Source: a virus
Taxonomy: Duplodnaviria > Caudoviricetes
Strand: one strand, 5' to 3'
IMG/VR virus record: IMGVR_UViG_3300021400_001615
Coordinates: 1 to 64,000 of that record
DNA length: 64,000 nt
Notes under the pieces: generated by a model
What the model saw: the letters and a program-made list of their open reading frames with translations, nothing else
What the model was told of the DNA's origin: nothing
Databases searched by the model: none
Made by a program: the position numbers and the translations under genes
Shown here: one piece after another, positions 1 through 64,000 of the stretch
Numbering within the stretch: the first letter of the stretch is position 1
Layout: the number at the start of each line of letters is the position of its first letter

Positions 1-1679
1 TCCCACACTTCGTTTAATAATTTTTCCAACTCATCTTTGGTAAATTCAATTTTGCCATTACTGTTTGTTGTAAATACTTTAATCATATTCCTCATACCTC
101 CTCAAAATATTCCAAAAATTCCGGCTTATAATCTTCAAGTAACTGCTCAAAAATATAAGTCAGAGGTTGGCTCCAAACAACATTATCAGCTTCATATGGT
201 GCATCGTCCCATAATCTCCTGATAACAAACTCCGTAAATTTAATTGGATCTTTTACTTTACAAATGGGATTCTCGCCATCAAAATTTGTCGGAGCTTCAT
301 CGAATAGCTTTACCAGGTCATCAACATCTATTCTTGCCACCAGCTGTAACGAATGATGTTGTTGCGAACCACGACTGTCTTCTCGTTCTATTGTGAATTT
401 ACAAATGCCGTTCTCGTTATAGCTCATTTTTTCTCCTATCAACTAATTTTACATAGTACTCTCTATCAAAAACATCACCATTAGATATTTGTATTTTTAT
501 ACTATTACCATTGATAACAGCTTCCGCAATTTCGCGCCTTAACCATTCGGGACGTATAGAATCAACCACTATTTCATTTTCTATTTCAATCATATCCTAA
601 CCTTCACAATCAAATCTAATTTTCAATGTCCTTGACATCGACAAACTTATCAAAATATGACTTATAAAAATTGTCCATATGTTTACCACATATTTCGTCT
701 GCCATTAATTCTATCAATTCAAATGTTCCACGTTTATTAGTAAACGTCTCTAATGGAAATCTATGAATAATTCCATTAATAATAATACTATATAACTCTT
801 CTATAATATTCATATATCCAGATACATCTTACATTTCTTACATTGCTTCCATCTGCTTTTATTTTATATCATCAGTAGCATGGCAAAAAATATAGACCGC
901 CAATAGAAGCGTGTAATCCTCTTGTGTGAACTCTTTTTTGTTAACATCAAAATTTAATATAGCTTCAGCCATTCTTTTCTTCATTTGACACTGTCTCTCT
1001 ATTTCAAACATTTCTACCATATCTTTACCTGATTGGCTAACAAAACTCATAACTTGCCCTCAAACTTTCTTTAAACAAAAACGGCAATATATCATGTTGT
1101 ATGTATTCATCGATTGTTTTCATGTTTAGATTACTATAGGTTTCATCTCGTCCTAATTTTAAAACAAAAGAAGTATGGTACGGATCAGAAGCATTAACAT
1201 TTTCATAGAATTTTTCAAGTGCGTCCTCAGATGGGTTTATTATACAAAAGCCAGAACGTTTCTTATATAGATACCATTGTACATATATTAAATTGTTAAA
1301 CATGTTCCACCACCAATTAAAGACTTGTTTTATCTAATACAATATAATAATGATATATAGGCATCATGTACTTTGGTGATTTGCTTCCATCATTTAATTG
1401 AAAATCAAACCAGTGTTTTCCCCAACTCCAATATTCATTAACTGATTCAACATTAAAAATCCCTACTGGAGTATTACCATTTTTAGTTATCATAATTTTC
1501 TTCATTAAAACCTTGCTTTGTTTCGTCATAATAATTAACCATATTGTTTCTTATCGGCGTATCATATGCTTCGAAACAATTATGAACCTCTCTCGCATCT
1601 ACTTCGCAGTCCCATTTACGGCAGTGGTCGTAATACCATTCATAATACTTACAATCATCACAGTTCATTCTAATTACCC

Positions 1680-2231
1680 TTATTGATTTTCATATTTTGC
1701 CTTACTATTCCTCCTCCTGTCATCCAGTTCTTCGCATGTTATTTCAAAACTTCCAGACCATGGATGGCTATCCAGATTGTCCCAGTTGGCAACATCGGTA
1801 ACCTTCTTAACAATTTCGTATTCTTCTTTCGTTAGCATCATACTTCCAGAAGTGTAACTGTCTCCCGACATTAAAAGATTACATTTGTACTTATTACCAT
1901 CATAAGTTATTGCCGTGTCATCATTATTCTTTTTTATTTTTATAGCCTTTTCAGCTAACTCATGAATACTCGGAAGATGATCTCTAATGCGATGAAGCTG
2001 ATTGGCTATATTGTTACATCGATTATAGATGTAAAGTGTTACTTGCCACTCGACTTCTTCTAGTGAATCAAGTCCTTTCAAATTAAACTCTTCTGTGATA
2101 AATTCCGGATAGATTGTACATTGCCATAAATTTTCTTTTTTCTGGACATATGCTATCTTTTTATTATCAGCAGAATATAAATAAGCACGTTCACCATTGT
2201 TATATTCTTTCCAGTATGAATCGTTTAGCAT
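1680..2231 (-). CDS. hypothetical phage protein
   Basis: 183-aa ORF with GGAGG RBS. Confidence 0.7.
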   Translation of the reverse strand: MLNDSYWKEYNNGERAYLYSADNKKIAYVQKKENLWQCTIYPEFITEEFNLKGLDSLEEVEWQVTLYIYNRCNNIANQLHRIRDHLPSIHELAEKAIKIKKNNDDTAITYDGNKYKCNLLMSGDSYTSGSMMLTKEEYEIVKKVTDVANWDNLDSHPWSGSFEITCEELDDRRRNSKAKYENQ

Positions 2232-2243
2232 GTTTCCTCCTCA

Positions 2244-2281
2244 TTAGATACCCTCAAATTCGTAAAAATGAGGGTATCTAA
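2244..2281. repeat. 13-bp perfect inverted repeat TTAGATACCCTCA / TGAGGGTATCTAA
   Basis: Seen directly in an intergenic gap. Confidence 0.8.
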
Positions 2282-2332
2282 ATTCGTTATATTCCTTATA
2301 AAATAAGGCTTTTGGATTTTTTAGATACGGGA

Positions 2333-2818
2333 TTAATCTTCAACTTTTTCGGTGCAGAAGAAAATGCCTTCATCAGAAACATCGAACAGTTCCTTAGCAA
2401 GATCCTGGTAGATTGTGGTTTTTACTCCATTCAAATCATAAAGCTCATCATCGTAATACTGCACAACCTTCGGCTTAAACACCACAAAGTTCAGAGGTCC
2501 CCACAGCGTCTCGGCACTTACGAATTCAGAAATAATCGGATTGCCGCCAAACGCTCTGCGGAACAGATCCATTGTTGTTGTCTCTGTATCATTAGCCGGG
2601 ATCACACGAAGAATCAATGTAACGCCGCCAAAATTCTGCTCTGCCGGAAGAAGCTGTGTCAGCGCATCAGCCTTATCGTCTCCATTTACTCTCAGCGTGA
2701 TAATCTTCTCGTTGTCGTCATACTCAAACTTCACATCGGGATCTTCCTTAAACATTGCCTCAACCTGATTAGCATATACAATCCACGGTGCCGCCAGATT
2801 TACTTTTTTGTTTTCCAT
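2333..2818 (-). CDS. hypothetical phage protein
   Basis: 161-aa ORF with AGGAG RBS. Confidence 0.75.
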   Translation of the reverse strand: MENKKVNLAAPWIVYANQVEAMFKEDPDVKFEYDDNEKIITLRVNGDDKADALTQLLPAEQNFGGVTLILRVIPANDTETTTMDLFRRAFGGNPIISEFVSAETLWGPLNFVVFKPKVVQYYDDELYDLNGVKTTIYQDLAKELFDVSDEGIFFCTEKVED

Positions 2819-3043
2819 AATTCATTTCTCCTTTGTTTTAATTAATTATTTGCTAGTTATAATTCAAACTATTACTTATTCTCTTTTATCCACTTGCAAC
2901 CTCGATACACATTGTCAAACGTTAAATTACATGGATAACCATCAAGTTTACATTCGTAACATATGTTGTCACCATTATTTTGCATTTCACTAAATGGGCA
3001 TCTATTCTTTGTTAATGGTAGACAATCAACAATGAATTTCATT

Positions 3044-3580
3044 TTATAATTCCTCCTCATTTTTAAGATAATTAATAAATTCATTCATTACATCTTTGTT
3101 ATCTCGATTATCCTGAATAATTTTGACGAAACTCGTAATTGCGAACAATTGATCCACGGTAAAACTTACCTCATTCTCACTATCAAAGAATTCCACATCG
3201 TCATTCTCTCCGTATGGACTCTCATATAGCAGATATGAGAACGAATGTTTTACCGGAAAACCCTGGTATTCAAATACAAATTTTGTATATTCATTATCCT
3301 CGTATGGTAAAGATATACTTTTGCAAAGATAACCGTATTCATTTTTAATTACTTCATATGCACTCTTAAGTTCTTCAAATCCTGTCATAACCTTTTTCAT
3401 CTCCTCTCTTAAATACACTCCATAAATATCATAAAGTGAAGCGAACCTATTAGTTAAATGTGGGTTTATTAAATACACCCTTCCGTCATCTTTCCAAATC
3501 TGCTCTAGCAATTGTTTTTGATACGGAAATAATTTGATATTTAAGTATTTTTCTATTATTTCTATAGCGTTCATTATCAA
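3044..3580 (-). CDS. hypothetical protein
   Basis: 178-aa ORF in the operon. Confidence 0.65.
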   Translation of the reverse strand: MIMNAIEIIEKYLNIKLFPYQKQLLEQIWKDDGRVYLINPHLTNRFASLYDIYGVYLREEMKKVMTGFEELKSAYEVIKNEYGYLCKSISLPYEDNEYTKFVFEYQGFPVKHSFSYLLYESPYGENDDVEFFDSENEVSFTVDQLFAITSFVKIIQDNRDNKDVMNEFINYLKNEEEL

Positions 3581-5167
3581 TAAAATTTAATTCCCATCCT
3601 TCTGATTATTTATCAACTCAAACATTGCCGAAAATCCATCACACATTCTATCAACCAAAACTTTGTTTTCTTCCGACAAATTATTTATAATATTAATAAC
3701 TTTATTCTTAGGACACCAATTCGGACGAGAATTTATATCTACTTCAAAAGAACTGATATCAAGCATTTCTTTTTCTTTGGATACTGGCATTCTACAAATA
3801 AACATGTTACCAAATTGATACTTACTTAAACACGATCCACAATTTTCTGGAACTTCAAATTTCATTTATTCTTTCCTTTTTTACATAAATAATCTCTAAC
3901 TGCAATCCACGATCCGTCTTGTCGTACCTCAACCTTATATATCCCAGGAGATCTTACATCAAATTTCACTGTTGCAATTGGTTTTGGAAGCGGAGCAATT
4001 CCAACAGGTTCGCCAACTTTAACGTACTTAACTTCGCTGCCAACAAATTCAGCCATTACTAATCTCTCCTATTACATGCATTCCAATCAAACACTTCTTT
4101 CATTATAGACCATCCAATTCCTCTTGCCATTCTTTCCTTTTATTGCTAACTATATCCCGGATGGCATCCCTTAACCAGTTAGGACAACTTACATTATCAT
4201 GACTCTCTATACAATCTCGTGTGGTATCAACTCTAAAAGAAAACCTACGATTATTACCACAATAATTAAGAATTTTATTAGCCCATTTGATATCGCTAAC
4301 TATATCATTTGCTCTATTTAATACTTCTTCTGTCATTCTATGCACTCCCAATCTTTATCTATAAAATCCCTCGGATGTTCATACATTGTTTTCTCATAGA
4401 ACTTTCCATTATCTGAGTTGTAACATACCAGATTGCCATATTCCAAAGCTGCCAGGATATCTTCAACATCCATCCTGCAAATATTACCATATGAATATCC
4501 ATTAACTTTCGGCGGTATCCGATTGCAACTAATACATATACCATTGCCGGTAGCATTACATATTTTCATTCCAATTCCTCATAACCATCTATCCATTCTG
4601 GACAGTTCTCTACTGAAAATAATACAGTATCACATTCCAAACCAGCAGAGCATTCACATTCTTCGCCTGTTACATAATCTGGATAAGTCCTAACGTGAAT
4701 ACAATGTTTACACGTTGAACAGCCTTTTTTCTCCGCCAGTTCATAATGTAATTTTTTATACTTCTGCCGATCCTCTTCCTGTTCTTCTTTTGTTGGATTA
4801 AATATTCTTCGAAGTTTATTCATGGCATCTCCTCCGGTTTACAAACATCCAACTCCAATTCCTCAACCCTATTAAGATACTCTTCTGGACAATCCGTACT
4901 GATCCCGACACATACTGTGCTATACACTTGTTCAACAAAATATGTACATCTATCACAGAAATAATGCTGCTCGACTGTCCCCCATCCCCATTCGGAGAAA
5001 CTTACGTATTCGTTGTATTTGCCGCAGACCGGACATTTTCTTGTTTCTTTAACCACGTTTACTTACTCCTATAATATATCCAGCAATCATGCCACATAAG
5101 TAGACTATATAAAACTTTATAAACAACTTCGTATTTCTCCTTGTTAGTTGCACCCAGTTATACTCAA

Positions 5168-5620
5168 TTATACATTATTAAAAATCATCTCTTTGATAGC
5201 TTTTTCGTCAAATCCTTCTGATTTTAAATATTCAATCTGCGCCTTTAAATCATACGCATATTTTGTTAATTTATCTTTCCAATACTGCTCATCATAATTA
5301 TCTGCATTAACGGTTCTAACAACAATCAACTTTTCCCAAATGTCATTATAATTATCATAACAATTATAATTATAATCTGATTCGCAATTTTTCCATGATC
5401 TTGCATTTAGTTCTTCTTTTTTATTTGGATACCATTTAAGATCAACTCGAATCTTATATTGTTTATCTATGACATCATCATCTGAAGTATCATATTCTTC
5501 AACAGTAACATTATCGTCATTTAACCATTCTGCATATTCATTGGCTTTATTTTTATCTAGAAAAACACGATTTATGCGATAAGCAGAATAGATCCCAGAA
5601 GTTACTATATATATTTTCAA
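5168..5620 (-). CDS. hypothetical phage protein
   Basis: 150-aa ORF; N-terminus KIYIVTSGIYSAY resembles a common phage family. Confidence 0.65.
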   Translation of the reverse strand: MKIYIVTSGIYSAYRINRVFLDKNKANEYAEWLNDDNVTVEEYDTSDDDVIDKQYKIRVDLKWYPNKKEELNARSWKNCESDYNYNCYDNYNDIWEKLIVVRTVNADNYDEQYWKDKLTKYAYDLKAQIEYLKSEGFDEKAIKEMIFNNV

Positions 5621-5683
5621 TATTGTAATTCTCCTTTAAACATTTTTCGCCAAATGCGGATTATCCGCCACAACCTAACACCA

Positions 5684-5718
5684 CGGGCAGTATCAGATTC
5701 GAACTGATATCACCGCCC
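5684..5718 (-). ncRNA. tRNA minihelix-like element (acceptor stem plus T arm only)
   Basis: Minus strand reads GGGCGGT-GAT-ATCAG-TTCGAAT-CTGAT-ACTGCCC-G. Confidence 0.5.
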
Positions 5719-7868
5719 TATGGCATCCGGGATATGGCAGTTTCCATCGTTTATTTTCCCCTAAATTCTTTAATCCAGGCTGTCGCTTCAATAATATTCT
5801 CCGCAGATTTTCTTAAACGATCAATATCGTTAAATGCTATGTCGATACTTTTGCAACGAGAGAATAATCCTTTCATATCTATTAGATTTCCAACCTCAAA
5901 TCTTTTCTCGTGAGCATATAATCCTTCCATTGCTGCTACATCATCTTTCGACGCTTCAAGGATAAATCCATCTTTTGTTTCGCCAATTATTTTCATTTCT
6001 ATACCTTATCAAATATTTTTTATCAGCTATATTTTCCAACTCCGTAGTCTGGATCTTTCATCATCTGATATTTATCCCAAGTTTTCTTATCAACTTTAAT
6101 CCATCCGTCTTCGACCCCAGTAATTAAATACTGCCGATAGCGAGGATTAATGCATCCCGTCGTTCTGCAATAACCTTCCGATGTTTTGTTATTACATGTA
6201 TGCGTACATTTACCTATCATATTCACTCTCTCAATCTGGCAAATTGATATGAGCAATCAATTCTGGACTGACAGAGTTATTGTTATCAATCCTACGCCAT
6301 CCCTCTCCAGTTCTAAAATACACAACGCAGAGTGGCCACCCCATTCTATATGCAAGAAATAAATCATTTTGTTTAGATGTAAATGGGATGTATTTAGGAT
6401 GCATCCAAGTAAGATCGCCATCAAATGCTGTCGGAGCCTTTTTGATCATTTGAGCTATTAATTCCCGGCTATCGAGTTTATCTATCCATACATGCTCCAA
6501 TAATTCATCTGCATCAATCAGTCTCATTGTTTCTCCTTCAAATAATCTTTTTATTAGAATGAATGATCTACCACTTCAATCTCGTATAATTTATTATCAA
6601 CTGATTCAATAGACATTAACGGGTCATCAAACTTTAATCTGAATATATGAAATCTTACATCTTGTTCTTTGCCGTTTTCATCTGCAAACACAGCATTAAA
6701 CCAAAGCTGCCCTGTGCCATCGCCATTTGATTTCCATTCTATATTTTTTGCATTATGAATTGGTATATTCCCTAACATAAAATCCATGTTTATTAACCGT
6801 CCAATTATTCTGTTTCATTGTTTAATATTTCCAAAATCTTTTCTGCTTGGTCTGCGGTAAGATTCTTCTTTTTTTCAAAGGCATCCCGGCATTTTCTAAC
6901 TAAATTAACCTGACGAATTCGTTCCTCAATCTCCGGTGTTAATAACTGAATACACGATTTGCTCCATACATCACCACCCCTTTGCCATCCATCGTATCTG
7001 TATGTTTCCTTATAATTGCCATAATCAACTACATAATCGCCACGCTTTTTAGTAATGTTAACTACAATGCCAATTGATGTCGGGAGCGAATTTCCATAAT
7101 TTCTGATTACCCTGTCTCCGATTTTTAAATTCAGATCATTCATTTCTTATCTCCTGTATTCTATGAATTCATCCATGCCTTTAAATTTAACTCTTATTTT
7201 TGTGGGAACACCCTCTGGAATGGAATTCATAGATTTATAAACTCCAACTATTGTCGCAGTTTCTAATAACTTATGATTCTTTTCACATTGAATAGCTTTT
7301 TCTTTACTGGCATAATCGGTTTTGCAAATATCACAAGTATATAATTTTTTCTCGGTCATAGAATATCTTCCTATCAAAACTCATTTCATCTCCAATCAAT
7401 ATCATTGGAGTAATCAAAAACGTTACCAGCAAAATTACTTACGTCAGCAAATCCATATTGCAACAAATCATTTAAAAATGCAGTTGCCAAATCCGTAGAT
7501 TTACAATCTATGACATAATGTTCTTTATCATTTGCATGACCTAGATAAATGTGGTTATCAGTTCCACCAGGCTGAATGGCAATATTAAACCATATAATTT
7601 TATTTCCAATTTTTACTCTCATGATAATCCACCATAAAAACTCATTCTATCAAAACAAGTACGGTTCTTCTTCCATCATCTGCTGTTGCATATAATCATT
7701 CATCTCTTGCTCATATCGTTCTCTAGCGGCAGCTTCTTGGAACTCATCCCAGGCTTCTTGCTCGGTAAGTTCTCCTCGCTGAACTGCTCCGTCGAGTCTG
7801 TTTTCTAGGTCGTCTAATGTTGAATATCCAGTTCCGCAGTATATCATTTTCACATCTCCTTTCAAAAC

Positions 7869-8312
7869 TCATTTTATAATATCTGGATTCATTATTAATA
7901 TAGAATCGCAATCCCACCCATATAATCTAAAATATAAACTATTTAGATAATCATCTACAACTTCATCAGATAGATGTAATTCAATAGCATCATACTTTTT
8001 CATCGCTTTCTCAAAATCAATGCAATATATGCTCTTAAATAATCCCTTCCACTCCGGCAGCTTTCCGAGATCATTTACAGATTTAATATGGCAAACTCTT
8101 GCATCATCACTAAGACTAAATTCGAAATTAGCATTTAATTTATCTAGCCAAAATTCTTCGGAAGTACACCACTGTTTCCAGCCCCATTCGCTATCTACTG
8201 GAGAAGCCCACATACCACCAATCGGTTTTACTGCTCCCCATTCCTGATTCTTAATTGGCTGGAATTTATCTGGTTGAAATGATGGTGATCCATAATGAAT
8301 GTATTTTGTCAT
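7869..8312 (-). CDS. hypothetical phage protein
   Basis: 147-aa ORF with KPIGGMWAS and LYGWDCDS motifs. Confidence 0.7.
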   Translation of the reverse strand: MTKYIHYGSPSFQPDKFQPIKNQEWGAVKPIGGMWASPVDSEWGWKQWCTSEEFWLDKLNANFEFSLSDDARVCHIKSVNDLGKLPEWKGLFKSIYCIDFEKAMKKYDAIELHLSDEVVDDYLNSLYFRLYGWDCDSILIMNPDIIK

Positions 8313-10544
8313 TTCTGAGTCCTCACATTAAAAAATCATTATCAAAACTGTATCCATATACGCCAGCAGCGGCACATTGTACCAGCTTTTATTAAAAATC
8401 TATCTTCGCCATTATTCTCATATCCTGGCACGTTATAGACTAATACTGTTTCACAGTGCATCCAATCGTCAACTGATTTTGGCACTTTGATTTTTTGAGT
8501 ATTTCTATCAATGACATAAACAGAATTATTCCATATGTCTTCACTCGCTTCAAAATCTTGTATTTTTACCGAATCTCCCCACATATCGTCTCCATAAAAG
8601 AATCGTTTTATTGGATTTTATAAATTACAATATCAAAATGTTTGTAGTTAAATTTCCTGAAAACCTCATACAAAAAACCTTTATTTTCAAGGGTTTCAAG
8701 CATCTGTTTTAGAAAATCGTCGTCTTCAGTGCTAAATTCTCCGATTTTTTGAATTTCTGCCATTTTTTACCCCCAATGAAAGTACTGTTTTATTGCCTAT
8801 CAAACCAACCCTTTAAGTCAACCTTAATTCCAGATGTAAGCGTTTGGATCATTTGTAGCACATCATTATTATCAAAAACTGCGAAGAAATCATCATTGCG
8901 ATATTCATCTATACTCCAGTCAAAATCAAATACTTCGCCGTCCCTAGGAATTACTTCTCTCGCACCAAAATATCCATCGGTAACCAATAAGGCCGATTTT
9001 ATAACATCGGGTTCATATTCCGCAAAAACAATGCCACCATTTGGAAATTCTTCCATTAAATCTTCTAATTCCCATTTTTGTAATATTCTCATTAAATAAC
9101 CCTCATTCTCTTCTTAGTCCTATCGGCAAAATACTTTGTACTATATTATCTATACATAATTTTCGCCCAGTAAATTCCCAAGTTTTTTCTACTGTATCAT
9201 AATCACAAGAGTGCTGAAGTGTCTTGCCGCTGCCCATTAAAATACAATACCAATTCAATTCTGTGTCTATATATGTAACTACTCCATATGTATTTGACCC
9301 CTTTAAATGAATTATGTCTCCAACCTGAAAGGCTGTTGTAGAACATTTGCTTTCCAAATAATCTTTTATGGTTTCGTTATCTATATATCCGCTAGGATCA
9401 TACCAATCGGCAAAATCTTTTAGCCATTTATATAATCCAACATCGGAAGTATTAATTACTCTTTTAAGTCTTTCTATGTTTGTCATTTCATCAAATGATC
9501 CTTTCATCCTGCATCAAAGTATACTTTCGTCATATTTATAATTAGAACATCTCATCGAATAAATAAACGATCCGGGATTATAAATGTTATCTTCTTGTGT
9601 TTCCATTTTTTCCAATGATTCTTCGACATAATCTCTGTCATTACAATGAAATCTTGACTCGCATTTACTACAATTAAATTCTTGTTTCATTTATTAAATA
9701 GTCCTTTCATTAGTCTTGACGCATCAGGATTTCCTGGATCTGCCTCTGCTGCTTCTTGGATAATAAGATAAATTCAAGTACAAAATCATCACAGATTTTG
9801 TCATTTGGTACACGATCCCAACCATCTTCACAGTCCAAGGAACCTTTATATCTACAATAATCACACCTGTTCATCAAATAATCACCTTTCATTTTCGTAT
9901 GCTCTTTAGCTTCTTTTCGTTTCTTAAATACTTCGAGTCCAAGTGAATATATCTCATCTTTATTCGCATAATCATTGCAGTCGTTTGAACATGGACAATT
10001 GCCCAATCCTTTCAATGTGCAGCAATCAATGCTTGCTCCCATATCATGTTCACAATGGTAATATATACAATCTTTTCTTGTCATTAGATACTACCTTTCA
10101 TTCTTTAGCAACCGCAAAACTACAATAATCATCTGGGTAAACACTGCCATGATACTTACACACACCATCTTTGTGATATATGCATCTATCACAAGTTACT
10201 ACATCATCTCTATATTCTTCCATTTCTTCAATGGCTTTCAAAATTCGAATTTCTTTGGATGGCCCACCATCACGCTTAATCGGTTCGGTGATAATATTTT
10301 GGATAACGTCTAATACATCTTCTTTGATTAACATCATGAACTCCTTTTCATAGTACTTTTAACCACCGACATGACGTACATGTAATTGGATGATCTTCAT
10401 CTAAATTGCAGTTTTTACCATCTTTTTTACAGATATATCTACCTGTCTTTTCAATAAATGGCGGATATGGTTCCCACTCTGAATGATCGCAATCTTTTCG
10501 TGTTTTTGGCAACCTATCAACAATATATTTCATTCATTATCCTT

Positions 10545-11532
10545 TCATTCTGCTTCAACAATCGTAGGTCTTGCATCTAACAACGGCAATATAGATCCAT
10601 TAATAGAACAACCAGCCCACAAATTTCTCATATCATCCGCATCAATCAATCTACCATGATGTTCAGGGAGTTCGATCAGTGGACAACCATCCGGGCGATT
10701 ATCATTCAAAATATTGAAGTGTCTTAATGCGCACATCAAACCGCATTTCATACAATTCTCTGGAATCTGCATTCCTTTAATTAAAACACTCATAAGTCAA
10801 CCCTCTTCCCATCTAAATCATAATACTCTGCATATGGCCTGATTACTTTAATAAAATATTCTTTATCGTCTGGTAGGTTCTTCTTGAATGATTTACTTGC
10901 TTCTTCAATACTATTTCTCATAATCGAATATAATTCTTTATATTTTCCATTCTTTTTATAAATTAGTCCAAATCTCATAAAATCCCCTCATTCTACTTCG
11001 CAAATTATTTTAGTAGCATCTATATCTTGTTGTGTAATATAAGGTGCATGACATGGATTTAATAAGGTTTCTTTCATTAATTTATCAATATCAATCAATC
11101 TTCCATGAACTTCCACCAAAGGACAATGATCTGGTCTGATTGGTAACTTTATATATGTTGTATAAGTTTGATTGATGCGACAGTACTTGCCGGATAAGGC
11201 GACTGGACATTCACTGCAATTTTTTGGAATCTCTAAACCTCTAATTAAAACGCTCATTAATTTACCCTCTCAGCTTCAAAAATTGTTGACGCATCTTGAA
11301 TTGCATCCGCTACTATAGCCTGATCAGCCCAGCTACTAAGAGACGGGACAATTATTTCATCTTCATCAATTATTCTGCCGTGATGCTCTGGGAGTTTAAC
11401 GAGAGGACAATCACTGTTTCTCTCATATATCTGTGCAGCATATGCATTTGTGATATTACAAAATCCTTCTTCTTTTAACGGACAAGAAAAACAATCTTCG
11501 GGCATTTTCATGCCTTTAATTACCACACTCAT
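10545..11532 (-). repeat. Three paralogous small Cys-rich ORFs (10545-10793, 10988-11257, 11257-11532)
   Basis: Shared MSV(L/V)I(K/R)G..P..C..C...R...CPL..(HH)GRLID pattern. Confidence 0.8.
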
Positions 11533-11612
11533 AAAACAATCCTTTCATGATCCTTTAATATTTTACTGCTAATAATCCATCATGTCAATACCATTTAATT
11601 CTTTATTTCTAA

Positions 11613-12101
11613 TCAGTTCGTCCATTCGTCATAATTAGCATTAGGATAAACCTTATGAAAGCACTCTTCACAATAAGGACTTTCCCATCCCCTGGTGGTC
11701 ATTTTTCCGGGTTTACCACAGCGAATACATGTTTCCTCGGAAAGATCTGTGTACTTGTCTAACCATTTATTATACTTATCAGAGATACTTCTGGGAATGC
11801 CATTATCATACCATCTTAACTGACCAAATTTTTCTTTAATCTGGATAACACGGTAATCATTAAGAAAGTCACCGAGGATCTCTCTCAACTCTTCACACAT
11901 CTGAAGACCAAAGGCTTTGCGCCATCCAAGTGGAAGATCGTCAAGATTTGTAAACTCATAATCATAATCCTCCAGTGGTTCTTGAGACCATTCATATCTG
12001 GGAATAAGAAACGGATATCTTTCACAGAGTTGTTTATTTCTTGCTTTTACATCTGGATCATCAGACCCAAGCCATGCTGCTCTAAATTCATCGTATGTCA
12101 T
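11613..12101 (-). CDS. hypothetical phage protein with C-terminal Zn ribbon
   Basis: QIKEKFGQLRWY and CIRCG...YCEEC motifs. Confidence 0.7.
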   Translation of the reverse strand: MTYDEFRAAWLGSDDPDVKARNKQLCERYPFLIPRYEWSQEPLEDYDYEFTNLDDLPLGWRKAFGLQMCEELREILGDFLNDYRVIQIKEKFGQLRWYDNGIPRSISDKYNKWLDKYTDLSEETCIRCGKPGKMTTRGWESPYCEECFHKVYPNANYDEWTN

Positions 12102-13209
12102 CGTTTATTTATCTCCTGTTTATCTCATATTTATTCCGGTACTCCAAGAACCGCCTCACCAATATACTCAAACTCATGGTCACTCTCCATAGAATAGATA
12201 TATGCTATTCCACCTTGAGGTACCGGCACTGCAATAAGGTACTTATAGTCATTTTCATATCCTATCATATCAGATATTGACTCTCTCGCCTCAGCTATAA
12301 TACCGAAGCACGATTCCCATTTATGGTTTTCTATGAACTGAACAACGTCATTTTCCTTAAATTTTGCCATAATCTACCTCAATTGGGTTCATCAACCCAA
12401 ACCTTCAATACTATACCATCAAAAGGCGATTCACCTTTAAATTCATCAGGTAAAAAAGATGTGACCACATAATCGTCGTATTGGCTTGGACAGAATGCAG
12501 CAGGAAATACACAACACCATTCGCTATTAACTAACAGAGCAATCAATTGATCCTCAGCACCAACTTTTTTCAATAATTCTTGTAATGTCATTCCTCTATC
12601 ACCTCATAATACCCACGCACATTATCACAAACCCACTGGTTGGCAGCATCCATAAGTTCTTCCTCGGAAGTATTGTCCGGGAATTCGTATTCATCACTTT
12701 CATCTGCACTAGCAATGTAAAAAACCACTTTCATTGGGTAACCTCCAGTGTATATAAGCTGTTGTTTTCTGGATCAACATACGAGTGAAATGTTACTTCC
12801 AAGTCACAATTTCTGTTTCTAACAAGGCTACAAATGGATGTACCCATGATATCAACTGTGTCCATAACATCTTCCGTAACATTAATTGTTTGTAACTCTG
12901 GCTTTGCTAGAGTAGTAATAATCCCATATGGAGTGCGGAACTTAACGTAATATGGTTTATCATCAGTCATATCGAATGATGTAAAATCAAAATACCAAGT
13001 CCCGCAATACTCACATTTACATTTATACGGTTCGATCACAGCTCCACAATTTGGACAATTAGTCTTCATAATCCTCGCTATCCTCATCCCAAGAATTAAT
13101 CTCAATAATCTCTACGTCTTCTGCTCCTGTCATATCCTTGAGCAGCTTCTTGATCTTTTTTTCACTACTGTTATGGATGGCGGTAGCTGTTACACCATCC
13201 CAGGTTAAA

Positions 13210-13833
13210 TCACTTCTCACTGTTGTTATCATTTATTTTCTCCGCTTTCTCCGCCTTTAATTTCTTCATCCAACGGTTAACCCCAAATATCCATTTATAG
13301 GATATATCCTCGTTCCAGCCATTACTAACCATCAAATCATATAACTTTTTTCTCATGTGATCATGAGTCTCGTCATGAATGTCCTCGATGGTAGCCTTGT
13401 TACCTTTTTCCGCAACCCGATTAACAATCTCGATTTGTTCTGGTGAGTTGACACCGAAAAATGCAATTTTTTCAAGCACCTTGTCTTTGTCAAACTCAAC
13501 CTTCTTGCGCTTGCATTTGCGATAGTATCTTTTGATCCACCTCATCTCCGATTCAAGATGATCGGTTTCCTCAGCATCTATGAAGGATCTGCGTGATAGA
13601 ATAATTTTCCCCCTCTTTGTTTCATTATCATGCCAAATCATTGCTGTTAAATACGGATAGTATGGTATGAAATCCTCCGGCTTTTCAAATTTCAAAGGAA
13701 GAACATGTGTACCATCAGCAGATTGCGGATAAATATCATAGTTGTCTAATATCTCTTGTGGGGTATTGTGCATACAAACATAATCCTCGAAATCGCTCTT
13801 GCCGCTGATTCCCATATTAGCCACTCCTTTCAA
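13210..13833 (-). CDS. hypothetical protein
   Basis: 207-aa ORF. Confidence 0.7.
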   Translation of the reverse strand: MKGVANMGISGKSDFEDYVCMHNTPQEILDNYDIYPQSADGTHVLPLKFEKPEDFIPYYPYLTAMIWHDNETKRGKIILSRRSFIDAEETDHLESEMRWIKRYYRKCKRKKVEFDKDKVLEKIAFFGVNSPEQIEIVNRVAEKGNKATIEDIHDETHDHMRKKLYDLMVSNGWNEDISYKWIFGVNRWMKKLKAEKAEKINDNNSEK

Positions 13834-14028
13834 CCTTATGCTTACCGTTACTATTTCTAAAGACTCGGTAATTACGCTTGCAATAGTATAAAACCTCGTA
13901 ATACTCCTTAATTTTTCCCCTCTCCCAATGAGAATTAAGGATTTCTATAAATTCTTCCGGAGTCTCGTTATACATCTCTCCGAAAATGCTACCGAAAATA
14001 CCACCGAAATCATTGTTAATCATAACTA

Positions 14029-14493
14029 TCACCTCATGTAGTAATCTCTAATATAATCACATGCCTCGGTTAATGTATCAAAAACAACTTCACAATCTAC
14101 TTCTGCCAACCAGGGATATACTCGGTCTCTACCAAACCCGATAACGGGGATCTTATTGCAGACGGCAAACTGTACCTCTTGTCCGGTGCCAACCGAACTA
14201 TCCGAGTCGTTTAAATTGCACAATAATACATTACTATTTAATATTTTATTTGTATAAAATGACTTTACTTGTTTATGTGTTTTGTGCTTATGCTCAGAAT
14301 ATGAAAAGTAGTCTAGCGGATTAATTACTTTGATGCTTATATCCTGCCATTCGGCAGCCTGTTCTAACATCTTGGTTGCTCTTTCTCGCCACTCTCTACC
14401 CTCATCCTCCAAACATTTACAAGCTCCCGCTAAGTAAATTTTTATCTTATTTCCCATATTTTTTCTCCAAATAGCTGATAAGATGTGTCGCAT
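14029..14493 (-). CDS. nucleoside 2-deoxyribosyltransferase / nucleotide N-glycosidase family protein
   Basis: KIYLAG N-terminal motif and SVGTGQEVQFA motif; true start probably MGNKIK. Confidence 0.75.
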   Translation of the reverse strand: MRHILSAIWRKNMGNKIKIYLAGACKCLEDEGREWRERATKMLEQAAEWQDISIKVINPLDYFSYSEHKHKTHKQVKSFYTNKILNSNVLLCNLNDSDSSVGTGQEVQFAVCNKIPVIGFGRDRVYPWLAEVDCEVVFDTLTEACDYIRDYYMR

Positions 14494-14701
14494 ACCACAC
14501 TATTTTTTCCAGATCCTGGATACCATTTTTGCGCTTCCACCGACATGCATACTTAATAATATTACCAGTATCAGTAGCTTCAATACCTCGAAGATCTTCT
14601 GTGAAAGCTTCAATGACATCAATCACTTCTAATCCGGAACTACTCTGATAATGTAATGGGTGAGACACTAACTTATCCTTGCTCTCATATAACTCAGTCA
14701 T
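14447..14701 (-). CDS. DUF3310 (SaV-like) protein
   Basis: V.HP.HY...LEVIDVI...GNIIKYACRWKRKNGIQDLEK signature. Confidence 0.85.
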   Translation of the reverse strand: MTELYESKDKLVSHPLHYQSSSGLEVIDVIEAFTEDLRGIEATDTGNIIKYACRWKRKNGIQDLEKIVWYATHLISYLEKKYGK

Positions 14702-15444
14702 CTACTCTTCAACTCCTCTACCAATTTCATGATATCCGGAATTTCTTCTTCCATATCATCTTTCCAATCGCCAACATAACAATAGGTCATATCCTTATGT
14801 GGTACAGTCTCAATTTTTCTAACGTAAGAACTTAGTAAATCGAAATCCTTCTCATAGCAATGAAAGCTGTTTGCTCTGTGAGTATATGTACCAACGGGAA
14901 TATCAAGTTCATCTGCAATCCGCTTTTGTAGCATGATTAGCGCAAACGCATTCATGAACGTAGCCTTGGGAGCATCATTAGATCGGAACAAAACCTTACA
15001 ATGAAGTTTACCGTTTCTAATAAAATACTGAATATGCTGTAAACATGCTATGTCATCACTATACATATCCTGCCCTTTATCTCTAATAACCATTACTGCT
15101 CTCCTGCTACTAGGGTTCCGGTGAAGTTCATCAATAATAAATTGATACTGATCGGCATATCTTTGATGATAGGTGTATGCCCATTTACCACGCTCCACTT
15201 CAAAGTCCAGGATGCCGTCAAGCATCTCCATGACATACTGCTGGAGTTCATACTGTGCGCCTATAAAACATTTTGAAATCATCGGTTCTTCAAGCGGATG
15301 TTCCACAACCATTGTTAAACCAATTTCTTTCTGTGTCGTATCCCAGTCAGCGCAATCTGAGATCTCTTCATCATAATTCAACGCCATCAGGGCTTTATGA
15401 TAAGCCATTGGCAGTGAATTTTCGTGTATAAAATATTCTTTCAT
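14698..15444 (-). CDS. thyA: thymidylate synthase family protein
   Basis: SRRA, catalytic Cys in IACLQHIQY, FRSND...N and NSFHCY motifs. Confidence 0.85.
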   Translation of the reverse strand: MKEYFIHENSLPMAYHKALMALNYDEEISDCADWDTTQKEIGLTMVVEHPLEEPMISKCFIGAQYELQQYVMEMLDGILDFEVERGKWAYTYHQRYADQYQFIIDELHRNPSSRRAVMVIRDKGQDMYSDDIACLQHIQYFIRNGKLHCKVLFRSNDAPKATFMNAFALIMLQKRIADELDIPVGTYTHRANSFHCYEKDFDLLSSYVRKIETVPHKDMTYCYVGDWKDDMEEEIPDIMKLVEELKSR

Positions 15445-15776
15445 TTAAACCACCTTGGAATAGTAAATTCATAACCTAACCACATTATCAATATCACATC
15501 ACGACATACATAAAATCTAGGAATTAATTTCCTCATTGCAACCTCCTTATCTTATCTAACAATCCTGTAAGATAGGTATGTTTGATAAACGCTGCCTGAT
15601 ATCTGTCGTGCCACATCCAATATTTACTACCGAACGTTTCGGAACTATCCATTTCTTTTCTATATTCATCAACTTCATCACGTAACCTTTCTATCTCACA
15701 GGTGATTAGTTCTAGTATGTTTTCAACAACCATAAGCAAAATCACCACCTTTTATTTAATTATTTATTACTAAATA

Positions 15777-15805
15777 ATAATATCAAAAAGTAGTGATTTT
15801 GTCAA
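15777..15805 (-). promoter_or_regulatory. sigmaA-type promoter
   Basis: TTGACA-17-TATTAT flanked on both sides by TAAATAATTAA. Confidence 0.7.
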
Positions 15806-16234
15806 CTTAATTATTTACTTCTCTCAGAAAATATCGGGAATTTAGAGTTTCGATCATCAGCATGTCCGACTGATCTGAGAAGTATTGAACCGGTGATGTG
15901 ATCAAACTCTTCAAAAACCCAGGTTTGACACAAGACATGAACAACGGTTTCCCAATAATGATATCGTCCAGATCTAACTCGACGATTCTTTTCATCCCGC
16001 TCACAGCCTCCGGCTCTTCCTTGAGATTACCTTCATGGTCTGTGATAGAATAAATTTCGTATTGCAATCTCGCCCTCCTTGTAATCCCTCAATCTCCACC
16101 AGCCATTGCTCCTGCCACAACAATTGCCGTGCTTAACCACTGCACATACCCTGGTATCTCTATTTCATATTTTGTAACTGCAAGAGTCATCAAAGAACAC
16201 CAGAAAAAAAGAGCAAGTCCTCCATACAAAAATC

Positions 16235-16849
16235 TCATTCCTTCGCTCCTTCCTTGTATGGGTCGGGTAACGGCATCCATGCTATGATCTTGCAATGCAT
16301 CGGCAGTTCTAGCATCCATTCGCCGTCAATTGTTTGTGATATGTCAACCCATGTATCTTCATCGGAATGATTAACAATAGTAACCATCACATTCTCTGAA
16401 AACTGTTTTCCCGAACCACCAAGCCAGTGATCCTCTTCCGGCAACCGCTCACTGCACGGTATCCACCGCCCTATCTTGTATTCTGGCTCTAACGACATCA
16501 ACCGTGTTTCAGCATCCACCTCTGTATGTCCATCCCAATGTTTTGCCCTCGGTAGATCGATGCAGTCGAACATGTCCCAATACTTGTTTTCATAGTGATA
16601 TGTATAGCTACCTTCCGGCGTATCAATTCCAACGATAAACCAACCGCCGCCGAAACAATACTCTCCGTCTTCGTGCCTATATGATTTCCACGACTTGTCT
16701 TTATATGCTTTGACCAATGCAGCAAATAGGATCATCCTTTGTTCGTATAAAGAATTGAAAGTATGAAATCCATCAGATAAATCACCAATATTATCAACTC
16801 CGGCAACCTCACAGATTGCTTCTCTTCTTTTCAGTTCGGTATCTGTCAT
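16235..16849 (-). CDS. WDGH-motif protein fused to a DUF551-like C-terminal domain
   Basis: SDGFHTF.SLY..R, HWDGHT and WIPCSERLP...AWMPLP motifs. Confidence 0.7.
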   Translation of the reverse strand: MTDTELKRREAICEVAGVDNIGDLSDGFHTFNSLYEQRMILFAALVKAYKDKSWKSYRHEDGEYCFGGGWFIVGIDTPEGSYTYHYENKYWDMFDCIDLPRAKHWDGHTEVDAETRLMSLEPEYKIGRWIPCSERLPEEDHWLGGSGKQFSENVMVTIVNHSDEDTWVDISQTIDGEWMLELPMHCKIIAWMPLPDPYKEGAKE

Positions 16850-17769
16850 TCCTGTTCACCTCTCATATCTGCGCCACAGTGATAACAGAAAAAACTTCTA
16901 AATTTATCTTCTTTCTTTATCAATGCGCCACATTCAGAACATTTAAACATTGTTTCAAACCAATCACTATCGTCTTCAATCCACTCACCTTTTCTCCGTT
17001 CTGGCTGTGCGGATGGCAGATTGCCTATAATACTTTCCGCTCTATCCAGAGCATCCTGCCACGCCTCGTTATACTGGCTATATGTTTCCCGTTTCCCCGG
17101 AATTCTGTATCTGTGTTCCTGACACAACACGTCAAGCGCATCTATCGCCGCCTGTCTGCTGATTAAATCTCCCATCCCGTCACTCTCCTTATATCGCCGA
17201 TATGTATAACTTCGTGCTGCAATCCTTCCTGATCGGTGATGTAGCATTTACACTGATATAGTTTTTCTGCGACATCCGGCAGTGCGGATGGCAACGCTTC
17301 AAATTCCTCAATCAGTTCCGCCTGTTCACCGCACCGACATTCATCACGGACAATATCAATCGCCGCCTGTCTGCTGATTAGATCATCCATTTGTTTTCTC
17401 CTCTCCCGACCAATACATTTCCAGATACCCTTGCATCTCATTTGGGTTGATTACGTTCCACAGAAATTTAAGGAAGTCATCTGGCTGTACGGATGGCAAA
17501 TCCTGAATGATATGTAAAGCACTCGTCAGTCCCACGTTTTTCCACACGGCACATTTATCCTCACCGCCTTCCGTGTCTGCATATTCTTTTTGAATTGCAG
17601 TGATTGCCGCATGTCTGTTTATCATGTCTCCGACATTTACGTCGGTACCATCCTGCGCTTTGAGGGCTTCGATTGCCGTGTTAACCGCTTCTTCAATCGC
17701 TTGATATTTTGTCTTGGTTGACAAGAAAGCTGCGTTTTTCAAAATGCTGATCGCTTCTTCATTCGTCAT
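16846..17769 (-). repeat. Three related ORFs sharing a DLISRQAAID-like motif
   Basis: 16846-17247, 17163-17441 and 17383-17769 share D(L/M)I(S/N)R.AAI...LPS motifs; locally higher GC. Confidence 0.7.
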
Positions 17770-18164
17770 TTTCGATCATCCTCCATACATGCACATCAAC
17801 CCAGCAGTGCCACTGACCACAGGGTAACCTATCCTGCCATGCGTCCATACCTTTGTTTTCCGGGCAGGACTGGCAGTTGTGGGAGTTGTCGGGGTTTGTC
17901 ATGAAGTCCATGTATTCGTCATCGGTCATCATATTTATTCGCCTCTGATTCTCTTCTTTTAATCTTCTCTAATTTCTTCTTTTTGTTGTTGATTCTTGCC
18001 GGTTTGGATCCGGGTTTCTTTTTATATTGCGGACATGTCTGGCATAATCCATACATCTCAGCATCCTTTCCCAGATCACAATTCCCCTTGCTAATATAAT
18101 GAATACAAACTATTTCTTTAGTTTTAGCCATAATCCATCAAACCTTTCCGTTTTGTAATCTTGA

Positions 18165-18419
18165 TTATAGTTTATATAATACAATTGGCCCCTTGTCACC
18201 AGCATAGGGTAATGCCCTAATTGTATTATAATCTATCCATTCTATTGCTTCTGTCTCAGTAAATTGTTCATTGTCCGTAAGCCATTTAATCATAAGCTCA
18301 TAATCATAAACAGCTCTGTTATCGTCTGATACACCAATCAAAGCATCATCATAACTATCATTAGAGAAGATAACAACATCTTCATATCCGGCATCTAGTA
18401 TTTTTTCTTCAGCAGTCAT
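18165..18419 (-). CDS. hypothetical phage protein
   Basis: 84 aa; DDALIG..RAVYD..EAIEWIDYN motif. Confidence 0.7.
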   Translation of the reverse strand: MTAEEKILDAGYEDVVIFSNDSYDDALIGVSDDNRAVYDYELMIKWLTDNEQFTETEAIEWIDYNTIRALPYAGDKGPIVLYKL

Positions 18420-18442
18420 GTAATATCTCCATTTTATATGTA

Positions 18443-18973
18443 TTATTTAATTATTCCTCTTAGATAATAATAAAAATATCCCTTAATAAACATGCCCGTA
18501 AAACTTTTGTTTGGAATAAACATAATTGGCAAATCAAATTCATGCCAGAACGAATGATAACTTGCCCAAAAACTTTTAGAATTATAATCCGTATCGTAAT
18601 GCCCTAACAACATGTCGGCATAAGAAGCATTTTCAATAATCATCACCTTATGTTTTGGAGCAAAAACAAATTCTTTTTTTAATCTTTCCCTGGACTCCGT
18701 AAAACATTTGGAAATTTCTTCAAGACTATTTTTCCGCTCTATTACACATTCTTTGTCAAACCAAAGATCCCGTGGTATCCCAAGTTCTTCATTCTTAGGC
18801 AAGAAAAATGAATAATCGCAAGCATCAAGCTTCTTTTTTATCCATGGAACATTTTGTTTATCAAAAGATCTTATAATGTGATCATTCTTTTGTTCTCTTG
18901 TATCACATACAATGGTCATGCTCTTGAGCAAAGTCTCCTGTTCACTCTATGTAAATTTCATTCGTTCAAGCAT
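18443..18973 (-). CDS. ERCC4-domain nuclease (putative resolvase); in-frame TAG at 18947-18949
   Basis: CDTREQ, CDYS and IERKNSLEE motifs; GGAGG-ATG at 18973 is in frame. Confidence 0.85.
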
Positions 18974-19158
18974 GTTTAATCCTCCGTACACTCTATGGCT
19001 GCAATAGCATCTATATTGTAAATGCCAACCCATTTCTTTTTCTTGATTACTGCGAACACTTTTCTGTCGTAGTAATAATCTGTGTACTGTTTTTCTTTGT
19101 ACTTTCTTATATTACCATCTTTGAATACAATTTTCAACATTTAATTATTCCTTTCTTA

Positions 19159-22100
19159 TTATAAATTGCAAATAGAATAATCATTTAACCACCAGTCGAA
19201 TTGTCCAGGAATATCCTCCCATTCTCCATCGGAATTCTTTTTTCGTTTTGGTTCTTTATTGCAGTCTTTCATAAAAATAATGTCTCCATTTTCTAATGGC
19301 AGATCCAGCCATGCTGTCTTAACCTTCTTATTCTTAGGATTTCTTTTTTTATGAATTTTTAATTCAGCCACTTGTCGATTATTTAAACAAAATGCTTCAA
19401 ACTTGGGTGAATAGTTTGTATTTAATTTTGTAACAACAACTACTCTTTTATTAATGGACGGATCTGAAAATTCAATATATCCTAATACATCCTGTTGAAA
19501 TTTTATAATATCTTTCAATGAATATTCCTCATCTGGAATATGAGAACAAATCTCCTTAATCAATCCAGTCCAATCAATTATCCTATATTGTTTATCACTT
19601 ATTTTACCAGTTTTTTCTGATATATCTGTACAATATTTCTTCAAATTAATATTACTTAATCCTAGTTCATCAATGGAATTTTTAGATATTGTTTTTTTAT
19701 ATGACACTCCTGTTTTCCAGAAGTCAATAACATCCACTATTTTAAGTAATTTTTTTATGGTTCCAAATTGTTTGAAATATCCGATCTTTATCAGATTTCG
19801 AAATACCGTTCCATTTATTTTTGTACCCTTGATTGATAAATAAATATCTATAAAATCTTTATTGGAACTCTTATATATTTCATATATGTCAGCTACAGCT
19901 TTTTCACCTATTCCTTTAACGGATGATAAACTAGGATAGATGATTTTGTTTTTGTCATCCACCGTAAATTTCGTATTATCCTGTCCATATTGAAACGAAC
20001 CAATTTTATAACCATAAAATTTCATTGCTTCATGTTCGAGTTCAGCAACTTTATTTTTATCGCCTTTATCTTGATAATGATTTAAAGTTACTTCATAAAA
20101 TTTCGATGGATAGTGAGCTTTCATCCATGCTTCGTACAGAGAATCATTTGCCATAGCTAAAGCATGCGGTGAATTAAAAGCATATCTTTGTGAATCTTTG
20201 ATGACCTTATATACTGGATCAAAATTATCTAGATTCCCAATATTCTTCAACCAATGGTCCTTTAGGTTATCCTCTACATGTTTTAAAGCTTCTCCAACCA
20301 ACTTCTTTTTTGAAATCTTTTTTATCGTATCATAGGACTCCTTCATAGGAATTCCAAGATAAGAATAAACCAACATTACAGACTCTTGATATAACATAAA
20401 CTTAAATGAGTCTTGCAGTAAGTTATCAATTGCTTCTTCTCCACTACTATATGGTTCTCTGGCTAAGAATTGATTAATGTGTGATTTAAACCCTGGACGA
20501 ATACCGGCGATAAATGCAGCTAACTCTTTGATGTTTTGTGGTTTATACTGCATTGCTTTTTTTGTTGTACCAAGTTTTTCACATTGATTTAAACAACAAG
20601 TAATTCCATTTGCGTATAAATCCCAGGTTTTCTTATCACCAGAAACCATCTTTCTTAATTCAGTCACAGTCGGCACAGATTTGTTAAGACTTCTATATAA
20701 CTTATTAATTATAGATACAACATCTACAATCAAAGCGTCATCTTTAACGTATCCGTATGAATCCAGTAAATTTCCTTCGACATTTGCAACTATAGTAGAT
20801 TTCCCTGTACTTTCTGAATGACATCGTATTAGTCCAATTTCATAGCGAATATCTCCATATCCAATTACATCCGGTTGACGAATATTTCCATTAAATAAGC
20901 AGAAACCGCAAGCATGAACTTTAGCCTGTTCAATAATACCCTGATAAGGTTTACTTTCATTAAATATACGGAGATGATTATCATCTGTTATATAATCTTC
21001 AATATGGATGTTTTTCTTATCTTCGTCGTCTTCTACATTCTTTAATGCTTCATTATACTCGTCAATTGAACTTGTTATTTCATTTGCTACACTTGGTTCA
21101 ATACCTTGAATATCTGCATATAATTTAAACCCTGATTTTTCTCCTAGTTTCCCAACTGCCAACAATGGATAACACCCATGTTCACCGAAAAGTTCTCTGG
21201 CAGCTTTAACAAATGGTTCTTGTGACGAACAGTTCAAATCCAAATCGGGCATCTGATGTGATGCTAAGATTCTATCTTTAGTAATAAACCTTTCTGGGAA
21301 AATAGGAACTTCGGCTTCAAACCGATCCATAGTAGTAAATCCTAGTAACTTATTAGTATAATACGATGCCGCACTTCCTCTGGATGTGGTGGTTAATTCC
21401 CAATTATACTTATCTATTGCCAATCTTACCAATTTATAGTTATCCAATGGGTAATCAGCACAACCACTATCTCTATATTCCCCAAATTCATATTCAATCG
21501 CTTTTTCTCGTTCTGAAGATTTATGATCAGCATCTTCCTCGGAGTATTTTTCGTCAAGGATTTTCTTTAATTCCAAACATCTTTCTTCATATGAATAATC
21601 TTTATACTCAGGCAGAATGGGGATTTTAAATTCCGTATCATAATTCAGATCTTCACATCCATCTACAAATACATGAGTGTTCATCATCGCATAAAGAACT
21701 TCACCCTCTGGAAGCACTTTTTGCTCCATCATTCTCTTGAATACTTCAATCCCATTTGGAAAATCCATGTACCAATCGTCTTCGTCATCATAATGAAGAC
21801 CTTTGCGTTTGAGCAAATCATTTCGTTTTCTACAATCTTCATCATTTATATAATGGGTATCAAGACCAATGATAGTTTGAATACCATATTTCTGTGACAT
21901 CTCATATATCTTTGAATTTATTTTTTTCTGGATATCGGTATTGTGAGTTTGGTATTCTAAGAAAAAACTATCACCGAAATGTCTCCATATCTTTAGCCAA
22001 ATTTCTTCAGCATCAGGATATTTCCATCCAGCAACACATGCGCTAGTCACATATACATCTTCCGGCGTTAAGGTAAATAATAAATCAAGATCAATTCGTG

Positions 22101-22632
22101 GTTTAAAATAAAAGCCATCATCATGAGCGCAGGAAATAATATAATTCAATTTTCTCATTGCAATATAATTTCTGGCTACTAATACCATGTGGCAATTTGT
22201 GTTGTCACGAACAGTTCTTATCTTATTCTCCCCATTTTTAGTGGTGTATTCCTCAGTATGTTCAGAAATTCTATCTTTAACCCAATAAACTTCTGCGCTA
22301 TAACGAAATTTTAATGGGTTATGAATACCTATTTTATTTCTATATTTTTCAGTCTCGGTTTGTTTACATAAATCATAGCAATGCAACCATTCTCCTGGAT
22401 ATCCATGCTCTCCAGAAAAATATAATTTACATCCGTAGTTATCAGATATCTTGAAGAACTCAGGGATGCTAGTAGCACTATCAATCTGTACAAGATCAGA
22501 CCATGTTGTATGTTTATGGTAATTTTCCATCATCATATTCATATCATTAACCCAAGTATGAATATCATATGGAAATCTAAATTTTATCCGTTCTTTAACT
22601 GCTTTAGAAATATTTATCAAGACATCATTCAT
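19159..22632 (-). CDS. dnaE: DNA polymerase III alpha subunit (C family)
   Basis: PHP domain (NYHKHT, GEHG, LDTHY), RGSA, MPDLDL and YAFNSPHA motifs. Confidence 0.95.
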   Translation of the reverse strand: MNDVLINISKAVKERIKFRFPYDIHTWVNDMNMMMENYHKHTTWSDLVQIDSATSIPEFFKISDNYGCKLYFSGEHGYPGEWLHCYDLCKQTETEKYRNKIGIHNPLKFRYSAEVYWVKDRISEHTEEYTTKNGENKIRTVRDNTNCHMVLVARNYIAMRKLNYIISCAHDDGFYFKPRIDLDLLFTLTPEDVYVTSACVAGWKYPDAEEIWLKIWRHFGDSFFLEYQTHNTDIQKKINSKIYEMSQKYGIQTIIGLDTHYINDEDCRKRNDLLKRKGLHYDDEDDWYMDFPNGIEVFKRMMEQKVLPEGEVLYAMMNTHVFVDGCEDLNYDTEFKIPILPEYKDYSYEERCLELKKILDEKYSEEDADHKSSEREKAIEYEFGEYRDSGCADYPLDNYKLVRLAIDKYNWELTTTSRGSAASYYTNKLLGFTTMDRFEAEVPIFPERFITKDRILASHQMPDLDLNCSSQEPFVKAARELFGEHGCYPLLAVGKLGEKSGFKLYADIQGIEPSVANEITSSIDEYNEALKNVEDDEDKKNIHIEDYITDDNHLRIFNESKPYQGIIEQAKVHACGFCLFNGNIRQPDVIGYGDIRYEIGLIRCHSESTGKSTIVANVEGNLLDSYGYVKDDALIVDVVSIINKLYRSLNKSVPTVTELRKMVSGDKKTWDLYANGITCCLNQCEKLGTTKKAMQYKPQNIKELAAFIAGIRPGFKSHINQFLAREPYSSGEEAIDNLLQDSFKFMLYQESVMLVYSYLGIPMKESYDTIKKISKKKLVGEALKHVEDNLKDHWLKNIGNLDNFDPVYKVIKDSQRYAFNSPHALAMANDSLYEAWMKAHYPSKFYEVTLNHYQDKGDKNKVAELEHEAMKFYGYKIGSFQYGQDNTKFTVDDKNKIIYPSLSSVKGIGEKAVADIYEIYKSSNKDFIDIYLSIKGTKINGTVFRNLIKIGYFKQFGTIKKLLKIVDVIDFWKTGVSYKKTISKNSIDELGLSNINLKKYCTDISEKTGKISDKQYRIIDWTGLIKEICSHIPDEEYSLKDIIKFQQDVLGYIEFSDPSINKRVVVVTKLNTNYSPKFEAFCLNNRQVAELKIHKKRNPKNKKVKTAWLDLPLENGDIIFMKDCNKEPKRKKNSDGEWEDIPGQFDWWLNDYSICNL

Positions 22633-23423
22633 TGTTTGTACTCACATCCTTGGCAAGAGCATAAATAATTGCAATAAAAGAAGTCGTTTTTAGGTGGCCA
22701 TTCGGTTTCATTTTCAATTTTATGAATGGTGTCTAATGCCCATGATTGAGCTTCTAAATATTCATCATTATTGAACGGAATTTTAATGTAATCTTTTTGG
22801 CGAAACATATTCCACCACAATTCCTTAATCGATCCCTCACCAAATTCTTCCAATACCGCTTTCGAATATAAATATTGTTGCCTTTGAAAAGCTAAAAAAT
22901 GTTCACTGTCACTCTTGCTTATACGCCCAGATTTAACTCTTTTAATTATGCTGCTTTTATGATCACAAAGTATCAACTTACCATCCTCTGGATCTTGTAA
23001 TAACAAATCAATAAACCCAATAAATGGATATTCCTCTATATTAAAATCGACTCGTTTCTCAACACCTATTACTTTATATTTGTCAAGTGGCAAGTCGATG
23101 TTATTAAAATAATCAATTACTGTATCAAACCAATCCTGTCTGAGATCCTTATATTTATTTGGGGGTGCATCATAAGGAACTTCTTCGGCGAAATGTTCTT
23201 CAAAATATGATGGTAAATCCCATAATCCAAGTTCTCCCTTTTCATATTTCTCTAAACAAGAATGAGCAAAACCTCCGGCGGCACCATAAAATCCATTCTT
23301 TGTTGGTTCGCAATCAATATAATGTCGTTTCCATTCGTATGGACAGCCATAGAAGCTATTCAATCTGGAAAAGCTCCACTTCATTGAAGCTATGATGAAA
23401 TCTTCTCCATTGTATTCATTCAA
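22629..23423 (-). CDS. PD-(D/E)xK (RecB/Cas4-like) exonuclease
   Basis: WSFSRL..CP, GFIDLL, DHKS, QQYLY and C-terminal Cys cluster. Confidence 0.85.
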   Translation of the reverse strand: MNEYNGEDFIIASMKWSFSRLNSFYGCPYEWKRHYIDCEPTKNGFYGAAGGFAHSCLEKYEKGELGLWDLPSYFEEHFAEEVPYDAPPNKYKDLRQDWFDTVIDYFNNIDLPLDKYKVIGVEKRVDFNIEEYPFIGFIDLLLQDPEDGKLILCDHKSSIIKRVKSGRISKSDSEHFLAFQRQQYLYSKAVLEEFGEGSIKELWWNMFRQKDYIKIPFNNDEYLEAQSWALDTIHKIENETEWPPKNDFFYCNYLCSCQGCEYKQ

Positions 23424-24421
23424 ATGCGCTGCCTCCTTTCGTATAAAGTCCGCCAGACAGCTTCCCCCCTATCTGGCGGTGAATCCTTATTCTGTAATAA
23501 ATTCCATCTATCATAAACAACGTAAACGTTGGTGAATCTTTTCAATAACCGTGTGCATTCTTGGATCTTTTGTAGCTTCACATCTTTATCAAATGCTATG
23601 ACTACATCTCTGACTTGCATTCTGATTAATAGCTCAACCTGGTATTCACTTAGTGTAGATGTTTCGGCAGATACTGCGTTATGAAACCCAAATTCATCCA
23701 GTTTCATAACAGATTTAAGACCCTCCACGATTATTATTTCTTTTGTTTCTTTTATATAATCAGACGCTTGCATTGCGCCTGTAAAATAATTAAGAATTCC
23801 AATACGATTGTAGTTCATATATTTCATGATCTTAAGATCTTTATAATTTTGAAACCTTGTTCTTCCCTTAACTCCAATCATATTGAATTCTGCATCTCTT
23901 ACTGGATAGACTATTCTATTGCTCATCGGATCAACTCGGATTTCGTATTTTTTCATTTCTTCTGCGGAAATTCCCTCGTCTATCCATTCTTGCGGAACTT
24001 CGTCTATAAATTTCTGCTTGTAATCTGTATTTGGATCCAGAATAATTCGATTACACACTTCTTTTTTGTGCGGTTCATTTAGTCTTTTTAATAATTTATA
24101 AAAAGACATCGTCTCGGATTCAATATATCCATATGAATCTGTATTAGTAATATCAGCAACTTTTTTAACCGCCTGGTCAAAATTTAGTTTTTCCGTCCAC
24201 ATAATCCACTTATAAATGTTTCCGGATTTTCCGCACGAAAAGCAGTGAAAAAAGTTTTCATCTGTATTTATAGCAAGGGACGGAGTTTTTTCGTTATGAA
24301 ATGGACAAAGGCAGTAATAAGTATTCCCAGAATGTTTTGTGAAATCAACTGTTTTACTAGCATATTCCAGTAAATCAACTTTATTCGCCATATCTTCAAG
24401 AGCATCCTGAGAATATTTCAT
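23420..24421 (-). CDS. dnaG: DNA primase
   Basis: CHC2 zinc finger CPFHNEKTPS...CFSC; TOPRIM VEG and FDKD. Confidence 0.9.
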   Translation of the reverse strand: MKYSQDALEDMANKVDLLEYASKTVDFTKHSGNTYYCLCPFHNEKTPSLAINTDENFFHCFSCGKSGNIYKWIMWTEKLNFDQAVKKVADITNTDSYGYIESETMSFYKLLKRLNEPHKKEVCNRIILDPNTDYKQKFIDEVPQEWIDEGISAEEMKKYEIRVDPMSNRIVYPVRDAEFNMIGVKGRTRFQNYKDLKIMKYMNYNRIGILNYFTGAMQASDYIKETKEIIIVEGLKSVMKLDEFGFHNAVSAETSTLSEYQVELLIRMQVRDVVIAFDKDVKLQKIQECTRLLKRFTNVYVVYDRWNLLQNKDSPPDRGEAVWRTLYERRQRI

Positions 24422-24448
24422 TACTTACCTCACCTCCATCACTTTATA

Positions 24449-25789
24449 TTAATCAAATGGCGTATTAGATATGTCTTTTTTTTGTTTCTTAGCTTCTGTT
24501 ATTCGTTGTCTGTCGCCATCGAAATTGAAATAAATAGCATCCTCTTCATCACCCTGTGGCCCGTTTCGGTTAATATTTACATATGCCATTACATTACCGG
24601 CATCTAAGCCACCATCATTCTGTATTTCTTCAGAAGTTTTAAATCTCCAGTAAACACCGGTACTAATTGCTTTTGCAATATTATCTGAATTAGCGATCAT
24701 ATCATTTCTGTTCAGCTGTGCCGCACTCAAGACTGCCAGATCCAGTTCACCGGCAATTTTGTTTTTTAAGAAATCTGCCATCTGTCCAAGAATTGCCGAG
24801 TTTGTATAGGCTTCGCTATTATAGCTTTTTATATAATCATAGATAACGAAACTAAGATTCATTTTGTATTTTAAGATTTTACAGATGGAATAGATTTCGT
24901 CCATATTGCTGTCAGGCAAATACATGTGAACCAGTGGAAGACCATGTATCCATTCAATACACTTGTTAATCAATTCGCCCTGTTCTTTATTATACGTTTT
25001 ATTCTGAATTGTCTTGAACGGAATGCCAGTTACGTTACAAACCAATCTCTTCGTAAATGTCTCGGTTGACAATTCAGTATCTACATATAATGTTGGTACA
25101 TTTGCCTTGAGCATATTAACGCATTCATTAAGGCAGAATACCGATTTTCCTGTTTTATATCTCGCCGTTAACAAAACCAATTCACCGGGTTCATAATAAA
25201 AGTAATCATTAAACGACTTAAACTTTGACGGTAATCTTCTGGTTAGATCTTGGTTCTCAATTTTGTCCCAGATACTATCAATCTGTTCACCAAGAGTTTT
25301 GATCTCATCCCCAGTAATATACCTTTCAGTAAGCTCCGTCATCTTATTATTAACAACCTGGTTGAGCTTTGATAAGCCCATGTCGGAATTAAAACAATCA
25401 GCCTGGATTTCTGCCGCAACCTTTGCCAATTCCCTTTTAAAACTGGTTTCAACTACAATATTGACAAGAAGCTTATACTCTTCAAGCGTATGTCTAGCAG
25501 CATACTGAGCCATGCCTATAAACTGTTGCATATCTTGAAGGTTGTACTGTATTATCCTCTGTTTTACAGCATTATTACTGTTAAACATACTTGTAATATT
25601 AAAAGCGTCTATAGTATCAATACCGTGTTTGTACAACTCTTGAATAGCCCAATAAATACATCCGTTTTCAACGTTGTAAAAGTAACCCGCTTTCAAATAA
25701 TCGCTATGTAAAATAAAATCGGGATGATATACCAACGTGGCAATAACACCAGCTTCAGCCTGAGTATCTGCAATTGCACTAATATCCAT
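24449..25789 (-). CDS. dnaB: replicative DNA helicase
   Basis: Walker A ARYKTGKS, IYDYIK, AAQLNR and INRNGP motifs. Confidence 0.9.
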   Translation of the reverse strand: MDISAIADTQAEAGVIATLVYHPDFILHSDYLKAGYFYNVENGCIYWAIQELYKHGIDTIDAFNITSMFNSNNAVKQRIIQYNLQDMQQFIGMAQYAARHTLEEYKLLVNIVVETSFKRELAKVAAEIQADCFNSDMGLSKLNQVVNNKMTELTERYITGDEIKTLGEQIDSIWDKIENQDLTRRLPSKFKSFNDYFYYEPGELVLLTARYKTGKSVFCLNECVNMLKANVPTLYVDTELSTETFTKRLVCNVTGIPFKTIQNKTYNKEQGELINKCIEWIHGLPLVHMYLPDSNMDEIYSICKILKYKMNLSFVIYDYIKSYNSEAYTNSAILGQMADFLKNKIAGELDLAVLSAAQLNRNDMIANSDNIAKAISTGVYWRFKTSEEIQNDGGLDAGNVMAYVNINRNGPQGDEEDAIYFNFDGDRQRITEAKKQKKDISNTPFD

Positions 25790-25804
25790 ACATCATCCCT
25801 CCAT

Positions 25805-26329
25805 TTATCTTAATATATCTTCGAAACTTCTTGGTTTTTGTGGTTTAAATGTAAACGAACTTTCTGGCGAATCTAATATGAATTCGTCAGTTATTAATAT
25901 GTTTTTCCTTTGCTCCTTTATTTCTTCACGGATCTTTTGCTTTCTCAGCCTCTCCCACGCTGCGGAAGCATCACGATCCTGAATAATATAATGAAGCCCG
26001 GCTGGATGTTTTAAAGCACCCGGTTTGTTATGAATGAAATACTTGATAGCAAATTCAAGGTAGTCAACATCAACCTTTTTTTCGAAAATAATGTTGTGAA
26101 TCGTCGAAACAAGCATTCCAATTTGACTTTTTGTGAGCGTTGGATCAATTTTTTCTAAGAATAAATCCCTAATTTTATTGACCGTCTGCATAGTATGGTA
26201 ACAATCCGGGTGGTAGTAAGAATTACCCTTGCTACCACCCTTAACAGCGTCTATTTTGGCCAATTCATTAGTCGGATGCAATTTTAAGCACTTCGGATAT
26301 CTGCAATGTACTATGGCCTTATCTGACAT
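25805..26329 (-). CDS. hypothetical replication-module protein (possible helicase loader or initiator)
   Basis: Cys/His N-terminus; lies between ssb and dnaB. Confidence 0.55.
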   Translation of the reverse strand: MSDKAIVHCRYPKCLKLHPTNELAKIDAVKGGSKGNSYYHPDCYHTMQTVNKIRDLFLEKIDPTLTKSQIGMLVSTIHNIIFEKKVDVDYLEFAIKYFIHNKPGALKHPAGLHYIIQDRDASAAWERLRKQKIREEIKEQRKNILITDEFILDSPESSFTFKPQKPRSFEDILR

Positions 26330-26331
26330 AA

Positions 26332-26751
26332 TTAATTACCCCAGGCGAAAGGAAGCGGTTCGTCATCTGCACCATCGGGAATATTCATAAAGTTTGTATC
26401 GCTATCGCCGCCACTTGCTGCCTTTTTGCTTTCCGCAAATTCCTGGTCATCCACAACAACATCCGTGGTATATACCTTCTGGCCATCTTTATTCGTATAG
26501 CTTCCAGTCTGAATACGTCCAGTCACAACAATTTTTGTTCCCTTGTGAAGATAATTCTGAGCAAATTCTCCACTCTTACCGAATGCTACACAATTGATAA
26601 AATCAGCTGTCTGTCCACCATCATCATTTTTTCTTGAAAATCTACGATCAACAGCAAGTGTATATCTCGCAATTGCCATGGCATTGTCGCCAGTTGTAAA
26701 ATGCATATCAGGTTCTCTCGTCAGTCTTCCCATCAAAATAACTTTATTCAT
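26332..26751 (-). CDS. ssb: single-stranded DNA-binding protein
   Basis: MNKVILMGRLTREP, ADFINCVAFGK and acidic DDEPLPF tail. Confidence 0.95.
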   Translation of the reverse strand: MNKVILMGRLTREPDMHFTTGDNAMAIARYTLAVDRRFSRKNDDGGQTADFINCVAFGKSGEFAQNYLHKGTKIVVTGRIQTGSYTNKDGQKVYTTDVVVDDQEFAESKKAASGGDSDTNFMNIPDGADDEPLPFAWGN

Positions 26752-26767
26752 ATTGTTCTCCTTTTAA

Positions 26768-27718
26768 TTATTTATTTTTAGATACCTTGTTAAACTCTTC
26801 AAGCAATGCCTTCGCTTTGTCAATTTCTTTTATTGCATTTGGATTGCCGCTGGGTTCGTATTTATTAATAATCGCCATGACATTTTTATCTTTTGGTCCA
26901 CCAAGTGATGTCGCAACATTAATAATTTCCTTTTTAATAGCTTTAAGATCATCGGCAATATCTGCCGCAGAAACATTTTTCTGAATCACTGGCTTTGGAT
27001 CCGGCACAACTCCATTTTCACACCATCTATAAATAGCTTCACCGTCTTTTGCAGTAATAACTGAATATCTAGTCTCTGGCCATAATTTTGTGTTATCTTT
27101 ATCTGCGTGTGCCAGATGGGTATCCTGCTCTATCTGAAGAGAAAGCATTACCTCATAACTGATATCCTTGTCCGTCTGGCTTCCCATACCGACTTTTTTT
27201 GGAACAGATTTTCCATTTCTATCTTCCAAAAGCCATTCATCTTTACCTCTAGCGCAACAGATAATGTGCATAGGAGCGGTAAGGATTTTATCAATCATAG
27301 CTCTGTGTTTAGGCTTGAGTTTTCCCCAGTTCGTAAACGAATTGCCTGGCATTTTATCATGTGTGTCATTAAGCCATTTCCATTCGGCACTCAAACCATC
27401 AATAATACAAACCTTGTATCCATTTTCGACCGCTTCATCAATAGCTGCAATATATTTGTCGGTAGTAAACGGATCATCCAACTGACACAAATCATATTCA
27501 AAGCTATAATCGCCGTGTTCCGACTTCATTTGAGCATATAAAAGATCTCTGTCTCCCTCAGTACCAATATATGCTATTCCAGAACCACCACAACCTCTTA
27601 AAATTCCAGTGGCAAGTTCACATGCGCTCTGACTCTTCCCGGCACCGCTGGGTCCAGACAGTAATATTTTTGCATGGACTTTTTGCCTTGTTGCTTTTTT
27701 AAACGCCATATACATCAT
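26768..27718 (-). CDS. AAA_24 / Sak4-like single-strand annealing ATPase
   Basis: GPSGAGKS Walker A and IIDGLSAEW Walker B; adjacent to ssb. Confidence 0.8.
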   Translation of the reverse strand: MMYMAFKKATRQKVHAKILLSGPSGAGKSQSACELATGILRGCGGSGIAYIGTEGDRDLLYAQMKSEHGDYSFEYDLCQLDDPFTTDKYIAAIDEAVENGYKVCIIDGLSAEWKWLNDTHDKMPGNSFTNWGKLKPKHRAMIDKILTAPMHIICCARGKDEWLLEDRNGKSVPKKVGMGSQTDKDISYEVMLSLQIEQDTHLAHADKDNTKLWPETRYSVITAKDGEAIYRWCENGVVPDPKPVIQKNVSAADIADDLKAIKKEIINVATSLGGPKDKNVMAIINKYEPSGNPNAIKEIDKAKALLEEFNKVSKNK

Positions 27719-27751
27719 CCTTTCTGTCTTTGTTTAATTATTTACTTTTAC

Positions 27752-27779
27752 ATTATATCACATCTTCATTTGATGTCAA
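27752..27779 (-). promoter_or_regulatory. sigmaA-type promoter of the replication operon
   Basis: TTGACA-16-TATAAT with TG extension; TAAATAATTAA downstream. Confidence 0.75.
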
Positions 27780-28013
27780 TATCATAAACGTATTTATTTT
27801 AAATCGTCTTCCATTCGGTTGCATGCATCTACATCTTCTTTTCTAACAATGACCAGTCCGACCTTTTCAAGATCAGCAACAATTTTTTCGCAATCTTTAG
27901 AAAACCATTTTGTAATCTCATATAAACCGTGTTTGTCCAGCACCCTCAATTAACATCACCCCTTATACTATCAATCAGAAATTCCACATCAACCATCGCA
28001 ATGTTATTATCCA

Positions 28014-28445
28014 TTAGAACATCTCCCACCATAAATCATATACCCTTCTGTATCCGCCATGGTTAGAAACATAGCCTTTAAATCTGCGAAGTTTTTTGTT
28101 AGACATCTTTTTTAAATATTTACTTCTACTTCCACGGTACAGACGCTTAACTCTACACATTTCTTCGATATTGTCTGTCCAATCACCATTTTCATTTACT
28201 GGGAATGCCGGTGGAAACCAGTGGCCAATATTTTTTCTGGCAAGATTTATTAATTTCCTTTTATACTTTTTATTCCTGTCATACCTGTTTAACTTCCGGG
28301 GATTGCTATAAGTTTTGCCCACATCTATCGCCTCCTCGGTTTCACACGAACCGTATAAATCTACGTTTCCGTCTATCTTTCTACAATATCTAGAATTATT
28401 AAGATAAGAACATCCGTCACATACGCTGCTTATTATGTTTTTCAT
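28014..28445 (-). CDS. hypothetical basic protein
   Basis: 143-aa ORF. Confidence 0.6.
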   Translation of the reverse strand: MKNIISSVCDGCSYLNNSRYCRKIDGNVDLYGSCETEEAIDVGKTYSNPRKLNRYDRNKKYKRKLINLARKNIGHWFPPAFPVNENGDWTDNIEEMCRVKRLYRGSRSKYLKKMSNKKLRRFKGYVSNHGGYRRVYDLWWEMF

Positions 28446-28948
28446 ACCATTCTGTCATATATTTAATTTGTTCTTCGTAATCCAACTCATCTTCATGTTG
28501 TATTGCGCAAAGCGACCATACAAAAACCAATACAGTTAAAAGCGCAATTATTGCTAAAAACACAAGTAATCTCATAAATCCCCCTTCTATTTTTTAAAAA
28601 ACAATAGTGTAGAATTTAAATCTGTTTCAGTTAATCCTCACACCTAGACACTGTTAGTTGGTCTGCGGAGCCGCACCATTTGATCCTTTGATCGTTTCGT
28701 CCACACCTTACTAAAACATCATTAAACCCTACACTCTTGTTTCCGTATTAGATCGTCACCATATTAAGACTAGCCACTATCTCCCGTTGTCGCCCAGGAT
28801 TGGTAACTGATCTAACCGATTCCAGTTAGCATGGCTACTATATTAGTAATTAGTATTCAGGCGACACTGTCTCCGGAAGGATGGTAGATATATCGTTTCA
28901 CTATCCATCTGTGCATAGGAAGGTGATAGCACGTTCTCTTCCGTTGAT

Positions 28949-29020
28949 GGCTTCCGATAGGACTTGAACCTACAACAAATTGATTACAGATCAATTGCAC
29001 TACCATTGTGCTACGGAAGC
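28949..29020 (-). tRNA. tRNA-Thr(TGT), atypical C33
   Basis: Cloverleaf GCTTCCG/CGGAAGC; anticodon arm ATTGA-TCTGTAA-TCAAT; T loop TTCAAGT. Confidence 0.8.
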
Positions 29021-29116
29021 GGATGGCGGTTTATACGAACTCCGCCAAACGTATGTCACAATTACAAATAAGACTTATTATGAAGGAGAATTAGATGAAA
29101 ACTTAATTCATCTAAA

Positions 29117-29190
29117 CAGGGCTAACCGGGCATGATCCGATATCGAGAGAGTCAAAGTCTCTTGTGCTAGCCAATTACACCATAGCCCTA
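29117..29190 (-). tRNA. tRNA-Gln(TTG), aberrant T loop
   Basis: Anticodon arm AGAGA-CTTTGAC-TCTCT; T arm ATCGG-ATCATGC-CCGGT. Confidence 0.75.
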
Positions 29191-29199
29191 TAAATATTC

Positions 29200-29272
29200 A
29201 CGGGAGCAGAAGGATTCGAACCTTCGTTTTCTGGTTGATGGTTACCAGACTGTTGCCATTTGACATACTCTA
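29200..29272 (-). tRNA. degenerate tRNA-like element, identity uncertain
   Basis: T arm GAAGG-TTCGAAT-CCTTC intact; anticodon arm TCTGGT-AACCATCA-ACCAGA non-canonical. Confidence 0.5.
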
Positions 29273-29321
29273 ACAAGCGCATCACTCTTGTACCCTTTGT
29301 CTACGCTTACACTCCCAAAAA

Positions 29322-29444
29322 TCGGAACGACACGATTCGAACGTGCAACCACCCCGGCTTTCCCATTAAGCTATGGAATCTATTTAATTCCAGTCGGATT
29401 CGAACCGACAACTAGGGCTGTTTTCCCATTTAAACTACGTTCCG
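29322..29444 (-). ncRNA. fused double tRNA-like RNA (two D/T elbows, no anticodon loop)
   Basis: Two D arms and two TTCGAAT T arms; outer acceptor CGGAACG/CGTTCCG; inner TGGAATT/GATTCCA; shared GCCCT/GGGGT stem. Confidence 0.75.
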
Positions 29445-29607
29445 ATGACTGGCGGCAGTCTTGGCCTTCAACCGCACTTTAATGCTCATTAACAAACCAG
29501 TCTTTTTTTACAAGCTACCGCAGAAGCCGCCTCGCATTTGCTCCTGACTTTAATTAAAGATACAGCCCAAAGGTCTTATGTACCCGTAGCGGCTATTTCA
29601 CTTGTAA

Positions 29608-29752
29608 TTATGTGGGTAAGGATTTGCACCTTACAATTATTTTCTTGGACTGCGTTGCCCCTCTGCTACTATTTCATCTCTCGCCTATTTCACTTGCAGA
29701 TGCCAAGACTATTTAAAGGACGTATTGCGTCTACCTATTCCGCCACCACATA
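29608..29752 (-). ncRNA. tRNA-like RNA (Leu-type D arm) with a ~90-nt structured insert replacing the anticodon arm
   Basis: Acceptor TATGTGG/CCACATA, TGGCGGAATAGGTAGACGC and T arm GTAAGG-TGCAAAT-CCTTAC. Confidence 0.6.
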
Positions 29753-29805
29753 ACGTAGTCTTTCCAACTGTCAGACAACTTCCCCATTCTTGCTAAAGAA
29801 TGGAA

Positions 29806-29875
29806 TATCCGCAGGACGATTCGAACATCCCCCTCCCGTGCCAACGGGCGTTGCGTACCTCTACACCATACGGAT
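29806..29875 (-). tRNA. degenerate tRNA-like element with a shortened anticodon loop
   Basis: Acceptor ATCCGTA/TGCGGAT, T loop TTCGAAT and CCCGT-TGGC-ACGGG arm. Confidence 0.5.
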
Positions 29876-29940
29876 AACCGTTACACATGTGTCTTCACCA
29901 TTTCGTATAAGCCTGCGCAGAACTATACTACTTTGGCTAA

Positions 29941-30015
29941 TCGGGAATACTGGACTTGAACCAGTGACCGCCTCGTTATGAGCGAGATGCTCTAGACCAA
30001 CTGAGCTAATTCCCG
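29941..30015 (-). tRNA. tRNA-Met/Ile2 (CAT)
   Basis: Canonical cloverleaf, loop CTCATAA. Confidence 0.9.
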
Positions 30016-30169
30016 TTGGGCGAGTTAAAGTCCTCGCAACTGCGCATCCTACATGGTTGGCCTGACTTTCTCAATTTGATTTCTGTAAACCGTGTACTTA
30101 AGTTCACCTACTTTACAAATTATCTGGTACTCATCACTGGGCTTGTAGTATTTGCTAATCAGCCCCGCA

Positions 30170-30251
30170 TGCATCAGAAGGGAGTCGAACCCTTAATCCT
30201 TACGGCACATGGGCTTAAACCATGTGTGTATACCAATTCCACCACTGATGC
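30170..30251 (-). tRNA. tRNA-Leu(TAA)
   Basis: Cloverleaf with variable arm; CATGG-TTTAAGC-CCATG. Confidence 0.9.
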
Positions 30252-30553
30252 AAAATTTGCTGCCTATCACAGCTATGCAATCGCATAGGTTGAATTTCAC
30301 TTATATAATATATTATTTAATTTACCAAATTAAAATTGGGACATAAAACCGAACCTCTGCCCCGTGGTGTAAATACCAAGGTTTTTCTGGCGACTTGTAA
30401 TTTTATTTACTTGTTCATCATAGAAATGCCGTAAAACATTAAAACATTAGCAAATAACAAAATAAATAACCATCAATAACAAAATTCAGAAACAATGAAC
30501 AATAAAACCTGTAATACCTTATATATTTGACCAAGTCAACCAGCGGAAAGCAA

Positions 30554-31042
30554 TCAAATTTCAAAAGTTACCGAGTGATTAATACTATCTAAAGCCAACT
30601 GAAGTTCCGTTTTCTCATCAACGAGTTTTGCGTATTCATCAGTGGCATCGTCCGGATCATAAGCAGTATATCTGTAATCAATAGTGTTGCCTACAGAGCC
30701 AAATCTCTCTTTTTTACTCCTGTTTCTCATGTTATCAAGAGTCATGATCCTATGAGTTAAAATCGGCATTTTAATGAGTACCATATCAATGGTCATCCCA
30801 GGAACAACTTCCGTTGTCGTATTAAAAACATTAATAGCATGTTTAATACGAATGATTTCGTCATTGATCTTTTCTAATGCAGCCTTTGTATCCTCAAATG
30901 AGTAATCCGGCTTGTTATCATCGGGATTTTCCCCAACTGCTGCATTATAAACACAGTTTCTTCTCTCATCGGAAAGAATTTTCTCTTTATTATCATTGAG
31001 TTTTGCAAGCATCTTACTTGCTTCTGCGCTTGTTACTTTCAT
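30554..31042 (-). CDS. DIP1984-like helical protein
   Basis: IKHAINVFN and LQLALDSIN motifs; likely start MKVTSAEA after a GGAGGG RBS. Confidence 0.6.
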   Translation of the reverse strand: MKVTSAEASKMLAKLNDNKEKILSDERRNCVYNAAVGENPDDNKPDYSFEDTKAALEKINDEIIRIKHAINVFNTTTEVVPGMTIDMVLIKMPILTHRIMTLDNMRNRSKKERFGSVGNTIDYRYTAYDPDDATDEYAKLVDEKTELQLALDSINHSVTFEI

Positions 31043-31274
31043 GGTCTTTACCCTCCCCAACATAGTTGACAGATTCATTCTTGACCCAGCACCCATATTC
31101 AACGGGTGACTTGCCAATCGGATAATCTTCAAGCCACACCTCATCACCGTTGCGGTGAGTTACCGTTACTTCCTTTCCTTTGTAATAACCTTTCCTAGCA
31201 AAGAAAACTCTGGCCTCATTTTCAACTCCGTACATGTTGATCTCCTTTTCTTTAATTATTTATTACTATAAATG

Positions 31275-31303
31275 ATTATACGCTCCCAGACCAATCTTGT
31301 CAA
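31275..31303 (-). promoter_or_regulatory. consensus sigmaA promoter upstream of the tRNA-containing transcript
   Basis: TTGACA-17-TATAAT. Confidence 0.85.
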
Positions 31304-31311
31304 CACTATCT

Positions 31312-32286
31312 TTAATTATTTTTTTCATCCATTGATAACAGATCGTTTACATTAACAATACTTGAACCACCCGAAATAGTGGGTAATCTCCCATCCCATT
31401 TATCAATTTTCTCTTTCTCTATTAATTCCGGTGTCAATGATTCTGCGATCTTTTTATTGGCTTCGGCCTCAGCTTCAGCTTGAATACGAAGAGCCTCTGC
31501 ATCTGCTTCCGCTCTGATTTTCTTTGCTTCTGCATCCGCTTCTGCCTGGATCTTTTTCTGTTTTGCCTCAGCTTCGACTTGCTTAGTTACCTGTTGATTG
31601 GCATATTCGGAGGTCTCGGCAGCAAGTTTAGTCTGTGCTTTCTTCTCGATTGCTTCATTATACGCATCTGAGAAATTAATATTACCAATGGTTACAGATA
31701 CAATATTAACAATCTGATTTCCGTATTTAGTATTCAAAGAATTCTGGATCGCATCCTTAACGGCTCCCTCAATTTTCGCTCTGTCAGTCACATCAATGTC
31801 ATTAAATAGCTTAGTTGCCGCCTTAACCCCAGATTCTACAGATGTTTGCTTTACCAGATTGGCATCCCATTCCTCTACATTCTGCCAGATCCATGCAGCA
31901 TACTCAGCATTAATCTGATAGTCAACAACCACATTCTCGCAATAGACTTCGGTTCGCTCAGATGTCTCAGACCATATCTGTAAGTTGCCAAAATCCTTTT
32001 CAAGCTGTTTGCAGTTGACATTATATATTTTTTCCATAATAGGTAGATGCCAGTTAAGACCATTCTTAGTACTCTTATCAGCAATCTGACCACAGTATGT
32101 TCTGATCCCGACATAGCCGGTCGGCACGAACGAAAATGAGCAGGAAAACAACGCCACTACAACGCCAACCAACGTTAGAATTAACCACCACAATTTTTCC
32201 GTTTGAAAAATCATAGCAGCACTAATGGCAATGATTGCCAAACCACCAATAAGAAACAAAACATTAACTAATCCCATAAATATCAT
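31312..32286 (-). CDS. SPFH / prohibitin (band 7) family membrane protein
   Basis: Two N-terminal TM helices, VPTGYVGI, AEAEA coiled coil and KWDGRLP. Confidence 0.9.
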   Translation of the reverse strand: MIFMGLVNVLFLIGGLAIIAISAAMIFQTEKLWWLILTLVGVVVALFSCSFSFVPTGYVGIRTYCGQIADKSTKNGLNWHLPIMEKIYNVNCKQLEKDFGNLQIWSETSERTEVYCENVVVDYQINAEYAAWIWQNVEEWDANLVKQTSVESGVKAATKLFNDIDVTDRAKIEGAVKDAIQNSLNTKYGNQIVNIVSVTIGNINFSDAYNEAIEKKAQTKLAAETSEYANQQVTKQVEAEAKQKKIQAEADAEAKKIRAEADAEALRIQAEAEAEANKKIAESLTPELIEKEKIDKWDGRLPTISGGSSIVNVNDLLSMDEKNN

Positions 32287-32304
32287 TCCTTTCTCTACTA
32301 TTAA

Positions 32305-33243
32305 TTAAGCAACTGCTTCTCGTTTAATAACAGCAAACATATCACGCACATCATCCATTATTGGATGCATCTGATCTTCAGTACAAAGTGATGACATGCC
32401 AAATTTTCCGTTTGTCAAATCTACAAACATGCTGCAAGTTCCCTCATCACCCATAAAAAACTGATCCCACTCTTCTGGTGAAAGAATTCGCTTTACATCT
32501 AGCTGATCAATAGCCAGGTTATCAAATGACACTGCCTTAAAGTGATTGGGCAAGGTATCCAGCACATCATACAAGTATCTCTGACGAGCCTTTACAGTAA
32601 GGTTTTCGCTGTTTTTGTAATCAATACCACGACCTTTGTCCTTGTATCCAAGAATAAGGATCTTTAAGTCATTATCCCTCAATGCTTCAATATCAGACGG
32701 TCGCAGAATTCCGTTGATAGTATGGATAACAGCATTCGGATATTTCTTTACCTTGCTAATAAACTCTGATGTCGGATTTCTCAACGAGATGCCTAATCCT
32801 TTAATTAATTCCCTATTAACCAGATCGGTAATCACATCTTCCTTGCGTTCAAAATGGATCTGGTTTACGGTCATGTTGGCAAAGATTTTGCGCCTCTTCA
32901 ATTTCTCAAGGAAAGGAATCAGCTGCGGGTGGAGCAGTGAATTTCCATTGATAGCAATTTCCGTGTACGGATGCAGTGAATCTATGAATTTGACATTTGA
33001 CAAATCTGCTTCTGGACCATCTGGTGTTGCGTTATCATAACAATATTTGCAGCCACCATCACACCGTTTACCAATGGAAATATCAATGTTCTCCGGAAAT
33101 TCCAGATCGAACTCATCATCCATTGTCATTCGTTCTTTTGTGCCATCATTAGAATCAATAATAACTACAGAATTTCCGTTCTTATATACATATTTAGGCA
33201 TCTCGTTATCCTTTCTTTTTAGCCATCGTATCCATACTGACAC
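32305..33243 (-). CDS. radical SAM protein
   Basis: CDGGCKYC (CX3CX2C); likely start MPKYVY. Confidence 0.9.
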   Translation of the reverse strand: MSVWIRWLKRKDNEMPKYVYKNGNSVVIIDSNDGTKERMTMDDEFDLEFPENIDISIGKRCDGGCKYCYDNATPDGPEADLSNVKFIDSLHPYTEIAINGNSLLHPQLIPFLEKLKRRKIFANMTVNQIHFERKEDVITDLVNRELIKGLGISLRNPTSEFISKVKKYPNAVIHTINGILRPSDIEALRDNDLKILILGYKDKGRGIDYKNSENLTVKARQRYLYDVLDTLPNHFKAVSFDNLAIDQLDVKRILSPEEWDQFFMGDEGTCSMFVDLTNGKFGMSSLCTEDQMHPIMDDVRDMFAVIKREAVA

Positions 33244-33626
33244 ATCACCACAATATTTTCACCACTGGGAGTGGTATAATAATTATCATCCATCTCAAGA
33301 TCGCTGTCCTTAAACCAATCATATTTAATGAAATCATACATTTCTTTTATAAATGCTTCTTCGGGATCGTCTTCGTCATTATAATTTTCATCAGGTTCAT
33401 ATCCCTTGAGTTTATAGAAGTGAAGAACTTCTTCTTTTGTATATAGCTGACCCTGTTTAGGTTTTTCGCTTTCGGGGAAATCTTTGAATGCATCATACCA
33501 TCCGGTTTTATAATAGTACAGATTTTCATTTTCCCATTTCTCGGCCTGTTCCTCAGTCATAATCACAATATTGTGAGTGGTGCTTGAGTTAGTTTCCCAC
33601 ACATTACGTCTAATTACTCTTCTCAT
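33219..33626 (-). CDS. 'WETNSS' motif protein 1
   Basis: N-terminus RRVIRRNVWETNSSTTHNIVI. Confidence 0.8.
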   Translation of the reverse strand: MRRVIRRNVWETNSSTTHNIVIMTEEQAEKWENENLYYYKTGWYDAFKDFPESEKPKQGQLYTKEEVLHFYKLKGYEPDENYNDEDDPEEAFIKEMYDFIKYDWFKDSDLEMDDNYYTTPSGENIVVMCQYGYDG

Positions 33627-33637
33627 ACTTATCTCCT

Positions 33638-34087
33638 TTAATCATGGCTCATGTTTATGCCAGCGTATTTGTTAAAAATAAAATTGATAATACTATCATC
33701 GTCATAACAAGAACAGAATTTCGGCTCATACTCTGGAATAACCTGATGGTTAAGACTTGGCTCTACTTTCTTCATGATCCGAATTCCCTTTGCTCCAGTA
33801 TATGCGCAGAGACATTCTTCCAAACATTGATACTGATAAAAATCGCTTAGATCCACATCCCAATGATTTAAATAATATAACTCGGTTAACAGATATGATA
33901 GCTTTACTCTTTGATCGAAGGTTTCTATTCCAACATTATAGTCGCCAAAATCTCCGAAATCAGTAACAATGTAACCATCTTTATCAATTGGCAGATAGCT
34001 CTTTTCCAAACCTTCCTTAGCAATTACTAGCGAATGGACAGCGGAACTATTCGTTTCCCAAATATTACTTCTAATTACTCTTTTCAT
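33638..34087 (-). CDS. 'WETNSS' motif protein 2
   Basis: N-terminus KRVIRSNIWETNSSAVHSLVI. Confidence 0.8.
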   Translation of the reverse strand: MKRVIRSNIWETNSSAVHSLVIAKEGLEKSYLPIDKDGYIVTDFGDFGDYNVGIETFDQRVKLSYLLTELYYLNHWDVDLSDFYQYQCLEECLCAYTGAKGIRIMKKVEPSLNHQVIPEYEPKFCSCYDDDSIINFIFNKYAGINMSHD

Positions 34088-34111
34088 TCTTATTTACCTT
34101 CCTTTCGCATT

Positions 34112-34906
34112 TCAAGATGGTCTTTTAACATTCCATTTATATGCATAATCCTCAAATGGACATTTTCCAATATATTCTATAAATTTAATTATATCTTCTT
34201 TGGCTCCTATTCGAATTGCATATCCAGTATCATCCATTTTTTCTTTATTCATTTTTTGCAATACAGCATTAAAATGTTTTAATTGTGGTAAAATAATATC
34301 TTCTAATTCTTTTTTATTAAAACCATTTGTATATAGCATCAGTCTTTGACTATTACAGTTTTTGTAATTTATTAAAGACCCATCACCCAAATACCAAACC
34401 TTACACATTAATGGTGTTAATTTTAAATCCGTTGGTATATGTTTTATTCCATCAAAATACCATTTATTATATTCTACTGTGAAAGTAGGAGAAGCAATAC
34501 TATTATATTCATATACTTCATAGAATTTATCAGTTCTTTTATCGTATCTTTTTCTATATTTAATATATTCATTAGAAGCATAATTTATAAAATGTTTACA
34601 AACATAATCAACATGCTGAAATGATTTTGACGAATATGAAAAATTAGCATTTACTGCTGGTTTTCTCATATAACCATCGCCCAATAATGCTCCTCTTAAT
34701 ACTTCATACATCTCATCCGTCATCTATATATATGTTTTTGATGTTATATGCCATCCTTGTTGTCTCGGAGAGATTTGATATTCTTTCATCTTCATAGAAA
34801 TCAATTCTTGAGAACATCCTAGTATTTCACCACATTCACGCTATGAATATCCACGATTAATATACAAATCAATAAGTGTTTCTTTTTCAATTTCAATTTT
34901 TCTCAT
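34112..34906 (-). CDS. free-standing HTH + LAGLIDADG homing endonuclease with two in-frame TAGs (34841-34843, 34724-34726)
   Basis: GALLGDGY and VWYLGDGS motifs; upstream in-frame HTH-like segment with RBS and ATG at 34906. Confidence 0.8.
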
Positions 34907-34932
34907 TTTTTCCTCCTTTTATATTCTAATAA

Positions 34933-35664
34933 TTAATTATATTCTTCGATGATAAAATCTGTGTTAATAATGCCAGATGCTTTATATTTTTCCCAATCGC
35001 ATATTTCATCACCGTCAACAACAATAATGTATTTTTTATCAACGAGGAAATCCTTCAGTGTAATTCCCTTATCCTTAATAAAGTTTTTCAACATTCCGGC
35101 ACTCTGGTGATCAATGGTACCGATGTTCGGCATTTCCATATATTCTTCTTCATTGAAAATTGCCGGATGTTCTTTACCATTTTTATCTATATAACAATAT
35201 TCCGCTCTATTATTTTTTCTATCCCAACCACTATAGATCAGATCCTTATGCATAATATCATTTCCATCCTGGTCAAGATAAAGGTCTTCTTCTTTTGTAT
35301 CAATATCAAATCCTTTAAACCCAGGTATCATTTCATAAGCTATGGATTCGAATTCCTTATACCACTTATCCCACTCCGGATCGTCTTCATATAAATAGCC
35401 AAGATATTCACACATGGCATATTTAAGTTTATCTTCGAATGACATTAGTAATCTAAATGGATATCTGCCATAACCCTCATAGATATCACACAACCTCAGC
35501 TTCCCTTTGTTGCTCAAATATACGCAATCCATTCTGTCGCAATCATCATTTGTATTCCAAACCAGCTTATCTGGATCTACTTTCCGTTTATCCTTAGTAA
35601 CAACTATCGAATGAGCAGAACTCGAATTACTTTCCCAGATACCATTTCTAACAACATATTTCAT
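34933..35664 (-). CDS. 'WESNSS' motif protein 3
   Basis: N-terminus KYVVRNGIWESNSSSAHSIVV; IDHQS near the C-terminus. Confidence 0.8.
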   Translation of the reverse strand: MKYVVRNGIWESNSSSAHSIVVTKDKRKVDPDKLVWNTNDDCDRMDCVYLSNKGKLRLCDIYEGYGRYPFRLLMSFEDKLKYAMCEYLGYLYEDDPEWDKWYKEFESIAYEMIPGFKGFDIDTKEEDLYLDQDGNDIMHKDLIYSGWDRKNNRAEYCYIDKNGKEHPAIFNEEEYMEMPNIGTIDHQSAGMLKNFIKDKGITLKDFLVDKKYIIVVDGDEICDWEKYKASGIINTDFIIEEYN

Positions 35665-36237
35665 GCAATCACCCCATGCTTTCGCTTTAATTATTTAATC
35701 TTTGATCTATTGTTTTAATTAGTCTATCTTGGAAATCCGATTCCCTTTTTATGTCGCGTAATGTGCCAACCAAAAACCATCCGCCAACAACAATAACAAA
35801 TAGTACGCCAACCATTATTTCCACCTCTCTGAAATCCAGTTTTTAAAGTACATAACTGAATATATAAGTGTTACTGAAAACAAAATGAATTTAAAGCCGG
35901 CACTATCGGCGATCAGATAGATAACTGATACGAGAATAATCATTGCCAATACGATCATTTCTATTAATTCGTCTTTTCTCTTCCAGAAATTCAAACGGAT
36001 CCCTCCAATTTACATAATCATAGCTGCCACATTCCGGGCATTTAAACAACACATGCCAATTAAACTTTCCATTTGTCCAACCACACCTGGCACATTTACA
36101 GAATCCTATAACCAAAGATTTCATTTGATATACCGCCTTAATTTATTTTTAGATATAATATAAATCAAGTTTTCGCTTATGTCAAGTTTAATTATTTATT
36201 TTTTAAATAGCCGATACTCAATTGTATCGGTAAAACA

Positions 36238-36525
36238 TCATGCCGTTAATTCTATGAGATAGTTTTCGTTTTCTATTATATACATTTCGCTGTCGTCATC
36301 ATATGTAATTAATCCATCCAAGCTAATTTCGAAGATATCATTTCCGCTACATATAACGATTTCATCGGCACCATCTTCGCAATGATCCGGTATCACAGTA
36401 ACGCTTATACCGTTCTTCATTTCGCTACCAAATGAGAAATCCATAATAATTGCCGTACCATTTTCCGCTGCCATAAACACATCTTTGATAAGTTTTTCTC
36501 TCATTATGCAATCTCCTTTTGACAA
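36238..36525 (-). CDS. hypothetical acidic protein, probably SOS-regulated
   Basis: 95-aa ORF downstream of a LexA-box promoter. Confidence 0.6.
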   Translation of the reverse strand: MSKGDCIMREKLIKDVFMAAENGTAIIMDFSFGSEMKNGISVTVIPDHCEDGADEIVICSGNDIFEISLDGLITYDDDSEMYIIENENYLIELTA

Positions 36526-36619
36526 ATAATTGCCGAATTAAGTGATTGCAAATAATCAATGCTATTGTTATAATGCAATTACAGAATTCGACTTTTTGGT
36601 TTGGTTTGAATTTTGTAAT

Positions 36620-36648
36620 CAGGCTAGGTGTTGCTGCGCCTAGCCTTT
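36620..36648. terminator. hairpin AGGCTAGG...CCTAGCCT(TT)
   Basis: 8-bp GC-rich stem followed by a short T run on the plus strand. Confidence 0.5.
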
Positions 36649-36664
36649 ATTCATGCAACGACCA

Positions 36665-36676
36665 GAACATTTGTTC
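36665..36676. promoter_or_regulatory. Firmicutes LexA (Cheo) box
   Basis: GAAC-ATTT-GTTC just downstream of a minus-strand TTGTAA-17-TACAGT promoter. Confidence 0.65.
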
Positions 36677-36744
36677 GACCGTTATTACTGTACCATATTA
36701 ATAACAAAATTACAACAGAAGATATTCACTAGTTATCAACATCA

Positions 36745-37671
36745 TTATTCACATCCATACATATCTCTTATTAATACACCATAAGTATTAAGATAGGTAA
36801 TTGCATTTTGAATTTTGCCATATCTTTTTTCGTGTTTGCTTCTGTGTTTTATTATTGCATCCTCAACCGTAATGGATTTATTATTAGCAATTTCACTTAT
36901 ATACCACATCCTTCCCGATTCGGACAACGCCTTAAATGTAAGTGAAGGCATGCCCAAGTAATCACCGCAAGTATGAAGTCTTTTACCTATGATCACCGTG
37001 TTATTTGCCCTGGTACAATTTCTTTTTATATTTCTAATAACACGATCACCATCAGTATATTCGTATTCATATGCCTTTTGATTTGCTGTTAAAGAATACC
37101 GGCTCGTTTCCTCAACAGCAACATTTATAATATGTTTCAGATCGTTAGAAATTATAATGCTGCTACCGTTGCACAATATCAATCTGTTTCCGTCTTGTAT
37201 GTCACTTAATTTTACATTGTACATACAGTTATCTTTAATTGGTATTCCCTCGAATGCCCCAAGCATTAAAAACCTGTCAGCATAATTTGGGATTTCGCTT
37301 ATAGAAGACATTAATTCCTCTTTTGTAAATAAGTTCTTGCGCAGCGCATTTAAATTTACGCACTTACATAGCATTAAGGAATTGATTTCTTCGTAATGGT
37401 TTTGGTTGTCAGATACCATTCCGTTAGAAATACACCAGTTTGTGTACATGGATAAATAATTATGGATTATTATCAGAGTCTGTATGTTTGGTGTACTGTA
37501 ATACTTATAGAAGGTTATTATCTCGTCAGAATTCCATTCGCATAGATCTCGCCCATAATCTTTTTCAAACGGTTCGGCCAATGTAAACATATCATTTATG
37601 TTGTTTGATATTGTGGCTCTTTCCATTTTCTCTTTCAAAAACTGAGCTTTCCGTTCTCTATTAAACATCAT
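36745..37671 (-). CDS. MrpR/YopR-like phage repressor (degenerate tyrosine-recombinase fold)
   Basis: FNRERKAQFL N-terminus, AFEGI and LSESGR; synteny with integrase-like and DGQHR-like genes as in SPbeta. Confidence 0.65.
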   Translation of the reverse strand: MMFNRERKAQFLKEKMERATISNNINDMFTLAEPFEKDYGRDLCEWNSDEIITFYKYYSTPNIQTLIIIHNYLSMYTNWCISNGMVSDNQNHYEEINSLMLCKCVNLNALRKNLFTKEELMSSISEIPNYADRFLMLGAFEGIPIKDNCMYNVKLSDIQDGNRLILCNGSSIIISNDLKHIINVAVEETSRYSLTANQKAYEYEYTDGDRVIRNIKRNCTRANNTVIIGKRLHTCGDYLGMPSLTFKALSESGRMWYISEIANNKSITVEDAIIKHRSKHEKRYGKIQNAITYLNTYGVLIRDMYGCE

Positions 37672-38912
37672 CCCACCTCCTTTATCTTATTCATTATTAC
37701 ATTTACGCCCTTCTTGCGTATCATGCCGGAACTCTGCACCCTCAACAAGCTTGACTCTTCTTTTGAAAGATTGTTGAATATATTAATAATAGTATTACAA
37801 TACTTTTCTCTTGGAATATCAGAAGCAAACGTGCATATTGTTATAAACAATAATTCTTCGCTGTATTTGCCAAGGAACAATTCATTCTGCTCTGTAATTA
37901 AATTAAAATCACCAACGAGCTTATTTTTAATTTTGATTACATGGGCCATTTCCTCTTCTTTCTTCACTTTACGATCAACAAAGAAATAAGAAATCAGTTT
38001 ACCCAATACTGCATCATTAATCTTGGCATCGTTTCTTCCAATCATGCCCTGGATATTACACCCGGGATCATTATTGATTCTTTGTATAATTTTGTTTGGG
38101 ATAGAGTTTGTATTATACGAATCCGAAACAACTTTTTTCATTGGCGTTTTTTGATCTTGCTGGAATATAAAACTGTTTGCCTTTGAATTGCTGAAATTAA
38201 CCACTCTCAGTTCCATTGGGTAATCGAACTGTGGATCAAAATCATATATTTGAGACATTGCTATATATCTGTGATAACCATCATCCAGGTTAAACATATT
38301 TTTAGGAAGTGAAGTAATAGTAAGAATGTTATTGTCGAAATAGAATTCGGAACCGTCGGGCATATTCAGTGTAATTGGATCTGGAATATATGTTCCGTTT
38401 TCCATTGCATTTTTAATTTCTTTTACATTTTTCTTGCTTATGAATGGCTTGTAGATTTCAATATCACCGGATTTCATTTTCCGAAATGCTCTCTGTTCGC
38501 CTTCTTCATAGTTGATCAATCTAGCTTTCTTGAATTTCATTAATTCCTTTACGGATGTTTTGCCTATCCATTGATCAGAAGAGATTTGCACCATATCCTT
38601 TAATACTATCGGAAAATCAATCTTTTCTTCTACAAACTTTTCGTTTGATAAATATTCGATTTCGCTATCAGTAAAGTACTTTTTTAAACATTTTGGATCT
38701 ATACAATAGACAACACAGAATACTTCAAATGTAGTAAATTCGCTTACGTCCTTTTTAAAAGATATCATTTCCTCGGCAACATTAATAGGAAGATTAAACT
38801 TCTTATACACACTATCATAGACCGATCTACAATCAGAGCGTTTTGTCATCCTCTTGAATAATGTTTCCGCATAGGAATTAAGCTGCTCTCTGCTTTTTTC
38901 ACCGTATAACAT
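37668..38912 (-). CDS. DGQHR / DndB / ParB-like domain protein (YopQ-like)
   Basis: PDPITLN...LDDGYHR motif. Confidence 0.7.
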   Translation of the reverse strand: MLYGEKSREQLNSYAETLFKRMTKRSDCRSVYDSVYKKFNLPINVAEEMISFKKDVSEFTTFEVFCVVYCIDPKCLKKYFTDSEIEYLSNEKFVEEKIDFPIVLKDMVQISSDQWIGKTSVKELMKFKKARLINYEEGEQRAFRKMKSGDIEIYKPFISKKNVKEIKNAMENGTYIPDPITLNMPDGSEFYFDNNILTITSLPKNMFNLDDGYHRYIAMSQIYDFDPQFDYPMELRVVNFSNSKANSFIFQQDQKTPMKKVVSDSYNTNSIPNKIIQRINNDPGCNIQGMIGRNDAKINDAVLGKLISYFFVDRKVKKEEEMAHVIKIKNKLVGDFNLITEQNELFLGKYSEELLFITICTFASDIPREKYCNTIINIFNNLSKEESSLLRVQSSGMIRKKGVNVIMNKIKEVG

Positions 38913-38972
38913 AGCTATTAAACCTCCTTTCCTTTAATTTAGCACATAAAACTTTATATTGCAAATAATACA

Positions 38973-39953
38973 TCAGATAATCATCTTACCGATAATATCC
39001 GCAGCCTTTTTAGATGCCTTTTCTTTTTGACCTCTAATATATAACCCAGTAGTTTTCGGGTCTGCGTGACCGGCACATTCCTGAGCCAAATAAAGATCCC
39101 CGGTGTCCTCGTACAAGTTTGTAATAAATGTTCCACGCATTTTATGCGGCGTAATGTTTTTTTCTTTAATTACGACTCCGTAAGATTTAACAATGTTATA
39201 AATAGTTCGCGTTGTCATTCTCCTTTTTCTATCCGAAACAAACAATGCAGTCTCGTTGTCACCGACTATTTCTTTTCTTACAGACAGCCAGTCTTTAATG
39301 TAATTCAATGTTTGCTCTGATACATACACCGACCTGGAAAGATCTCCCTTTTCCAAAACGGTTATTGAACGAGATTTCATATTAATGTTATTAATATCAA
39401 GCTTATATAAGGCTGAACATCTTATTCCAGTATTTAAAAATATTGTTATAATGGCGAGATCTCTTATTTTCCACTTGTTCTCTTTATTACTTGATTTGAC
39501 ATTATTAATAAACGTAACGATCTCATCTTTTGTCATGTAACCCTTTTCTCGCTTATCTCTCGTGGTCTGCCTTTCTTTAAATTTTGGTCTCTTAACCGAT
39601 TGCATATAATCTTCATTACAAACTCCATCTGCCTTTAAAAACGACGAGAATTTTTTAAGGGCAGAATACACATCTATTCTATACGACGAAGATTTCTGTT
39701 TTAAAGTTGACATATATTTTGTATAATTGCCAAGTTTAATTTTTGAAATATCGTCAAGCTGAACATTGTTTAAAAAATTGATAACACATCCGAGATAATT
39801 ATAAGACGCAGAATAAGACGTATCAGATAACATGAAATAATAAAAATCTTCAAGGTATGGCTTGTCATTATTATCAGCAATTCTCTTCTTGGCCGATTTT
39901 TCAAAATCGTTATTATAAACTTCAATACCTGTCATTGTAACACCTCCGTTCAT
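38973..39953 (-). CDS. tyrosine recombinase / integrase (YopP-like)
   Basis: TGIRCSAL, EKG, TPHKMRGT and GHADPKTTGLY catalytic residues. Confidence 0.9.
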   Translation of the reverse strand: MNGGVTMTGIEVYNNDFEKSAKKRIADNNDKPYLEDFYYFMLSDTSYSASYNYLGCVINFLNNVQLDDISKIKLGNYTKYMSTLKQKSSSYRIDVYSALKKFSSFLKADGVCNEDYMQSVKRPKFKERQTTRDKREKGYMTKDEIVTFINNVKSSNKENKWKIRDLAIITIFLNTGIRCSALYKLDINNINMKSRSITVLEKGDLSRSVYVSEQTLNYIKDWLSVRKEIVGDNETALFVSDRKRRMTTRTIYNIVKSYGVVIKEKNITPHKMRGTFITNLYEDTGDLYLAQECAGHADPKTTGLYIRGQKEKASKKAADIIGKMII

Positions 39954-40995
39954 TATATTCCTCTTATATTTTCTATGATCTCATCAAGGCTGTCAATTGC
40001 ATCCTGTAACATATCTATCGCTTCTTCTGATTGTTCTGCCATTTCTGAGGCTAAAAGGTTTTCTGGTATATTATCATAATAATCTTGTTCTTCGAATAAT
40101 ATGTCTTCGATTTTTGATTTAATTTCTTCCGTTAAAACTGTGACATCCGATATGGCTTTTCTTCTCTGCTTATTCATAATAATCCTCCATGGTATTAAGG
40201 CATATAATGTTTAGCTTCCTCGTCTGTTAAATATCTGCCATCTGTTATTGAAAGAAATGGACTTATTTTACTTTCCATATTATAATATGCAAGATGATGT
40301 TTTCCGTTTATCCACATTAATTTGAATGGCTTTCCCGTTTCATTTTCAACCGGAAGCTTACATATTTTGCCATACATTTTCCACTGTGGAAAGTATTCGT
40401 AATGAAAATATTTGTCGTTATTTTTTAATTCAAGATTATCTTTTTTAGTTTTATCGGCAGTGATATTCTCATATACGCGACCAGTTTTTACACCCTGAAT
40501 TTTCAACATACCGCAATCATTGGCCATGATACATATCTCATCAGTTAATGTTGATCGCATCTTGCCATTTGCGTCATAATAATAGTTCTTGCATTCTGAC
40601 TGTGCAGCCTGTTTGCTTTCCATTGTTGTATTACTTTTCTTGATTTCATCAACACCAACAACACCACCTAACAAAAGTGTAATCAAAGTGCCAAACAAGT
40701 GAGCTTTCCTCCTTTACATGTAAATGACTTCGCCGTTCTCTTTTACAAAGTGATCTCGTTTACTTATTTCCTCAAATTTCCGGTCTGCCTTGCAATATGG
40801 ACACCAGATATCTTTTATGTGTCCCCTCTCCCTGTGGCTCCCATGATTTCTCATGATCGGAAAAGTACCACCGCATTCGGGGCAAATCAACATTGATAAA
40901 TCCATGAACCGCTGCTTCCTCATTATATCACACCTCCGTCTTGTTTAATATACGTATCATAGAATTCATTATTTGTCAAGTACTTAATTATTTAT

Positions 40996-41304
40996 TTATG
41001 ATAATTTCCATGTTATTTCTTCCCACCCAAAACTGTCACAATAATACCAATACCAATAATCTTTACCATCATCCTTTAAGGCAATAACATCTGAAACAGA
41101 AAGCGAATGTCCACGGAAATCATTCGGATGATTAATATTGAATTCTTCCCAGAGATTAGCGAGAATGTATTTCTTTTCTCTTTCGCCGGAATACACTTCT
41201 TTATAATCGTCAATCGAGAATCCATACTTCTCAGCCTCATCCCACCCTCTGAATGCGTAAGCAGTTTTTCTTATGTCTTTCAGCTGATAAATTTTGAATT
41301 TCAT
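40996..41304 (-). CDS. YodL-like domain protein
   Basis: FNINHPNDFRGHSLSVSDVI...YCDSFGW. Confidence 0.8.
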   Translation of the reverse strand: MKFKIYQLKDIRKTAYAFRGWDEAEKYGFSIDDYKEVYSGEREKKYILANLWEEFNINHPNDFRGHSLSVSDVIALKDDGKDYWYWYYCDSFGWEEITWKLS

Positions 41305-41320
41305 CGTATCTCCTCCTTAA

Positions 41321-41839
41321 TTATTTAATTCTCTCAAGATCTCCGTGACATATACTACAACGCCAATTATCGGGATGTTTAACCACTTGACACATCCTGA
41401 ACTTGCCAGTCTCCACGCCGCATTTTTTGCAGCGAAGAATGTACTTGGGAACAACATAATCCGCTGCAACAGAATTGCTTACTCCTTTGTCTTCCCTACT
41501 ATCAATTCTTTTAATATTATACCCAAGTTCTCTTTTTACCTTTTCAGCCCGAAGCTGCCATCCATTGCCATGGTTAAAACAACCTGGACAAGTATGAAGG
41601 ATCTCATGGATTATAGTATTCTGCAATGCTTCAAGTGGGACCCTTTCATCCAGAAGAACCTCGGATATATTAATAGAATAGGTAGTGGGAATAGCATACC
41701 CCCTTCTCTCAATGTGGCACTGACCCCAGCGCCGTTTCGCTCTGGTATTCACCGTAACCTTAATAATTTTTCCATAGTCAATACCAATTTCATCCATCAT
41801 AACAATACAATTCTGAAAAACTTTCTGAAGATCTCTCAT
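41321..41839 (-). CDS. SprT-like zinc metalloprotease
   Basis: HEILH...HG and C-terminal Zn ribbon. Confidence 0.85.
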   Translation of the reverse strand: MRDLQKVFQNCIVMMDEIGIDYGKIIKVTVNTRAKRRWGQCHIERRGYAIPTTYSINISEVLLDERVPLEALQNTIIHEILHTCPGCFNHGNGWQLRAEKVKRELGYNIKRIDSREDKGVSNSVAADYVVPKYILRCKKCGVETGKFRMCQVVKHPDNWRCSICHGDLERIK

Positions 41840-42038
41840 TTAATCAACCCCCTTATTTAGATTTAAATGCCAGTGACATCAATTTCTTATGCGCTCTCTC
41901 ATACAACACTTCTTCGCTTTCGTTGCCAATCATGCTATCATTAACACTTCTGATAATAATCTGCGGATCAACAAGAAAATCTCTAGCCAGGGAACTAATT
42001 TCCTTTTTCCATTTAACGCTCTTCTTTCTTGTACTCAT

Positions 42039-42224
42039 TTAATTATCCCCCTTAATTTCATCAAGTTCATAATCATGCAACTCTTTGTTTGTAAGTTTCC
42101 TTGAATAAACAATAACATCATAATACTTGCCAGTCATATCATCTTCTCTTCTAACGAGTCCGTTCTTTGGCTGGCATCCTGGCGAAAATCCCCGGAGACG
42201 CATTCCATATTTGTATTCATTCAT
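42039..42224 (-). CDS. DarA C-terminal-like small protein (possible anti-restriction)
   Basis: YGMRLRGFSPGCQP...Y.RKLT..E..DYEL. Confidence 0.6.
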   Translation of the reverse strand: MNEYKYGMRLRGFSPGCQPKNGLVRREDDMTGKYYDVIVYSRKLTNKELHDYELDEIKGDN

Positions 42225-42239
42225 ACGTTTTCCTCCTTA

Positions 42240-42596
42240 TCAGATATTTCTAATCACAATTCCATTTGCATCTACTTCAACCGGTTCGCATCGTTCGGGG
42301 TTTCTTAATATATAACCCCACTTAACGAAACCCCTCATATCATATTTACTATATGGTCTGACTCGATGGCGCAGATAATCAAAAGTAAACTGCGTGTATG
42401 TACTATACATAATCTCCGCTACTATATCTACATAGCCAACGAGTTTTGCCTTTCCACAACCAGTACGAATAATTCCGACTCTCTGACCAACAAGCGATCT
42501 AAGTGTTGGCTTTTCTCTTGTTTCCACGGTTTTCATTCCATCAAGAATCAAATTCGTAAATGGTGTTTCATTGTCATTAATATTAATTGCTTTCAT
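42240..42596 (-). CDS. ASCH domain protein
   Basis: LILDGMKTVETR motif. Confidence 0.75.
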   Translation of the reverse strand: MKAININDNETPFTNLILDGMKTVETREKPTLRSLVGQRVGIIRTGCGKAKLVGYVDIVAEIMYSTYTQFTFDYLRHRVRPYSKYDMRGFVKWGYILRNPERCEPVEVDANGIVIRNI

Positions 42597-45500
42597 TCAA
42601 ACTTCTCCCAGTAATCATCTTTCATACGGTTTCTGATCTTAGCCTTTGCAGCCTTTTCCGTTTTGCAACCGGCTACCGAAAAATCACAAGTTCCAATGAT
42701 TTGTTTATTGCCTCTCCACAGACCATAACCCTCATCATCTGTGTGATAGTTTTTCCATTTTGTATATCTATAGGTCACATTTACCGGTGTCTTTTCTTTT
42801 GTGAAGAAATTCTCATAATACGTCAAGTATTTTTCTCCGTATTTCATTTGCGCTCTCCTCTCATAAAGCTTCTTTTATTAGTTACTAAATGCTATTGTCG
42901 CACCATAAGTTCCAAGACAATCCGTTCTTTTGAAAATTTCACTTAATAACGCAAAGTCAACATCTTCAACTGTATATGTAGTAAGATCATGAATATCTTC
43001 TTCAATCTCTTCATCATAATCACCAAGCTGAAGATTTGCTTCTACTGCTTTACGAATTGCTTCTAAATTCGTGTCAGCCTCAACAAGAAACTGTGTGAGA
43101 TCGTCTTCCCATGTTACTAATTTAAGTGTCATCATATCACTTCCTCTCATAAAGCTTGATTTTTATTTGTTGACCACTGACCATGTATTCCCGCCGTGAT
43201 CCATGTACAAGCATCTTCCAGATTCCGTTTTGTTAATCACTGCATCAGGATCTTTATGACTGAGATCAAGCGTGTACTTCAGTTTCATCATTGCTTCATA
43301 AGCAGTTTTTGCTCCAAATCCCCAAGTTGCTCCCGTGTCAAGGTTTGTTACATAAATCATATTTTTATCTCCCTTCATCAAACGTGATTCTTATTCTTCA
43401 ATTTCAAGGACAATTTGTGGATATTCTCTGCCGTATCTTCTTACTGTATCAATAAAAATTGTTTCAACTCGCCGATTCCCATATTTCTCTACCAGCTCAT
43501 CTTCAGTTTCTGTTATCACGTCATCTTTCGCCGTATCGAATACAACAACTATGTCTGCATTTTCTGAAGTGTAATACTGTACTTTCCATTCTTCATCAAT
43601 ACCAATATTTTCAAGAAATTCTTTAAGCATCATAGACGACATCTCCCTTCACAAAACGTGTATTTTATTCATCTTCATCTGTTTCTTCAACATCGACCTC
43701 ATCATAATGAGTATCAGCGACTGGGTATCTAGCGTCTCGGCAAAAAAGTTTATAAGCTTTATCTTCCGCTTCGTTCTCGTCTTCTGCGTTTACACAATAT
43801 TCCATATACTTTGTAAATGTAACAATATAATTTGCCATTTGTTCTCCCTTCATCAAGCGTGATTTTCATTTAATCCCATTTCTAATTATATTCAATATTT
43901 CTTTTCTATATCTTTCATAATACATATCCAGATAATATTCCATTTCTTCATCATTTTTAACTAACTCAGTCAGCTTGTACATTTTGTCATGGTTTATAAA
44001 ATGACATGAACTTACATACCATTCATTATCATCAACATTGAATCCATAACAAAATTCCATGAATATATCTTCTTTTGGTATTCTGAAATAATCATTTACA
44101 GATACACAACCACCCATATCCAGTTCCGCAATAACATCAATTTTAGTGAGCAATTCAGATTCCGTCTTGATGTTGAATAACTCAATACCAAGTGATTCTA
44201 AATGTGAATCACAATGATGATATCCATATTTAACCATCCCATCTTTAATAATTCCCACATAAGATCTTGTTGACATATAATCCTCTCCCTTCATCAAACG
44301 TGTCTTTTATCAAAAGTCTCTCAGCTGATACTTGTCTTTCACGATATATTCCTCAATATTAATATCAACAATTGATTTAACTCTTGCTTTCTTAATTGCC
44401 TGTTCAACTGTTTCCGCTTTTATCTTTTTTGTTTTATATGTGTTACCAACAACGTAATCAATAATGTATGTTTTCATGTCATCATCTCCTTTCATAAGGT
44501 TAACTTATTGCTTCAGCTTTTAACTTACAATCAATCAACGTGTTCTCGTGATATAAACCTCTATAGTAATCATCAACATTCCTATCATGCAGTCGCCAAT
44601 GATCACCATAAACCCTGTCCCATGTTTTTAATATATAAAATCTGCCATCTTCGCTTTCATATTCGCCGGGTTCTATCCGTTTCCATTTGATCATTTAATC
44701 ATCTCCTTTTCCCACAACTTTGGCCAATTCTCATACAGGTCAGAATCTACTCTATGCCTATCATCTGCATAAGCCCAAAGGCTTGCAACTGTTCTGCCAG
44801 TTTCCTTTTCCCATCCTTCCGTATACCAGCCACTATATATAAAATCACCATATTTCTCAATAACCTCTTCAATGTTCATATACGGGAGTCTGACCTGTGT
44901 TCTGCATGTAGTTCCTTTTTCTTTCCATACATCAAAAATCAACATTACTTTATATTTATTACTGCCAGAAAATTTTTCTTTGAGACTTTCCATTGCATCG
45001 TCTCCCTTCATAAAAGCTGTTTTTCATCTGTTCGGGACATATCCGTTTCGTCTGCATTCTGCTTCACACTCTTTTCTTGTTTTCCCGCTTGCTACATAAT
45101 TGTCCCAACAATCTTTTGCGATCCATCTGTAGGTGTACTCAAGTCCGAAATAACCGGTTCTGTACTTCTCAAGGTATGCTCTCGGTTTCCGTCTTTTCAT
45201 GTTATCACCTCCTTGCTCCATCAAGAATTTCAGTTACCTTACGCTGGCATTCCTGATAAGTTCCAGTGAATGTGTATCCATTAGTGCATCTAAGTGTATA
45301 CGTTCCGTCTTTGTTGGGTTCAATTACCATGTTTTATCTCCCTTCTTTAAAACTCATCCATATGTATCTCATCAATACATACCGGATCATCACCATCATC
45401 AATGACCGCAATGTATGCCTCTGGATCACCAAGATTCAAAGCCATTTTCTTTGCCTTATCCAGATCGTGGCTGCCGTAACCCCAATCATTGTCATCCCTG

Positions 45501-48395
45501 TTTCGCATTACTGCGTACCAAAGTTTCATTTACATTTTCTCCCTTCTTTAATTAATCAACATATTATACAGTGCATCTCTGCACTCTTCATCGGTGAGTT
45601 CCCTTATCTGATCCCGACCGTACACAAAATCACCAGATTTATTATGGACGGTGTAATCATACGTGCCGTTATCATAGCAGTATATTTCACTTATTACACC
45701 GATTTCACCGTAAACATTGGTGTCGTAGCAACCGTCCGGCATGTCAACAATTACCTTTACTAATGAGCCAAGTAACATAAGCTATTCTCCTCTCATCAAA
45801 CCTATCTTTCATTAGTCTTCTCTTGCACAGATTGTGTAAATTTCTGCATCAAGAATTACTTCACCAGTGTCCATATCCTCAAGTGCAATATTTGCGGGAT
45901 TATCAACATCTCCGTAAATAGCAATCTCAACCTTATGGCCGAAATGTTCTTTCAGAATATTCCACAGCAGTTCGTTCATTTTCTTATCCATATCTTGTGT
46001 TTCCTTTCTTGTTTAATCACAACATGTTGTGCTTATACCACTCATGAAATAACCGTTTTATATTAAATCCATTCGTCCATTTCAAAAACGTTATCTGCGA
46101 GATAGTCATCTTCCGAGACTTCCGAAGCATTGACTTCTCTTACCATCGTCTCCAGGTCATCTTTTGTCCACATATCTGCCGGAACAAAAATCAACTCGTG
46201 GATCGAAGACGGCAGGATGTAATATGTTCCAATTTTCTGTTCCATTGCTTTCAGAAATTCTTCACAGTACAGAAGTCCACCGCCATACATCTTGCAATCA
46301 AGAGTTGCGACGTTCATTGGATCGCCGCTGAATTTGAAATTTTCAAGAGTCTCACCTTCAGAGAATAACAAGGACATCATAGAACCAAGCCTTACTCTGC
46401 GCATCATATTAGCCTTCGCTTTATAGATCTGTTCTGGCGTTACGTTCCCAAGGAAAGCAATCTTTCCATCCAGATCGTAGGCAACATAGAAATAGATTCC
46501 GTTCTTGACGGCAATCGGTTTTATTCTGCTGTCCTTGCGGTTCTTATAGCTTCTAGCAACAATGACAAGCACGTCATCAGTTGCGTTGTTCACTTCATTT
46601 ACCAGTTCATTGTACATTGGATCTTTCTCTGTAAGGTTCATGATTTTGTTTACCATATCTTGTATCTCCTTTCATTATAAACCACAATATCTTGTGTTAT
46701 ATTTCCCTATGAAATCGTTGTTTTATTTTATATATAGTTTTACGAATCTTTCAAATGCTCTCTCCGCTTTTGTATAGTCAAGAGTTAAATGCGACATATG
46801 TGTAACATGATCTTTTCCGCATACTTCTTCGTATACTAATGCCCTAAATCCCCTTCCGTTTTCATAACCAACCACAGCATATCTTCCGTTTTTACCCTCG
46901 CAAACTCTTTTATACATAAGACTCGTCATGTTATCACCTCATTAAACTGCATATCCCTGTTTCCTCGCTTCCTCGAGCATTGCTTCTTCACGATCATCTT
47001 CTGTCATATCTTCGTAGGCAATGTTGTGTTTTTCACAATATCCCTCAAAACGTATCTTGTTATAAATCTCTTTCATTTCTTCAATGGTTAATGATCCAAC
47101 ATATCTGTTTAATTCTGAATACGGTAATCTCAGCAAATCATCAAAAACAGCAAACACAACTCTCTTTTCTCTTTCTGTGAGTTTCATATAATGCCTCCTT
47201 CTATTAATTAGCTATGATAATCAAGTGTCGCCCCAATATAAAACTTATCCCCGTTTTTTACTCTTCTCATGAAGTCATCAAACGTTTCCGTACCGGCATA
47301 CTCCCCGTTGTCATCTACATAAAACCCGAATCTATCTCTGTATGCTGTTTCAAGACGGTACATCTTAAGGCTGAAATCGTTTGCATCAGTGCAAAAATCT
47401 TCGAATGTTGACAACAGAATATCCTTTGCCGCTTTGGTAAAATTAGAGAAGCGTTTTTCAAAATATTTTCTCTGATCTTTGATTGTAAAGCAATCTCCGT
47501 TGAAATCGGCAACACCATCCAGGCTCTTTTTGAGCCATTCAATATCATCATCTCTGTCGGTTTCGTCGCTTACATAATCGGCGATTTCCCCAATAAAGCC
47601 GGTGTCGTAGTAATCAGCTTCGCTGATGTAATCATCCTCGTTAATCGGATTGCTGCTAATCTGAAAAATTCTGCTATGCATATTGTTCTCCCTTTCTCTA
47701 TCATTCAGACTCTATAGTATTCTTTAAGAACCTCGTCAATGGTTGCCTTGCTTTGCCTACGAAAACCGCCACGAGGTGTCCCGACTGGATTAATAACTCC
47801 GTTATCCCACACCATACGCTGTCGCCACATATAGTGACGATCAGCGGTGTGTTTGACATCAATGTACTTATGCTCGTTTCTTTTGTTACGATAGGTTCTG
47901 ATCACTTTTTACCTCTTTCTTTAATTTTGTAATCGCCAAGTATAAGCGACATTTTATTTACGCCCATCCTATATGGCGATGACATACGCAGTGACAAATT
48001 TCCGTTTACGTGTGGCTGAACTTCTACGAGCAACCATCTTGGATATTCCTTTATGATCTTGATCGGCAACCACACATTTTCCCAGACTGCATGCGGCGGA
48101 TCGCTCCACTTGAGCAGCATCTCTTTGCCTTCGTAGCCATAATTCTTATATTGTAATGTTTTAAATTTACTGAGCCACTTCTGTGTTTCTGTCATACGCA
48201 TTTACCTTTCTATTAATCTACAATTATATATGGCGGGGTCGCCGAGGGCTTTTTACTGTCCTCGGCCTCCGCATATTCAAGGAACTCTTCCCAGAGTCCC
48301 TTTGATTTAATGAATTCTTCGCCGTAGTTTACCGCCAAACGATGATGACGTTTTGTCTTACGCTCTTCTTCAAGATAATCTGAAATATTCATCAT
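42593..48395 (-). other. Array of small hypothetical ORFs separated by a repeated junction motif
   Basis: About 20 ORFs of 60-200 aa; junctions of the form stop-ATRAAA-N6-TTTNAT-GAAGGGAGA-start. Confidence 0.75.
46063..46656 (-). CDS. DUF5688-like protein
   Basis: YYILPSSIHELIFVP...MVREVN motif. Confidence 0.7.
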   Translation of the reverse strand: MVNKIMNLTEKDPMYNELVNEVNNATDDVLVIVARSYKNRKDSRIKPIAVKNGIYFYVAYDLDGKIAFLGNVTPEQIYKAKANMMRRVRLGSMMSLLFSEGETLENFKFSGDPMNVATLDCKMYGGGLLYCEEFLKAMEQKIGTYYILPSSIHELIFVPADMWTKDDLETMVREVNASEVSEDDYLADNVFEMDEWI

Positions 48396-48409
48396 ATTAT
48401 TATCCCCTC

Positions 48410-49441
48410 TTAAGCGGCCTTGGCCAGCTTATAACCAAGGTCGATCAGCTTTGCCTTACCAATGTTGTTATCATTGGCGACCGACATGAACAGCTTCTGA
48501 TTATAGTTCTTCGTTTTCCTGTGCAGATCAGTATGAGTAGCATAATCACTGATTGCATTCCAAAGACGGAACTGATTGTGATCGAGGTGCTGAAGATCCG
48601 GTGCGTCAAAATACCTTGCGGTCAGATCGTTCCTTACCGCAATGATATCACGCTGGAGCGTTTCGATCTTTTCGAGATTCTTAAACTTCTCGCTTGTGTT
48701 GATCGGCACGATCTTCTTAAGCGTCTCGATCTTGGCCAGCTTCGGTGCTGTTTCCTGCACCACGATCTGGTCGAGGATCTGGATTGCTCTCTCCTCGGTG
48801 ATCTTTGCCCTCTTCATGGTGTCAATTTCCTTTCCGAGAGCTTCCATATAAGCCTGTCCGTTGCGAAGCGTCTGGATTGCTTCGTCTACGTGAGACTTAA
48901 CATTTGTGGTGTGACGGTAAGACCAGCTTCTCTTTGCACCGGACAGAGAAGCATTCAGCGTATTCTGGCATACAACACGGATCGGGGAAATAGCCGCACG
49001 AATTGCTCCACCGCCACCGTGGGTGTTTGTCAGGATGTAATAATCCTGAATGAATTCCTCAGCGAATGTAGTTCCCTCGGTCATGGCACACAGCCATGTC
49101 ACTCTGCCTTTGTCCAGAGAACCGGCAGTTTCGATCTTTGCACCAAGGCCGATCATTTCCTTACTAAGATCGAACAGTTCCTGATTCTGGAAAGGCACGT
49201 ATGTTTCCTTTACAAAGCCGTAATGCTGACCATCTGTTACACGACGAATCTCATATTCGTCATCAAGATTACGCACAGTTCCGTCTGCCAGAAGCTGCAC
49301 GGCCTGGACCTTTTCCACATCCCATTCAAGACCGGCTGCCTTGATAGCTGCGTCATATGTGGGATAATCCTCAAGGATGATGCCCTGTCCATGCCACGGG
49401 ATTTCTCTTACACTGAACATGTTTTCTACATTTGCTGCCAT
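48410..49441 (-). CDS. DUF932 / DUF945 family phage protein
   Basis: MFSVREIPWHGQG, ETAGSL, NTHGG and PIRVVCQNTL motifs. Confidence 0.85.
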   Translation of the reverse strand: MAANVENMFSVREIPWHGQGIILEDYPTYDAAIKAAGLEWDVEKVQAVQLLADGTVRNLDDEYEIRRVTDGQHYGFVKETYVPFQNQELFDLSKEMIGLGAKIETAGSLDKGRVTWLCAMTEGTTFAEEFIQDYYILTNTHGGGGAIRAAISPIRVVCQNTLNASLSGAKRSWSYRHTTNVKSHVDEAIQTLRNGQAYMEALGKEIDTMKRAKITEERAIQILDQIVVQETAPKLAKIETLKKIVPINTSEKFKNLEKIETLQRDIIAVRNDLTARYFDAPDLQHLDHNQFRLWNAISDYATHTDLHRKTKNYNQKLFMSVANDNNIGKAKLIDLGYKLAKAA

Positions 49442-49657
49442 AGTATTATCTCCTTTTCTTTTATGATTGATTTAATTATGTTGTTCACTATTAATAGCGC
49501 ACTCAAGATTCGTGGAACATTTCTATATCGGTTTCATCTCTTGCCTTCTGCCACCGGGCAACGGCCCCCGCAGATAGGCGGCGGGCCTTGCCGGGTAATC
49601 GAAGGCAAGCGTAAATTGAAATCCCTTGTGCGATTTCGCTGTTCTGCGATTTAATTA

Positions 49658-50614
49658 TTAACGATAGATCTCGTTCATTCTCTTGTTGAAATCAAAGTCG
49701 TTGTCGTCAATGACTTCTTTCATGAATGCGAACAGCTTGTATCCCTCGCCGATGTACTCCTTTCTCTTCTCCTCCAGATATTCCTCAGAGTCGGCAAGAG
49801 ACAGGCGAATCTTTGTACCCATGAAATTGAAAACAATGCGCACACCGTGGAACCGGATCAGGTTCTGGAGTGTGTAGTAAGCACCAGCGCCTTTGAATGC
49901 GTTGTTCCAAGCGCCGCTCTTTGCAGTATCACGAGGCAGCCTGATCATTTCGCTCATGAAACTTCTCATGATCGTTTCGAGAACTCTATAGTTCTTCGCA
50001 TGCTGCGCTTCAACAGCATACTCGTAGAACTTCGGGGTAAGCTTCCCTTTGATCTCGTTGAGCCAATAGCACCTACCGGCCACCTTGACGTATGCCCTTT
50101 TATTCTTGATCTGGAACGGGCGAGAATAAGCATACTTCTCAAGCTTCTGAGCATAATCATAAATTGTCTGAGCCACAGTAAGCGGCGTGAAGAAAGACTT
50201 CCTGATCTCAAAATCCTCGCCGCCATCCTTTTCCATTTTGGCAAGTGCGTGGATCTCATTCAACATCATCTTGAACTGGTAATCATATCCGTACCAATCA
50301 TTCAATGCCGCATTGAAACCTTCCCGGCCATCATGAGCCTTATAGTTAAGCATTTTAAACATCTGAGCCATTACCCACCGGCGGAAGAGACGGTTATTGT
50401 TAACATAGCCATCTTCCGTGATCTTCTTTTCCATTTCATCCATGAAAACCGGTGTGCCGTCCTCGCTGATCGACAGCGTGATCTTGGAGCCGGGCTTGAG
50501 ACCCTCCGGAAGAGACAGGCTGAAATACTTTGTGGTGTTGATGTTATTGTTGTTGAGAGTTTCTTTTCTGTTATTGTATTTACGCATAACGATTTCTCCT
50601 TTTCTATTAATCAA
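49658..50614 (-). CDS. hypothetical protein, candidate RT-system partner
   Basis: 318-aa ORF in the same direction directly after the RT, array and 124-aa gene; LFRRWVMAQMF and FKGAGAYYTLQNLIRFH segments. Confidence 0.75.
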   Translation of the reverse strand: MINRKGEIVMRKYNNRKETLNNNNINTTKYFSLSLPEGLKPGSKITLSISEDGTPVFMDEMEKKITEDGYVNNNRLFRRWVMAQMFKMLNYKAHDGREGFNAALNDWYGYDYQFKMMLNEIHALAKMEKDGGEDFEIRKSFFTPLTVAQTIYDYAQKLEKYAYSRPFQIKNKRAYVKVAGRCYWLNEIKGKLTPKFYEYAVEAQHAKNYRVLETIMRSFMSEMIRLPRDTAKSGAWNNAFKGAGAYYTLQNLIRFHGVRIVFNFMGTKIRLSLADSEEYLEEKRKEYIGEGYKLFAFMKEVIDDNDFDFNKRMNEIYR

Positions 50615-50620
50615 TTTCTA

Positions 50621-50995
50621 TTAATCAATCCAGTCTCTGAGAATAACGAGGTCGGGATCATTACCCTTCCAGAACCATTTACCTTTCATCACTTTGGTGT
50701 CCCATTTAAGGATACCGGAAACAATCATGCTGAGGACATATAACTCCAACTCCTTTCTCGCCTCATATCTGTTTGCACCGCATACAAGCTGTGCATCGGT
50801 TAATTTGTCTGCCGGTAACGCATAGAAGTATGTCTTGCGGTCATCATTTTCCGTTGGTATGGAATACTTGTATATAGCATACAAGCGTTCGATTTCCGCT
50901 AAACATTCCTCAAGTGTCACCCTTTGAACATTACATTCAAATGGAATTCCATTTACCGTCCTTTCTTTAAAGTTAATTTTCATTTTATCCTCCAT
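50621..50995 (-). CDS. hypothetical protein, candidate RT-system partner
   Basis: Begins right after the ncRNA array (GGAGG RBS favours a start at 50983); LYAIYKYSIP and WFWKG..DLVILRDWI. Confidence 0.75.
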   Translation of the reverse strand: MEDKMKINFKERTVNGIPFECNVQRVTLEECLAEIERLYAIYKYSIPTENDDRKTYFYALPADKLTDAQLVCGANRYEARKELELYVLSMIVSGILKWDTKVMKGKWFWKGNDPDLVILRDWID

Positions 50996-51001
50996 TTATG
51001 G

Positions 51002-51545
51002 TACTCAAATATCACGATGTGTTTCTATAATAGTCTCATATTTACAGTTGTGATCCTGAATCCTGGAGGCGCAGGTAACCCGTCAAGTTTCCGACAGAAA
51101 ATTTACGGGTTAGCAGCGCCTCCTGGATTCAGGAGAACCTGTAAATTAAAATTGATACCCTTGTACCAATCTGCGTCACATTCCGCTTGAAGAAATACTC
51201 ATTTGCCTTTATGCATTTCTTTATTTTTTTCATGTATGAGCTTATAAGTGCCGGATGAGGACGACCGACGCGGTTATTGATAGATTAGCGCGCCGGTCGT
51301 CGGAAATCCGATGCACCTTGGAAGCCCAACTAAAGCGTGGCAACATTGTATTTCTATGGTTGCATTCCCTTGTATACTCAAACCATCGGCATGTCTCTGT
51401 AATTGCTACATATCATGCAGCAGGAAGGATCCAGCAGCAGTCCTGGAGAATTGGGATACTGATTATCCAGGACGGAAGCTGGATCCTCGTATGCTGCATC
51501 ATTAAATGGATATGGTTCTTGTATATCATTTCCCGTCATGCTCCG
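51002..51545 (-). ncRNA. tandem array of three structured ncRNA units downstream of the RT
   Basis: Hairpins at 51040-51146, ~51240-51325 and 51415-51499; each unit starts (plus strand) with TACTCA at 51002, 51196 and 51375 and shares flanking motifs. Confidence 0.8.
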
Positions 51546-51553
51546 GGTTTACC

Positions 51554-52804
51554 TTATAACATCCGAACTAACGTGTTGTACACCGCTCGGTCTGTCACCA
51601 ATGCATTTCTCGCCTCCGTCAATGACATATAACCTTTGATTTCTTTCGGCGTTTTCTGCCGGTTTGCCTTGACATTCTTCCCGGTTCCTCGCAGAACCGT
51701 TTTGTTTGGAAGATTATTAGCACTACCAAGGCCACCGATTTCCTTTTTGCCGGTCATCATTGCCCGAAGAGCATCCATCACGAAGTTGTTTAACTCATTG
51801 ATGTCCTCTTCTACATTGATCACGCCGAGAATGTTGGTTGCCCAACTGTATTCACCATCGCCGACATACAAGAAATTGTTAACAGAATTAAGAGCAGATC
51901 TAAAGGATCTTTTTCCCTTGATCGTTCTATCTTCAATTTCCTTCTGGAATTTTTTGACCCTAGACTTCGACAGCGTGATCATATCTCCCTTGATATTGTA
52001 ACCAAGAAATTTGAACCACCTGTCTGCATACAGATCCTCAACCTTTTTCGGATTGAGTTTCATCTGCATTTTTGCCAGATCTGCCTTTAATATTTCCATT
52101 GCTTTGTCAGCGTCTTCGCCGATGAAGATCATATCATCTGAGTAGCGGACATAATATCCGTTTAACTTACTCAGCTTGTCATCGGTCTCGTACAGCATGA
52201 CATCTGCCAGAAAAGCGGCAACTGCGCAGCCCTGTTTGAGTGATGCGTAATGATTAATCAGATTTCCGTCTATGTCGAAGCACAGATCAGAGTGATAATA
52301 TTTACGCAACACATCGATCACAGGGTCATCGCCGAGACGATCAAACACAGCGTCGATGAATCTAATTGGTACACTGTCGAAGTATTTGCTCAGATCTGCT
52401 TTCCATCCGAGTTTACCTTCGACGCTTTTTGCTTCTTCTACCAATCTATTCACTACCTTGCCGGTTCCAATTCCTTTCTGGTATGAAGTACACGTCCGGT
52501 GTATCATCTCCGGATACATATCAAAAAGGATATCATTGACAACGCTGAGGAAGATCCGGTCGAATGGTTCATTTACATAAACCGTTCGAAAATCCCCGTT
52601 TTCCTTTGGGATCCTAGCTTCATGCGGCGGTGCGATCTCGAATTCACCGGCACGAATTGCTTTGTAAATAGCAAGCCGGGTTTCCGGCGAACACATCTGG
52701 CGCAACTGTGTTTTGCTTATCCCTTTGACCACGCCGGAAGAAATCGCTCTCTCCCAACGTTCCGGATTGAATAGCTGATAAAGAATACTATCAATTATAA
52801 CCAT
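51554..52804 (-). CDS. reverse transcriptase, stand-alone and unclassified
   Basis: IPKENGDFRTV, KADLSKYFDSV, LKQG, YVRYSDD and FKFLGY motifs. Confidence 0.95.
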   Translation of the reverse strand: MVIIDSILYQLFNPERWERAISSGVVKGISKTQLRQMCSPETRLAIYKAIRAGEFEIAPPHEARIPKENGDFRTVYVNEPFDRIFLSVVNDILFDMYPEMIHRTCTSYQKGIGTGKVVNRLVEEAKSVEGKLGWKADLSKYFDSVPIRFIDAVFDRLGDDPVIDVLRKYYHSDLCFDIDGNLINHYASLKQGCAVAAFLADVMLYETDDKLSKLNGYYVRYSDDMIFIGEDADKAMEILKADLAKMQMKLNPKKVEDLYADRWFKFLGYNIKGDMITLSKSRVKKFQKEIEDRTIKGKRSFRSALNSVNNFLYVGDGEYSWATNILGVINVEEDINELNNFVMDALRAMMTGKKEIGGLGSANNLPNKTVLRGTGKNVKANRQKTPKEIKGYMSLTEARNALVTDRAVYNTLVRML

Positions 52805-53116
52805 ATTCTTTTTTCACCTCGTTTAATTTGTTAACAGCATCGAAATAGTTCTCAAAGAACCATACTTTGTAGCCGTAATATACATACCACTGTTCGAGAA
52901 GATCTACGTATTTGATTCCCATCAGATCACCTCCGGTAGCCGAGGATTTTCTCGGCTTCATCTCTCACTGCCATACGCTCCCTTAAAGGAAGCTTGTAGT
53001 AATCCGGGTTGATCTCAAGGCATTTCTGCCGGAAGATCTCCGTTGTGCGGTCATATTCCTTCATGTTGTTCCGGGTTACGTCTTCCCTTACGTTGTATAC
53101 CCATTTCGGATACCAT

Positions 53117-53284
53117 TTAGTAGCCATACTCGTCATCCTCCTCTTCTTCGTCAATCCCGAAGTATCTCATCTCTCTTTCGTCGAGATCAATGTCTTGATC
53201 TTCGAGGAATTCCTCAAGTTCGCCATTGTCGTACATCCATGCGATTGCCTTTTCAGCGATCTCTTTCAGTTTTTCTGCGCTCAT
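53117..53284 (-). CDS. very acidic 55-aa protein
   Basis: MSAEKLKEIAEK...FGIDEEEEDDEYGY, RBS GAGGT; below the ORF-track length cutoff. Confidence 0.6.
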   Translation of the reverse strand: MSAEKLKEIAEKAIAWMYDNGELEEFLEDQDIDLDEREMRYFGIDEEEEDDEYGY

Positions 53285-53404
53285 TTTTACTACCTCGCTT
53301 TCCTTTAATTATTTATTAGCATAATCTAAAGTTGTTGTCAATAGATTATACTCACAAATAGACACACGACCGAAGTCGCATGCCTAATCTGAGTACAATC
53401 ACCG

Positions 53405-54058
53405 TCAAGCAGTAGCACCGGCAGCGAATTTCGCCTCGTCGCCGATTACCGGGAGCAGACGCTTTTCTGTATAGGAGATCATCTGGATTTCCCTATTCAA
53501 AATGCCCCGGTAATTATCATCCAGTGCAGCAAGAACCTTCACTGTTGTCTGATCATACTTGCCGAGGAACTTTTTCAGTTCCCTTTTGACAGTATCGTTG
53601 TTTCCGTGCAGGATCAGCATATGGGCAACCAGTTCCATGCGGAACCGAGTAATTCCATAACCTTTGCACCATGCCGGGCAAGCAAGGAGAACCTCAAGGA
53701 CACTCCGGAAAGTATCTCCGTTGTCATTCGTTGTATAGATAATATACTTGGCAAAATCGACATTAGTGATTGCAAGGTTTTTGGCCTTGCCGTCACCCCA
53801 CTTTGACACATTCACATTCATTTCCTTTGTGACTGTGTCAAATACTTTGGATACCCATTCCGGGAAAACCGGCTTTTTGCCGACATGACCGGCAATAGAA
53901 TACTCATAGGGCGAGATCAGGTTGTCCCATTTAGCTTCCATGATTCTCACTTTGTTATCGGCCTCTTTGACTGCCGCGATCACATCATCAAGACCATAAA
54001 GCTTAACCATTTCCATCATTGCCTTCATATTGTTATTGTTCATCATAATAACTACCAC
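53405..54058 (-). CDS. hypothetical protein
   Basis: 217-aa ORF. Confidence 0.7.
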   Translation of the reverse strand: MVVIMMNNNNMKAMMEMVKLYGLDDVIAAVKEADNKVRIMEAKWDNLISPYEYSIAGHVGKKPVFPEWVSKVFDTVTKEMNVNVSKWGDGKAKNLAITNVDFAKYIIYTTNDNGDTFRSVLEVLLACPAWCKGYGITRFRMELVAHMLILHGNNDTVKRELKKFLGKYDQTTVKVLAALDDNYRGILNREIQMISYTEKRLLPVIGDEAKFAAGATA

Positions 54059-54112
54059 CTTTCTTTTATTTGTTTTAATTTAGTCTTTGAGAATTAATAG
54101 CAGAGAAATATG

Positions 54113-54592
54113 TTATGCAACCTCTCTTCGCTGAGGAATTACGCCATGCCGGAGGCAGATCTCGTCTACCTCATTGTCTGCAAGAATCCGGTTTACCTTA
54201 AGCTCCTTGGAGATAATCCAAGGGTCTTTCTGTTTCGAATTCGTGCGGAAGTAGTACCAACCGTCGAGCAGTTCCCTTGAACCACGCCGGTCTGTGACCG
54301 TAAGCTGATCGCCACGGACTTCGCATTCACACCATACAGTGTCCTTGCGCTGAACCAGGGTGCCATCGGCTTCCCTTTTGCCAATCCAGTCGGTGACCGG
54401 AATTTCGGTACTATGGAAACCGGGACGCAATGCCAGTTTGCCGCCACACCCGGAAGCCTTGACGTGGGTTTCGTCTACCTTTTCTCCGACAGCGGCAGTC
54501 AGCCATTCACCAAGAGGGATTTCCCTCTTGGCTTCTACATACAGCGGATATAACTTTCCGTTTTTTACACGGAATAGTTTGTATGTGAGCAA
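54113..54592 (-). CDS. hypothetical phage protein
   Basis: YKLFRVKNGKLYPLY...LALRPGFH motif. Confidence 0.7.
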   Translation of the reverse strand: MLTYKLFRVKNGKLYPLYVEAKREIPLGEWLTAAVGEKVDETHVKASGCGGKLALRPGFHSTEIPVTDWIGKREADGTLVQRKDTVWCECEVRGDQLTVTDRRGSRELLDGWYYFRTNSKQKDPWIISKELKVNRILADNEVDEICLRHGVIPQRREVA

Positions 54593-54609
54593 ATCATGTC
54601 CTCCTTTAA

Positions 54610-55320
54610 TTAATGCTCGTCAGCATAGCTGCTCTCACCGTATGGGCAACCTCTTCCGGTTTCCTTGCAGATGTCGCAGTTTCCGGGACACTTGTGCATC
54701 TTGGGAGCTTCCTCTCCCTTGAACCTCACGGCGAACACCGGGAAGTTATACGGATTCGGGAACGGTACTACTATATAACTGCCATCTTCAAGCTGCACTT
54801 TCCACTCCGAGAACATAATGGAGAGATTCGACGGGAGATTTTCCTTTCCGTTCTTGTCACACCAAGCATTTACGATCTCGTACATCTTGGTATACGTCCA
54901 GAACCGGAACTTCGGGAATTCCCGGGCAATATGTACCATCTCCTCGAAGTATTCCGCATCGAGGATTTCCCCGGCAACATGCCACCGGAAAAACAGGTTT
55001 TTCTTCCGGTGTTTACATGCCTTGCGGATCTCCGCAAAGTACCTTTCCCTGTCGTGCCGAGCAAGGATCGTGTTGCGGACACGGGCATCAATCACGTTCT
55101 TGTACTGAATGCAAGCCTTGATGTCGTAGCAAATTTCCTTGCAGTGCTTGCAGTTGCCGCAAGTCATCACCGGCATAAGGGACACGTTAAGGACACGTCC
55201 GATCTTCCGGTTTCCTTTGGAAATGGAGATCTTTACAGCGCCGAGTCCTTTCTCACGGTACATAGCCGTGAGTTTTACTGCGTTATCAATAACCTTTTTA
55301 ATTGTTTCCGGTTTGTACAT
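54610..55320 (-). CDS. Gp88-like protein
   Basis: TCGNC..C...CY, FRWHVAGEI and FWTYTK motifs. Confidence 0.7.
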   Translation of the reverse strand: MYKPETIKKVIDNAVKLTAMYREKGLGAVKISISKGNRKIGRVLNVSLMPVMTCGNCKHCKEICYDIKACIQYKNVIDARVRNTILARHDRERYFAEIRKACKHRKKNLFFRWHVAGEILDAEYFEEMVHIAREFPKFRFWTYTKMYEIVNAWCDKNGKENLPSNLSIMFSEWKVQLEDGSYIVVPFPNPYNFPVFAVRFKGEEAPKMHKCPGNCDICKETGRGCPYGESSYADEH

Positions 55321-56107
55321 AATATACTCCTTTAATTATTTAATTCTCAAATAATTCTCTCCACATCTCGGCATATTCCTTTTCCGTTGCAAAAAGGAAG
55401 TATACGCCACCGATGTTTCCCATATACCCGGATGCAACCGGGTATCCTTTCATTTCCATTTTTTACTACCTACCTTTCCAACCGGATGATCACCACACCG
55501 TCTTCCGGGCTAAACACGGTGGACGTAGTTGTAGTAATCGAATAGTACCGGTTTCCTTTGACTTCCTTTGTGCGGCACTCTGCCTTGCGGATGTAGTGCA
55601 GAATATCGTGCAATACTTCCGGATCATCCGGCACATCATATCCGGCATTAATCAGCCCTTTGACAATATCCCGGGCGAGCGACTCCGTTTTCCTCTGCCT
55701 TTCTGTAGCAAAGAACACGTCTTTGCCTTTGAAAAAGAACGTAAATCCTTTCATTTCTTTTCCTCCTTTTGTTAAATTCATGGTTACAATAATGCCCACA
55801 AAAGACTCAATTTCCCTTGTGGACACAATCTAATCATGAATTATTTATTGTTCTTCCATTCTTCAATGGCAGCATAAATATCGCTTGTCCATACTTCCAT
55901 TTAATCATCTCCTTTCATTACAAATTTATTGACTTCCGGGCTTCCGACCAAACATAGTTCACAGTATATGCCGGAATTCCCCTCACGACTTCCGCCGGGA
56001 GATTTTCCTTGTTATCACCGTACACAGACAGTAATTCGCATGCGGTGACAAACAATTTTCGTAATATGGGATCGTATTCAAATGCCTTTGGCCAGGCTCT
56101 CATAATT

Positions 56108-58291
56108 TCACCCCCTTTTTTCCCTCATCACAAACTGGATGAAGTCTTCGACCTGCCCTGTCTGCCGGAGAAACTTTGCGGCATAATCCGCAATCATATT
56201 CTCAATCTCGGAAAGATTTAATCCCGCCCACGGGTCTTCTGGTTCCTCATTGTAGAAGAGAATAATCTCTTCTACATAGTCATCCGGCTCCGGCATGACA
56301 ACTTCCTCTTCCGGACGCAGGTTTTTTCCGGCACGGCGGTTCTTCCGGGTGTACGCCTTAGCGCCTTTGCTATACTCACGGAACCCGGTATCATGCACGT
56401 TGCCGTGCTTATCGATGAAATCAAAGGAATACTCAGCCTTCTCCTGCATCCGTCTCTTTGCACGTCGAGTCGCCTTGCGGCGGTCTGCACGGTTGCCTGA
56501 TCGCCGAGTTCCTCTGTATTCCAGTTCATCCGCCGGATCCTCAAACATTTCTCCAACCGTCTTGATTTTAAACATAGTTTTCCTCCTGTTTAATTATTTT
56601 CTTCGATGATAGTATCGTTGTCGATGACATAGTATTCGATCCATTCTATATCATCATAACTGCCCGGCACGTACAGTGCATATGTACACACTATTTCTCC
56701 GGGATTGATAAACTCCGGATAGTGAATATAATCATACTCACTATCTGTGTTTATAATTTGCCCATTCCCATCAGCATCCAAGCACACGCCTATGATGCGC
56801 TCGGCAATTCGGGCGTTGCCAACAAGTTGCGCCATTGTAAGATCATCGGTATCTACAAAGGTGATACCGTCAATTCCACAGCGTTCGGCAAAGTCCTCCT
56901 CCAGTTCAAGACCGGAGGAATAATCTTCGTACCAGTCACCGGATAACTCAGCTGCCGGGATCGGCGACACGAAACAAAGTGCCGCCATTGCTACCGCTCC
57001 GGTGAGAACGGTAGCGGCAAAAATCTTGTCGTTACTCTTCATACTCATCCTCCTCCCAGTCTTCGTCTATAGAAAGTAATTCTACATCCTGCCCGAATTT
57101 GGTCCAGACAGTACCGGCATTATACGCCAGACCGTCTTCTGTGAATTCCTGACGGACAATGTACGCATCGCCGCCGGTATTCTCCGCAAGGAAAGCTTCT
57201 GCAATCCTTCTGAGAATATCCTCGTTGTTGGCAATCTCTGTACGACTCACGCCGCAATAATTGCCATCTGACAGGCCCTCCCTGTCATAGGTGCCGCCGG
57301 AAGCATGCTGACGGCGTTGATAAACTCTGAGATATTGCCAGTGCCAGCCTTAAACATGTCAAACGCCATGCCAACTTCGCCGAGAACCTGTACCCGACGA
57401 TGATGGATCCTGGCGTGAGAGTCGGCGATTGCCATGTTTACGGAGTCTGGCAGAATGCCAGCTATCCCGTTGGAAATAGCTTCGATGTTGGCAAGCTCCA
57501 CACGGTTCTTGCCATCAATTTTGCGTGCTTTAGCCGTCTTGATTTGGACGGGCGTTCTTGTCAGGCTCATGATATCCTCCAGTACCCACTATCAGCCGGA
57601 ACTTTCCCGTTGTCCGCCACCCACGACGTGGACGTTGTGGTTTTCGGGTGGCATGGGGGAAGGCTTACGCCTTCTTATTCCCCTTTTTCGCCTTGGGAGC
57701 ATATTTCTCAGCCATGATGGGCGGGACCTGCTGCTTTTTGATAGTTCCGGCGTTGACCATAGCTTCATAGGTCTTCATGAAGACCATCTTGTAGCAGTTA
57801 TTGCCGTTGAAACTAGTCACGCAGGAACCCTCGGTGCGGACGAACTTCTTAACATCACCACGCTCACCGGCGGCATTCAGAATCTCCGGCACAAGGTAGC
57901 TACCGTCAACGTCGAGATTATAGGCGTTGAACCAGTCGATGATTGCATCCTCAGCAGTTTTGCCAGCCTTGCCCTTTGCAAAGTCCGCAAGAGCTTTTTT
58001 TAGGGTCTTGTCAGCTTCGGTCGGCGCATAGGTGGCTTCAGCTTTGATCTGATCCTTGCGCTCTTTGTCGAGCTGGGCAATCCGAGCTTCAAACGTGGTG
58101 CGCATCATGGGAATATTGTCCTCAAGACAGGAACCCCTCAGTTTTTCGAGTGCGGCAATGCCCGTTTCAATCTCTTCCTGCTCAGCCTTGAACTTGAGAT
58201 TGATTTCAGAACGCCACACAAAGCATCTCATAAAGTCAACAACCGCAACCGCAAGTTTCTTGTCACCCTTGAACCAGTCAATCCTCTTCAT
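56108..58291 (-). other. putative early-region hypothetical ORFs (155, 152, 72, 107 and 208 aa)
   Basis: Successive ORFs with RBSs; GC-richer codon usage. Confidence 0.7.
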
Positions 58292-58886
58292 AAGTAACCT
58301 CTTTCTCCCCTAGTAACACCCATGGGGGCCGGGCATTTAATTATTTGCTTGCGCTACTCTCATTTTCTCAGCCGGGCTTGTAACCGTCCTAGGCATGATT
58401 ATCGCTTTAGCTGTGGGCTCACCGGGCGCTTCGGTCACCCGGTACTAGAGCGCTACCTCTAGTCTTTCCGGTTTTTTTAAGAGACCGAAAACTCCCTCCC
58501 ACCAGTAGACACCCCTCTTGCTAGTGGGTAAGTGGTCGATTAATCCTCCGGCTGGTTCGGTTTATTCCCTACGTTCTTCCGGGTTGCGCTCCCCCTGCCC
58601 CTGCGGCATTATCCGCTCGTTATCTAGGGCAAGGCGCTATATAGACACCACCTTTATGTATAATCCGGCTTCACTTTTTGCCGTACTTTTTCCGGGGACA
58701 TGGCTTCTACCCGGTTACTGTCGTATTTTTAGCCCATTTCGCCCATTTTTCCCATAATTACAGAATGAGCTAAACTGTGTGCGTCACCACCTTTGAAATA
58801 ATACCAGTCGATAAGTTTCATAGCCCCCCTGAGAGGGTCGCCCCAATCGGTAGCCCCTGAGAGCCGTTCCGTTTGGAACTGTCACC

Positions 58887-58932
58887 ATTAAAGCACATAA
58901 AAACTGAATGTCAAATTGCCAAACAAGTGTTC
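58887..58932 (-). promoter_or_regulatory. leftward sigmaA promoter with an upstream LexA-like box
   Basis: TTGACA-16-TTTAAT; GAAC-ACTT-GTTT at 58921-58932. Confidence 0.55.
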
Positions 58933-59631
58933 TTCAAAATGTCGTTTTTCCCCGTACTTTCGGCACTTTTCCACAAATTATAGTTTATAGAAAAGTCACA
59001 TAATGAGCATGTGACCCGGGTATTTATAGCGAAAACGCGCCAGAAAAAAACGTTTTCGCCTAGAGCTACTCCATCCCCACACCACTAAAAATTTTTGCAC
59101 ATCCTCGCTCACCAATTCCCCAACTAAACCCCGCCCCACCACACAAAATCCGGCAATCGAGGAAAGCATCGCAGCAAAATCCCATCCACAAATACAAAAT
59201 ATATTTAACATCCCAGATACCCTCCCGGGGTATTTCCAGCCAAACACTACTTCGCCATATATAAACCCCCTTTACAAAACGAAATACACGCCATCCAAAG
59301 TGGCCGCCAAAAATCTTGGCGCGTACATAAACGTAAATCGGCCACGCTATCAAAATGTAGTAGCGTATAATTCCGCCCAATAACCTTCCATGCCCATAAA
59401 TTTTCCGCTACCCAATTCACCACACTTTTCCTCGCTATTAATAAAAATCATAGCCTAGATTATTTCATAACATATATTTTGAGTTATCCTTCATTTAATT
59501 AATAGATTTAGTATTATATTTTGTTAATTGGATGGGATGCGAAGCGTCGCAGACAATTAACTCGCAAGCCCCAAGAGTGGGGCGCTCCTGAAGCGAAGCG
59601 AAAGGATGCGAAAGGGGTTGATCTCTTTATG

Positions 59632-59677
59632 TTGACATTCTCTAAAATGTTTGATATCTTCTCAATTAAATAATTAA
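59632..59677 (+). promoter_or_regulatory. rightward promoter plus TAAATAATTAA motif
   Basis: TTGACA-17-TATCTT. Confidence 0.6.
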
Positions 59678-59706
59678 TCATTAATAGCAGAGAAAGGGGT
59701 ACGCTT

Positions 59707-60258
59707 ATGGCAATCCTGCAAAATCCTATGTCATTAGTAAATACTGATACCGGAGAGATCCTGGATGAATTTCATATTGGTGATAAACTATCAATACAAA
59801 GATCTGAGCAGATGGATTATGTTAAAACACATATACAGAATTTCAATTCCGACAAATCATTTATTAAAATATATGATGACGTTGTTCCACTGCTTGAAAA
59901 ATACCTGACAAATCCAGAATTCAAATTTGCAATCATTCTCAGTCCGCATGTTTCATATGAAGACTGTGTAATCAGGGAAACTACTAACCGCAAAAGTAAA
60001 ATATTAACTATAGCTGATATTGCCGAAATACATGGTTATAAATATGATTATGCTAAAAAAATAATGGCCTCATTAAAACATAAGGGTGTAATTGGTAAAC
60101 ATGACACCGGCAGCATCATCCCAGATGTCAATGACAACAAAATAGCTTATACAGTAAATCCCTATATTTATTTCCGTGGCAATAATATAAACAAGACAAT
60201 ATATTCATTTTATGAAAGCAGCGGATGGCGAGAATTACTCTCTGGCAAAAATAATTGA
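59707..60258 (+). CDS. RepL-like winged-helix protein
   Basis: VNTDTGEI, FIKIY and YTVNPYIYFRG motifs. Confidence 0.65.
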   Translation: MAILQNPMSLVNTDTGEILDEFHIGDKLSIQRSEQMDYVKTHIQNFNSDKSFIKIYDDVVPLLEKYLTNPEFKFAIILSPHVSYEDCVIRETTNRKSKILTIADIAEIHGYKYDYAKKIMASLKHKGVIGKHDTGSIIPDVNDNKIAYTVNPYIYFRGNNINKTIYSFYESSGWRELLSGKNN

Positions 60259-60546
60259 AAATTTCCTCCCACTACGTTCATAAGAATAAGAGGGAATCCC
60301 CTCCGAAAAAATGCCATTTCACCATTAATTTTTCAGCGTTATATTGAGGTCACTGGGGGGGACTATTTGTCCCTTTTTTTGCCAAAAAGGGGGTCATATA
60401 GTAACTGCACTACTTTAACGTGTTAAAGTGTTAAGGGAATTAATAGTCCCTAAAGGGAATTTTTTGGCAACCTCTTGACAAACTTTCCCGCTGATGATAG
60501 TATGATAATGTACCTTTAATTATTTAATTTAGAAAGGAGATTTACA

Positions 60547-61749
60547 ATGCAAGTCCCACAGAAGACGCAGGAACAGGTTGCACGGGAAGTTGTCCCATTT
60601 TATGGTGACCAGCTTATTGCAATTAAAGACAATGACGGTGAAATTTGGGCGGTTATGAACGACATCCTTCGCAACATAGGATTTGCCGACCAGAAAGTTA
60701 ATGATCAGCGCCGCAGTTTGGTAAATGATATTGTAATCAGTAAGTGGGTGAAAATTTTCACCCTCCCCTACCAGGGTACTTTTCGGGAAACAAACTGTAT
60801 TAATAGAAGGGCCATTCCACTTGCCCTCGCCAAAATTTCAATTACGCCAACCATGCGGCGTGACCAGCCAGAACTGGTTTCTAAGCTGATCAGGTACCAG
60901 GAAGAATGTGCCGATGTCTTATACAATCATTTTATGAATAAAAACAATCAGGATATGCCGATTACCAGAGAAGAACTCTCCCTCTTCTTAATGGAAACGA
61001 CAAGACTACTGCATCAGCATATTGACTGGATTGAAAAAAGAGACAAAGAGCGTGATGCTTCTATTAATAATATGGTAGATGTCATTAAAATGTTGGCATC
61101 AAACAGAACCGAGCCTTCAACAACTCAGATTCCAAAATTGAGCGCTTTGGACAGAATCAAGTTGGGTTCTGAAGAAGATAAAATTGATCAGCGTAAATGG
61201 CTGCAAGATGTTTGGGCAAACGTTCGCAAGGTCGCCGAAAGAACCGGTTGGAGTACTACAAATGTTTTCAAGAAGGTATATGCAATAATGGACGAGAATG
61301 GCGCGGATACACTCGGCAAATACAAAGTTTATCATTCCAAAACCGGGAAGTCTAAGATTAACATGTGTGCAGAAAACGCATTCCTCCGCAATGATTTTAA
61401 GAAAAGTCTTCTTAAATTAATTAAGGATATTTTCCCGGAAATATATGGAGAAAAGCCGACATCAAAAACTTCAGCAACGAAAAAAATTTCGCCCTCAAGA
61501 AAAATGCTTATGGTCCCGGCGAATGTAAAAGAATTAATTAAAGAATATTCTACTGCTAATAATATCTCTTATACTAAGGCTCAGTTTGAGATTTATGGCA
61601 AGATTGAAAAAGCGAAAAAAGTAAAGATTAATAATCTCGCCATGGCATACGCAAAATCCAACGGATATTCCAACTGCTCAATTGGGTATTATGTTTCTAT
61701 TAATAATGAAATGATGAAACTTTTGAAAAATATAGTTAGGGGTAAATAA
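60547..61749 (+). CDS. phage antirepressor (P22_AR_N domain) protein
   Basis: VPFYGDQLIA...IPLALAKIS...KLIRYQEECADVL. Confidence 0.8.
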   Translation: MQVPQKTQEQVAREVVPFYGDQLIAIKDNDGEIWAVMNDILRNIGFADQKVNDQRRSLVNDIVISKWVKIFTLPYQGTFRETNCINRRAIPLALAKISITPTMRRDQPELVSKLIRYQEECADVLYNHFMNKNNQDMPITREELSLFLMETTRLLHQHIDWIEKRDKERDASINNMVDVIKMLASNRTEPSTTQIPKLSALDRIKLGSEEDKIDQRKWLQDVWANVRKVAERTGWSTTNVFKKVYAIMDENGADTLGKYKVYHSKTGKSKINMCAENAFLRNDFKKSLLKLIKDIFPEIYGEKPTSKTSATKKISPSRKMLMVPANVKELIKEYSTANNISYTKAQFEIYGKIEKAKKVKINNLAMAYAKSNGYSNCSIGYYVSINNEMMKLLKNIVRGK

Positions 61750-61750
61750 T

Positions 61751-62509
61751 ATGAGCAAATACTATATTTCTAATAATATTCGATTTATACAGGGTCTTGG
61801 CAACTTAATGGATAATCCTACATCTGCCACTCATATGCAGCACAATGACGCGCAAAGGTATATTAGCATGCATCCGGATCATATGATGGTTAGAGTTGGA
61901 AAGAAACGTAGATATATTATTTCTACAAATCAGAAGTATGTCGGCAAAAATGGCGAAATAGTCAACAATATGTCTTCTGCTATTAATTTCGGCTCCCAGG
62001 ATGAGGCATTTTCTTATATTGATAATAATAGCGAAATCTGTGCTAAACTTGGCGATGCGTTTGTAATAGACGAAAATTTCAAAAAGATTCATAGAGAAAA
62101 AACAGTCAAACCGCAGCAGCCAAAGAAAAGCGCTAACGAGAATTCTGCGCAAAGAATTATATTTTCAAAGCAAACACGGCAGACAGTCTTGACTAACTAT
62201 AATTACACATGCCCAATTTGCGGCAAAACACTTTCTGCCGGAGACGTAACAATTGATCATATAGTTCCGCTTTCCAGAGGTGGCACAAATAGCTTGGATA
62301 ATTTAAGGCCAGTTCACTCTATGTGTAACCATATGAAAAACAATTGTACAGATGATGAATTCTACGGCGGAGTTGCTGACATTGCATGTAATTATTTGTA
62401 TAATTCGCCGCAATCAGAAATGGCAATGCGTATTATACGCAGTATGGTCAGGGGGACAATTCAAAATAAACCCGACTATTTTGGCGCTAATAATATTAGA
62501 GGGGTGTGA
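61751..62509 (+). CDS. HNH endonuclease domain protein
   Basis: CPICG...TIDHIVPLSRGG.N...NL...H..CN. Confidence 0.9.
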   Translation: MSKYYISNNIRFIQGLGNLMDNPTSATHMQHNDAQRYISMHPDHMMVRVGKKRRYIISTNQKYVGKNGEIVNNMSSAINFGSQDEAFSYIDNNSEICAKLGDAFVIDENFKKIHREKTVKPQQPKKSANENSAQRIIFSKQTRQTVLTNYNYTCPICGKTLSAGDVTIDHIVPLSRGGTNSLDNLRPVHSMCNHMKNNCTDDEFYGGVADIACNYLYNSPQSEMAMRIIRSMVRGTIQNKPDYFGANNIRGV

Positions 62510-62515
62510 TGTGTA

Positions 62516-64000
62516 TTGGGTCAGTATGGCTGGAAAATAAAAAACTTTAAAGCTGCGACAGTATATGGCAAAAATATAGGCATACGTGACAGGTATGACT
62601 ATACAGATGCCATGCTGCATCATTCGTTATTTACGGCGTGGCTTAAAAAAAATGGAATGACTACTGATAAGAATGATGAGTCTACCAGAGATATAATCTG
62701 TATGGATTTTCAATTTGGTCTGCGCAGTTATAGGGAAGAGGTAAACCATTTAAAGCAGATGAGAAAAGATGCTGATGGTAATCCGGAAAAACTGGCCGTA
62801 ATTGATATGCTTGATAAAAAGGTAGAGGCTAATAAGAGTCTGTACAAAAAATTAAGCAAAGATGATATACGGAAGATTTTTTATGAGAATGGTGTTCCTA
62901 TTACATATTCTTATACTAATAAAAAAACAAATGAGACGGTTAGCGAAACCATCCATTATAAAATGCTTTACCGTAATCCTTCCAAAGCTAAACAGGGAAG
63001 TTGTATGTTTATAAGGGAAGAGTTATATGATAAAGCATATGATTGGTTAACAATGGGGATAGGTGAACGTTTGCCGGATCATAATGCAAAAATTGTGGAA
63101 ATATCTGCATATGCACCACTCTCCACTTCTGCTATTGAGGGAACTGTACATATTCCGGTAAAAGATGTGCTTATTCTTAATGACCAAGATAGTTTCTTTA
63201 GAACAATTGCAGATATTGTTCGTGCTGAAGATTACCAAATTATGTTTCGCGGAAAAACTAAAACAAGGAAGCGTTGCACTGTACACAGAGAAGAAACTGA
63301 TGTAAAAAATACTTTATGGGATGGTATGGCTTTAATCGAAACCTCAATAATGCCCGACTGGTGCAACGGAATGGCCTTGTTAAGAAATCATTTTTTCAAG
63401 GCTTGTGCATTTCGGAGTAAAATACAAAAATTCTTATCAGATTATTGTTATGAACATAATATAGATTATGATACATATACAATTAGAGATATGTTTGGAA
63501 AAAAACATCTAGCCAAAGATATCAAAATGATTACCACGGATAATGCTATTAAATGGAAAAAGTTTACCGATTTAATAGGAGGCACTCTTCCGAAGGCGTA
63601 TAAATATTGGTGTAAAAGAGTTAAAGAAGATGGATCAATTTGGGGCATAGTAAAAACCGATCACCAATCAAAGCTTGGCAATGTACAGCAGATGTCTTAT
63701 CAGATGATTAATACTCTCCCATGTTCCAAAGAAGACATTGCCGAGATAGCTAAAACAAGTGTTGATTATGTCACTTTACTCCGCAATAATGATGATGAGT
63801 TCGAAAAATATTTGCGCAAAAACGCAAACATTATAAATCACTATGATATGTTAGCCGACATGAGAGACTGGAACAGCGATTTTAATAAAAGTCATATGTG
63901 GAAAGTTGATAAGTCAGATATTATTAATGCGTATGTGGCAAAATTGCGCAAGGGAAAAATTACCGTCAACGGTGATAATCTAACTGTTTGCGGTAATCCA
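62516..64000 (+). CDS. YonO-like single-subunit RNA polymerase (5' part, runs off the window)
   Basis: Open frame to the window end; LYRNPSKAKQGSCMFI, LWDGMALI, LLRNHFFK and IKMITTDNAIKW motifs. Confidence 0.75.
   Translation, partial: MGQYGWKIKNFKAATVYGKNIGIRDRYDYTDAMLHHSLFTAWLKKNGMTTDKNDESTRDIICMDFQFGLRSYREEVNHLKQMRKDADGNPEKLAVIDMLDKKVEANKSLYKKLSKDDIRKIFYENGVPITYSYTNKKTNETVSETIHYKMLYRNPSKAKQGSCMFIREELYDKAYDWLTMGIGERLPDHNAKIVEISAYAPLSTSAIEGTVHIPVKDVLILNDQDSFFRTIADIVRAEDYQIMFRGKTKTRKRCTVHREETDVKNTLWDGMALIETSIMPDWCNGMALLRNHFFKACAFRSKIQKFLSDYCYEHNIDYDTYTIRDMFGKKHLAKDIKMITTDNAIKWKKFTDLIGGTLPKAYKYWCKRVKEDGSIWGIVKTDHQSKLGNVQQMSYQMINTLPCSKEDIAEIAKTSVDYVTLLRNNDDEFEKYLRKNANIINHYDMLADMRDWNSDFNKSHMWKVDKSDIINAYVAKLRKGKITVNGDNLTVCGNP

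Follow-up and report, generated by a model that had tools for sequence, protein, structure and literature searches.

The window, meaning the whole stretch of DNA analysed here, is the first 64 kb of a viral record of 160,883 bp with direct terminal repeats. The only tRNA gene cluster of this phage lies at 28949..30252 on the minus strand and comprises four canonical tRNAs (Thr, Gln, Met and Leu) together with at least four non-canonical tRNA-like genes. Among the latter is a 123-nt gene at 29322-29444, also on the minus strand, for an RNA that we refer to as the double-elbow RNA. It is carried on the gene strand; on the plus strand at the element there is no overlapping ORF of 80 aa or more, and the covariance model built from the single sequence scores only 13 bits there. 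Searching for promoters and terminators beside the gene returned none that stood out. A gene encoding a Band_7 protein (31312-32286) is found 1.9 kb upstream, with one ORF and several tRNA or tRNA-like genes lying between the two.

Read 5' to 3' on the minus strand, the RNA opens with the 5' strand of an outer acceptor stem (RNA nucleotides 1-7; 29438..29444), which forms seven of seven Watson-Crick pairs with 29323-29329. After an unpaired UA comes a first D arm (29420..29435), with a 4-bp stem (4/4 paired), an 8-nt loop containing GGG and then one unpaired base. This is followed by the 5' strand (29414..29418) of a stem in the position of an anticodon stem, all five bases of which pair with 29351-29355, two of the pairs being G.U. 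The space between these two strands is filled entirely by a 58-nt insert, and there is no anticodon loop. Within the insert are a 4-nt linker resembling a variable loop (29410-29413), a first T arm (29393..29409; 5-bp stem, 5/5 paired, UUCGAAU loop), an acceptor-like hairpin (29374..29392; 7/7 pairs including one G.U, 5-nt loop), a UA (29372-29373) and a second D arm (29357..29371; 4-bp stem, 4/4 paired, 7-nt loop containing GGG, then one unpaired base). The 3' strand of the shared stem (29351..29355) then leads through a 4-nt variable loop (29347-29350) to a second T arm (29330..29346; 5-bp stem, 5/5 paired with one G.U, UUCGAAU loop), and the RNA ends with the 3' strand of the outer acceptor and a discriminator A (29322..29329), with no encoded CCA. 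All segments are on the minus strand.

Thus read from the sequence, all 37 of the proposed pairs are standard, four of them being G.U. Either strand of the shared stem has a D arm before it and a variable linker with a T arm after it, and the edges of the insert fall exactly on tRNA domain boundaries. The inner module is a circularly permuted tRNA body, running from the T arm through a hairpin-closed acceptor-like stem to the D arm. Each half carries the nucleotides of a tRNA elbow, namely U8, A14, A15 with U48, the D-loop GG and the UUCGAAU T loop. Overall, the molecule has a pseudo-two-fold form, with a tRNA elbow in each half and an anticodon in neither. This architecture had been proposed in an earlier note made from the sequence alone, and our reading agrees with it throughout: the minus-strand sequence and every segment boundary are exactly as transcribed there, and the perfectly paired outer acceptor, the inner acceptor stem closed by five nucleotides, the single shared stem, the intact arms without an anticodon and the permuted inner half were all recovered.

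ARAGORN did not call the double-elbow RNA as a tRNA and found no tmRNA. The Rfam tRNA model (RF00005) matched part of it only, at 22.5 bits, and it was not called. When the features of RF00005 are compared one by one, the acceptor stem, the D arm and the T arm with its elbow nucleotides are each present twice, and the 7-nt anticodon-bearing loop is missing. The proposed fold has a predicted free energy of -36.0 kcal/mol, which is 1.6 kcal/mol from the minimum free energy (MFE) of -37.6 kcal/mol; imposed on 2000 shuffled sequences, the same bracket string gave a mean of +37.7 kcal/mol and a best value of -1.9 kcal/mol. The plain MFE z-score is only -1.8, and a modest z-score is usual for tRNA-like folds that rely on tertiary contacts.

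The outer body resembles that of a tRNA-Pro. A metagenome contig carries a bona fide tRNA-Pro(UGG) (L259:157-233) with exactly the same acceptor (C1:G72, A73), and the segment made up of the second T arm, the variable loop before it and the 3' acceptor strand has ~87% identity to this tRNA. The L259 gene lies upstream of a tRNA-Gln, as does the double-elbow RNA, with one intervening gene. Judging from these matches, the outer body derives from tRNA-Pro. It could be supposed that the locus is an intron-bearing tRNA-Pro gene, from which the insert is removed to give a decoding tRNA. The outer body is Pro-like, and in the 161-kb record ARAGORN calls no gene for tRNA-Pro. The homologue in L241 (described below) is also covered from end to end by the Rfam tRNA model, as a tRNA with an insertion, at 42.5 bits. 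However, neither the element of the window nor that of L241 has any remnant of a Pro anticodon or of a U33-bearing 7-nt loop beside the insert, which takes up the whole gap between the strands of the stem. In addition, an Rfam search over the insert at E = 10 gave only YrlA and a partial tRNA match, with no intron family. An intron-bearing tRNA-Pro was rejected for lack of an anticodon remnant, and we regard this reading as extremely improbable.

The strong evidence for the double-elbow RNA is comparative, and comes from sequence alignments. A covariance model built from the single sequence of the element was used to search for relatives. It identified a full-length homologue in a viral record of 74,316 bp (L241:11288-11404; 87.8 bits, E 1.8e-18), which keeps all seven helices at ~69% nucleotide identity over the element. 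This record appears unrelated to the present phage by sequence: a search of it for this phage's DNA polymerase gave no match, apart from the RNA genes, the 14.7-kb L241 locus does not resemble the window, and no gene was found that the two share as a potential partner. Relative to the window element, both D arms and both T arms of L241 carry compensatory double substitutions, and the two G.U pairs of the shared stem have become G-C. The elbow nucleotides are present in both halves, and the proposed fold of L241 is within 0.6 kcal/mol of its MFE. In a third relative, which is further removed (L049:4616-4732; 56 bits), the two elbows are preserved and the shared stem is not. The length of the inner hairpin varies: in L241 it has 4 bp closed by a 3-nt loop, and it has 7 bp both in L049 and in three further elements of another record (L023).

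In the alignment of the window, L241 and L049 elements, 97.1% of the cells are paired, and double changes are seen at 19 of the 37 pairs. These values were not reached by any of 500 shuffles, and sliding the structure along the alignment gave 28-45% paired with 0-2 double changes. The stem of the first D arm covaries with both L241 and L049; among the other helices, covarying pairs make up 3/5 of the first T arm, 5/7 of the inner hairpin and 3/4 of the second D arm. RNAalifold, given no structure, returned the identical 37 pairs. It should be noted that the alignments behind the covariation counts had been fitted to the model. This biases them towards the structure, but the margin is nonetheless large. 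The earlier note had argued for selection rather than decay and had suggested folding the RNA and looking for homologues with compensatory changes. Such homologues exist, and the retention of seven helices in L241 together with the double changes upholds that argument. We consider it very probable, on comparative grounds, that the double-elbow RNA is a real and selected tRNA-mimic RNA. The match to a YrlA domain, the origin from tRNA-Pro, the variable length of the inner acceptor and the varied inserts of the orthologues had not been part of the earlier note.

The same architecture was seen in five look-alikes from four other large viral records. These were identified by scanning for pairs of T loops spaced too tightly for two complete tRNAs, followed by the covariance model; they are 117-131 nt long with an identical order of arms. 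Three are found in a 324-kb provirus record (L023:5536-5660, 6037-6160 and 6441-6571), interspersed among seven canonical tRNAs, one is in L018, and one is in L027 with an identical copy in L063. When these are included, the set of eight elements from six viral records has 97.4% of cells paired and double changes at 32 of the 37 pairs, although the set was itself chosen by the model. We read the eight elements as evidence that the architecture is viable and has been used repeatedly, which does not by itself prove common descent.

The element is rare, with two clear homologues, one distant relative and five architectural look-alikes, and this family size is a lower bound, given that the collections were scanned by fixed patterns. 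Two T loops 38-62 nt apart were found chiefly in closely spaced tandem tRNAs, in partial duplications and in coding DNA, with only a handful of cases fitting the architecture. A pattern of T loop, D loop and T loop had five matches among viral contigs, namely L049, L121 and three chance matches; L121 is a mini tRNA-like gene without an anticodon arm. In 596 Gb of genomes, the same pattern had 118 matches, against ~70 expected by chance by our own estimate. Both T stems were present in only 10 of the 118, and four of these were bacterial loci with tandem permuted tRNA-like modules (L377, L383, L327 and L373). This bacterial type consists of two permuted modules, whereas the double-elbow RNA joins a normal and a permuted body on one stem. 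A 14-mer from the 5' end of the element gave mostly chance matches, but it also led to L241. A pattern covering the second T arm and acceptor retrieved ordinary tRNAs together with L261 and L263 from metagenomes, and only L241 and one ordinary tRNA from viral contigs. Four other searches added nothing: no relatives were found through the upstream 197-aa protein, the exact 21-mer at the junction of the first T arm and inner acceptor had no match in viral contigs, a scan with a D-arm-to-T-arm pattern gave nothing new, and blastn of the cluster against GenBank phages matched only tRNA-Leu.

Closer relatives of the phage were found through a phrog_1366 protein. The double form was present in none of the seven loci of these relatives, and a model search through the whole of five of their records gave no match, from which it follows that the second head is either dispensable or recent. 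This is one of the observations that would be expected if the element were an evolutionary by-product, a recombinant or partly duplicated pseudo-tRNA left by illegitimate recombination and without function. Partial duplications do occur in phage tRNA arrays, for example in L046 and L043, where the 3' half of a tRNA is repeated after it, and the cluster in the window has other aberrant tRNA-like genes. However, an accidental product is difficult to reconcile with compensatory changes that keep seven helices between phages that share neither protein similarity at the locus nor a common polymerase. It also does not fit with the retention of every elbow-forming nucleotide in both halves, the exact match of the insert to domain boundaries, or the reappearance of the design in four other viral records, one of which has three copies. 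The covariation and the missing anticodon remnant thus make both the by-product and the intron readings unlikely, the former being one to which we give little weight.

Where positional orthologues of the element could be compared, the Pro-type scaffold was kept and the inserts differed. For example, L263:478-577 combines the Pro-type acceptor, D arm and T arm with an unrelated hairpin of ~40 nt, L261:542-646 has the same scaffold and insert type, and L263 shares ~75 nt of upstream sequence with the L241 element. L003 (5140-5232) and L004 (4638-4730), from closer relatives of the phage, have this scaffold with a loop of 4-6 nt and with extra sequence in the D loop instead. L241 also has a 74-nt gene of Pro type with a degenerate anticodon arm, directly before a tRNA-Gln. 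The trend extends to other genes of the cluster, which contains further tRNA bodies without a normal anticodon loop. The gene at 29806-29875 corresponds to a true tRNA-Gly(UCC) of L003, but its loop is 6 nt here and 8 nt in L004; a Leu-type body at 29608-29752 has inserts that vary between phages. L241 also has close counterparts of two other segments: one matches the neighbouring element at 29203-29319 with 91% identity, the other a 54-nt block at 29448-29501 with 93%. Near-identity of these two segments implies that the RNA genes move between otherwise unrelated phages.

Without an anticodon, the double-elbow RNA cannot decode. The best explanation overall, which we hold tentatively and at slightly less than an even chance, is that it is a non-decoding, two-headed tRNA mimic cut from a tRNA transcript, which would serve as a ligand through its elbows or acceptor end and likely as a decoy. 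It would be co-transcribed with the neighbouring tRNAs. General tRNA biology and the analogy with YrlA, the bacterial Y RNA with a tRNA-like domain, suggest that host RNase P and 3' processing would free it from the polycistronic transcript and that CCA would be added. TruB- and Dus-type enzymes may also modify it, as the tRNA-like domain of YrlA is modified by TruB and DusA (PMC4201824). RNase P could further open the 7-bp inner stem, leaving the RNA in two pieces, each with an acceptor end. The analogy here is with the YrlA of M. smegmatis, whose stem is likewise 7 bp long; RNase P cuts it, and CCA is added (PMC4201824). However, the 4-bp inner stem of L241 argues that such an opening is not essential, and any function of a second acceptor end would not be a conserved one.

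A stronger form of this idea makes the two-piece RNA the functional product, with the inner loop opened, CCA on both 3' ends and a heterodimer of two halves of ~60 nt whose ends could both be aminoacylated, acting as a substrate or sponge for enzymes or toxins of the acceptor end. The 7-bp inner stem, which is followed by an A, and the precedent of permuted two-piece tmRNA genes are in keeping with this. On the other hand, the inner stem has no recognisable set of aminoacylation identity elements, and the anticodon is absent, though ProRS normally requires the anticodon as part of tRNA-Pro identity. The inner stem of L241, with only 4 bp and a 3-nt loop, also argues against it, because the YrlA of Salmonella, with a stem shorter than 7 bp, is not cut by RNase P (PMC4201824). 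An obligate two-piece product is therefore improbable in our estimation.

In the preferred reading, that of a tRNA mimic acting as a ligand, the last steps are the least certain. The RNA would be a bivalent, anticodon-independent ligand of proteins that read either the elbow or the acceptor end of a tRNA. Its most probable role would be that of a competitive decoy or sponge, shielding the real tRNAs of the infected cell or standing in for them. It is reasonably likely that the double-elbow RNA acts by binding tRNA-recognising factors of some kind; that it is specifically a decoy for a defence system or toxin is a possibility that we put forward with some reserve. A decoy role is favoured because anticodon-less tRNA bodies accumulate in the cluster and because phage tRNAs counter tRNA-targeting defences (PMC10264068, PMC11464382). 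Nucleases that read the anticodon loop would probably not be fooled, so the decoy idea fits only readers of the elbow or acceptor end. The earlier note had proposed a mimic or decoy for RNase P, T-box or tRNA-targeting defence factors that anticodon nucleases cannot cut; of this, the results support the selected RNA with two elbows, and the targets and the resistance to cutting are putative. Binding to a T-box is unlikely without an anticodon to pair with the specifier.

A broader and rather doubtful extension of this proposal is that phages of this habitat use tRNA bodies as a modular chassis, in which Pro-, Gly- and Leu-type bodies have been stripped of their anticodons and fitted with swappable cargo. 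The double-elbow RNA would then be the version with a second body as cargo, a bivalent and uncleavable surrogate that neutralises factors acting on the elbow or acceptor end (e.g., 3'-end-modifying toxins), and at the same time a living intermediate of the kind implied by the dimeric-tRNA model discussed below. Taken with its neighbours, the element suggests that some phages keep anticodon-less tRNA bodies under selection and swap them between unrelated genomes. This points to a non-decoding, tRNA-directed activity, in counter-defence or in RNA surveillance. The arrangement is also a natural counterpart of the engineered tRNA scaffold used for expressing RNA cargo.

The main rival to the tRNA-mimic decoy is that the RNA serves as a cofactor similar to a Y RNA or a b7a-tRNA, tethering or regulating a protein of RNA surveillance or repair, such as a host Ro60/Rsr, a Band-7/SPFH protein or another, instead of sequestering an enemy. 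In topology, the inner module corresponds to the tRNA-like domain of YrlA, and the Rfam YrlA model (RF02553) matches 29347..29422 on the minus strand over model positions 18-91 of 114, with 33.3 bits and an E of 5.9e-5. The score is less than half of the gathering score of 69, so that this is a partial match below the family threshold. The stretch that matches is the permuted tRNA-like domain with the shared stem, and L049 and L023 have partial YrlA matches likewise. The b7a-tRNAs are described as being able to substitute for YrlA, in the account given in a bioRxiv preprint (10.1101/312249). Band_7 genes also recur near RNAs of this kind: there is the one 1.9 kb upstream in the window, the L049 record has one 4.7 kb from its element, and the bacterial tandem RNAs of L377 and L383 are directly upstream of Band_7 genes.

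Several observations oppose such a role. The part of YrlA that binds Ro60 (model positions 1-17 and 92-114) is unmatched in the double-elbow RNA, and the motif GNCGAAN0-1G is absent from 29200-29620. Searches of the complete 160,883-bp record for TROVE/Ro60 (PF05731) at E <= 1 and of the phage record for RtcB (PF01139) returned nothing, and TROVE was not found in five records with look-alikes. The RNA is therefore not a Y RNA by the defining features of that class. No Band_7 gene is present in the L241 record, which is 92% complete, or in the L023 record; in relatives of the phage, the Band_7 gene is ~11 kb from the tRNA-like gene, and the Band_7 protein of the window shares the generic domain alone with the bacterial RNA-linked Band_7 proteins, with no specific similarity. 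A cofactor role of this type is, in our view, doubtful and rather unlikely. DUF7873 was also sought in the flanking ORFs and in 10 further ORFs of 244-287 aa across the genome, with no match.

Mimicry of tRNA by small RNAs is well known, from YrlA, tmRNA and the tRNA-like structures of viruses. Against this background, the compact head-to-head double tRNA body is an unusual tRNA mimic. Rfam 15 has no family in which a normal and a permuted tRNA body are fused through one stem, and a literature search found no description of the compact head-to-head form. In terms of genomic context, there is a parallel with RNA C and RNA D of phage T4, small stable RNAs of unknown function encoded in the tRNA region of that phage (PMC3014915), but the resemblance extends to context only.

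The genes for two-piece permuted tmRNA have the same order as the inner module, from the T arm through the 3' strand of the acceptor and a linker to the 5' strand of the acceptor, and the processing of that linker into a two-piece RNA provides a precedent. The double-elbow RNA differs in having no message-like reading frame, no pseudoknots and no alanine-identity G3:U70 in either acceptor. Weak matches to the Rfam tmRNA_permuted model were obtained, only on the L023 look-alikes.

A closer comparison can be made with the b7a-tRNAs, the predicted Band-7-associated tRNA-like RNAs of Burroughs and Aravind (2016), as these are presented in the preprint (bioRxiv 10.1101/312249). Both are tRNA-like non-coding RNAs without a Ro60 partner, and for the present elements a Band_7/SPFH gene is found at 1.9 kb in the window and at 4.7 kb in L049. 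By that description, however, a b7a-tRNA resembles a single authentic tRNA and is next to Band-7 and RtcB genes, whereas the double-elbow RNA has no RtcB, its Band_7 gene is not adjacent, and the link is not kept in the L241 record.

Among the known systems, YrlA shares the most specific features. In YrlA, as here, a permuted tRNA-like domain is mounted on a stem at the position of the anticodon stem (Chen et al. 2014, PMC4201824; Wang et al. 2018, bioRxiv 10.1101/312249), and both have elbow contacts of the A15:U48 type. In addition, YrlA is often encoded beside tRNAs and in phages. The double-elbow RNA may thus work in the manner of the YrlA tRNA-like domain, with which, to judge by the sequence match, it probably shares ancestry. 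The two differ in what the domain is attached to, since the 5' and 3' ends of YrlA form a helix that binds Ro60, while the double-elbow RNA has in that place a second tRNA body of normal topology. In the model of Sim and Wolin, as quoted in the preprint of Wang et al. (2018), YrlA arose from a dimeric tRNA transcript (bioRxiv 10.1101/312249). With its leftover arms still intact, the double-elbow RNA looks like the intermediate that such a model implies. Its topology is that predicted for this intermediate, so that the dimeric-tRNA model for the origin of bacterial Y RNAs becomes testable on a natural molecule.

The 123-nt double-elbow element, which lacks an anticodon, is bordered on both sides by sequence that recurs in the locus L241, part of the 74-kb record of an otherwise unrelated phage that carries the homologue of the element. 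Directly upstream lies a 54-nt block (positions 29448-29501, minus strand) with sequence matches in L241 (93% identity), in the 202-kb record G015 (86% identity) and in L004, a locus of a closer relative without the double form, where the copy occupies positions 3430-3480. No Rfam family matched this block. The next gene downstream of the element (29201-29316, minus strand) encodes another unusual tRNA-like RNA, 91% identical to positions 11069-11184 of L241. Its acceptor has 7 bp, two of them G.U pairs, and an additional hairpin separates the acceptor from the D region; the "anticodon" stem has 6 bp and the loop 8 nt, while the T arm is normal.

Further tRNA-like genes are found in L241. In one of these (11635-11726), a 5-bp stem with a 22-nt loop takes up the anticodon position. 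The other, a Pro-type gene of 74 nt (11802-11875) located directly before a tRNA-Gln gene, has a degenerate anticodon arm and was called as Cys by ARAGORN.

Altered anticodon regions were also seen in tRNA bodies shared by the window and the related phages. For example, a Leu-type body, comprising acceptor, D arm and T arm, carries an insert in place of the anticodon region in the window (29608-29752, minus strand), in L004 (3278-3368) and in L003, the locus of another close relative (3874-3985), and these inserts vary in both length and sequence among the three phages. A Gly-type body differs in the size of its loop: in L003 (5297-5372) it is a true tRNA-Gly(UCC), while the loop has 6 nt in the window (29806-29875, minus strand) and 8 nt in L004 (4795-4870). 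Anticodon loops of 8 nt are typical of frameshift-suppressor tRNAs, a role that the L004 form might have.

Scans with T-loop patterns yielded loci with other departures from the canonical form. Two of them, L121 (about 600-680, plus strand) and L092 (on the minus strand, a short distance downstream of a tRNA), contain mini tRNA-like genes in which the acceptor stem, D arm and T arm are present and the anticodon arm is wholly missing, with 8-12 nt linking the D arm to the T arm. In two others, L046 (8484-8602) and L043 (12413-12551), a complete tRNA is followed by a duplicate of its own 3' half, from the anticodon loop through the 3' end. Both illustrate partial tandem duplication within phage tRNA arrays.

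Elsewhere in the window, positions 57582-57652 of the minus strand matched the HDV-like ribozyme family RF02682 of Rfam (HDV-F-prausnitzii) with 46.4 bits, which exceeds its gathering score (44). The region next upstream of the tRNA cluster (31312-35664, minus strand) contains one gene for an SPFH/Band_7 protein, one weak hit to radical-SAM and a number of uncharacterised small ORFs. A few ORFs of the record were translated with TAG read as Q.

Circularly permuted tRNA-like modules in tandem are present in four bacterial genome contigs: L377 (about 1350-1700), L383 (about 2400-2900), L327 and L373. Those of L377 and L383 have an RNaseH_like (PF04308) gene on one side and a Band_7 gene on the other, and L383 additionally contains an AAA ATPase. 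These loci may be of the type described in the literature for the b7a-tRNA, the Band-7-associated tRNA-like RNA predicted by Burroughs and Aravind (2016).
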